DNA of 32,000 bases from Clostridia bacterium (GTDB lineage: Bacteria; Bacillota; Clostridia; Oscillospirales; Acutalibacteraceae): NCBI GenBank assembly GCA_017624735.1, contig JAGAMK010000003.1, positions 28,802 to 60,801 of the forward strand. The letters run 5' to 3'. A model generated the notes under the pieces. That model did no database searches, had not been told where the DNA came from, and worked only from the letters and a program-made list of their open reading frames with translations. This document shows positions 1-32,000 of this stretch, in pieces. Within the stretch, counting starts at the first letter, position 1. The number at the start of each line of letters is the position of its first letter. A program made the position numbers and the translations under genes.

Positions 1-1910
1 TTTGTAACAACAGAAGAAATGAATGCAACTGACTCTTTTTTATCTTCACTTACATAGTGATTGAAGAGAATTTCGTCCTTTTCAGGGTCAAGAATCCTGT
101 AAAGGTCACCAAACTGAACAAGATGGCGGATTTCTTTGTAAAGTTCAATATTCTTCTTTGCAATTTCCAAATCTTCTTTGTTGTACTTTGTGAGATTTCC
201 GCCAACACCCAATGCTCCCTGCATTGCCACATGGAAACGGAAATCAAGGCTCATTGGTGGATTGTACCAGTTAATATCAGTCACCCAAGCACGCATAACC
301 TTTGTAGGTCTTAAATACGTAAACCACTTTTGCATCATCATACGGTCAACAGAGCTTGTGTTGTCACTTGGCCATACTTGGTCAAAGTGAAGAAGTGCAC
401 CATAATCACTTCTGCCACCACCTGACGAACAGCTTTCAATACAAACATCAGGATGCTTTTCTTTTAACCTATCAACAATATTGTAAACTGCCTGAGTATG
501 ACGATACCACACCTCTTGTGGGCAATCCAAGTTTTCTGCACCTGTTTCAGAAAGTGGACGGTTCATATCCCACTTGATGTATTTAATATTATGATTCGTG
601 AGCATTTCATCCATACAGTTGAAGATATAATCCTGAACGTCTTTTCTTGTCATGTTAAGAACCAACTGGTGACGGAGAGTGTGTGCTTCTCTTGTATCAT
701 AATGATATGCCCAATCAGGGTGTGCACGGTATAAATCGGAGTCAGGGTTGACCATTTCAGGCTCGAACCAAAGGCCAAAATCCATACCCAACTTGTTAAC
801 ATTTTTAATGAGTTCATCAATACCACGTGGAAACTTGTGTTTGTTTACAAACCAGTCGCCAAGACCTGCTCTGTCATGATTACGTTTGCCAAACCAACCG
901 TCGTCCATAACAAAAAGTTCGCAACCCATCTTTGCCGCACGCTTTGCAAGTTGAGTCTGATGAAGCACATTAACGTCAAATTCTGTTGCTTCCCAAGAGT
1001 TATAAAGCACGGGGAGAATTTTGTCGTTAAACTGTTTTGGTAATACGTGATTTATAGCAAAACGATTCATTTGACGGCTCATTTCGCCAAAACCGACAGT
1101 ATATCCGCAGAAGAATTTAGGAGCAACAAAAGTTTCGCCACTCCTTAATTCATATTTGAAGTCGTGGTCATTAAGACCCATTGAAACCCTTGTTTTATAG
1201 AACAAGTCACGAGTGCAAAGCACCTTAAAACTACCGCTATAAGCCAACGTACCAAAATACACATCACCCTGATTTTCGTCAGCATTCTGATGTGCTATGA
1301 AATAAGGTGACTGGTTATGTCCGGTTGTTCCACGTTTGCTGTCAAACACAAGTGCTCCACCTTGAAGCTCGGACTCCGTTTCAACATACTCACCACCCCA
1401 GCTACCATTTGTATTCTTGAATTTATATGGTTTATGTGATGGTAAAGTGAGTTCTCCACTAAAAATTCGGTCAATAACTATTTTTTCTTCGCCCTTATTT
1501 GTAACTTCTACCCAACGAGTGATAATGTCGTCGTTGTCGTTCACCTTGTATTTGAGTGCAATCTGCAAAGGATAAACTTTATCTTTAAAAATCACAGTCA
1601 ACTCATTGTCGTTCGACTCTGCGTTTACAAATTCCAAGTCTATTTCACGGCATTGGTCAGGGAAAACCACCTTCAAATCGCTTTCACGGTACATTGTTCC
1701 GCCAAAAACGGTATATTCCTGACATGCCATATCAAGTCTTGTGTGGTTGGAGTTTTCATCCCAGATATCAGTAGTCTCATAATCCTTTACGTTGCATTTT
1801 TTACCCCAATGAATGTGACGATTATAGCCATATTTATCAATGCCCAACACGTAATGGGTGTTTTTTGTTGAAAGCACAAAAATATTATTTTTAAGTATGT
1901 AAACTGCCAT
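1..1910 (-). CDS. alpha-galactosidase, GH36 family. The C-terminus runs off the left window edge, so it has no in-window stop and is absent from the ORF track.
   Basis: Hand translation of the minus strand from ATG (1910-1908, SD-like GGGGGAAG just upstream) stays open to position 1: MAVYILKNNIFVLSTKNTHYVLGIDKYGYNRH... It carries GH36-type motifs NSWEATEFDVN, FVMDDGWFGKRNHDRAGLGDW, IKWDMNR, ESCSSGGGRSDYG, WPSDNTSSVDR. Confidence 0.9.
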   Translation of the reverse strand, partial: MAVYILKNNIFVLSTKNTHYVLGIDKYGYNRHIHWGKKCNVKDYETTDIWDENSNHTRLDMACQEYTVFGGTMYRESDLKVVFPDQCREIDLEFVNAESNDNELTVIFKDKVYPLQIALKYKVNDNDDIITRWVEVTNKGEEKIVIDRIFSGELTLPSHKPYKFKNTNGSWGGEYVETESELQGGALVFDSKRGTTGHNQSPYFIAHQNADENQGDVYFGTLAYSGSFKVLCTRDLFYKTRVSMGLNDHDFKYELRSGETFVAPKFFCGYTVGFGEMSRQMNRFAINHVLPKQFNDKILPVLYNSWEATEFDVNVLHQTQLAKRAAKMGCELFVMDDGWFGKRNHDRAGLGDWFVNKHKFPRGIDELIKNVNKLGMDFGLWFEPEMVNPDSDLYRAHPDWAYHYDTREAHTLRHQLVLNMTRKDVQDYIFNCMDEMLTNHNIKYIKWDMNRPLSETGAENLDCPQEVWYRHTQAVYNIVDRLKEKHPDVCIESCSSGGGRSDYGALLHFDQVWPSDNTSSVDRMMMQKWFTYLRPTKVMRAWVTDINWYNPPMSLDFRFHVAMQGALGVGGNLTKYNKEDLEIAKKNIELYKEIRHLVQFGDLYRILDPEKDEILFNHYVSEDKKESVAFISSVVT

Positions 1911-1975
1911 ATTTCTTCCCCCATTTTAAAGAGCTTTCCTTTTGGTTTAGTATAGCAAGAAAAGAAAAGAAATGC

Positions 1976-2003
1976 AATAAAAAAGCAGACATTGAAGTCT
2001 GCT
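1976..2003 (-). terminator. intrinsic terminator after the small Cys-rich ORF
   Basis: Hairpin AGCAGAC-ATTGAA-GTCTGCT (1984-2003) directly after the stop at 2005-2007, followed on the minus strand by a T-rich run (complement of AATAAAAAA). Confidence 0.6.
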
Positions 2004-2004
2004 A

Positions 2005-2220
2005 CTACATATTGTTACAGCCCTTTGTTTTAACACAGGGTTTTTCTTGGTTACAAAAGAAGCATACAGCTTTTCTGAATTCTGCATCCTTTTCAGTTAA
2101 TTTCTGTCTATGTGTAAAATTATAATGTTCAAGACAGAGATTTTCTTCAACATCAGCAAGAAAGAAGTCACGATGCTTATTTATAATCTCTATTATTTTT
2201 TCATCAGTTAGTTCTCTCAT
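2005..2220 (-). CDS. hypothetical small Cys-rich protein (71 aa)
   Basis: ORF-track ORF with SD-like AGGTGAG a few nt upstream of the ATG and its own terminator. C-terminal CFFCNQEKPCVKTKGC cluster. No family recognised. Confidence 0.45.
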   Translation of the reverse strand: MRELTDEKIIEIINKHRDFFLADVEENLCLEHYNFTHRQKLTEKDAEFRKAVCFFCNQEKPCVKTKGCNNM

Positions 2221-2329
2221 TTTCTCACCTGCATAATTATATCATTTTCTATTATTTTATATCAGTTTAAAACATATTGCAATACTTTATCATATAATAA
2301 AACTATAAAAATGAGGAGTGGTTTATTAT

Positions 2330-2482
2330 ATGAAGCCCTTAAAAGAACAAATCAGCATAACAGTTGACTCTGACATTATTGAAAAGGCAAGGGAATTAGC
2401 TGAAATGGACGACCGTTCACTTTCTCAATTCATCAATATCGCTTTGAAAGAATATGTTAAAAAGTTAGAGAATAAGAATTGA
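2330..2482 (+). CDS. ribbon-helix-helix (CopG/Arc/antitoxin-like) small DNA-binding protein, 50 aa (below the ORF-track length cut-off)
   Basis: ATG at 2330 with GAGGAG 11 nt upstream. Translation: MKPLKEQISITVDSDIIEKARELAEMDDRSLSQFINIALKEYVKKLENKN. The pattern short beta-strand (ISITVDS) + helix + RSLSQFINIALKEY helix is typical of RHH proteins. Followed by a clean terminator. Confidence 0.65.
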   Translation: MKPLKEQISITVDSDIIEKARELAEMDDRSLSQFINIALKEYVKKLENKN

Positions 2483-2493
2483 TTTTACTTGTG

Positions 2494-2520
2494 GGACGCT
2501 GAAAAGCGTCCTGTTTTTTT
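2494..2520 (+). terminator. intrinsic terminator of the RHH gene
   Basis: GGACGCT-GAAA-AGCGTCC stem-loop followed by T7 (2514-2520). Confidence 0.8.
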
Positions 2521-2534
2521 GTGGAATTTGCTAT

Positions 2535-2718
2535 ACAAATTGGAGTTTGTAGAATTGTTTAATTGAGTTATTCTCGGCTCCCCTTTCAGGGGAGCTGGAT
2601 TGCCGAAGGCAAGACTGAGGGGTTTATTTGCACATTATTATAACCCCTCTGTCACTTCGTGACATCTCCCCTTTCAGGGGAGACAAGAAACTAAAAGAAC
2701 TCGACAAATCCAAATTTT
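2535..2718. repeat. composite palindromic intergenic element, copy A (MITE-like; termini ACAAATTGGAGTTTGT / CGACAAATCCAAATTT)
   Basis: The left end resembles the left ends at 9393 and 30589. The right end is the imperfect reverse complement of the left. The interior holds GC-rich hairpin modules (CCCCTTTCAGGGGAG twice, GAGGGGT...ACCCCTC, GTCACTTCGTGAC). Confidence 0.6.
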
Positions 2719-2726
2719 ACAAAAGA

Positions 2727-2767
2727 GTAAAAAAATAAAAGCTCAAATCCCTAAAGATTTGAGCTTT
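2727..2767 (-). terminator. intrinsic terminator directly after tRNA-Leu
   Basis: AAAGCTCAAATC-CCTAAA-GATTTGAGCTTT hairpin, then on the minus strand TTTTATTTTTTT. Confidence 0.75.
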
Positions 2768-2851
2768 TGGTGCGAGAGACGGGACTTGAACCCGTACGGG
2801 ATTACCACACGCCCCTCAAACGTGCGCGTCTGCCGATTCCGCCACTCTCGC
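2768..2851 (-). tRNA. tRNA-Leu, anticodon GAG (class II, long variable arm), CCA encoded
   Basis: Reverse complement GCGAGAGTGGCGGAATCGGCAGACGCGCACGTTTGAGGGGCGTGTGGTAATCCCGTACGGGTTCAAGTCCCGTCTCTCGCACCA. Acceptor GCGAGAG/CTCTCGC, Leu-type D arm GTGGCGGAAT..GCAGACGCG, anticodon stem CACGT/GCGTG with loop TTGAGGG, 12-nt variable arm, T arm ACGGG-TTCAAGT-CCCGT. Confidence 0.9.
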
Positions 2852-2881
2852 ATATCGGTCGTTCTCTCGAACGCAAGAGAC

Positions 2882-2910
2882 ATTATAGCAAAGGATTTCG
2901 GCAGTGTCAA
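2882..2910 (-). promoter_or_regulatory. consensus sigma-A promoter driving tRNA-Leu
   Basis: On the minus strand TTGACA (2910-2905), 17-nt spacer, TATAAT (2887-2882), with an A/T-rich UP-like tract upstream. About 30 nt upstream of the mature tRNA 5' end. Confidence 0.8.
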
Positions 2911-2938
2911 GTATTTTTTCAAATTTTTTAAAAATATT

Positions 2939-3163
2939 TTATATTGAACTTTTTTTGATATGTTTTACAGGTTTAACCGTGGGCTTTTTTGCTTTTTGGG
3001 GTAATCCTTGTGCGATTGTTGGAAACTCGTTATCAATGTCATTTGTTGGCTGGATTTCATAAGTTCCGTATTTGTTCACCATTTCCCATGGCGTTTCAGG
3101 GTTATCGGGAATTTGTGTAACATTTTCTTCCAGATGGTTTATATAATTTTTATCTTTTTCCAT
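2939..3163 (-). CDS. hypothetical small protein (~74 aa)
   Basis: ORF-track ORF 2939-3172. I prefer the ATG at 3163 (MEKDKNYINHLEEN...) because GGTGAT lies 4-5 nt upstream, whereas the GTG at 3172 sits inside that SD. No family recognised. Confidence 0.45.
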   Translation of the reverse strand: MEKDKNYINHLEENVTQIPDNPETPWEMVNKYGTYEIQPTNDIDNEFPTIAQGLPQKAKKPTVKPVKHIKKSSI

Positions 3164-3210
3164 TTTTATCACCGATTTTATTATGGATAGGGAATTATAA
3201 AAATATGCAT

Positions 3211-3237
3211 ATAAAAATGGCGGAGTTTGACTCCGCC
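3211..3237 (-). terminator. intrinsic terminator after glgA
   Basis: GGCGGAG-TTTGAC-TCCGCC hairpin 7 nt after the glgA stop, followed on the minus strand by ATTTTTAT. Confidence 0.7.
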
Positions 3238-3243
3238 CTAGTT

Positions 3244-4668
3244 TTATTTAAGAATTGATTTATAAAGTCTGATATATTCGTTCGCAGATTTGCCCCAGCT
3301 ATTATCACATTCCATAGCGCGTTTAACAAGAATGTTCCAGCCCTCTTTATTGGAGTAACCCTCGATGCCACGACGGATAGTATAAAGCATATCGTGTGCA
3401 TTATATGTTGAGAACGTGAAGCCGTTGCCCTCGTTGTCGCCACTATCCTTGATACTATCACGAAGACCACCTGTTTCGCGGACAATCGGAATTGTACCAT
3501 AACGAAGTGAAATCATCTGTGAAAGTCCGCAAGGCTCACTCTTACTTGGCATTAAGAACAAGTCACAGCCTGCATAGATTTTCTTTGAAAGTGATGGGAT
3601 AAAGCCAAGTTTAAGTCCCATTTTGTCAGGATATTTGTCAGCCATCTCCTTAAAGAAGCTTTCATACTGCCATTCACCTGAGCCAAGCACTACAAACTGA
3701 ACGTCGGTTGTTGCGAGCAATTCATCAAGGACTGCCTTAACAAGGTCAAGACCTTTATGACCAACAAGACGTGTAACCATACCAATCATCGGTACGTCCT
3801 CACGTACAGGAAGTGAGAAATATTCCTGCAATTTTGCCTTATTAATCTTTTTCTTGTCCTCAAAGTCTTCGGCTGTGTAATTAACCTCAATATCCTTGTC
3901 TGTTTCTGGGTTATAGAGAATCGTGTCGATACCATTGAGGATACCGCTTAATTTCCATGAACGCTGATTAAGAATTGGGTCAAGACCATGTGAATACCAA
4001 GGGTCAAGAATTTCGTTTGCGTATGATGGACTGACTGTTGTAACTCTGTCGGCACACTCAATAGCACCCTTCATAAAGTTGCAGTCACCATCATATTCAA
4101 GGAGTGATGCAGCACTTTCAGGAAGTCCCACAACGTCGCCAAGAAGGTCCATACCATAAGTACCCTGATACTGAATGTTATGAATTGTGAAAACGGTTTT
4201 GATGTTTTCATAACCTGGTCTTGTAGCATAAAGTGTATTGTAATAAACAGGAGTCAATGCAGACTGCCAATCGTTACAATGGATAATGTCAGGCTTGAAA
4301 TCAATGTGTGGGATAATTTCAAGAACTGCACGTGCAAAGAATGCAAAACGCTCTGCATCGTCATAATATCCGTAAAGTGTATCACGCTTGAAATAATACT
4401 GATTGTCGAGAAGATAGTAAATTACTCCACCTGCTTTTGCTTCAAAAATACCGCAGTACTGTCTTCTCCATGCAACAGGAACAGAAATACTTGTCACAAA
4501 TTTCATTGTGTCCTTAAGTTCCTGACTGATTGTGTCATATAAAGGCATTACAACCCTTGCGCCGATAAGTCTTTTGCGAAGTGCCTGTGGAAGGCTACCT
4601 GCAACATCACCTAAACCGCCACTTGCTTTAAAGGGAAGTGCCTCACTTGAAACGTATAAAACTTTCAT
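3244..4668 (-). CDS. glgA: glycogen synthase (ADP-glucose type)
   Basis: MKVLYVSSEALPFKASGGLGDVAGSLP... is the N-terminal K-x-GGL-x-DV motif. Length and C-terminal GT1 motifs fit (PSKSEPCGLSQM). Start trimmed to ATG 4668, because the 22 upstream codons of the track ORF translate a repeat element (..LRYAQNDYQ..). Confidence 0.92.
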   Translation of the reverse strand: MKVLYVSSEALPFKASGGLGDVAGSLPQALRKRLIGARVVMPLYDTISQELKDTMKFVTSISVPVAWRRQYCGIFEAKAGGVIYYLLDNQYYFKRDTLYGYYDDAERFAFFARAVLEIIPHIDFKPDIIHCNDWQSALTPVYYNTLYATRPGYENIKTVFTIHNIQYQGTYGMDLLGDVVGLPESAASLLEYDGDCNFMKGAIECADRVTTVSPSYANEILDPWYSHGLDPILNQRSWKLSGILNGIDTILYNPETDKDIEVNYTAEDFEDKKKINKAKLQEYFSLPVREDVPMIGMVTRLVGHKGLDLVKAVLDELLATTDVQFVVLGSGEWQYESFFKEMADKYPDKMGLKLGFIPSLSKKIYAGCDLFLMPSKSEPCGLSQMISLRYGTIPIVRETGGLRDSIKDSGDNEGNGFTFSTYNAHDMLYTIRRGIEGYSNKEGWNILVKRAMECDNSWGKSANEYIRLYKSILK

Positions 4669-4701
4669 ATAGTTTATTTGTTCCTTTCTGTATATTTGAT
4701 A

Positions 4702-4786
4702 GTCATTCTGAGCGTAGCGAAGAATCTCTCCCAAAATAGTATGTCAACTAACAGAGATTCTTCGTCGTTACACTCCTCAGAATGAC
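4702..4786. repeat. 85-nt hairpin repeat, copy E1 (GTCATTCTGAG...GAAGAATCTC // GAGATTCTTCG...CTCAGAATGAC), 33 nt upstream of the glgA start
   Basis: Near-identical arms at 14112-14195 and 28925-29010. Followed at 4790-4814 by a GCAGGC-GTAGAA-GCCTGC hairpin ending in CTCTAC. Confidence 0.85.
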
Positions 4787-4920
4787 ATTGCAGGCGTAGA
4801 AGCCTGCCTCTACGCGAACCACTAAATGCTTGAATTTTTGATGAAATTTTGCTTTTGAGACCGCAGGCTTACGAGTGTAAGTCAAGGGTGAAAAAGTGAA
4901 ATTTCGCAAAAAGACTGCAT

Positions 4921-6036
4921 TTAGATTACAATTTCCTTGCCGATGTAAACAGGGTAATTTTTTGCACCTGAGAGAGTCTTATTTGGTGTAATAACAACAC
5001 TCTTATCTGCAACAACGCAGTTGAGAGTAGCATTCTGTGCTACGAAAACATCCTGCATTACAATAGAATTCTTGACAACTGCACCTTTTTCAACTCTTAC
5101 GCCACGGAAAAGAATTGAATTTTCAACTGTGCCTTCAATGATACAACCGTCGGCAATAAGAGAATTCTTAACCTTTGAGCCAAGACCATAAATCGCAGGC
5201 ATATCGTCACGAACCTTTGTATAAACAGGTCTTTCTCTATTGAAAAGGTCGTCACAATTTTCAGGATTAAGAAGTTCCATATTAACATTGAAATAACTCT
5301 GTAATGACTCAATAACTGCTGAATATCCCTTTGCTTCGTAGCCATAAACTTTGAGATTATCAATATTTCTTTGAATAATATCGGACTCAAAATCCTTATA
5401 GTTAAGGCTGATTGCTTCGTTAATAAGTCTTTCAAGAAGGGCTTTTTTCATAAGAATTACATTGAGTGAGAAATTAACATCACCGTCAGTAACAGGAGAA
5501 ATTGAAACCTTTTCTGCCTTGTTATCTTCATCCAAATCAAGAACAATTACGTCTGTGAGATTTGGCATTTTTCCGTTTTTATAAACGATTGTCATATCGG
5601 CATTTTTCTCTGTATGGTAGTCCATAAGTGCCTCAATATCAAGGTTTATAACTGTGTTACAGTCTGTGAGAAGAACATATTCTTCATCTGAACGACTGAT
5701 AAAGCCCATGCTACCCTTTAAGGAAGCAAGTTTATCACGGTTTCCGCCTGTTTCGTTAGTTGAGAAAGGAGGAAGAATGAAAAGACCGTCATTTTTACGG
5801 GATAAATCCCAAGGCTTACCTGTACCAACATGGTCCATAAGTGACTGATAGTTACTCTTTGTTAGAACACCAACTTTTTCAATTCCGCTGTTTACCATAT
5901 TTGAAAGAGCAAAGTCAATAAGGCGATAACGACAAGCAAACGGAACTGAACCCATTGTACGGATACCTGTAAGTTCACTTACACATTCGTCATAAGCATT
6001 TGAGAAAACAATACCAACAATATTCTTACCTGTCAT
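4921..6036 (-). CDS. glgD: glucose-1-phosphate adenylyltransferase, regulatory subunit GlgD
   Basis: Nucleotidyl-transferase N-domain lacking the GGxGxRL loop (VFSNAYDE..MGSVPFACRYRLIDFALSNMVNSG), plus a left-handed beta-helix C-domain. Lies immediately downstream of glgC, as in Firmicutes glgCD. Confidence 0.88.
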   Translation of the reverse strand: MTGKNIVGIVFSNAYDECVSELTGIRTMGSVPFACRYRLIDFALSNMVNSGIEKVGVLTKSNYQSLMDHVGTGKPWDLSRKNDGLFILPPFSTNETGGNRDKLASLKGSMGFISRSDEEYVLLTDCNTVINLDIEALMDYHTEKNADMTIVYKNGKMPNLTDVIVLDLDEDNKAEKVSISPVTDGDVNFSLNVILMKKALLERLINEAISLNYKDFESDIIQRNIDNLKVYGYEAKGYSAVIESLQSYFNVNMELLNPENCDDLFNRERPVYTKVRDDMPAIYGLGSKVKNSLIADGCIIEGTVENSILFRGVRVEKGAVVKNSIVMQDVFVAQNATLNCVVADKSVVITPNKTLSGAKNYPVYIGKEIVI

Positions 6037-6037
6037 C

Positions 6038-7255
6038 TTATTTTGCCTCCTTTACTACATCTTCGCTGACCTGTGATTTTGGAGCAACTGCTGTGCCCTC
6101 GTGTACTGTAACACCTGCACCGACAACTGCAACGCCCCAGTCATCACGATTTGAGCAATCTTCAGGGCTTAAACCTACAATTGCACCCTCTTCAATAACT
6201 GCATTTTCTGCAACCATAGCATACTGAACAACTGCGCCCTTTTTAATAACTGTACCCGGCATAATGATTGAATATTTAACCTCTGCGCCCTCTTCAATAG
6301 TAACATCATTGAAAAGAATTGAGTAGTCAACATCACCATATACTCTTGAGCCCTCTGAAATCATTGAGTTCTGAACTTTTGCCTTTTCTGAAATATAGTG
6401 AGGTGGTGACGCAGGAGTTTTTGCATAAATTCTCCAGCTTGTATCGGATAAATCAAGGTCAACCTTAGGATTGAGAAGGTCAAGGTTTGCCTCCCAAAGG
6501 CTGTCGATTGTACCAACGTCTTTCCAATATCCGTCAAAGAGATATGCAAACATCTTTTCGCCATCTGCATGCATCTTTGGAATAACGTTCTTACCAAAGT
6601 CGTTGCTGGAATTAGGGTCATTTTCGTCGTCAATAAGATACTGACGAAGTTTGCTCCAAGTAAACACATAAACACCCATTGATGCCTTGTTACTTCTTGG
6701 ATTCTTTGGTTTTTCTTCAAATTCACGGATGGAATTGTCGTCATTGAGAATCATAAGACCGAATCGGCTTGCTTCTTCCCAAGAAACCTCAAGCATTGCG
6801 ATTGTACAAGCAGCACCCTTTTCCTTGTGGTACTCAAGCATCTTGTTGTAGTCCATCTTATAGATATGGTCACCTGAAAGAATCACAACATATTCAGGGT
6901 CATAACGGTCAATGAAATTGATGTTCTGATAAATTGCGTTTGCAGTACCCTTATACCATTCTGTACCCTTAATCTGCTGATAAGGTGAGAGAATATGGAC
7001 ACCGCCATTAGCACGGTCCAAATCCCAAGCCTGACCGTTGCCTATGTAATCATTAAGTTCAAGAGGTTGATACTGTGTTAAAACACCAACTGTAGAAATA
7101 CCGGAGTTTACACAGTTAGAAAGTGGGAAGTCGATAATTCTGTATTTACCGCCGTAAGGAACAGCAGGTTTAGCAATGTTCTTTGTAAGAATTCCAAGAC
7201 GGCTTCCCTGACCGCCTGCAAGAAGCATTGCAATACATTCTTGTTTTCTTGCCAT
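6038..7255 (-). CDS. glgC: glucose-1-phosphate adenylyltransferase
   Basis: [42 protein letters not shown] signature; 405 aa. Confidence 0.93.
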
Positions 7256-7291
7256 ATTTTTTCCTCCTTAAATGGATGATAGTATATTTTA

Positions 7292-9181
7292 TTATCTTGT
7301 CTTTTTAAGATAAATTGTTGACATTGGTGGTAAATCAAGAGAAATACTCTGTTCAAAACCGTGCATTGGAGTCTTTTCCCACTTGATTTTGTCTTTTTGC
7401 CCTTTTCCCGAGCCACCATAACACTCGTCATCGGAGTTAAAAACTACCTTGTAGTTAGCCCTTGCGGGAACACCGATTCTATATCCGTTACGTTCCACAG
7501 GAGTAAAGTTGCAAACCGCAATAATTTCCTTGCCTTTTTCGTCAATTCTGCGGAATGCGATTACTGAATTATCATTGTCGTCCGCTGAAATCCAAGAAAA
7601 TCCTTCCCATGAATGGTCAACCTGCCAGAGTGGAGCATTATCCTTGTAGAAATGGTTGATATCCTTAAAGTATTTCTGCAACTGACGGTGTGCATCATAC
7701 TGCAAGAGCAACCAGTCAAGCTCTTGCTTATAATTCCACTCAATAAACTGACCGAATTCGCTACCCATAAACATAAGTTTCTTTCCTGGATGAGCCATCA
7801 TATAACCCATAAAGGCACGAACACCTGCAAATTTTTCCTCATAAGTTCCGGGCATTTTATTGATGAGTGAGCATTTACCGTGCACAACCTCGTCGTGGGA
7901 GATTGGTAGGATAAAATTCTCTGAAAATGCGTAGAAGAATGAGAAAGTGATACAGCCGTGGTTACCTTTTCTGTAAAGTGGGTCCATTGAAAAATATCGA
8001 AGAATATCGTTCATCCAACCCATATTCCATTTGTAGTTAAATCCAAGACCACCCATAAATACAGGCTTTGTAACCATTGGCCATGCAGTACTTTCTTCTG
8101 CTATGAGCAAACTGCCGTGATAGTCACGGAAAACATTCATACTGAGTTTATTTAGGAATGCGACAGTTTCAAGGTTCTCAACCCCACCGTCTTTATTTGC
8201 TATCCAATGACCGTCGTCCCTGCCGTAGTTAAGATAAAGCATTGAAGCAACTGCGTCAACACGGAGACCGTCAATGTGGTATTTGTCAAGCCAGAACATA
8301 GCACTTGAAATAAGGAACGACTGAACCTCATTTCTGCCAAAGTCGAAAACCTTTGTTCCCCATTCAAGATGTTCACCTTTTCTGATATCTGCATATTCGT
8401 AACAAGGAGTCCCGTCAAACTCATAAAGTCCGTGAGCATCCTTTGGGAAATGAGCAGGTACCCAGTCAAGGATTACGCCTATATTATTCTTGTGGCACAT
8501 ATCAATGAGATACATCAGGTCGTCAGGAGTACCATATCGTGATGTGGCTGCAAAATAGCCTGTTACCTGATAACCCCACGAACCGTCAAAGGGAAATTCT
8601 GTAAGTGGCATAAACTCAATATGAGTATAACCCATTTCCTTAACATAAGGAATAAGCTCATCTGCCATTTTACGGTATGAATAGAAATTTCCGTCTTCAT
8701 ACTGCTTCCACGAACCGAAATGAACCTCGTAGATATTGACGGGCCTGTCATACTGTGCCCTTTCTCGTTTTGCCTTTTCCCATTTATCGTCAGTCCATTT
8801 GTATGAACCTAACTCATAATACTTTGTAGCATTGTCGGGACGAGTTTCCATATGGTAACCGTAAGGGTCACTCTTCATAAGTTTTCTGCCGTCTTGTGTG
8901 GTAATGCAGAATTTGTATGAATCATACAATTTTACGTTTTTAACATAAACTTCCCAGATGCCACCTACTGTGATACGTTCGGCCTTATCAGCCTCGTCAT
9001 TCCATCCGTTAAAGTCACCTGTGACACTAACCGAAACTGCATTCGGAGCCCAGGTTCTGAAAACAACTGTTTCATCATCCACACGATGAGCACCCATGTA
9101 TTCATAAGAACGTGCATTATTTCCTTGATGAAAAAGATACACAGGAACTTGTGCTTCAAAAGATTTTTGAACTTCCGCCAT
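7292..9181 (-). CDS. glgB: 1,4-alpha-glucan branching enzyme (GH13)
   Basis: GH13 catalytic motifs [34 protein letters not shown]; 629 aa; SD GAGGTGA. Confidence 0.93.
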
Positions 9182-9214
9182 TTCATCACCTCACATTTAT
9201 ACTTATACAGATAC

Positions 9215-9243
9215 ATTCTATCACTACAAAAAAATGATTTCAA
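9215..9243 (-). promoter_or_regulatory. candidate sigma-A promoter of the glg operon
   Basis: Minus strand TTGAAA (9243-9238), 17 nt, TGATAGAAT extended -10 (-10 hexamer at 9220-9215), about 35 nt upstream of the glgB ATG. A second candidate is TTGTAA (9312-9307), 17 nt, TATAAT (9289-9284). Confidence 0.5.
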
Positions 9244-9392
9244 GTGTTTTTTGCACAAAATAGTCAAACTGGTAACAAATTTCATTATAAGCATTTGTGC
9301 AGTTTGTTACAAAATATTACAGAAAAATCTCAAAACAAACAGAATATATCAGGAATGTTTATTATAAATGCGAGATTAGAAATTAAATTTAA

Positions 9393-9573
9393 ACAAATTG
9401 GAGTTTGTCGGGATGATTTACACAACACCAATACGATAGAAATGTAGGGGACGATGCCCACATCGTCCCGTTGTGGTTTATTTGTATACTTTGGTGCGGG
9501 ACGATGTGGGCATCGTCCCCTACAAATTGTGTTGAAATTAATAATTAAAAGTGCCCGACAAATTCAAATTTGT
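9393..9573. repeat. composite palindromic intergenic element, copy B (terminal inverted repeats ACAAATTGGAGTTTGTCGGG / CCCGACAAATTCAAATTTGT)
   Basis: The 20-nt termini are reverse complements at 18/20 positions. The interior carries two inverted copies of the self-palindromic unit GGGACGATG-NNNN-CATCGTCCCCTAC (9444-9469 and 9498-9523). Confidence 0.75.
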
Positions 9574-9747
9574 ATTATAAAATGACAACGGCGGGGTCAA
9601 GACCCCGCCCTACCGTAGTTTATTTGATTTTTGTGGAAAAAGAATCAATACCTGAAATTGAATTATTTTTTCGCAAGACAATGTGTCCGAGGCGAAGCCG
9701 TATCAGGTATACTGCGAGCCGACAGACACGCAGTATTGCGGAAAAAA

Positions 9748-11658
9748 TCAATTTTCTGAGAAATTACCTGTATATAGCTGATAGTATTTTCCCCTTTGCT
9801 CAATAAGGTCGTCATGGTCACCACGTTCGATAATTCTACCGTGTTCAAGAACCATAATCGCCTTTGCGTTGCGGACGGTTGAAAGTCTGTGAGCAATAAC
9901 GAAAACTGTTCTGCCCTCCATAAGTGCATCCATACCCTGCTCAATATGCTTTTCTGTTCTTGTGTCAATTGAGCTTGTTGCCTCGTCAAGAATGAGCACG
10001 GGTGGGTCTGCAACTGCTGCACGAGCGATGGAGATAAGCTGACGTTGACCCTGCGAAAGGTTCGAACCGTCACCTGTAAGCATTGTGTTGTATCCATCGG
10101 GGAGATTTGAAATGAATGAGTGAGCATTTGCGATTTTTGCTGCCTCAACAATCTGTTCATGGGTAGCACCGAGATTACCATAACGGATATTGTCTTCAAT
10201 TGTACCAGTAAACAAATGAGTATCCTGCAAAACGATGCCTAATGAACGACGCAAATCGTCCTTTTTGATTTTTTGAATATTTATGCCATCATAACGAATT
10301 TTTCCTTCGTCAATCTCGTAGAAACGGTTGATAAGATTTGTGATTGTTGTTTTACCTGCACCTGTTGAGCCAACAAATGCGATTTTTTGTCCCGGCTTTG
10401 CATAGAGTGAAACATCATTAAGGACAGTTTTCTTTCCGTCGTAGCTGAATGTAACATTCTCAAACACGATGTCGCCCGCAAGACGAGTGTAAGTGATTGT
10501 ACCGTCACCGTGAGTATGCTTCCAAGCCCAGATGCCTGTTCTCTTTTCAGTTTCACGGATTTCACCATTTGCATCTATCTCTGCATTGACAAGCATAACA
10601 TAACCCTCGTCAATTTCAGGTTTCTGGTCGATAATTTCAAAAATTCTCTCTGCACCTGCAAGAGCCATAAGTGCGTTGTTAAACTGTTGTGTGATATTTG
10701 AAATTGGCTGAGTAAAGCTTCTTATGTATTGTAAGAATGCAACGATATCACCGGCTGTCATAGCTCTTTTGATTGCTAAAAGTCCACCAACAGCAGCGGT
10801 AAGGGCATAAGTGATATGTGAAAGGTTATTCATAATTGGTCCCAGCATATTTGCAAAGGAGTTTGCACTTGTTGCTGACTTGCGAAGTCTTTCATTGATT
10901 TCGCTGAAACGAGTTTCAACTTCACCTTCGTGGTTAAAGACTTTAACAACCTTTTGCCCTTCGATTATTTCTTCAATATACCCGTTAACCGTACCCAACT
11001 CTTCTTGTTGTTTCTTAAAGAAGAATGCACTCTTTTTTCCAAGCGTTTTTGTAACGTATACCATTACAATCACCATAGCGCATACTATAAGTGTCATCTG
11101 CCAACTCAAAAACATCATTATGCAGAATGAACCGATAATCATAACACCTGATGAAATAAACTGTGTTACACCTTGGCTTATGAACATACGGAGTGTTTCA
11201 ACGTCATTTGTAAAACGGCTCATAATTTCACCGTGAGGTCGTGAGTCAAAGAAACTGATTGGCAAATCTGCAATCGCATCAAAAAGGTCTTTTCTCAAGG
11301 TGTTAAGTGTGCGTTGAGTAAGCCATACGGAGCATTTTGACTGTCCATAGGATGCTAATGCACCAAAAAGGAATACACAACCCATAATGCACATCATTTT
11401 AATGAGTGGCGCTATAAGTTCACTTGTGAACTCTTTACCAATCATAGGTGTGAGATAGTCGTCAATAATGGGTTTAATAAACAATGAGCCTGAAACGGAT
11501 GCAACTGAGCTGATTGCTGCGAAAATGAGCATACCAAAGAACAAACCTTTATGCTTTAAGATATAGCTAAAAAGTCTTTTGATTGTACCCTTTGTATTTT
11601 TGGGCTTTTGTACTGGTCCTCTTGGACCTTTTCTGCCACCACCCATTGGTCCTGCCAT
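9748..11658 (-). CDS. ABC exporter, fused permease/ATPase subunit (heterodimer partner 2)
   Basis: Six-TM exporter domain followed by an NBD with Walker A GSTGAGKTT, signature LSQGQRQL, Walker B LILDEATS. The start overlaps the upstream stop by 1 nt. Confidence 0.9.
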   Translation of the reverse strand: MAGPMGGGRKGPRGPVQKPKNTKGTIKRLFSYILKHKGLFFGMLIFAAISSVASVSGSLFIKPIIDDYLTPMIGKEFTSELIAPLIKMMCIMGCVFLFGALASYGQSKCSVWLTQRTLNTLRKDLFDAIADLPISFFDSRPHGEIMSRFTNDVETLRMFISQGVTQFISSGVMIIGSFCIMMFLSWQMTLIVCAMVIVMVYVTKTLGKKSAFFFKKQQEELGTVNGYIEEIIEGQKVVKVFNHEGEVETRFSEINERLRKSATSANSFANMLGPIMNNLSHITYALTAAVGGLLAIKRAMTAGDIVAFLQYIRSFTQPISNITQQFNNALMALAGAERIFEIIDQKPEIDEGYVMLVNAEIDANGEIRETEKRTGIWAWKHTHGDGTITYTRLAGDIVFENVTFSYDGKKTVLNDVSLYAKPGQKIAFVGSTGAGKTTITNLINRFYEIDEGKIRYDGINIQKIKKDDLRRSLGIVLQDTHLFTGTIEDNIRYGNLGATHEQIVEAAKIANAHSFISNLPDGYNTMLTGDGSNLSQGQRQLISIARAAVADPPVLILDEATSSIDTRTEKHIEQGMDALMEGRTVFVIAHRLSTVRNAKAIMVLEHGRIIERGDHDDLIEQRGKYYQLYTGNFSEN

Positions 11659-13412
11659 TATAACGCACCTCCCATCACGTCAAAATCGTCACTGCCCTTT
11701 TGCTGGGAGTTATAAATATCCTGATAAATCTCGTTTCTCAAAAGCAATTCTTCGTGATTGCCTATATCGTTAATTCCACCCTCATCAAGAATGATAATCT
11801 TGTCACAATCAGAAACGGATGAAATTCTTTGTGCAATAATAATCTTTGTTGTGTCAGGAATACATTCACGAAGTCCTTTACGGATTTTTGAATCAGTAAA
11901 TGTGTCAACTGCACTTGTGGAGTCATCAAGAATAAGAATTCTAGGCTTTTTAAGAATTGCACGTGCAATACAAAGTCGTTGTTTCTGTCCGCCTGAAACA
12001 TTTACGCCACCCTGACCTAAATCAGTATTATATCCGTCGGGGAATGAGGATACAAACGAGTGTGCATCAGCAATTTTACAAGCCTCAATGAGTTCTTCGT
12101 CAGTTGCATTTTTGTCACCCCAACGAAGATTATCTGCGATTGTACCCGAGAAAAGAACATTCTTCTGAAGCACCATACTTACTGCATCACGAAGATTGAA
12201 AATCTTATAGTCTTTTACATTTACACCGCCAACAAGTAATTCACCATCGGTAACATCATAAAGACGAGGAATTAACTGCACAAGGCTTGTTTTGGCAGAA
12301 CCTGTTGCGCCGATAATACCAACCATTTCGCCACTTTCGATTTTGAAGGTAGCATTGTTGATTACATTATTCTGTGCCCCTGCATATTTAAAGGAAACAT
12401 TCTTAAATTCGATTGAGCCGTCTTTAACCTCTGTAACTGTTGCATTATCATCGTTTATATCTGGATTTTCTTCCATAACCTCTAAAATACGCTTTGCGCT
12501 TGCCTGTGACATAAAGAACTGAGCAATAAGCATAACAATCATAAGGAAGTGAATTAAAATCTGCATTATATAAGTGAAGATTGCAGAGAAATCTCCAATG
12601 AGCAAGGTTTCCTGTGTAATTTCTCTTGCTGCAATATAGAGGATTGCAAGGATTGTGCCATACATAATAATCGTGAATGTCGGCATACCCATAATCATGA
12701 GCTTTTCAGCATGTAATGCAGCATTCATAAGGTCGTCGTTTGCCTTTTTGAATTTTTTCTTTTCAAAATCTGAACGGACAAAAGCCTTTACAACTCTTAT
12801 GTTGGTGAGATTTTCTTGAATTGAAGCATTGAAGGAGTCAAACATGGTGAACATCTTCTTAAATCGTTTCAATGTAATTGGTGCAAAAATTATAAGAATA
12901 ATTGCAATAAGTGGGAGTGCCACTGTAAAAGGCATAGCCACCTGACGACTTTTTGTGATTGTGATTGCCAATGCTACAACAAACATAACAGGTGCACGGA
13001 ACAACATTCTAATCATCATAACAAATGTATTCTGCACAGAGTTTACGTCAGTTGTGATTCGTGTAATCAAGGATGCCGTTGAAAAATGGTCAATGTTGGA
13101 GAAGGAAAACTTCTGGATTTTACCCATAATTTCTTCTCTTAAACTTGCACCAAATCCCATACCTGCAACCGCAGCCATTCTCGCCGCCATAGCACCACAG
13201 AAAAGGGAGCCGATTGCATACAAGAGCATTTTTAGTCCAAGACGGAGAATAACATTCATACTATCTTCTGTCATTCCACTCTGCACAAGGTTTACAATGT
13301 CCGCCATAACAAGTGGAATCAAAAGTTCTAGCACAACCTCACCAATCATTAAAACTGGCGAGAGAATTGTAGGAACAATATATTTCTTCGCATGTCTTAA
13401 AAGTTTAAACAT
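11658..13412 (-). CDS. ABC exporter, fused permease/ATPase subunit (heterodimer partner 1)
   Basis: TM domain + NBD with GATGSAKTS, VSGGQKQR, LILDDSTS. Overlaps the marR-like stop by 8 nt. Confidence 0.9.
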   Translation of the reverse strand: MFKLLRHAKKYIVPTILSPVLMIGEVVLELLIPLVMADIVNLVQSGMTEDSMNVILRLGLKMLLYAIGSLFCGAMAARMAAVAGMGFGASLREEIMGKIQKFSFSNIDHFSTASLITRITTDVNSVQNTFVMMIRMLFRAPVMFVVALAITITKSRQVAMPFTVALPLIAIILIIFAPITLKRFKKMFTMFDSFNASIQENLTNIRVVKAFVRSDFEKKKFKKANDDLMNAALHAEKLMIMGMPTFTIIMYGTILAILYIAAREITQETLLIGDFSAIFTYIMQILIHFLMIVMLIAQFFMSQASAKRILEVMEENPDINDDNATVTEVKDGSIEFKNVSFKYAGAQNNVINNATFKIESGEMVGIIGATGSAKTSLVQLIPRLYDVTDGELLVGGVNVKDYKIFNLRDAVSMVLQKNVLFSGTIADNLRWGDKNATDEELIEACKIADAHSFVSSFPDGYNTDLGQGGVNVSGGQKQRLCIARAILKKPRILILDDSTSAVDTFTDSKIRKGLRECIPDTTKIIIAQRISSVSDCDKIIILDEGGINDIGNHEELLLRNEIYQDIYNSQQKGSDDFDVMGGAL

Positions 13413-13854
13413 TGTTATCCTCCTTTCTAAAAGTTGTCAGATTATCATTCATTCGTTTAACGAAGGATGACAAAAGTTCAATCTCATCCTCCGTAAAACC
13501 TTGATAAGTTACATTGTCAACATTAAGGAAATAGTCATCAGCAAATTTCTTAATTTCCTTACCTTTTTTTGTAAGTTTTAATTTATGGCATCGTGAATCG
13601 TTTTTATTTTCAAAACGGATGATAAGACCCGATTCTTCCATCTTTTTTAGTGACTTTGCAACGGCAGGTTGACTAATATTAAAATAATCTGCAATTTCTT
13701 TCTGTGTAGCATCTTCGTTGTCACTCAGATATTTAAGTATTGGTGGCTGTCCGCAGCCTAATCCGTATTCACGGAATTTCCCATCTATTATTTCACGATG
13801 CACGATATGATATTTTTTAAATTCAGCATCTAATTTTTTTACCTTTGAAATCAA
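13405..13854 (-). CDS. MarR-family transcriptional regulator
   Basis: Winged-HTH core QKEIADYFNISQPAVAKSLKKMEESGLIIRFENKNDSRCHKLKLTKKG. The track ORF starts at TTG 13881. I prefer the in-frame TTG at 13854 because AAGGA lies 9 nt upstream, and no SD precedes 13881. Confidence 0.85.
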   Translation of the reverse strand: MISKVKKLDAEFKKYHIVHREIIDGKFREYGLGCGQPPILKYLSDNEDATQKEIADYFNISQPAVAKSLKKMEESGLIIRFENKNDSRCHKLKLTKKGKEIKKFADDYFLNVDNVTYQGFTEDEIELLSSFVKRMNDNLTTFRKEDNNV

Positions 13855-13883
13855 CTTTTCACATCCTTTTGATACAATCAAAA

Positions 13884-13952
13884 ATATATAACCAAGTTAT
13901 TTAATAACCGGTTATATATTTTATATTATATACCTTTTTTTACCTGTGTCAA
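13884..13952 (-). promoter_or_regulatory. marR-ABC operon promoter plus palindromic operator
   Basis: Minus strand TTGACA (13952-13947), 16 nt, TATAAT (13930-13925). Just downstream lies the inverted repeat ATATATAACC (13884-13893) / GGTTATATAT (13910-13919), including the perfect 12-mer ATAACCGGTTAT (13904-13915). This is the classic autoregulated MarR layout. Confidence 0.65.
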
Positions 13953-14006
13953 CACCGTAAAATCGGGTCAAATGTGAACAATTTGTAAACAATTTGCCCT
14001 TTTTTC

Positions 14007-14038
14007 AAAAACGTCCCGGAAATCCTGGGACGTTTTTG
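14007..14038. terminator. orphan bidirectional terminator-like hairpin between the marR promoter and the phage module
   Basis: AAAA-ACGTCCC-GGAAATCCT-GGGACGT-TTTT. There is no convergent gene on either side. Confidence 0.5.
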
Positions 14039-14111
14039 CCATTTGGGACTATATATGGAGGTATTTTTTTCAGAAATGTCTAAAAAATCTTTCCAAAAAT
14101 CAGGTTTTAGT

Positions 14112-14195
14112 GTCATTCTGAGGAACGTAGTGACGAAGAATCTCTGATAATTTTATTGCTTTTTAGGAGAGATTCTTCGCTTTGCTCAGAATGAC
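14112..14195. repeat. 85-nt hairpin repeat, copy E2, 32 nt upstream of the terS start
   Basis: GTCATTCTGAGGAACGTAGTGACGAAGAATCTCT...GAGAGATTCTTCGCTTTGCTCAGAATGAC, the same family and the same gene-relative orientation as 4702-4786 and 28925-29010. Confidence 0.85.
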
Positions 14196-14227
14196 CTATT
14201 ATCTGATATTTTACAAGGAGGTCCAAA

Positions 14228-14722
14228 ATGAACACAAAGAAACTTACAAAGAAAGAAACGGATTTTTGTCGTATGTATGTACGACTCCGTAATCCACGGG
14301 AGGCAGCCGTGAGAGCAGGTTTTACCACTCTGCCCGAATGTCGTGCTGTAAGCCTTTTATCCAAAAAGAATATCTGCAAAAAGATTCAGGAGCTTGAAAA
14401 AGAAGCCCTTGCAGACGAAGCGCTTATTTCTGCAGGACTTCAACGCCTTGCTTTCGGCTCCGTTTCCGATGCAGTTAAACTTATTCTTTCCGCTGACAAA
14501 AACACTTCCCCCGACATTGATAGTCTTGACCTTTTTAATGTGTCAGAAATCAAATTTACAAGCGGAAAGGGTATGGAGATTAAATTCTTTGACAGATTAA
14601 AAGCTTTGGAACGACTTTCTCTCATTTCTCAAAACGGAAATGATTTGGGTGCATTGTCATTCTACGAAGCGCTTGAAAGAAGTGCTAGTAAAACGGAGAG
14701 TGAAGATAATGTCACAAATTAA
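14228..14722 (+). CDS. terS: terminase small subunit (Terminase_2 / P27-like)
   Basis: N-terminal LTKKETDFCRMYVRLRNPREAAVRAGF HTH and C-terminal DRLKALERLS, both characteristic of this family. SD AAGGAGG. Confidence 0.85.
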   Translation: MNTKKLTKKETDFCRMYVRLRNPREAAVRAGFTTLPECRAVSLLSKKNICKKIQELEKEALADEALISAGLQRLAFGSVSDAVKLILSADKNTSPDIDSLDLFNVSEIKFTSGKGMEIKFFDRLKALERLSLISQNGNDLGALSFYEALERSASKTESEDNVTN

Positions 14723-15971
14723 CTTTCATTCCTTTTCACCTAAACAGATGACAGTGCTTAACTGGTGGTGCGAAAGCAGTAAGCATAAAACCTATGACGC
14801 AATTATCTGTGACGGTGCTGTCCGAAGCGGAAAAACTCTTTGTATGTCACTTTCGTTCATTCTTTGGTCCTTCTATCGGTTTTCAGACTGTTCCTTTGCA
14901 ATCTGTGGTAAGACAATCACATCTCTTAGGCGAAACGTAATCACTCCCCTGTTACCGTTGCTTAAAGATTTAGGTTTTACCGTAAAGGAGACAAAGTCAG
15001 CAAATGTAATAATTATCAGTAAAGGAAAAATCAGTAACAGATTTTATCTTTTCGGTGGCAGGGATGAGTCTTCGGCATCCCTTATTCAAGGTATCACCCT
15101 TTGCGGTGTGTTGCTTGATGAGGTTGCTTTGATGCCCCGTTCGTTTGTTGAACAGGCTTTGGCAAGATGCTCCGTAAACGGCTCAAAGCTTTGGTTCAAT
15201 TGCAATCCCGAAAATCCACGCCATTGGTTTTACACCGAGTGGAAAAAAAAAGCAGACTCTAAAAATTGCCTCTATCTTCATTTCTTGATGGACGACAATC
15301 CATCCCTTTCGCAAAAAATAAAAAACAGATACAAGAGTCTTTATTCAGGGGCATTTTATGAACGCTTTGTGCTTGGCAAATGGGTTGCTGTTGATGGTCT
15401 TGTGTATCCTTTTTTCAGCGAGAAAGAACACGTGACCGACACACTCCCCGAAAACTGTAATAAGTATTACATTTCCTGTGACTATGGAACAGTTAACCCT
15501 GCCTCATTCGGACTTTGGGGTGAAAAAGACGGAATATGGTATCGCCTTCGGGAATTCTATCACGATTCAAAGCAGAAAGGCTTTCAGATGACCGACAAGG
15601 AATATTACGACAAATTAGTAACCCTTGCAGACGGAAAAAGAATTGAAGCGGTGATAGTTGACCCATCTGCTGCATCCTTTATGGAATGTATTCGTAGAGA
15701 GGGCAAATTCCGTGTGATTCCTGCAAAGAACAATGTGGCAGACGGTATCCGAAAGGTTTCCGAAAAACTGAAAACCAAAAAAATTATTATCGGCAGTTCC
15801 TGTACGGACACATTGAGAGAATTCTCCCAATACCGTTGGGACTCAGGCAGTGTTAACGACACTCCAAGAAAAGAGTATGACCACGCTATGGACGATATTC
15901 GTTATTTCGTGGCTACAGCTCTTTCATCTACGGACAATTCATTCTTCGCATTATCCGTAGAGAGAAATTAA
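14709..15971 (+). CDS. terL: terminase large subunit (PBSX-like family)
   Basis: MSQINFHSFSPKQMTVLNWW..., Walker A DGAVRSGKT, Walker B-like GVLLDEV, C-terminal nuclease-type region (DHAMDDIRY). Start set at ATG 14709 (GGAGAG 8 nt upstream), overlapping terS by 14 nt. The track start at 14640 is in the wrong context. Confidence 0.9.
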   Translation: MSQINFHSFSPKQMTVLNWWCESSKHKTYDAIICDGAVRSGKTLCMSLSFILWSFYRFSDCSFAICGKTITSLRRNVITPLLPLLKDLGFTVKETKSANVIIISKGKISNRFYLFGGRDESSASLIQGITLCGVLLDEVALMPRSFVEQALARCSVNGSKLWFNCNPENPRHWFYTEWKKKADSKNCLYLHFLMDDNPSLSQKIKNRYKSLYSGAFYERFVLGKWVAVDGLVYPFFSEKEHVTDTLPENCNKYYISCDYGTVNPASFGLWGEKDGIWYRLREFYHDSKQKGFQMTDKEYYDKLVTLADGKRIEAVIVDPSAASFMECIRREGKFRVIPAKNNVADGIRKVSEKLKTKKIIIGSSCTDTLREFSQYRWDSGSVNDTPRKEYDHAMDDIRYFVATALSSTDNSFFALSVERN

Positions 15972-15985
15972 AAGGAGGTAATTAC

Positions 15986-17116
15986 TTGTCCATATTTGAC
16001 AAAGTGGGTAAAAGAAAAGTCTGCGCTACCGCACCACAGACATCTTATTCCCAACCCTTTGAGAGTTTGTGCAACTTCTTCCCTTCAAACATCAATCACC
16101 CCGACCTTTATCGCAGTCTTCGTGAGGCAATTCCCATCATTGATACAGCAATTTATAAACTTGTCCGTCTTACAGGTGGTTTTTCTGTAGTGTCAAACAA
16201 CGGTAAAAATCAGAAACAACTTGATGACTTTGTTCGTAATGTAAATGTTGGTGGTGCAGGAAAAGGGCTTCAACAGTTTATTGACACTTATTTTGAGCAA
16301 CTACTCACTTTCGGCACATCTGTTGGTGAAATTGTGACGGATTGTGATGGGATTAACTCACTTTACAATGTCCCGATTGAAAATATTTCACTTAAACGAA
16401 ACCCTAAAAACTTCAATGAAGTACTGATTTGTCGTCCCGACTCCCTTTCAGGTACACCTATTAAATATCAGGATTTGGTAATGTATTCCACACTCAATCC
16501 CGAGGCAGGCAGCATCACGGGCAACTCAATTTTGAAAGGACTTCCTTTTGTAGCATCCATCCTTTTAAAGATTTACAATTCAATGGGACAGAATTGGGAG
16601 AGAGCAGGGAATCTTCGATATGCCGTTACATATAATCCCGGCTCGGATATGCTTGACCGTGCTTATGCCAAAGAGCGAGCAACACAGATTGCAACCGAAT
16701 GGTCAAACGCTATGAATGGCAGTAGTGTCAAGGATTTTGTTGCTGTTGGAGATGTTCAGATTAAGGTTATCGGTGCTGACGGACAGATTTTAGACAGTGA
16801 AATCCCTGTTAAACAGATGCTTGAACAAATTATTGCAAAGCTCTCCATTCCACCATTTATGCTTGGTATTTCGTGGAGTACAACGGAGCGAATGTCATCA
16901 CAGCAGGCAGACGCTCTCACAACAGAATTGTCTGCATACAGACGAATTCTCACACCGGTTATTGAAAAGATTTGTTCGCTTTTTCTTCGTTTCTGTGGCA
17001 ACAGCGACGGAGTTGAGGTAGTGTGGGATGAAATTACTTTGCAAGATGCAGTTGAACAGGCTCGTGCAGACCTTTATTCTGCTCAGGCAAAGGCTATTGG
17101 AGGTGATAAGAATTGA
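15986..17116 (+). CDS. phage portal protein
   Basis: Position directly after terL; 376 aa; TTG start with AGGAGG 7 nt upstream; portal-like region IPPFMLGISWSTTERMSSQQADALTTELSAYRRIL. Confidence 0.7.
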   Translation: MSIFDKVGKRKVCATAPQTSYSQPFESLCNFFPSNINHPDLYRSLREAIPIIDTAIYKLVRLTGGFSVVSNNGKNQKQLDDFVRNVNVGGAGKGLQQFIDTYFEQLLTFGTSVGEIVTDCDGINSLYNVPIENISLKRNPKNFNEVLICRPDSLSGTPIKYQDLVMYSTLNPEAGSITGNSILKGLPFVASILLKIYNSMGQNWERAGNLRYAVTYNPGSDMLDRAYAKERATQIATEWSNAMNGSSVKDFVAVGDVQIKVIGADGQILDSEIPVKQMLEQIIAKLSIPPFMLGISWSTTERMSSQQADALTTELSAYRRILTPVIEKICSLFLRFCGNSDGVEVVWDEITLQDAVEQARADLYSAQAKAIGGDKN

Positions 17117-18066
17117 TTAAAAAATCTTATACTACAACAAAGGATGTAGGAGTTCCAACTGACGAAGATATGCTTTTAATCAACGAGCATACTCTTAAAA
17201 AGTTAGAAAAGGAAGATGTTTTCACATTCAGTGTCAACCTCTGTGACAACGACATTGACCGTGATTTTGAGCGATTTGATGAGGACTCTCTTAAAACTCT
17301 TGAAAAACTTTTCGTGGGCAAAACGGGAATTTTAAATCACAGTATGAAAAGTGAAGACCAGAGTTGTCGCACATACAAAACGCAAGTAATTTGCGACAAT
17401 ACAAGGAAAACTGTTGACGGCAGGGCTTACACCTATCTCAAAGCGTGGTGCTACACAGTACGTAGCGAGAAAAATGCGTCACTTATCAAGGATATCGAAA
17501 GTGGCATCAAAAAGGAGGTCAGCGTCAGTTGTGCATCCGAAAGCAGAATTTGCTCAATCTGCGGTGAGAATCGTTGTAATCATATTGCGGGACGAAAATA
17601 CAATGGTGACATTTGCTACAAGACGATTTCAGACATTACCGATGCTTATGAATGGTCCTTTGTGGCAGTTCCTGCACAGAGAAATGCAGGTGTTACCAAG
17701 TCATTTAAAAAGGAGAAATCTATGGAAAACATCTTAAAATCCATTAGGGAAGAAAAAATCCTTACTCTCAATGAGCAAGACCTTAATAAACTTTCAAACT
17801 ATATGGATTCCCTTAAAGCAAAGAGTCTTGACGGTGAAAAATACCGCAATTCTCTTATTCAAAATGCAAAGAAGAATTTCGCCTTGACCATTCCAACTCT
17901 TAAAGAAGAATGTGTTGACGAAATACTCAAAAATCTTTCATCGGAAACACTTGAAAATCTTTGCTCATCACTTACAAAACAGGCTAACAAGGTTATTCCG
18001 CCTGTCAGCCAGCTTTATACAGAAGAAAACCATAACAACAACTCAAATAATGAGTTCAAATTTTAA
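17113..18066 (+). CDS. prohead protease (HK97 gp4 / S78-like) fused to a C-terminal coiled-coil scaffold-like domain
   Basis: Motifs GILNHSM (His), KKEVSVSC (Ser region) and AYEWSFVAVPAQRNAGV match the usual L-x-E-V-S-x-V-x-x-PA pattern. The C-terminal ~110 aa are helical and charged. 4-nt overlap with the portal stop. Confidence 0.6.
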   Translation: MIKKSYTTTKDVGVPTDEDMLLINEHTLKKLEKEDVFTFSVNLCDNDIDRDFERFDEDSLKTLEKLFVGKTGILNHSMKSEDQSCRTYKTQVICDNTRKTVDGRAYTYLKAWCYTVRSEKNASLIKDIESGIKKEVSVSCASESRICSICGENRCNHIAGRKYNGDICYKTISDITDAYEWSFVAVPAQRNAGVTKSFKKEKSMENILKSIREEKILTLNEQDLNKLSNYMDSLKAKSLDGEKYRNSLIQNAKKNFALTIPTLKEECVDEILKNLSSETLENLCSSLTKQANKVIPPVSQLYTEENHNNNSNNEFKF

Positions 18067-18080
18067 GGAGGATTTAATTT

Positions 18081-19085
18081 ATGGCTAATTTTGAAACAAT
18101 CAAACTCGACAAAGGACTTTATGGCACAAGAAAGGGTTTTCTTTCAGAGCTTGAAAGTATTGACCCAAGTGAAAACTACAAGGGCACAAGCCTTGAAGGT
18201 CTTGACGCATTTGAACGTCAGTTAAAGCGATTCGACATCAAACTCAAGGGTGAAGGCAGTTCAACAGTTGACAAATTCTTTGCAACAACTGACTCTGCCG
18301 TGCTTTTCCCTGAATATGTTTCTCGTGCAGTCCGCCAGGGAATTGAAGAAGGCAAGCACCTTGATTCAATCATTGCAACAAAGACAAACATTGAGGGTCT
18401 TGATTACAGAACAATAACATCAATCCCAACGGCTGACGAAAAGGAACTCAAAGAGGTTGCAGAGGGTGCACAGATTCCTGAAACAGTTATCCACACGCAA
18501 GAAAATCTTGTTACACTCAAAAAACGTGGCAGAATGCTTGTGGCATCTTACGAGGCAATCCGTTTTCAGCGTCTTGACCTTTTCACAGTAACACTCCGTC
18601 AGATTGGTGCGTATATTGCTCGTTCACAGTTCAAGGATGCAGTTAATGTTCTTATTGATGGTGACGGCAACAACAACCCTGCAGAGGAAATTGCTCCTGA
18701 AACATCGGGTTCAATCACTTATGCAGACTTAATCAAGCTTTGGAACAGTTTTTCACCTTATGAGATGAACACACTTATTGCATCTCCTGATGTTACAGCA
18801 AAGCTTCTCGCTATGCCTGAATTCCGTGATGCTCCTGCAGGGCTTAATTTCCACGGTAATGGTTCAATGATTACTCCACTCGGCGCAAAACTTATTAAGT
18901 CCAACGACCTTAGTAAGAAACTGGTTGCACTTGATAAGAATTATGCCCTTGAAATGGTAACTGCTGGTGGTGTACAGACAGACTTTGACCGTCTTATTGA
19001 CCGTCAACTCGAACGTGCAGCCATCACACAGATTTCTGGCTTTGCAAAAATCTTTGCAGGCTCTGCAAAAGTTATGAATGGTTAA
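18081..19085 (+). CDS. major capsid protein (HK97 fold)
   Basis: Position after protease/scaffold; 334 aa; strong SD AAGGAGG; capsid-like segments LFPEYVSRAVRQG, MLVASYEAIRFQRLD, ITYADLIKLWNSFSPYEMNTLIASPDV. Confidence 0.8.
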   Translation: MANFETIKLDKGLYGTRKGFLSELESIDPSENYKGTSLEGLDAFERQLKRFDIKLKGEGSSTVDKFFATTDSAVLFPEYVSRAVRQGIEEGKHLDSIIATKTNIEGLDYRTITSIPTADEKELKEVAEGAQIPETVIHTQENLVTLKKRGRMLVASYEAIRFQRLDLFTVTLRQIGAYIARSQFKDAVNVLIDGDGNNNPAEEIAPETSGSITYADLIKLWNSFSPYEMNTLIASPDVTAKLLAMPEFRDAPAGLNFHGNGSMITPLGAKLIKSNDLSKKLVALDKNYALEMVTAGGVQTDFDRLIDRQLERAAITQISGFAKIFAGSAKVMNG

Positions 19086-19100
19086 TTTTAGGTGACTGCC

Positions 19101-19469
19101 ATGATAAATGTATGGTCAGTTTGCCAAGTGCTTGAAGATACAGGTGCACTCACCTCAGAAGAAACAAAAAAAGCTATGCCATTCTGCCTATCGGCTTGTA
19201 GTCAGTTGTCTAAAAGACTTAAAAATGTGAAAAATGAAGATGAACCTGCTGTAATCAATGCCTGCGCAGGTATTGCCCTTTATAATTACTCGCTTTTACA
19301 ATGCTCAAAAAGTGAAGATTTCTCGTCCTTTAAAGCCGGTGACATCACCATAAGCAAAACTAAAAACAGCACCTATGAAAGTGCCGTTAAATTCCGTGAC
19401 GAGGCACTCCTTCTGGCATCAGAATACTTAACAGACGTGGATTTTGTGTTTAAGGCGGTGGAAGTATGA
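19101..19469 (+). CDS. putative head-tail connector (gp6-like)
   Basis: Size and position immediately after the MCP. ATG 19101 preferred (GGTGA 5 nt upstream) over the track GTG at 19092. Confidence 0.5.
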   Translation: MINVWSVCQVLEDTGALTSEETKKAMPFCLSACSQLSKRLKNVKNEDEPAVINACAGIALYNYSLLQCSKSEDFSSFKAGDITISKTKNSTYESAVKFRDEALLLASEYLTDVDFVFKAVEV

Positions 19470-19807
19470 ATTTCAGTTCCCTTTTTTCTGCCCACGGTAG
19501 CACAATTTATTTGAGTGGTGCAGACGGTTGGAAAAGTCCTGTCTTCAAGGCTTTTCTTCAACCTTTAAGATACAAAAACAAACTCTATCAGCAGGGCGAA
19601 CACACACCCATAGGCATAAACAAAAATGATGTTTATCTCTATTTAGGTCCTGCTGACCACGACCTTACAAAACTCAATAGTTTCCACAGAATTCACGATA
19701 GCGACGAAAACAAATATATGATTGACCGAGCAGAAAAGATTATTTTTGATAACAAAACTCTTTACATCTGGGCAATCATCAGAAAAACAACGGAGGGTAG
19801 TTTATGA
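19466..19807 (+). CDS. putative head-closure / head-tail joining protein
   Basis: 113 aa, 4-nt overlap with the previous gene. The C-terminal pattern NKYMIDRAEKIIFDNKTLYIWAI resembles head-tail joining proteins. Confidence 0.5.
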   Translation: MNFSSLFSAHGSTIYLSGADGWKSPVFKAFLQPLRYKNKLYQQGEHTPIGINKNDVYLYLGPADHDLTKLNSFHRIHDSDENKYMIDRAEKIIFDNKTLYIWAIIRKTTEGSL

Positions 19808-20235
19808 CCGTAAATGCAAACTTTGTAAATAATGTTTATTCAAGTTTAAAACAAGAAACTATGTTTAATGACTTAACCTTCGTTATCGCTCACGAAAACG
19901 AAATCAAACCAACACCTTTGGTGAAACCCATTGTTGCTCTTTCGCCAAAAGGTTGTGTAATCGGAGATAAGTTGACCAAGACAAATGATAATGGTGAAAT
20001 TATTGTAACAAAAAAACGTGAAGTAAAATCAACTGTCAGCATTGATATTTACCTGCCCTACTCTATGGGGGGTATTGAGGGTCACAGAATCTTTGACCAA
20101 ATAGCAACGCACTTGCTGTTTACCCAAAACCTTACAATCAGTGGTGCAACCTGCTCGGAAGCAGATTACGACGCATCTTGTCAAGCAATAGTTTTAAAAT
20201 CTTCTTTCGTTTTTACCAATGTAGTTGAGAGTTAA
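19804..20235 (+). CDS. putative neck / tail-completion-type protein; last gene of the module
   Basis: 143 aa, 4-nt overlap, SD GGAGGG. The assignment rests on synteny only. Confidence 0.35.
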   Translation: MTVNANFVNNVYSSLKQETMFNDLTFVIAHENEIKPTPLVKPIVALSPKGCVIGDKLTKTNDNGEIIVTKKREVKSTVSIDIYLPYSMGGIEGHRIFDQIATHLLFTQNLTISGATCSEADYDASCQAIVLKSSFVFTNVVES

Positions 20236-20260
20236 GTATGTGCGGGTAATACTGGCTTCT

Positions 20261-20326
20261 CCCTGAGGAAAAGCTGTCACGAAGTAACTGATGAGGTGTT
20301 GTAGGGACAGGTCTCCGTGCCTGTCC
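20261..20326. repeat. degenerate GC-rich palindromic repeat modules
   Basis: CTGAGGAA-N5-GTCACGAAG resembles the distal arm of the 85-nt hairpin family. The GGACAGG-TCTCCGTG-CCTGTCC hairpin is preceded by GTAG (reverse complement = hairpin + CCCTAC). Confidence 0.55.
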
Positions 20327-20338
20327 GAAAATAAGGCA

Positions 20339-20664
20339 ACAAAAAAATCCCACCGAGGGAATCAAGGGTGTCTCACATAGGAATTTAATAGGTTTTAATC
20401 CTATTCTTTCCGTTAATACTTCACGAAAAAACCCCACAAGGCATTAGCCTTGTGGGGTTTTTGTCATTTTGTCTAAACGAAAATTATATGGATTAAAACT
20501 GCCTTGCACCTTAAACCTTATAAGTTTGGATACAGAGCAAGGCATAAATGTGAAGGAACCCTGACGGGTTTCAAGCATTTTAACGATGCTCTGTGCCAAA
20601 ATCATTGGTTTAAGGCTGTTAAATCCCTATGCGAGACACCCTTTTCGGTGGGTAATTTTTTTGT
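20339..20664. other. ~325-bp non-coding element bounded by ~60-bp imperfect inverted repeats. Candidates: MITE, structured RNA, or invertible segment.
   Basis: 20339-20401 is the imperfect reverse complement of 20607-20664. The interior contains a bidirectional terminator and a ~140-nt nested hairpin (20490-20626). There is no SD-preceded ORF. Confidence 0.6.
20426..20462. terminator. bidirectional intrinsic terminator shared by the phage module (+) and the MFS gene (-)
   Basis: A6-CCCCACAAGG-CATTAG-CCTTGTGGGG-T5: a 10-bp GC-rich stem. Confidence 0.85.
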
Positions 20665-20670
20665 ATTTAA

Positions 20671-22542
20671 TTAGTCGGCATTTTCTTCTTCAATCTTATC
20701 AACGATTTCCTGTGGGATTGCCTCACCATGTTTAACGAAAAGTATCATCAAAATACCTAGAGCGAAGCAAACCGGGCTATAATAGAACAAGGACATATAT
20801 GTTCCCGCAAACATTCGGATAAAGCCATAGAGGATTGGAGAAGCAATCTGTGCTGAGAATGTTGCTGTGTAGTAGTAGCCTGTGAATGTACCAACCTTGT
20901 CAATACCACCGATTTCAAGAACAAGTGGTAATGTGTTAACTGTGATGAACATATTTGCAGCACCACCAAGGATAAGAACAGGATAAATAAGAACACCTAA
21001 AATCTTTGTAACATTATTTACAGATTCGTTAACTGTTGCCATTGCTTTTACAAAGGTTTCGTTTCCTTCTGTGCCATAAACCTCACCTGCAACCTTTATG
21101 ATATCATCATAAACTGTTGCACCTGCATTTTCAGCAAGATATGCATCGAATTCAGCATACGCATTTGCTTCTGCACCGGTCTCAAGATAAGCAACGTATC
21201 CGTCCATTGTGAGAAGCTTAACCTCTGTATTGTTTGCCTTTGCTTCCTCTGAAAGAGCAGCATTGAACTCGTTCATCTGATTATCAATAGCAATATATGC
21301 ATTATTTGCTTTAACATATTTACCTATTGTAAGATTCTGATTTCCAAGCATTACCATAAATACTCCGAAGAAAACTACAAAGGCAGCAAGGAAGATTGAA
21401 AGACCCATAACAATTGTCTTTTTTCTACCGATTTTTGTACCCATTTTACCTGCAGGAATTGCTGCAACAGCGGAGCAAACTGCAAAAATAAGCATAATGA
21501 AGGTTGCTTCTGAAGCAATCATATGAAGAATTTCCTGTGCGAACAATGAGAAGAAAGTTGTAATCGCATTTGCACCGCAGAAAAGGAAGAATAAGCAACC
21601 AAGCATAAAGAGAAGACTCTTTCTTTCGCCCTTTGAAAGCTTAACTGCTTTTCTTGCAGCTTTTTCAGCCTTTGCAGCAGCTTTTTCGGCTTCTCTCTTT
21701 GCCTTTGCATCTGCATAAGCATTAGCCTCAGCCTTAACAGCAACTCTTGAATCAGGCTCCTTAACAAAGAAACGAACAATGAGCATACCGATAATCATAA
21801 CAGCTGAACCGATTGCGAAAACATAAGGGAAGGAAATCTGTTCGTTTGCCTTAATCTGCTCTGATGAGAAGCCTGTGAAAAGACCACAGAGGATAATTGC
21901 AAGAGTACCCGCAACCATACCAACAGCACTACCAACACCACCCATAAGGTTGATGATTGCATTACCCTCTGAACGGAGATGTGGCGGAGTAAGGTCAGGC
22001 ATCAATGCAACTGCAGGAGCACGCCAGAGTGACATTGAGAAAACGAAAAGAATAACTGTAATCATTGTTGCAGGAAGAGTCCATGTTCCCTTAACATTGA
22101 GAGCCACCAACGGAATAAGCACAAAAAGAAGTGCTGAAATCGGAGCAACACCAACAATGAAAGGACGACGTTTACCAAGCTTTGAATGACAGTTATCTGA
22201 AAGCTTACCGAATGCAGGTTGGAAGATAACGCCGAAGATGTTATCGAAGGTCATAATAAAACCGATAAATAAAGGTACAAGTGTAAATCCACCTGTAGCG
22301 GAAACTGTGCTTTCACCCTGAGAAGCAGCAAAATCGCCAATCCATGGGATTGCTTTTGCTAAGCCTTTACTGAGAGAGTCAATCCATGCACTTTCTGAAA
22401 GAATTTTGTTAAGAATTCTTGTTACATATGGGTCATAAATTGCCCATGCGATTGATGTTGTGAGAAAAGCGAAACCTGTGATAATGGTATGCCATACGTG
22501 GAGCTTACCATTTTTCTCGCAAAAGAGTTCTTGTTTGCTCAT
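20671..22542 (-). CDS. MFS transporter, GPH/SLC45-like sugar:cation symporter family, with large insertions
   Basis: GKLSDNCHSKLGKRRPF loop motif (G-x-LSD-x...G-RRPF type) and multiple TM segments. 623 aa, which is long for the family. Confidence 0.8.
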   Translation of the reverse strand: MSKQELFCEKNGKLHVWHTIITGFAFLTTSIAWAIYDPYVTRILNKILSESAWIDSLSKGLAKAIPWIGDFAASQGESTVSATGGFTLVPLFIGFIMTFDNIFGVIFQPAFGKLSDNCHSKLGKRRPFIVGVAPISALLFVLIPLVALNVKGTWTLPATMITVILFVFSMSLWRAPAVALMPDLTPPHLRSEGNAIINLMGGVGSAVGMVAGTLAIILCGLFTGFSSEQIKANEQISFPYVFAIGSAVMIIGMLIVRFFVKEPDSRVAVKAEANAYADAKAKREAEKAAAKAEKAARKAVKLSKGERKSLLFMLGCLFFLFCGANAITTFFSLFAQEILHMIASEATFIMLIFAVCSAVAAIPAGKMGTKIGRKKTIVMGLSIFLAAFVVFFGVFMVMLGNQNLTIGKYVKANNAYIAIDNQMNEFNAALSEEAKANNTEVKLLTMDGYVAYLETGAEANAYAEFDAYLAENAGATVYDDIIKVAGEVYGTEGNETFVKAMATVNESVNNVTKILGVLIYPVLILGGAANMFITVNTLPLVLEIGGIDKVGTFTGYYYTATFSAQIASPILYGFIRMFAGTYMSLFYYSPVCFALGILMILFVKHGEAIPQEIVDKIEEENAD

Positions 22543-22655
22543 ATTTTTTCCTCCAAAATGTAATCAAAATTTTACACATTAATTATACACAATTATTTTG
22601 CAAATTGATATGCTCAAATATACTAAATTATCCCAATTTTTTTGTACAGAGTGTT

Positions 22656-22686
22656 GAAAAATAAATGGAGCAGAAATCTCTGCCCC
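22656..22686 (-). terminator. terminator after the DUF2804-like gene
   Basis: GGGGCAGAG-ATTTC-TGCTCC imperfect hairpin (22667-22686), then ATTTATTTTT on the minus strand. Confidence 0.5.
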
Positions 22687-22700
22687 AAAAAGATTCTATT

Positions 22701-23795
22701 TTACCACTTGTTTTCCACGTATTCGCACCAAGCGAACATATCCTTGATTTCAATAACCTTGCCGTCGTCGAGTGTAACTGTACCATTCCACAAGCCCTCG
22801 ACCTGATGACAATGCATTCTTGCAACATCGGCAATTCTTGTGTCAGAGTGGTTGTCGAATTCAGGAGTCATTGTAAGGTTGAATCTGCCGTCATCAGAAA
22901 TAAACTCCCAATCCTCCATAAATCTGCCCTTAGGGAATTTTTTTACGTCAACAGCACCGATTTTGTGTACCTTACCATCCCAGAAAAGGCAGGTTTCGGT
23001 AGCATTACTCTCGTCACCTATTGCCCATGTGATTTCAAAACCGAAAAGATGCTTTTCGCCGTTTTCATCATAAATATACTGATTACCTGTGCCCCAGTAC
23101 CATACCATTTCATAAGGAGCGTTTACTCGTCCCCAGTCCATATAGCAGAAGGTGTCTTCCTTAGAGAATTCATAAACCTCGTTACCAAATCTGTATGTAC
23201 CGCTACAAGGCATATTAAGCTGTTTTGTTGTCATGAAATATCTTGTGGGTTCGTCCTTGAACGGGAGAACTGTTGTGATATTCTCAAGTCCCGGCATAAT
23301 ATCCATATGGAAATTACACTCAACAACCTTTTCATGGTCAAAGCCTCTGAACCACAATGTTCTGTATGTTTCGTGAGTGTCAAATTCCACCTGTGCATCT
23401 CTGACATTGGCACGGAAATAGTTAGGCACGTCACCCTTCGGATTCATCGGATATTTTGATTCCTGACCAACATAGATATAATTAGCCTCTGCTATTATTC
23501 TCTTTTCCTCAAAACTTATAAGCTTTGCACACACGTAACCACCGATTGAAATATTGGCAAAACTGAGTTCAACCTGATATTTTCTGTTTCTGATAACATA
23601 AAAATCCCACTCTTTTTTACGCCAATTAGGATTTGAAAGTTTTCTGTCATAAGTAAAGACGTTTCTTCTTGCCCAACCTTTTGCAAGCAAAGTTCCGTCT
23701 TCTCCCAAGAGTGGAGTTTCTTCTGTATATTCAGTCTGTTTTGATTTTTCTTCCCACTCTGTAAAACTTTTATAGGTTCTTGCCAATTCCTCCAT
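22701..23795 (-). CDS. DUF2804-like protein (function unknown)
   Basis: 364 aa. The N-terminal pattern LLGEDGTLLAKGWARRNVFTYDR...KKEWDFYVI and the C-terminal ...AWCEYVENKW fit my recollection of DUF2804 proteins. Not verified by search. Confidence 0.5.
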   Translation of the reverse strand: MEELARTYKSFTEWEEKSKQTEYTEETPLLGEDGTLLAKGWARRNVFTYDRKLSNPNWRKKEWDFYVIRNRKYQVELSFANISIGGYVCAKLISFEEKRIIAEANYIYVGQESKYPMNPKGDVPNYFRANVRDAQVEFDTHETYRTLWFRGFDHEKVVECNFHMDIMPGLENITTVLPFKDEPTRYFMTTKQLNMPCSGTYRFGNEVYEFSKEDTFCYMDWGRVNAPYEMVWYWGTGNQYIYDENGEKHLFGFEITWAIGDESNATETCLFWDGKVHKIGAVDVKKFPKGRFMEDWEFISDDGRFNLTMTPEFDNHSDTRIADVARMHCHQVEGLWNGTVTLDDGKVIEIKDMFAWCEYVENKW

Positions 23796-23935
23796 AAATA
23801 CCCACTCTCCTTACAATTTATATTATTATATCAATCCAAAATAATTTAATCAACACAGATATAAAGAAAAGTTCATTTGCATCACGACAAAAATTTTCTT
23901 TTGTTTTTGGTTATTTTCCATAAGTTGGTGAATAT

Positions 23936-23964
23936 GAAAAAGGCATAACCCGAAGATTATGCCT
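23936..23964 (-). terminator. intrinsic terminator after htrA
   Basis: AGGCATAA-N8-TTATGCCT hairpin followed on the minus strand by TTTTTC. Confidence 0.7.
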
Positions 23965-23979
23965 TAAAAAATTCAGTTT

Positions 23980-25314
23980 TTATTCAAATGGGAATGGGAA
24001 TGATGACTCATTTGTGCTTTGCTTTTCGCTTATTGTTGTTTCATCAACCAATTTTACAGTTACATCGAATTTTGAAACCTTATAATTACCGTCAACACGT
24101 GCAATAGTAAGAGTCAATTTATCACCAACCTTACCATTTTCAATAACTTCCATCAAAACATCGTAGGAATCAAGATTTTTGCCGTTTACAGCAATAATCA
24201 TATCTCCCTCTTTTACTTCAGTATTAAGCAAGTCACTACCGTTTGAAATTTCTGCAATAACGATTGCTCCTGATGGCAAATCATTTGCTCTCACCATAAT
24301 TGAATATACTTGATTATTTGTTGCAGGACTGAATTCGATACCTAAAACAGGTCTATTCATTACCTTACCGTTTTTAATGAGTTCATCAACAATCTCTTTT
24401 ACTGTAACGGATGGTACTGCAAAGCCCATGCCTTCATAATCTTCTGCAGCAATTTTTGATGAGTTGATACCAACAACCTGACCATACTGGTTTACAAGAG
24501 CACCACCTGAGTTACCAGGATTGATTGGAGCAGTGTGTTGAATACAGGAAACCTCATATCCTACCGGACTGTCAACAGGTCTGCCAATAGCAGAAACCAT
24601 ACCATTTGTAAATGAACCAAAGAACTGTGTGCCACCCGGATTACCGATAGCGTAAACCGGGTCACCTACTTCAAGAGTTGATGATTCTGCAAAATCAGCA
24701 GGTTTTAAATCCGTACTGTTAACACGGAGAACACCAATATCAGTTTTTACATCCAATCCCACAACATATGCGTCATATTGCTTATCGTCTGCTGTCTGAA
24801 CAATTATTTTAGGATTTTTTGTGTTTATTACGTGTGCACATGTGATAATGTATGTTGCTGTGTTATCAGAATTATATCCCATAACAATTCCTGTGCCTTC
24901 GGACTGCACCTGAGTTGCATTACCTGAATATACAATAACACCAACTGAACTATCATTGACCTTTTTGTAGATTTCCTTCGCTGAAAGCGGTCCGTCGATA
25001 GGAGTTTCGTTATCAACAACAGGAGGTTTTGATAATTCTAACTTTGTATCGTCCCCTGATGGAGTTTCTTGAGATAACGGATAATTGAGAATTTTGTATC
25101 CGATAACCACGGCAGAAAACGCAAGAGTTAACACAACTATAACAAGAACTACCAACGAGCCTTTTTTCTTTTTCTTCTTTGGTGGTTGAGGTTGTTGTTG
25201 ATAATAATTGTTAACAGGAGGTGTGTAATTTGAATAGTATCCGCCTGTTGGTTGTGCATTATAAGATGATGCTTCTTCCTGAGGATTAACATCTTTATTC
25301 ATATTTTCGTCCAT
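23980..25314 (-). CDS. htrA: HtrA/DegP-family serine protease (S1C) with a C-terminal PDZ domain; membrane-anchored
   Basis: Catalytic motifs TCAHVI, DIGVLRV, GNSGGALVN, and a PDZ segment. The N-terminus is a P/Q/Y-rich tail + K6 + TM helix. Confidence 0.88.
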   Translation of the reverse strand: MDENMNKDVNPQEEASSYNAQPTGGYYSNYTPPVNNYYQQQPQPPKKKKKKGSLVVLVIVVLTLAFSAVVIGYKILNYPLSQETPSGDDTKLELSKPPVVDNETPIDGPLSAKEIYKKVNDSSVGVIVYSGNATQVQSEGTGIVMGYNSDNTATYIITCAHVINTKNPKIIVQTADDKQYDAYVVGLDVKTDIGVLRVNSTDLKPADFAESSTLEVGDPVYAIGNPGGTQFFGSFTNGMVSAIGRPVDSPVGYEVSCIQHTAPINPGNSGGALVNQYGQVVGINSSKIAAEDYEGMGFAVPSVTVKEIVDELIKNGKVMNRPVLGIEFSPATNNQVYSIMVRANDLPSGAIVIAEISNGSDLLNTEVKEGDMIIAVNGKNLDSYDVLMEVIENGKVGDKLTLTIARVDGNYKVSKFDVTVKLVDETTISEKQSTNESSFPFPFE

Positions 25315-25343
25315 ATTTTATCCTCCCTTTGGAATAAAAGGAT

Positions 25344-26879
25344 TTATTTTTTCTTATCACTTTCAAGCTCAAAGGTAAACTTTGTGTATTTGCCTTTTTC
25401 GCTTTCTGCGGAAATCTTTCCGCCGTGCATATCAATAATCGTCTTACATAGATAGAGTCCAAGACCCGCACTCTTAATATCGTAGCTTCGGGATTTATCC
25501 ACCTTGTAAAAACGTTCAAAAATTCTACTGATTTCTTCGGAGTCAATTCCATCACCTGAATTCTTAATGGAAACAATTACATTTCCGTCAATTCTTCGGT
25601 CAACAGAAACCGTGATTTCTCCGTTTTGTTGAGTGAATTTTACTGCGTTATCAATTAAATTATATACAACCTGATAAATCATATCCCTATCTGCACAGAC
25701 AACAGTATTTTTTATGTCTTCAAAGCCAGCGATATTGATTTCTTTTTTCTCAATTTCCTGCTCAAATGTCAACATACAGTTAAGTAGCAGGTTTGAAATA
25801 TCGAATTCCTTGTATTTTAGTTCCAACTGCCCTGCCTCGATTTTTGAAAGATTAAGCATTGAAACCACAAGTCGTGAAAGTCGTTTAACTTCGCTTGATA
25901 CCCTTTGAAGATATTCTTCACGTTGTTCTTCAGGAATTGTACCGTCAAGAATACCGTCAATAAAACCGCTGATTGTTGTCATTGGTGTTTTCAACTCGTG
26001 GGAGACATTTGCAACAAAGCTTCGTCTTGATGATTCCAACACAGAAAGAGCCGAAGCCATTTGATTAAAGGAATTACAAAGCTCCGCCAACTCATCCGAG
26101 CCTCTCACCTGAACACGTTTACTGAAATCACCCTTGGCATAGGATTTTGTAGCATTTGACATCTGACGTAAAGGCTTTGTCATTTTTGCAGTAAAGGCAT
26201 AGATTACAAGGAATGAAAGAGCCGCTGCAAACAGGGCTGATGAAAGATACATTCCCGCCATACTCATTGTATATGCTCTCAAACCTGATTGAACAGGCTT
26301 GACTGCAAAGACCATACCTATTGTATTTCCCCTGACTTTCACTGGATAGGATGCCATAAAGAAATATTCATCCATAACCTTTTCATCTTTATTCCTTAAA
26401 ATCAAAGGCTCTTTTTTTGCTTTTTCAATAACATCATTTGAAAAATAGTAATCTCTGTGAACAGGACAATTTTCGCTTGTGGGCGAATACCCGTAGTCAA
26501 AGTCTTCACGGCAAAGAAGAACTTCACCCGATGAGTTACAGAAGAACACATCCGCATCAATAGCAGTAGCAGTTATGCCGATGTTATTACATACTATTAT
26601 TAAAGCATTGTTAAATTCTTCATTAGTGGTACATTTCGAAAATAGATTTTCACAATATTCTGCATTTTGCTTAACATTCTGATTTAAAAGTGCCTCTGTT
26701 TCCTTTGTCCACTTTGTAGAAAGGAAAACTGTCAAAGCAGATGCCAAAACAATGTAACTCACCAACATTAAGCTTGTCATAATGGTAAGGTACTTTGCAA
26801 ACAATGGCAGATGTGTGAAAAATTTACCTATTCTATGCACTCTTTTTTTTAAAAAATTATTTTTTTCCATGAGTTTCAA
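25344..26879 (-). CDS. sensor histidine kinase (two TM helices, extracytoplasmic domain, HAMP, HisKA, HATPase_c)
   Basis: H-box SHELKTPMTTISGF, N-box DNAVKFT, G-boxes DGIDSE and GLGLYLCK. Overlaps the regulator stop. Confidence 0.88.
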   Translation of the reverse strand: MKLMEKNNFLKKRVHRIGKFFTHLPLFAKYLTIMTSLMLVSYIVLASALTVFLSTKWTKETEALLNQNVKQNAEYCENLFSKCTTNEEFNNALIIVCNNIGITATAIDADVFFCNSSGEVLLCREDFDYGYSPTSENCPVHRDYYFSNDVIEKAKKEPLILRNKDEKVMDEYFFMASYPVKVRGNTIGMVFAVKPVQSGLRAYTMSMAGMYLSSALFAAALSFLVIYAFTAKMTKPLRQMSNATKSYAKGDFSKRVQVRGSDELAELCNSFNQMASALSVLESSRRSFVANVSHELKTPMTTISGFIDGILDGTIPEEQREEYLQRVSSEVKRLSRLVVSMLNLSKIEAGQLELKYKEFDISNLLLNCMLTFEQEIEKKEINIAGFEDIKNTVVCADRDMIYQVVYNLIDNAVKFTQQNGEITVSVDRRIDGNVIVSIKNSGDGIDSEEISRIFERFYKVDKSRSYDIKSAGLGLYLCKTIIDMHGGKISAESEKGKYTKFTFELESDKKK

Positions 26880-27552
26880 ACTTATATCCGACGCTCCAAA
26901 TTGTTCTTAATTCCCATTCGTCAGAAACGCCTTTAAGCTTATCACGAAGACGTTTTATGTGCACGTCAACAGTACGACTGTCACCATAATAGTCAAAGCC
27001 CCAAACAGCATCAAGCAACTGGTCACGTGTGAACACTCTGTCAGGATTACTTGCAAGGTGATAGATAAGCTCCAGCTCTTTTGGTGGTGTGTCAACTGCA
27101 ACACCATCAACTACCAACTCGTAATTTGAAAGATTAATTGAAAGTTTATCGTATTTAACCTCTTTTACATCTGTTTCCTTAACCTGTGATGTACGACGAA
27201 GTACAGCTTTGATTCGAGCAACTAATTCCTTTGTGTCAAAAGGCTTTGTCATGTAGTCATCAGCACCAAGCTCAAGACCTAAAACCTTGTCAAAAACCTC
27301 ATCCTTTGCAGTGAGCATAATAATTGGTTTTTCGCTTGTCTTTCTGATTTCACGGCAAACCTGCCATCCGTCAAGCTGTGGTAACATAATATCAAGTAAT
27401 ACAAGGTCAGGATTTTCTACATTAAACATATTCACAGCGTCAAGACCTGTGTGAGCCATTACAACTGTATATCCTTCCTTTTCAAGATACATTCTGAGTA
27501 AGTCGCAAATATTTTTCTCATCATCTACAATAAGAATTTTTCCTTTTTGCAT
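26857..27552 (-). CDS. OmpR/PhoB-family response regulator (WalR/YycF-like)
   Basis: Receiver LIVDDE...LVLLDIMLP...MLTAKDEVFDKVLGLELGADDYMTKPF plus a winged-helix C-domain (RTVDVHIKRLRDKL). Confidence 0.9.
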   Translation of the reverse strand: MQKGKILIVDDEKNICDLLRMYLEKEGYTVVMAHTGLDAVNMFNVENPDLVLLDIMLPQLDGWQVCREIRKTSEKPIIMLTAKDEVFDKVLGLELGADDYMTKPFDTKELVARIKAVLRRTSQVKETDVKEVKYDKLSINLSNYELVVDGVAVDTPPKELELIYHLASNPDRVFTRDQLLDAVWGFDYYGDSRTVDVHIKRLRDKLKGVSDEWELRTIWSVGYKFETHGKK

Positions 27553-27630
27553 AAAAACCCTCCTCTTTTTTCATTTATTATAAAATGAAAATTTTAACAA
27601 AATAATAACAAATCATTGTTTATTTATAAA

Positions 27631-28113
27631 TTATTTATGGTATTTTCCGTTGTTACTTATTGAAAATCCCCTGTAAATCTGTTCTTCGAGCATTATTCTT
27701 GCAAGCTTGTGTGGGAAGGTCATTTTTGACATTGAAAACTTAAAATCGGACATTCTTTTTATCTCGTCCGAAAGTCCAAAAGAACTACCAATTATAAAAA
27801 CTACTGAACTTTTTCCTGAAAGAGCAATATCATCTATTTTTTGTGATAGTTCCTCCGAAGACATCTGTTTCCCCTCAATGCACATTGAAAATACATAAGA
27901 ATTCTTTGGTATTTTTGCCATTATCATCTGTGTTTCCTTGTTTAATGCATTGTCAATCTCGCTTTGTGAAGGATTATCCGACAATTTCACAGGTTCAAGT
28001 TCTGTAACAGTCAATTTACAATATGCTGAAAGTCTTTTTTCATATTCGCTTGAAAAGTCCTTCATATATTTTTCTTTTAGTTTGCCCAGAACAATGAGCT
28101 GAACATTCATCAT
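27631..28113 (-). CDS. rlmH: 23S rRNA (pseudouridine1915-N3)-methyltransferase
   Basis: SPOUT-family RlmH length and motifs (IGSSFGLSDEI..., FPHKLARIMLEEQIYRGFSI). Confidence 0.88.
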   Translation of the reverse strand: MMNVQLIVLGKLKEKYMKDFSSEYEKRLSAYCKLTVTELEPVKLSDNPSQSEIDNALNKETQMIMAKIPKNSYVFSMCIEGKQMSSEELSQKIDDIALSGKSSVVFIIGSSFGLSDEIKRMSDFKFSMSKMTFPHKLARIMLEEQIYRGFSISNNGKYHK

Positions 28114-28901
28114 AATATCAATGCCCTTTCATCCCATACGGGTTTTGCAACTCTTATGTAATAGTCATCACCCTCCTGTGCACCTGCCATTGAGAGTGCA
28201 CAAACACTTGTCTGATAAGCAAGTGTAGGAAGATTATTTTCCCTGCTTAAATGTCCTAAAAAGAATCTTGTTGTTCCGGTTTCCAAAAGCTTTGCAAGTG
28301 TTTCGGCACAGGCATCATTTGAAAGGTGTCCTTTGACTCCTAAAATTCTTCTCTTTAACATATATGGATATCCACCACATTGAAGCATGTTCACATCGTG
28401 GTTTGATTCAAGCATTACAAGGTCAGAACCTTTCAACGCATCAAAAACTGTATCCGTCATAATTCCAAGGTCAGTTGCAATTGCGATTTTTCTGCCATTA
28501 GCCATTTCAACAGTATATCCGCAAGGCTCAATACAGTCGTGGGAAATTGCAAAAGGCTTTATAAACATACAACCAACATCTGCACCATCTTGGGTAATTA
28601 TCCTACATTCGTTCACATTATCAAGTGCATCAGTCTTTGCAAGTGCCTCATAAGTCCCTGCAGTCATAAAAACTCTCGCCTTATGTTTTTTTGTAAAAAC
28701 TTTAAGGCCCTTAACGTGGTCAGAATGCTCGTGAGTAACAAAGATATTACGGATGCTGTCCGCATCAACACCAATACCAAAAAGGGCTTGTTCAACCTGT
28801 TTCGCAGTCATACCTACGTCGATTAAGATTGAGTCTTCCCCACCGCCAATATATATTGAATTGCCCGTTGAAGATGAAAACAAGGGACAGAATTTTGCCA
28901 T
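28110..28901 (-). CDS. MBL-fold metallo-hydrolase, YycJ/WalJ-like
   Basis: HxHxDH motif THEHSDHVKG; 263 aa; 4-nt overlap with rlmH. Confidence 0.8.
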   Translation of the reverse strand: MAKFCPLFSSSTGNSIYIGGGEDSILIDVGMTAKQVEQALFGIGVDADSIRNIFVTHEHSDHVKGLKVFTKKHKARVFMTAGTYEALAKTDALDNVNECRIITQDGADVGCMFIKPFAISHDCIEPCGYTVEMANGRKIAIATDLGIMTDTVFDALKGSDLVMLESNHDVNMLQCGGYPYMLKRRILGVKGHLSNDACAETLAKLLETGTTRFFLGHLSRENNLPTLAYQTSVCALSMAGAQEGDDYYIRVAKPVWDERALIL

Positions 28902-28924
28902 AAATTATACTCCTAATTGGATTT

Positions 28925-29010
28925 GTCATTCTGGGCGTCAGCAAAGAATCTTTTTGTAGGCAACATAATTATCAATAGAGATTCTTCGTCACTTCGTTCC
29001 TCAGAATGAC
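28925..29010. repeat. 85-nt hairpin repeat, copy E3, 23 nt upstream of the yycJ-like start
   Basis: Reverse complement reads GTCATTCTGAGGAACGAAGTGACGAAGAATCTCT...AAAAGATTCTTTGCTGACGCCCAGAATGAC, the same gene-relative orientation as E1 and E2. Confidence 0.85.
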
Positions 29011-29026
29011 CTTTTTTGTTTATATT

Positions 29027-29052
29027 AAAAAAGGACGGTTTAAACACCGTCC
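29027..29052 (-). terminator. intrinsic terminator after murA
   Basis: GGACGG-N8-CCGTCC hairpin followed on the minus strand by T6. Confidence 0.75.
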
Positions 29053-29059
29053 TAAACAC

Positions 29060-30352
29060 TTAGCCTACACTTAATACGGTTTTTTCGTCATCAGGACTGT
29101 TTCTTAATTCGATATCCGCACCTAAGCTACGTAATTTTTCAATTATGTTATCGTATCCACGCTGAATGTGGTGAATTTCTTCAATTTCAGTTGTGCCTGA
29201 AGCTACAAGACCTGCAATAACCATTGCTGCACCTGCACGAAGGTCATTAGCAATAACAGGAGCACCCTTTAAGCCCTCAACGCCTTCAATAAAAGCAGAT
29301 TTTCCGTCAACAGTAATTTTTGCACCCATTCGAAGCAACTGCTCGATATAACGGAAACGATTATCCCACACACTTTCACTTACCATGCTGTTACCTCTTG
29401 CAACGGATAAAAGAACAGAAAACTGAGGTTGCATATCTGTTGGGAAACCCGGATGTGGCATTGTCTTTACGCTACAATGGTTTGGACGGCAATCGGAATA
29501 AATTCTAATTGAGTCATCATTTTCCTCAACCACCACACCACATTCAATAAGCTTTGCAGTTATTGACTCAAGGTGTTTAGGAATAACATTCTTAATAAGA
29601 ACATCACCCTGTGTTGCAGCTGCCGCAACCATATATGTTCCTGCCTCAATCTGGTCAGGAATAATTGCATATTCGCAACCGTGAAGCTTGTCCACGCCAC
29701 GGATTTTAATAACATCAGTACCTGCACCACGAACGTCAGCACCCATTGAGTTTAAGAAGTTTGCAAGGTCAACAATATGTGGCTCTTTTGCTGCATTTTC
29801 AATAATCGTAAGACCCTTTGCCTTAACCGCAGCCAACATTAGGTTGATTGTAGCCCCTACTGATACAACGTCAAAGTAAACAGATGCTCCCAAAAGACGT
29901 TCAGCTTTAACGTCAACCATAGCATTTTCTTCCATTCCTACAGTTGCACCAAGTGCCTCAAAGCCTTTGATATGCTGGTCAATAGGACGAACACCAAACT
30001 GGCAACCACCCGGCATTGCAACTCTTGCGTGGTTGAATTTGCCTAAAAGTACGCCAATAAAGTAATAAGAAGCACGCATAAGTTTTGACAAATCATGCTC
30101 AACAACATTAGTACGGACATGAGTAGTGTCAATCTCCAATGTACTCTTGTTAATCATCTTTATTTCAGCGCCCAAGTGACGTAATATTTTAATCATAGCA
30201 GAAACGTCGCTGATATTGGGAATGTTCTCAATTCTGCAAACACCTTCTGCGAGAATAGTTGCCGGAATTATCGCAACAACAGCATTTTTAGCACCGCTTA
30301 TTTCAACTTCGCCGACTAATTTTTTGCCGCCGTTTATTATGATTTTTTCCAA
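29060..30352 (-). CDS. murA: UDP-N-acetylglucosamine 1-carboxyvinyltransferase
   Basis: ISGAKNAVVAIIPA, active-site loop MPGGCQFGVRPIDQHIKG. Start moved to TTG 30352 (LEKIIINGGKKL...) because GAGGGGGAAG lies 6 nt upstream. The track start at 30376 would place that SD inside the coding sequence. Confidence 0.92.
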   Translation of the reverse strand: MEKIIINGGKKLVGEVEISGAKNAVVAIIPATILAEGVCRIENIPNISDVSAMIKILRHLGAEIKMINKSTLEIDTTHVRTNVVEHDLSKLMRASYYFIGVLLGKFNHARVAMPGGCQFGVRPIDQHIKGFEALGATVGMEENAMVDVKAERLLGASVYFDVVSVGATINLMLAAVKAKGLTIIENAAKEPHIVDLANFLNSMGADVRGAGTDVIKIRGVDKLHGCEYAIIPDQIEAGTYMVAAAATQGDVLIKNVIPKHLESITAKLIECGVVVEENDDSIRIYSDCRPNHCSVKTMPHPGFPTDMQPQFSVLLSVARGNSMVSESVWDNRFRYIEQLLRMGAKITVDGKSAFIEGVEGLKGAPVIANDLRAGAAMVIAGLVASGTTEIEEIHHIQRGYDNIIEKLRSLGADIELRNSPDDEKTVLSVG

Positions 30353-30554
30353 GGCTAACTTCCCCCTCAAAATCAAATAATCTATCGTTTAAGCTTAATA
30401 ATCACAACAAAAAAGCGTTTGATATATCTATTTTTCAAAAAAATGCTCAAACGCCTTTAATAGTATAACACAAAACTTTGAAAAATAAAAGAGTAAATTA
30501 CAAATTTTACTGTATTTTTTTGGTAATTTTGACGAACAAATGTTTGTTTATATG

Positions 30555-30583
30555 TTGACTAAAAAAGTATTTTATTGTATAAT
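30555..30583 (+). promoter_or_regulatory. near-consensus sigma-A promoter reading into repeat element C and the epimerase/HAD genes
   Basis: TTGACT (30555-30560), 17 nt, TATAAT (30578-30583). Confidence 0.7.
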
Positions 30584-30588
30584 GATAT

Positions 30589-30853
30589 ACAATAAAGTTG
30601 GAGTTTATCGGGATGCTTGAATATGTGACCTTGCCTCCCTCTGACGAGGGAGGTGGCACGAGCATAGCGAGTGACGGAGGGAGAGATAGGCTTGTTGTTT
30701 ATTAAATCTTTCCCTCAGTCTGCTTCGCAGACAGCTAAGTCTCGCCTGCCGGCTCGGTCGGTGCTTCTGCTTTGCAGAGGTCTCCACCGGAGACCCGCAC
30801 CTCGTCAGAGGGAGCCGAAAAAAGATTAAGTCAAAGACCCCTACAAATTAAAA
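30589..30853. repeat. composite palindromic intergenic element, copy C (left terminus ACAATAAAGTTGGAGTTTATCGGGATG; right end degenerate)
   Basis: The left end aligns with copies A and B. The interior has GC-rich hairpins CCTCCCTC-TGAC-GAGGGAGG (30634-30653), GTCTGC-TTC-GCAGAC (30718-30732), GGTCTCC-ACC-GGAGACC (30779-30795), and a long-range inverted repeat 30634-30649 / 30800-30815. It ends with GACCCCTACAAATT. Confidence 0.6.
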
Positions 30854-30913
30854 CTTATCTGTTTATTTCAAAATCCCCCTATGTTGTAGTCCACAGTGAA
30901 AGGAGTTTGTTAT

Positions 30914-31756
30914 ATGGTTTATTATCTGGAAAACGAATTCTTAAAAATTGCAATCGACACTCACGGTGCCGAGCTTTCTTCAATCTTCAATAAAAAAGAA
31001 AATAAAGAAATGCTCTGGCAGGGTAATCCTGAATTCTGGGGCAGAAAAAGTCCCGTGCTTTTCCCCGTTGTGGGCAAATATAAAAATGGCAAAACAACAT
31101 ATAACGGAAAAGAATATTTTCTCGGTCAGCACGGCTTTGCAAGGGATAGCGAATTCACTCTCATTGAAGAAAATGAGAATAAACTTTCCTTTGAGTTAAC
31201 AAGCAACGAAGAAACACTTACAAAATATCCTTTTGAATTCCGACTTATTTGCTCATTTGAACTTAAAGATGACACAATTACTGTCGGCTGGAAAGTTGAA
31301 AACACAGACGATAAAACAATTCATTTTTCAATTGGTGCACACCCTGCTTTTTATTGTGAAAAGAGTAAAACTGTGCTGACAATGAACAGCCAAAACATCA
31401 AATACAGTCTTGTCAATTCCAATGGTCTTTATACACCAAAAAAATATGATGTTGAGTCGAGTTTTGTTCTTCACGATTCTGTTTTTGACAATGACGCACT
31501 TATTATTGAAAATAGTGGTGTAAATGAGATTTCACTCGTTGATGATAAAAAATATATAACAGTAAAATTTGATGCACCTCTTTTCGGAATCTGGTCACCC
31601 ACAAAGAAAAATGCACCTTTTGTTTGCATTGAGCCTTGGTATGGCAGATGCGATGCAGAAGATTTTAACGGTGACATTACAGAAAGAGAGTGGAGCAATT
31701 CGCTCGACATTGGCAAAACCTGGTACAAGGAGTATGAAATTATAATCCATGAGTAA
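30914..31756 (+). CDS. aldose 1-epimerase family protein (LacX-like)
   Basis: MVYYLENEFLKIAIDTHGAELSSI..., QHGFARD, GAHPAF, EPW motifs of the galactose-mutarotase-like fold. ATG 30914 preferred (AAAGGAG 8 nt upstream) over the track GTG at 30896. Confidence 0.75.
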   Translation: MVYYLENEFLKIAIDTHGAELSSIFNKKENKEMLWQGNPEFWGRKSPVLFPVVGKYKNGKTTYNGKEYFLGQHGFARDSEFTLIEENENKLSFELTSNEETLTKYPFEFRLICSFELKDDTITVGWKVENTDDKTIHFSIGAHPAFYCEKSKTVLTMNSQNIKYSLVNSNGLYTPKKYDVESSFVLHDSVFDNDALIIENSGVNEISLVDDKKYITVKFDAPLFGIWSPTKKNAPFVCIEPWYGRCDAEDFNGDITEREWSNSLDIGKTWYKEYEIIIHE

Positions 31757-32000
31757 GTTTAAATATATTTTATTTGATTTTGATGGAACACTCACAGACT
31801 CATCAGAGGGAATTTTTAAAAGCCTTACCTATGCCTTTGAAAGCTATGACCACGGCACTCCACCCAACGATTTGCTTAAAAAGTTCATAGGTCCACCACT
31901 CTATCACAGTTTTACTGTTTTCTGTGGGTTCGACGATAAACACGCGTGGGAAATGACGGACAAATACCGCGAAAGATACCGCAAAATCGGTTATCTTGAA
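31749..32000 (+). CDS. HAD-superfamily hydrolase (phosphoglycolate-phosphatase-like). The 3' end is beyond the window, so it is not in the ORF track.
   Basis: Hand translation MSKFKYILFDFDGTLTDSSEGIFKSLTYAFE... with the HAD motif I DFDGTL. The ATG overlaps the epimerase stop by 8 nt. Confidence 0.8.
   Translation, partial: MSKFKYILFDFDGTLTDSSEGIFKSLTYAFESYDHGTPPNDLLKKFIGPPLYHSFTVFCGFDDKHAWEMTDKYRERYRKIGYLE

Follow-up and report, generated by a model that had tools for sequence, protein, structure and literature searches.

In the window (the whole 32-kb stretch of DNA that was analysed), eight plus-strand ORFs lie at 14228-20235, with the coordinates that a sequence-only reading had given them. 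All eight are intact and free of internal stops, and their junction spacings (-14, +14, -4, +14, +6, -4 and -4 nt, in order) agree with the four start/stop overlaps, the lack of any gap over 15 nt and the undisrupted frames described there. That reading had also credited every gene with a strong Shine-Dalgarno sequence, which holds for terS, portal, ORF4, MCP and N3 (AAGGAGG or GGAGG) but is slightly overstated, since those of terL, N1 and N2 are weaker.

Profile searches with Pfam and PHROGs support the assignments proposed for the terminase, portal and capsid genes. The small terminase subunit TerS (14228..14722, 164 aa) matches PF03592 (1.2e-12) and phrog_51 (5e-12), and because the Terminase_2 match begins at profile position 1, the N-terminal part of the family domain is kept. 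terL (14709..15971, 420 aa) encodes a large terminase subunit of the PBSX family (TIGR01547, 1.6e-52; phrog_2, 1.4e-52), the translation of which shows Walker A (GAVRSGKT) and Walker B (LLDE) motifs. The portal protein (15986..17116, 376 aa) matches phrog_30703 at 2e-127 and PF04860 at 3e-9, the latter falling short of Pfam's own cutoff, and the major capsid protein (MCP; 18081..19085, 334 aa) is of the HK97 type (PF25209, 7e-19; phrog_3922, 3e-93; weak TIGR01554). Between them lies ORF4 (17113..18066; phrog_16951, 6e-88), in which a prohead serine-protease-like domain (approximately residues 1-196) is fused to a scaffold-like C-terminal half (approximately 200-317) that is helical and poorly conserved. 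In the family alignment His76 and Ser137 of the N-terminal domain are invariant, and the domain carries an inserted Cys/His cluster (C147, C150, C155, H157 and C168). The AF2 model of ORF4 (pLDDT 73.7) found no match among PDB structures; its top BFVD match was 'Prohead serine protease' (E 1e-19), with further prohead protease and XkdF entries. The resemblance of ORF4 to a prohead protease is to predicted structures of annotated, uncharacterised viral proteins.

The last three genes had been described as neck-sized proteins, and by position this stands for two of them. N1 (122-125 aa) ends at 19469 and starts at ATG 19101, as gene callers take it, or alternatively at GTG 19092; it has no Pfam match and no PDB sequence match. 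The head-tail adaptor profile phrog_541 is weakly matched by 7 of the 55 pooled N1/N2 family members, and N1 is assigned as a head-tail adaptor by its position and this weak homology. N2 (19466..19807, 113 aa) is assigned by position as a head-closure or stopper protein, its sole similarity being a short, non-significant motif shared with SPP1 gp16 (hhalign E 0.003, probability 10%). Comparison with characterised adaptors and stoppers gave no significant homology for either protein. N3 (19804..20235, 143 aa), instead of a neck protein, is confidently modelled (AF2 pLDDT 90.8, pTM 0.83) as a protein of the tail-terminator (gpU, 'gateway' or collar) fold. Its Foldseek matches in the PDB are neck chains of Pa193 and E217, lambda gpU, T5 p142 and the collar chains of pyocin R2 and diffocin (E 8e-6 to 2e-3, TM up to 0.60). 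Among the matches listed, all 120 N3 homologues are 129-146 aa long, and nearly all are exactly 143. Tail-terminator proteins normally cap the head-proximal end of a tail.

Upstream of the module, marR has a perfect minus-strand sigma-70 promoter (TTGACA-16-TATAAT, 13952-13925). It lies in a divergent control region (13872..13952) that the module may share and that also contains TTAACCGGTTAA-type palindromes, which resemble MarR operators and are putatively such. No convincing sigma-70 promoter was found on the plus strand upstream of terS, as had been noted before. The 84-nt hairpin repeat then singled out in place of a promoter (14112-14195) is a generic dispersed intergenic repeat, present in three copies in the window and missing from the equivalent spacer in the sister species. 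What had been overlooked is that terS is separated from the marR promoter by a conserved hairpin resembling a terminator (14006..14038, plus strand). Its 12-nt core arms are perfectly complementary, RNA folding lengthens the stem to 14 bp (-26.6 kcal/mol, z -4.8), and it is conserved in sister species with changes in stem and loop; a CGTCCC..GGGACG motif occupies the equivalent place in the compared genomes L001, L003-L006, L009-L012 and L017. With an A-run upstream and a U-run downstream, the hairpin could work in both directions. It might serve as an insulator, or as an attenuator through which transcription must pass before the module is expressed. At the far end, the bidirectional terminator hairpin common to the module and the convergent MFS gene (20349..20658) is uninterrupted in strain L092 and split here by a ~285-nt MITE-like insertion, which has terminal inverted repeats at 20364-20398 and 20609-20643 and brings its own hairpin and T-run (20427-20462).

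All other ORFs that reach 100 aa or more across the 32 kb are host genes (glgA/D/C/B, two ABC transporters, MarR, MFS, DUF2804, HtrA, HK/RR, RlmH, MBL and an EPSP-synthase-family protein), which bears out the earlier statement that no recombinase, repressor, replication, tail or lysis ORF is present. Nor does an integrase or replication block lie just outside: the source scaffold, walked over 17990-63421 of 80980 (~45 kb), adds host genes only, among them the sporulation genes SpoIVA and SipL. Over these ~45 kb no integration, replication, regulatory, tail or lysis gene accompanies the head module in cis, and no tail, holin or endolysin partner was found. The GC content of the module is uniform with that of the host, with no island in the GC profile, and the two flanks share no direct repeat of 10 nt or more, so att-like repeats are absent.

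The same locus recurs in relatives. The intact eight-gene module adjoins the MarR-ABC-ABC operon in L003, L004-L006 and L009-L016, and both occur together at 53-68% protein identity in L008, L020, L023 and L058. The module lies beside the MarR-ABC operon in other Candidatus Fimenecus (Acutalibacteraceae) species, and a more distant genome with an identical layout is a GenBank entry misfiled as "Bacteriophage sp.". In every examined genome that covers them the eight genes are intact. Their dN/dS ranges over 0.04-0.25 (terS 0.06-0.10, terL 0.06, portal 0.06, MCP 0.04-0.06, N1 0.13-0.15, N2 0.15-0.16, N3 0.21-0.25), compared with 0.03-0.15 for most host flanks; the fastest-evolving genes are N3 and the adjacent MarR. 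The divergence of the module tracks that of its flanks, with ABC at 94% alongside terL at 94%, then 83-85% alongside 81-83% and 63% alongside 66%, and portal identity at the conserved site falls to ~53%. One recombination breakpoint lies inside the module between strains of one species (the window versus L092). The head module is thus fixed in the chromosome, vertically inherited and under purifying selection across many species, and of the options offered by the sequence-only reading, that of a domesticated head-only unit is strongly supported by this intact, syntenic retention.

The capsid family extends to at least 595 GTDB species genomes and at least 543 IMG/VR contigs, yet its clusters never exceed ~13 kb, and the predicted 'proviruses' examined are just ~10-13 kb. 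Four architectural grades form coherent clades on the capsid tree: head plus sheath (PF04984/PF17482) plus baseplate; head plus baseplate (Baseplate_J, 2e-54, with hub, gp45-like, gp25-like and gpI-like proteins); head plus a terminator fused to a fibre-like domain; and head only, as in the window. The tail-less state marks a whole clade of gut Clostridia, within which capsid identity falls to ~61-68%. Forms B and C have the host neighbour mgtE in common in 23 species, and the ~280-aa N3 of form B, in which the N3 domain is joined to the fibre-like last gene of long clusters, looks like a deletion scar. Related chromosomal clusters of other Oscillospirales retain the sheath and/or an XkdP-U-like baseplate; the tail-less form therefore originated when the tail block was lost in cis, and it has persisted since. 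We found no published description of such a GTA-like element family.

Several known systems share parts of this picture. PBSX and skin-type elements are defective Bacillus prophages that form contractile-tailed particles packaging host DNA; PBSX spans ~28 kb and comes with regulators, fibres, a complete contractile tail and a lysis cassette of its own. The window family shares with them the PBSX-family TerL (TIGR01547), an ORF4 resembling XkdF-type prohead proteases, the immobile, host-maintained state and, in fuller relatives, a sheath and an XkdP-Q-R-S-T-U-like block (LysM protein, hub, gp45-like, gp25-like, Baseplate_J and gpI-like proteins), whereas its clusters reach at most ~13 kb and the window form lacks any tail, regulator or lysis gene. 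An analogue in gut Oscillospirales is FpGTA of Faecalibacterium prausnitzii (Borodovich et al., Nat Commun 2026, PMC12946183), likewise a chromosomally fixed head/packaging operon (terS, terL, portal, MCP) without replication or integration genes and conserved across its genus. Its remaining structural and lysis genes lie in a second operon ~125 kb off, and its ~40-nm capsids carry ~8.5-9 kb of host DNA and show no visible tails by EM (PMC12946183). It nevertheless comes from another phage lineage, having an N4-gp56-family capsid protein, a Prp-type protease and a podovirus tail nozzle where the window module has an HK97/PF25209 capsid protein, an XkdF-like serine protease-scaffold, a PBSX-family TerL and myovirus-type relatives. 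FpGTA operon I also retains some tail parts, whereas the window module ends at the terminator protein, and FpGTA particles were observed, whereas those of the window module are predicted. The full-length relatives (~13 kb) recall RcGTA-type clusters of Alphaproteobacteria, which are small (~15 kb), combine head and tail, and lack replication and integration genes; inheritance of these is vertical, purifying selection acts on them, and accessory loci lie scattered through the genome (PMC12946183). RcGTA is, however, of unrelated phage ancestry and keeps its tail in the main cluster.

On balance, we favour a reading in which the module, fixed in the chromosome of Candidatus Fimenecus and related Acutalibacteraceae, makes up the head-and-neck half of a domesticated GTA-like particle system with PBSX-type ancestors. 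The data show that the cassette encodes every component required for building a capsid and filling it (TerS/TerL, portal, protease-scaffold and HK97-type capsid protein). The operon would be switched on by some signal, possibly when transcription reads through the conserved hairpin ahead of terS; procapsids would assemble, the terminase would package host DNA by headful, and adaptor, stopper and terminator proteins would then close the portal vertex. Delivery of the DNA would need a tail or adsorption device from elsewhere, supplied by an unlinked locus of the host, following the two-operon pattern of FpGTA, or by a co-resident phage, and release would need lysis functions likewise encoded elsewhere. 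Against this reading, TerS retains the N-terminal part of its domain, so packaging may begin at a specific site and not randomly. GTA-like packaging of 4-9 kb fragments has been reported in other Oscillospirales, with the gene cluster not identified (PMC12946183), as has VLP coverage of Oscillospirales genomes that is uniform and unexplained (bioRxiv 10.64898/2026.07.08.737213).

A rather unlikely alternative is that sealed, tail-less, DNA-filled capsids are the end product, never tailed, and serve the host otherwise than by injection-type gene transfer: possibly as protected extracellular DNA for uptake by competent relatives, as a store of DNA or nucleotides that is set free when mother cells or stationary-phase cells lyse, or as matrix or decoy particles. 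The head genes have indeed stayed under purifying selection across a deep clade after the tail block was lost in cis, the gene set is closed by a terminator-fold protein of strictly conserved length, FpGTA preparations gave capsids without visible tails (PMC12946183), and SpoIVA and SipL imply that programmed lysis is available. However, the continued presence of a tail-terminator protein points to a surviving tube or tail partner, and its fusion to a fibre-like domain in the sister clade suggests that adsorption still matters. We also know of no mechanism by which sealed tail-less HK97-type capsids hand over their DNA.

It is improbable that the module is an anti-phage system whose terminase and capsid divert an invader's packaging into small host-owned capsids, while the terminator protein may cap or hijack invader tails and so cut phage yield as PICIs do, itself immobile. 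The tail-capping fold of N3 and the faster evolution of N3 and MarR, as expected of phage-facing proteins, fit such a role, as does a gene content equal to the capsid module of cf-PICIs (terS, terL, portal, protease, capsid and head-tail connectors, no tail genes), which take only tails from another element (Alqurainy et al. 2023, bioRxiv 10.1101/2022.09.08.507074). The locus has, however, no sensor, repressor or phage-inducible regulator, the dN/dS of N3 is purifying and not diversifying, and the flanks are housekeeping and transport genes, not a defence island.

The cf-PICI comparison drawn earlier stands for the structural gene set and is otherwise an analogy: cf-PICIs are mobile, self-packaging ~15-kb islands defined by int, alpA and rep, whereas the window locus is 6 kb, fixed and vertically inherited. 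A minimal helper-dependent satellite stripped of those genes, the second earlier option, could draw on the head-only content and the breakpoint against L092, but is very unlikely and already largely refuted by the absence of integrase, replication and regulatory genes and att-like repeats, by host-identical GC and by a fixed site co-diverging with its flanks across species. A functionless prophage remnant or recent strain-specific deletion derivative, to which the missing tail, lysis, lysogeny and replication genes and the relatives with more complete tails might point, is refuted by the conservation data, namely intact genes under selection, N3 homologues of essentially one length and an old, clade-wide tail-less state, in line with the earlier judgement that this is no decaying prophage and against its third option of a very recent deletion.

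To conclude, retention under selection proves some function for the module, without thereby proving a GTA-like role, and by its gene content the head-only form kept in Candidatus Fimenecus is the most reduced form of a large GTA-like element family.

Translation of the window gave eight ORFs running in one direction across 14228-20235, with zero internal stops and junctions of -14, +14, -4, +14, +6, -4 and -4 nt, which bears out the sequence-only reading of a co-directional module free of frame disruption. The terminase, portal and capsid assignments of that reading stood up to profile searches as well: terS (14228-14722, + strand) matched PF03592 (1e-12), terL (14709-15971, +) matched phrog_2 (1e-52) and, well over the cutoff, the TIGR01547 "PBSX family" model (1.6e-52), the portal gene (15986-17116, +) matched phrog_30703 (2e-127), and the major capsid protein gene (18081-19085, +) matched both PF25209 (7e-19) and phrog_3922 (3e-93). 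The terL translation contains recognisable Walker A (GAVRSGKT) and Walker B (LLDE) motifs.

The fourth gene, ORF4 (17113-18066), matched a single unnamed PHROG (6e-88). In an alignment of 38 homologues His76 and Ser137 are invariant; a Cys/His cluster is also shared, and the C-terminal half is helical and variable. The AlphaFold model of the protein (pLDDT 73.7) had zero matches in the PDB, and a search of predicted viral structures (BFVD) returned "Prohead serine protease" as the top match (E 1e-19), followed by prohead-protease/XkdF entries. Since only predicted viral structures matched, the earlier proposal of a protease/scaffold fusion is supported at the predicted-structure level. The Cys/His cluster (C147, C150, C155, H157 and C168; window 17551-17616) is zinc-ribbon-like, forms an insertion within the predicted prohead-protease domain and is invariant in the 38 homologues, down to 36% identity.

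The last three genes, N1 (19092-19469), N2 (19466-19807) and N3 (19804-20235), had been called neck-sized proteins. N1 and N2 had zero significant matches in profile searches; 7 of the 55 members of their pooled family weakly match a head-tail-adaptor PHROG, and there is a non-significant hint of a gp16-like motif. Profiles of ORF4, N1, N2 and N3 found nothing significant among PDB sequences, nor did hhalign comparisons with SPP1 gp15, gp16, gp16.1 and gp17. The model of N3 (143 aa; pLDDT 90.8, pTM 0.83) has a tail-terminator-type fold: its best PDB structure matches are tail-terminator, "gateway" and collar-complex proteins (E 8e-6 to 2e-3, TM up to 0.60), namely those of Pa193, E217, lambda (gpU), T5 (p142), pyocin R2 and diffocin. 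Tail-terminator-type proteins normally cap the head-proximal end of a tail, and the last protein of the cassette is therefore of this type. Among 50,697 phage records the sole match to N3 was the misfiled MT835508; a close relative thus occurs in none of these phages, and no candidate helper can be named.

All remaining sizeable ORFs of the window are host genes, with glgA/D/C/B, two ABC transporter genes and marR to the left and an MFS gene, DUF2804, htrA, a two-component pair, rlmH, an MBL-fold gene and an EPSP-synthase-family gene to the right. The window derives from an 81-kb metagenomic scaffold, of which we read 17990-63421 (~45 kb); outside the module this adds host genes only, including spoIVA and sipL. 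GC content is flat over the window, and no direct repeats of at least 10 nt are common to both flanks. The sole Rfam match in the window was a tRNA (2771-2851, - strand) with nothing phage-like adjoining it, and no known RNA element was found near the module.

Comparison across relatives revealed an intact, syntenic module under purifying selection. In loci L003, L004-L006 and L009-L016 all eight genes are intact beside the same divergent MarR-ABC-ABC operon (capsid identity 78-95%), while the outer flanks in those species sometimes differ from those of the window. Synteny of the module is also seen in L008, L020, L023 and L058. The first of these, L008, is MT835508, a 46.7-kb record filed as "Bacteriophage sp." that is a fragment of bacterial chromosome carrying Rnf, ApbE, ABC, MarR, oleate hydratase and MgtC genes; here the order is Rnf/ApbE, ABC-ABC-MarR, the eight genes and oleate hydratase, with 53% (portal) and 68% (capsid) identity to the window. 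By the Nei-Gojobori method against the least saturated partners (dS 0.4-1.0), dN/dS was 0.04-0.25 for the eight genes and 0.03-0.15 for most host flank genes; remoter pairs agree, yet are near saturation. Identities of module and flank fall in step (ABC 94% with terL 94%; ABC 83-85% with terL 81-83%; ABC 63% with terL 66%), and such co-divergence is what a host locus passed on vertically shows. Intact copies throughout the clade, together with the low dN/dS, rule out the very recent prophage truncation that had been offered as one option, and a decaying prophage remnant was likewise rejected, there being no frameshifts or stops, no relaxed selection and no strain-specific presence. Domestication of the module in the host chromosome is well supported and, in our judgement, highly probable.

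Two observations concern sequence change within the locus. Between the window and the near-identical strain L092, a recombination breakpoint lies inside the module (window 18780-19470, L092 15441-16127): identity is 99-100% for N2, N3 and the right flank (dS 0.03-0.08), and dS is 0.5-0.66 for the capsid C-terminus and for N1. Separately, marR (13405-13881) is only 51% identical to its counterparts in L009/L012, against 91-94% for the adjacent ABC gene and 93-95% for terS, a sign that the allele was replaced or that this regulator, whose intergenic region is shared with the module, evolves very fast.

The marR-terS spacer holds TTAACCGGTTAA-type palindromes and a perfect minus-strand sigma-70 promoter, for marR; no convincing plus-strand sigma-70 promoter was found in it, in agreement with the earlier remark that 14039-14227 showed no convincing sigma-A promoter. 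Read-through, antitermination or a promoter not of the sigma-70 type may drive expression of the module. A strong hairpin flanked by A and U runs (14006-14038; -26.6 kcal/mol, z -4.8) is kept across the Fimenecus clade. The 84-nt hairpin (14112-14195) that the sequence-only reading saw abutting the terS RBS is rejected as a module-specific regulator: it belongs to a dispersed intergenic repeat with the core GTCATTCTGAGGAACG.AGTGACGAAGAATCTC (4754-4786, -; 14112-14144, +; 28978-29010, -), and sister species do not have it conserved at this site. With three copies in the 32 kb where chance predicts none, the repeat looks REP- or MITE-like. On the 3' side of the module the ancestral state is a bidirectional terminator common to the N3 side and the MFS gene, into whose loop a MITE-like element of ~285 nt with 35-nt terminal inverted repeats has inserted (window 20364-20643); it is absent from L092 and from the sister species.

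Databases contain more than 8000 close relatives of the capsid protein. Clustering at 50% identity gave 1218 clusters, and at least 595 GTDB species genomes have relatives. Carriers are Candidatus Fimenecus, other Acutalibacteraceae and MAGs labelled Oscillospiraceae/Ruminococcaceae, as well as the cultured Acetanaerobacterium elongatum, of which CGMCC 1.5012 (L067) has the full form with sheath and baseplate. Our literature search, to which subscription journals were outside coverage, found no earlier description of the family. Gene maps of ~160 loci resolve four architectures. In form D the head genes and neck proteins are accompanied by a tail sheath (PF04984/PF17482), a gene of tube size, a baseplate block and two small genes. 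Form C is form D minus the sheath, its baseplate block being kept (LysM protein, hub, Mu gp45-like, gp25-like, Baseplate_J at 2e-54, and gpI-like), and its small last gene weakly resembles Clostridium phage tail fibres. In form B the head genes are joined by N1, N2 and a ~280-aa protein, beyond which lie host genes, and form A is the head-only arrangement of the window. The N-terminal half of the form-B protein is homologous to N3, and its C-terminal half to the fibre-like gene with which forms C and D end. The fusion looks like the scar of a deletion that took out everything between the two.

When 163 capsid proteins were placed on a neighbour-joining tree, the four forms grouped into coherent clades. 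Form A is essentially a single clade whose members diverge to ~61-68% capsid identity; a few loci scored A sit elsewhere and may be misclassified or independent losses. The window is the most reduced grade of the family. Forms B and C have mgtE as a common host neighbour in 23 species, ordinary host genes lie 3' of form-B clusters, and no integrase was found in the inspected loci; with fixed host neighbours and integrase-free loci, the family as a whole therefore has the behaviour of a GTA-like element fixed in the chromosome. Same-strand genes after some relatives (c41-c45) were considered as hidden tail or lysis genes and rejected, being host genes (DHDPS, a methyltransferase, TPK and HAD). 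The sole lysis-type gene adjoining any member examined encodes a 949-aa CHAP-domain protein matching endolysin families, on the same strand 3' of a long-form cluster (L071, 17615-20464). Most non-Fimenecus members also carry, between the protease-scaffold and capsid genes, a gene for ~113 aa (c7; L044, 9648-9983, and equivalents) that is absent from the window and had zero matches in Pfam and NCBIfam.

By ancestry the closest known system is PBSX, in terL, protease type and the baseplate block of relatives. The window has a PBSX-family terL (about 2e-52) and an XkdF-type protease, the latter by its BFVD matches to predicted structures, since the Pfam XkdF model did not match ORF4. The contractile tail of PBSX, with its sheath, tube, tape measure, XkdP-U baseplate and fibre, is missing from the window, as are regulators and a lysis cassette, and sheath and baseplate occur in distant family members only. 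PBSX is also far larger than the module, and complete. An encapsulin consists of an HK97-fold shell gene and a cargo protein, without portal or terminase; the portal and both terminase subunits of the module exclude that class. Like a cf-PICI, the module encodes its own capsid, protease, portal, connectors, terS and terL and no tail genes. However, cf-PICIs are defined by int, alpA, rep and mobility (bioRxiv 10.1101/2022.09.08.507074), whereas int, alpA and rep/primase are absent from the window and the 45 kb of scaffold, no att-like flank repeats of at least 10 nt exist, and the site is the same in all species examined. Membership of the cf-PICIs, and with it the option of a minimal satellite, was rejected on these grounds.

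In function the closest analogue is the Faecalibacterium FpGTA. FpGTA has a head operon and a separate tail/lysis operon, and packages ~8.5-9 kb of host DNA in 40-nm capsids (PMC12946183). Its described composition is podovirus-type, with an N4-gp56 capsid protein, Prp protease and nozzle (PMC12946183), which sets it apart from the HK97/PBSX-type proteins here; the window capsid protein matched HK97-type models only and no N4-gp56 model. The two are therefore of different lineages, and the homology to FpGTA operon I that we had first expected was rejected on the described capsid, protease and nozzle types. What the module has in common with GTAs generally is that it is a chromosomal cluster of phage-like structural genes with no replication, integration or lysogeny genes at the locus (window and 45 kb of scaffold), vertically inherited under purifying selection across the host clade. 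No tail genes turned up in the 45 kb read, and in relatives sheath and baseplate genes lie in cis.

Because the gene set is complete and conserved, it is reasonable to infer that the module builds DNA-filled capsids. Such heads might be delivered through an unlinked host tail locus, on borrowed phage tails, or tail-less. We lean slightly towards a GTA-like particle system with tails or lysis supplied in trans. It is rather unlikely that tail-less capsids are the end product. The terminator-fold protein has been kept and, in the sister clade, fused to a fibre-like domain, which suggests a continuing role for an interface on the tail side or for adsorption. Equally tentative is a host-owned, immobile capsid-forming element, a "tail-stealing GTA". 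Fimenecus and its relatives would have dropped the tail genes but retained a cassette for head, packaging and neck, the last protein of which, a tail terminator of their own, would dock heads filled with host DNA onto the tails of co-resident or co-infecting phages or, alternatively, onto tails met extracellularly; the terminator-fibre fusion of the sister clade might then be an alternative, minimal solution to adsorption. Docking of capsids onto foreign tails has a precedent in cf-PICIs (bioRxiv 10.1101/2022.09.08.507074). If tail-stealing were true, host genes would spread by borrowed tails, with host range set by the available phages. We consider it improbable that the module serves in interference or defence, and the satellite and remnant readings, even jointly, retain very little probability.

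MT835508 is not the only host locus filed as viral. Four further "Bacteriophage sp." records from human faecal viromes (MT838993, MT835769, MT835952 and MT836604) also carry the module and may likewise be host loci. In IMG/VR at least 543 contigs hold the family, the predicted "proviruses" inspected being only ~10-13 kb long, and hundreds of ~10-kb "proviruses" are the same sort of host locus. Such filing inflates virome counts for gut Clostridia.

Oscillospirales are over-represented in the bacterial DNA inside VLPs, with Ruminococcaceae, Oscillospiraceae, Acutalibacteraceae and Butyricicoccaceae as contributing families, and the packaged DNA is often in short, discrete fragments of 4-9 kb with uniform genome coverage (PMC12946183; bioRxiv 10.64898/2026.07.08.737213). 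GTA-like packaging has been reported in Oscillospirales other than Faecalibacterium (PMC12946183), and the genes responsible have been identified for Faecalibacterium only (PMC12946183; bioRxiv 10.64898/2026.07.08.737213). The capsid family, with clusters of at most 13 kb fixed in at least 595 species, is a concrete and testable candidate for part of this packaging. Its four nested architectures amount to a series of deletions made by nature, which starts with a contractile-tailed particle and ends with a bare head, and the head-only and fusion forms are still under purifying selection. They raise the question of what use a phage head has after the tail genes have left the locus, one that can be addressed with existing methods.

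Follow-up and report, generated by a model that had tools for sequence, protein, structure and literature searches.

A highly self-complementary, non-coding stretch lies between a phage-head (capsid) module and an MFS transporter gene in the window, i.e. the whole 32,000-nt piece of Clostridia DNA that was analysed, and it raises the question of what this stretch is and whether it serves either neighbour. The preliminary description had offered four candidates, namely a MITE, a structured RNA derived from a 3'UTR, an invertible segment, and a cis-acting site of the capsid module. The reading we favour, with a probability of about 0.8, is that 20365-20642 is a copy of a MITE-like non-coding element, inserted in the apical loop of the bidirectional terminator between the MFS and phage-head genes. 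The element belongs to a previously undescribed, terminator-targeting repeat family of uncultured gut Clostridia, and the capsid module has no link to it.

Extent, fold and copies of the element

The long inverted repeat already noted in the preliminary description was recovered as three pairs. Pair I1 joins 20364-20398 to 20609-20643 (35 nt, 83% complementary), and the outer arm blocks correspond to pairs I3 and I10, in which ACAAAAAAAT faces ATTTTTTTGT and CCCACCGA faces TCGGTGGG. Two occurrences of the arm core, AAGGGTGTCTCNCATAGG, were counted in the 32 kb, where 0.05 would be expected. The strong folding also held on both strands (z about -15): 20335-20670 folds with -151.6 kcal/mol on the plus strand (z -15.2 against shuffles) and with -154.9 kcal/mol on the minus strand (z -16.2). 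The alternative pairing of GTTTTAATCC (20392-20401) with GGATTAAAAC (20490-20499) exists as pair I11. Two earlier assignments required revision. The arms had been treated as one unit, and their complementarity stands, but the outer 21 bp or so are the halves of a host terminator, and the inverted repeats of the element are confined to the inner 27 bp. The rod-like hairpin is likewise present, but the span supported by covariation is 20509-20615 rather than 20490-20626, and GGATTAAAAC forms part of the P3 domain. The coordinates of all features are compiled in Table 1.

Table 1. Features of the element, its insertion site and the empty site in the window
Feature	Coordinates	Strand	Remarks
Host terminator, left half	20339..20364	.	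A-run ACAAAAAAAT, stem half CCCACCGAGGG, loop remnant AATCA
Mobile element	20365..20642	-	278 bp, non-autonomous; reference orientation is the window minus strand, AGGGTGTCTC...GAGACACCCT
P1 3' arm, terminal inverted repeat	20365..20391	-	alignment columns 253-279
P3 domain	20392..20499	-	stem GTTTTAATCC.../...GGATTAAAAC, 20476-20499 with 20392-20414, around the internal terminator
Element's own intrinsic terminator	20423..20467	-	perfect 16-bp stem 20427-20462; flagged by terminator scan
P2, rod-like hairpin	20509..20615	-	columns 28-134; 107 nt, five helices, apical loop GUCA
P1 5' arm, terminal inverted repeat	20616..20642	-	alignment columns 1-27; partner 20365-20391
Host terminator, right half	20643..20664	.	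TTTCGGTGGG then TAATTTTTTTGT; ends 6 nt from the MFS stop codon
MFS transporter gene	20671..22542	-	Pfam MFS_1 at 7e-29; native terminator interrupted by the element
Empty target site, HtrA terminator hairpin	23942..23963	-	GGCATAATC-TT-CGGGTTATGCC; filled in L016

Seven further loci with the element, which bring the total to eight, were found in other Clostridia assemblies among unrelated gene neighbours. One of them, in a sheep-colon Clostridia MAG (L011), shows 90% identity over 278 bp within unrelated flanks; the other six were retrieved through spurious ORF calls (MILAQ...) inside the element, and this ORF-based ascertainment counts against the MITE reading. Copies in L011, L016, L018/L019, L020, L021, L022, L023 and L024 align end to end with 20365-20642 at 79-99% identity, and similarity among the nine copies used for the alignment and the profile ends at 20365 and 20642 (nhmmer on this interval, E = 1e-96). 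Genes adjoining other copies are spo0A, htrA, rpsR, a DAHP synthase gene and a dockerin gene, and the contig flanks of L023 and L024 do not match each other, a further point against the MITE reading. The element has no conserved ORF across the compared copies; the small MILAQ... frame, common to several of them, was rejected as a gene because a stop interrupts it in L011 and its start codon has been lost from L021. Separate nested insertion of the rod or the terminator was also rejected, since all modules move together in 8/9 copies.

Wider searches added little to this set. The nine-copy profile (nhmmer) picked up neither additional nor degenerate copies across the roughly 200 kb of loci examined, blastn of the window copy and the L022 copy against phage and plasmid collections returned nothing relevant, and pattern scans of IMG/VR gave nothing or chance matches (L012, L013). 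A GTDB-wide scan with one end pattern had as its sole match another copy of the MITE and no autonomous IS. A metagenome scan with TTAACGGAAAGAATAGGATT yielded two chance coding matches only (L014, L015); this probe spans a variable position, GAAAG[A/G/T]ATAGG, and the scan consequently missed the JGI copies L022 and L023. The searches revealed neither a transposase nor a longer, autonomous relative, and the examined loci encode no transposase near a copy, which counts against the MITE reading.

These neighbourhoods also bear on the proposal that the stretch is a cis-acting site (pac, cos, att or origin) of the adjacent phage-head module, which has in its favour the position directly downstream of the last head gene. 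This explanation is refuted and keeps an exceedingly low probability: in L016, L007, L008 and L017 the head module adjoins the MFS gene and the element is absent, so that the suggestion that such modules are always followed by the element fails at these four loci; head genes are absent near the other seven loci of the element, which lie by unrelated genes; and no match was present in 50,697 phage records or in IMG/VR.

Interrupted terminators and a predicted replacement

At the place orthologous to the insertion, the hairpin is intact in the conspecific strain L016 (AAAAAAATCCCACCGGAGGAATTTCCTTCGGTGGGTAATTTTT) and in a 93% relative, L006 (ACAAAAAATCCCACCGAGGGGAATTCCCTCGGTGGGTAATTTTTTG). The halves of these hairpins match 20339-20359 and 20645-20664 of the window, in which identity with L016 starts again at 20644. 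This host terminator is bidirectional and common to the head-gene operon (plus strand) and the MFS gene (minus strand). The preliminary description had rightly placed the end of the right arm 6 nt from the MFS stop codon; the split terminator within the outer arm blocks had gone unrecognised there. Two details of the window copy count against the MITE reading: the CCC expected in the right stem half is absent, and there is no target duplication, the flanks being AA and TG on the minus strand. Because of both, the junctions are not pristine and have either decayed or arisen from an imprecise insertion.

A second site completes a reciprocal pair. L016 and the window are 97.8% identical in the htrA, DUF2804 and MFS DNA, and L016 has an empty MFS site and a filled HtrA terminator, the reverse of the window. 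At the HtrA site, L016 reads GGCATAACCTT-element-TTCGGGTTGTGCC within flanking DNA that is 97.7-97.8% identical to the window, and the duplicated dinucleotide is the central TT of the palindrome, at 23953-23954 of the window. The copies in L020, L021 and L022 are likewise flanked by TT, and the L011 copy by AA(A); L018 has a single T at its flanks, which counts against the MITE reading. Of the seven sites whose flanks are coherent, six have the insertion inside the loop of an A-run/hairpin/T-run structure, and the spacers that harbour these insertions are intergenic and only about 40-180 nt long. The L021 insertion, at the foot of the hairpin and outside the loop, counts against the same reading, and the loop preference could be due to selection after insertion instead of targeting. 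RNA-guided targeting of the IS110 bridge-RNA kind was rejected, as copies with the same interior and the same ends occur in targets of unrelated sequence. Taken together, the MITE candidate of the preliminary description is borne out by a 278-bp element, within the limit of about 400 bp for bacterial MITEs, with terminal inverted repeats and without a transposase ORF, by its dispersal over eight loci, by reciprocal filled and empty sites in conspecific strains and by a 2-bp duplication. A duplication of 2-3 bp at the centre of a palindromic target is what characterises IS30-type insertion.

The element carries its own terminator, as the preliminary description had foreseen: the perfect 16-bp hairpin between the arms scored as a terminator and, with a T6 tract on the minus strand and a T5 tract on the plus strand, is predicted to work in both directions. 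Hairpin and T5-6 tract are kept in 8/9 copies, with a G.U pair at columns 190/208 on the minus strand in six. Only in L016 has the terminator been deleted, between TTTTCG repeats, and this deletion is judged secondary because the 99% twin of that copy, L024, is intact. From this arrangement, MFS transcripts should now end at the element's terminator (about 20421-20426) with a 3'UTR of about 245 nt. The candidate of a 3'UTR RNA is therefore retained as a consequence of the insertion for the MFS gene, and not as an MFS-specific RNA.

In favour of an invertible, phase-variable segment are the inverted repeats of at least 27 bp around a segment containing a terminator. Logan contigs break at 20485 and 20602, inside the element. 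Each break is exactly 30 nt away from a copy-specific base, 20455 and 20632 respectively, a distance which equals k-1 for an assembly that we take to have used k=31. An inversion or deletion variant was hence rejected as their cause, and the spacing, which fits other copies in the sample, suggests that the element is multi-copy in the source samples. With no recombinase gene nearby, a bidirectional internal terminator by which inversion would change little, breaks explained by other copies rather than by two orientations, and an insertion polymorphism that accounts for the data, inversion is very improbable; no evidence was found in support of this candidate.

Paired changes and the possible mode of mobilisation

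The covariation analysis on homologues that the preliminary description had proposed gave a clear result. Changes on both sides affect 21 pairs, compared with 8.7 +/- 1.9 in shuffles (0/500 reach 21) and 2-7 in slid controls, and 96.5% of cells are paired over the whole structure across the copies: the structure of the element is under selection. The 27-bp ends pair in all nine copies (93% of cells in helix 1), and 12/26 pairs of P1 show compensatory double changes. Six pairs of the P2 rod do so as well (e.g. CCTTAAACC/GGTTTAAGG vs CCTTAAATC/GATTTAAGG, and GAAACCC/GGGTTCC vs GAAATCC/GGATTCC), as do three pairs of the internal terminator stem. The P3 stem has 98% of its cells paired, and none of its 21 pairs has changed on both sides while 17 never vary, so that here the sequence itself is constrained; the P3 domain includes the block GCAGTTTTAATCCATATAATTTTCG, invariant in 8/9 copies. 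The outer 18 bp of both ends, by contrast, are the most variable part of the element and yet complementary to the opposite end, with an identity between subtypes of 50-60% vs 84-90% in the interior. The subterminal sequences are GATTTAACAGCC ... GGATTAAAACCTATTAAATC. A DDE transposase that reads sequence normally imposes the opposite pattern, i.e. conserved ends, and the variability of the ends thus counts against a DDE MITE.

Wobble pairs were counted on the copy alignment to compare strands. On the minus strand, G.U and A.C cells number 18:6 in the rod, 25:2 in P3 plus terminator and 6:6 in P1; over the entire element, G.T-type pairs on one strand amount to 49 cells vs 14 for A.C. The bias in the interior, together with the T6 tract and the terminator's wobble pairs on the same strand, would suit an interior that is a functional RNA gene which happens to be mobile, namely an sRNA or 3'UTR module of about 190-220 nt from the window minus strand, its rod and terminator kept by host or element for, e.g., transcript stabilisation, insulation or regulation. 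Conservation of the interior is indeed far above that of the outer stems and of the terminator loop, which look neutral, and at 6/8 loci this strand is co-oriented with a neighbouring gene that has its 3' end towards the element. Four of these six loci, however, lie between convergent genes, where either orientation fits. P1 and P3 need sequence past the terminator and cannot form in the terminated RNA, yet they are conserved or covarying, and the terminator block is lost in L016. Promoter scanning and inspection gave no convincing sigma-70-like promoter within the element and no junction promoter across abutted ends. At gathering thresholds, Rfam returned nothing but a tRNA in the whole window; at permissive thresholds it gave LOOT (RF03000, 34.9 bits vs 46.4 for gathering), rli38 and the His leader, all sub-threshold and driven by the terminator, in keeping with the preliminary description, which had recognised no Rfam family. 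On balance, such an RNA gene is an unlikely explanation.

The same folding could instead reflect a hairpin-dependent single-strand element of the REPIN or IS200/IS605 PATE kind, in which an HUH (Y1) transposase reads one folded strand and the stems are conserved since that strand is the substrate. Compensatory evolution is strong in all variable stems, ends included, the ends differ in sequence and always pair, and the G.T-type excess falls on one strand. The element also folds stably as single-stranded DNA (-77 kcal/mol, z -11.7), and hairpin-loop targets suggest single-stranded or extruded DNA. Against this, the clean filled/empty pair has a duplication of 2 bp, a product foreign to single-strand transposition by HUH enzymes; no conserved 4-5-nt target precedes either end on its 5' side (GAAA, CAAA, CCTT, GCTT, GCAT); the ends are true mutual inverted repeats and not two subterminal hairpins on the same strand; and P1, at 6:6, has no strand bias. 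We consider this explanation distinctly unlikely.

For the MITE-like element, behaviour at the target resembles that of the IS30 family, and the following scheme may be proposed by analogy. A transposase supplied in trans would cut with a 2-nt stagger at the apex of terminator palindromes, which could be extruded as cruciforms or present as hairpin loops. The element would form a closed Y-shaped palindrome whose ends pair as P1 and from which the P2 rod and P3 branch off, and because it is itself a closed palindrome, the inserted element would lengthen the host hairpin and not destroy it. Insertion would be nearly harmless because the element brings its own bidirectional terminator, by which both flanking units would keep terminating. 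The conserved interior, with its invariant P3 and covarying rod, may be required in cis for mobilisation, act as a minus-strand RNA, or both. More tentatively, and with a rather low likelihood, the element could represent mobile DNA defined by its structure, with ends read as a helix and not as a sequence, rather than a conventional DDE MITE. Three observations point this way: the outer 18 bp drift freely while pairing; conservation of the Y-shaped core resembles that of a functional RNA or single strand and comes with an excess of G.U on one of the strands; and the apical loop is the target whatever the terminator hairpin.

Relation to known repeats and significance

Small repeats without a transposase are known from several bacteria, e.g. 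Correia elements (Neisseria), RUP (S. pneumoniae), bcr1 (B. cereus group) and Nezha (cyanobacteria), and the element resembles bacterial MITEs in its terminal inverted repeats, short target duplication, dispersed intergenic copies and filled/empty sites in close relatives. As in the element, bacterial MITEs can form a very stable stem-loop and supply terminator signals (PMC3184786, PMC10969869). It differs from them in that its outer ends are the least conserved part and its interior is strongly conserved in sequence and structure, in that it inserts at the apex of terminator hairpins, whatever their sequence, and not at a short motif like TA, and in that no parent IS with matching ends is known.

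IS30 itself inserts in the middle of a nearly palindromic hot spot: the two target strands are attacked with an offset of 2 bp, at its central 2 bp, and 2-bp direct repeats are left (PMC9333248). The element lacks a transposase, a relationship between its ends and those of IS30-family members is conjectural, and its targets, unlike the IS30 hot spots, are not sequence-specific. The inverted repeats targeted by IS1630 are reportedly terminator-like. By the title of Calcutt 1999, as listed in PMC2853133 and PMC3317919, this IS30-type element of Mycoplasma fermentans targets inverted repeats of variable sequence. On insertion, IS1630 duplicates its entire palindromic target of 19-26 bp; the element described here interrupts the palindrome, and 2 bp of it are duplicated.

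REPINs (REP doublets mobilised by RAYT) and the IS200/IS605-derived PATEs are, like the element, non-coding, hairpin-forming and located downstream of genes. Paired changes in REPINs are said, by Bertels and Rainey in 2011, to keep the long hairpin intact, and a hairpin upheld by paired changes was found here as well. REPINs and PATEs produce no target duplication and need a conserved tetranucleotide; the element, in contrast, has a TT duplication and no conserved flanking motif, is larger (278 bp) and shows a three-way architecture. Group IIC introns use intrinsic terminator stem-loops as insertion landmarks. They are, however, ribozymes of at least 700 nt with an RT ORF or domains V and VI that insert downstream of the hairpin, while the element sits in the loop and gave no group II signal in the Rfam search. 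An attC-targeting lineage of these introns has also been described (PMC3001079). SPRITE, a repeat of Firmicutes, similarly places a terminator-like hairpin near the 3' ends of genes (PMC3184786, PMC10969869), but at about 105 bp it is essentially that hairpin, whereas the terminator of the element is one module of a larger structure that inserts into pre-existing terminators.

A striking signal that resembled a structured RNA has thus been resolved into mobile DNA and a split host terminator, and a functional link to the phage-head module has been removed. The variable but complementary ends around a conserved interior are the inverse of the textbook MITE pattern and call for a mechanistic explanation. 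If the ends are indeed recognised as a helix, insertion would proceed from hairpin to hairpin, in a cruciform- or loop-specific manner, or be mediated by RNA, which is undescribed for bacterial repeats, and the built-in terminator would make terminators safe landing sites. The family may be a lead to enzymes that recognise DNA palindromes by shape. For its hosts, its copies create strain-level polymorphisms, give genes long structured 3'UTRs and break short-read assemblies at predictable points; by landing in terminator loops with a terminator of its own, this repeat family of gut Clostridia would be a neat case of near-neutral parasitism.

The self-complementary stretch and the divided host terminator

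The window, part of the chromosome of an uncultured Clostridia bacterium, derives from an 81-kb metagenome scaffold and carries the features listed in the table. The preliminary description had reported a self-complementary non-coding stretch at 20339-20664. Its arms were recovered in a repeat search as pair I1 (20364-20398/20609-20643; 35 nt, 83% complementary), with the outer arm blocks corresponding to pairs I3 and I10, and the alternative pairing proposed between 20392-20401 and 20490-20499 was found in the same search. Two occurrences of the arm core are present in the window, where 0.05 would be expected. The hairpin taken for a terminator has a perfect 16-bp stem (20427-20462) and was scored as a terminator by the scan. 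Folding of 20335-20670 yielded -151.6 kcal/mol (z -15.2) for the plus strand and -154.9 kcal/mol (z -16.2) for the minus strand. No Rfam family reached its threshold; the best match, LOOT (34.9 bits against a threshold of 46.4), rests on the terminator hairpin.

Loci with MFS orthologues were retrieved for comparison of the spacer between head genes and MFS gene. In a conspecific strain (L016), whose host genes share 97.8% DNA identity with the window, the spacer from the last head gene to the MFS gene comprises 51 nt and consists of one bidirectional terminator, AAAAAAATCCCACCGGAGGAATTTCCTTCGGTGGGTAATTTTT, and a relative with a 93%-identical MFS (L006) carries ACAAAAAATCCCACCGAGGGGAATTCCCTCGGTGGGTAATTTTTTG at the same position. 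The terminator halves of the window, ACAAAAAAATCCCACCGAGGG at 20339-20359 and CGGTGGGTAATTTTTTTGT at 20646-20664, represent this same hairpin, pulled apart by ~280 bp. In three further relatives (L007, L008 and L017), the head module adjoins the MFS gene across spacers of 56, 223 and 210 nt, respectively, and these spacers bear no relation to the element. It follows that the element does not belong to the head module, and its proposed role as a cis site of that module is refuted; nor is a capsid module always trailed by it, as L016, L007, L008 and L017 lack it there.

Features of the window and of the element
Feature	Window position	Strand	Alignment columns	Remarks
Gene of at least 641 codons	1-1925	-		extends past the left window end
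tRNA-Leu(GAG) gene	2768-2851
glgB/C/D/A, two ABC exporters, MarR				ahead of head module
Head-only phage module	14228-20235	+		TerS, TerL, portal, 317-aa protein (phrog_16951), major head protein, three small ORFs
P1 (two ends)	20616-20642 with 20365-20391		1-27 with 253-279	closing stem
P2, rod	20509-20615		28-134	rod-like hairpin
Mini-hairpin	20500-20508		135-143
P3	20476-20499 with 20392-20414		144-167 with 230-252	encloses terminator
Internal intrinsic terminator	20423-20467		176-221
MFS gene	20671-22542	-		convergent to head module
DUF2804, HtrA, two-component system				beyond MFS gene

The head module is located between the MarR/ABC genes and the MFS gene, and no tail, lysis, integrase or replication genes were found near it. 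Its synteny is kept in relatives with an MFS 86-99% identical, and it is present in L016, L007, L008 and L017. DNA identity to the window is ~10 points lower in the module than in the flanking host genes (87.5% vs 97.8% in L016; 71.6% vs 82% in L007), with the identity break falling at the shared terminator. The module may represent a GTA- or PICI-like capsid island that has been domesticated or is often exchanged. A stretch of ~100 nt (20236-20338), which includes a hairpin (GGGACAGG...CCTGTCC, 20305-20328), separates the last head gene from the split terminator; it is missing from the 51-nt spacer of L016 and had no second copy among the comparison loci. In L008, the DNA beyond the MFS gene has been replaced by a cluster of integrase, MobA/MobL, TnpV and PadR genes (3251-9532) resembling an integrative mobilisable element, which marks the neighbourhood as a rearrangement hot spot.

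Copies of the element and their insertion sites

A scan for the end pattern across GTDB returned one match, in a sheep-colon Clostridia MAG (L011). This copy shows 90% identity across 278 bp, spanning ends, rod and internal terminator, and has unrelated flanks, yet again lies within a hairpin bordered by an A-run and a T-run. Another copy was found by local BLAST in L016 between htrA and the DUF2804 gene, the MFS site of this strain being empty. The filled site reads GGCATAACCTT, element, TTCGGGTTGTGCCTTTTTC, and the HtrA terminator of the window is uninterrupted (GGCATAATCTTCGGGTTATGCCTTTTTC, minus strand of 23942-23963). Window 23942-23963 is the unoccupied target filled in L016, a strain-level insertion polymorphism, and the two conspecific strains show reciprocal presence and absence of the element at two terminators. 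In this clean pair, the TT of the CTTCGG loop is duplicated.

Further copies were obtained through a protein search started from a spurious ORF within the element; it yielded six gene calls, whose contigs were retrieved. The total is nine copies at eight loci, with pairwise identities of 79-99%, a size of 278-279 bp in all but L016 (224 bp), and unrelated adjoining genes (spo0A, htrA, rpsR, and the genes of DAHP synthase and a dockerin protein). Copy number and TT duplication support the MITE among the initial candidates; neither an invertible segment, also proposed initially, nor an assembly artefact found support. The L016 copy (1365-1588) lacks a 54-nt block holding the internal terminator, and the deletion falls between two TTTTCG direct repeats; because L024 holds an intact twin of 99% identity, it is a secondary microhomology deletion. 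The family had no match in Rfam, phage, plasmid or IMG/VR data, and no transposase or parent IS was found for it.

Empty sites were reconstructed. Six of the seven interpretable insertions lie in the loop, or loop region, of a terminator hairpin, with flanking duplications of TT (L016, L020, L022), AA(A) (L011), T only (L018) or none (window), and the seventh (L021, duplication TT) lies at the 3' foot of its hairpin. The window junction is not pristine, as one terminator stem half lacks its CCC. Since the loops measure 3-10 nt within spacers of ~40-180 nt minus the element, this distribution is far from random; post-insertion selection could contribute to it. In the two remaining copies (L023, 135-412; L024, 1208-1485), the two flanks fail to form one hairpin, so that a flanking duplication is not applicable. 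L023 has the left flank and the left end of the L011 (spo0A) locus, and its right end belongs to another subtype. Both are either chimeric assemblies, the short contigs being chimeras across the repeat, or products of inter-copy recombination.

Logan contigs (L002, L003 and L005), independent short-read assemblies of this organism, end at 20485 (two samples) or start at 20602. In the alignment of copies, the last copy-specific bases are 20455, a G where most copies have A, and 20632, a C where most have T; each lies exactly 30 nt from a contig break. If the Logan graph was built with k=31, as we assume, breaks at this distance are expected from other copies in the same samples and speak for a multi-copy family in the source community. 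The same spacing argues against an inversion or deletion variant as the cause. Breaks within the element thus provide a practical signature of further copies in the same samples.

Fold and constraint

In the consensus, the structure takes the form of a closed Y with 96.5% of cells paired. Covariation analysis, suggested at the outset, revealed 21 pairs changed on both sides, compared with 8.7 +/- 1.9 in shuffles (0/500) and 2-7 in slid controls. With DNA parameters, too, the element forms a stable fold (-77 kcal/mol, z -11.7). Least conserved are the outer 18 bp of both ends (20625-20642 and 20365-20382; columns 1-18 and 262-279), yet these are always complementary, occurring as subtypes GGGGTCTCTCAATTAGGG, AGGGTGTCTCACATAGGG, CGGCACACTCGCAAAGGA and GGGGAGTGTAAAACAGAG, and 12/26 pairs of P1 are compensatory. 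In P3, no pair changed on both sides and 17/21 show no variation at all; 8/9 copies share blocks such as GCAGTTTTAATCCATATAATTTTCG unchanged. The terminator loop (4-5 nt) differs in nearly every copy; neutral divergence is thus high, and purifying selection acts on the interior. This conservation pattern is the reverse of that of a textbook MITE, and the variable but pairing outer 18 bp beside the invariant P3 are unexplained by the MITE model.

Counts from the alignment table give 49 G.U cells and 14 A.C cells for the minus strand of the window. The excess resides in the rod (18:6) and in P3 plus terminator (25:2), so that rod and terminator look selected as RNA, or as one DNA strand, in the MFS sense; the P1 ends have no strand bias (6:6). 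The bias would fit an element that functions primarily as RNA, which we deem unlikely: P1 and P3 require sequence past the terminator, no promoter was seen in the element, and the L016 copy lacks the terminator. Very unlikely is an HUH or REPIN-like single-strand mechanism, which would be compatible with the covariation but with neither the TT duplication nor the absence of a conserved motif in the flanks.

Insertion into terminators and its probable consequences

The element is a non-coding unit with inverted-repeat ends, mobile within a species. Its insertions fall at the apex of terminator palindromes and, in the clean case, come with a 2-bp duplication; it also bears a conserved predicted bidirectional terminator. 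We propose that a trans-acting transposase would make cuts staggered by 2 nt at the centre of the target palindrome. IS30 cuts likewise at the central 2 bp of a nearly palindromic hot spot (PMC9333248), and IS1630, of IS30 type, targets inverted repeats of variable sequence, according to the title of Calcutt 1999 (cited in PMC2853133 and PMC3317919). By analogy, an IS30-like enzyme family may offer a lead. Because its ends pair, the element would lengthen the host stem. The terminator that it carries should end MFS transcripts at ~20421-20426, with a 3'UTR of ~245 nt containing the rod, and those of the head operon just past 20462. With both flanking units still terminated, insertion would be nearly neutral.

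Bacterial MITEs and terminator-like repeats (SPRITE) are already known (PMC3184786, PMC10969869), as are IS elements targeting palindromes (PMC9333248; PMC2853133, PMC3317919). The present family brings together terminator-loop targeting, a built-in terminator and an inverse conservation pattern. Recognition of the ends by their shape instead of their sequence is unlikely; if it did occur, the element would be considerably more interesting.
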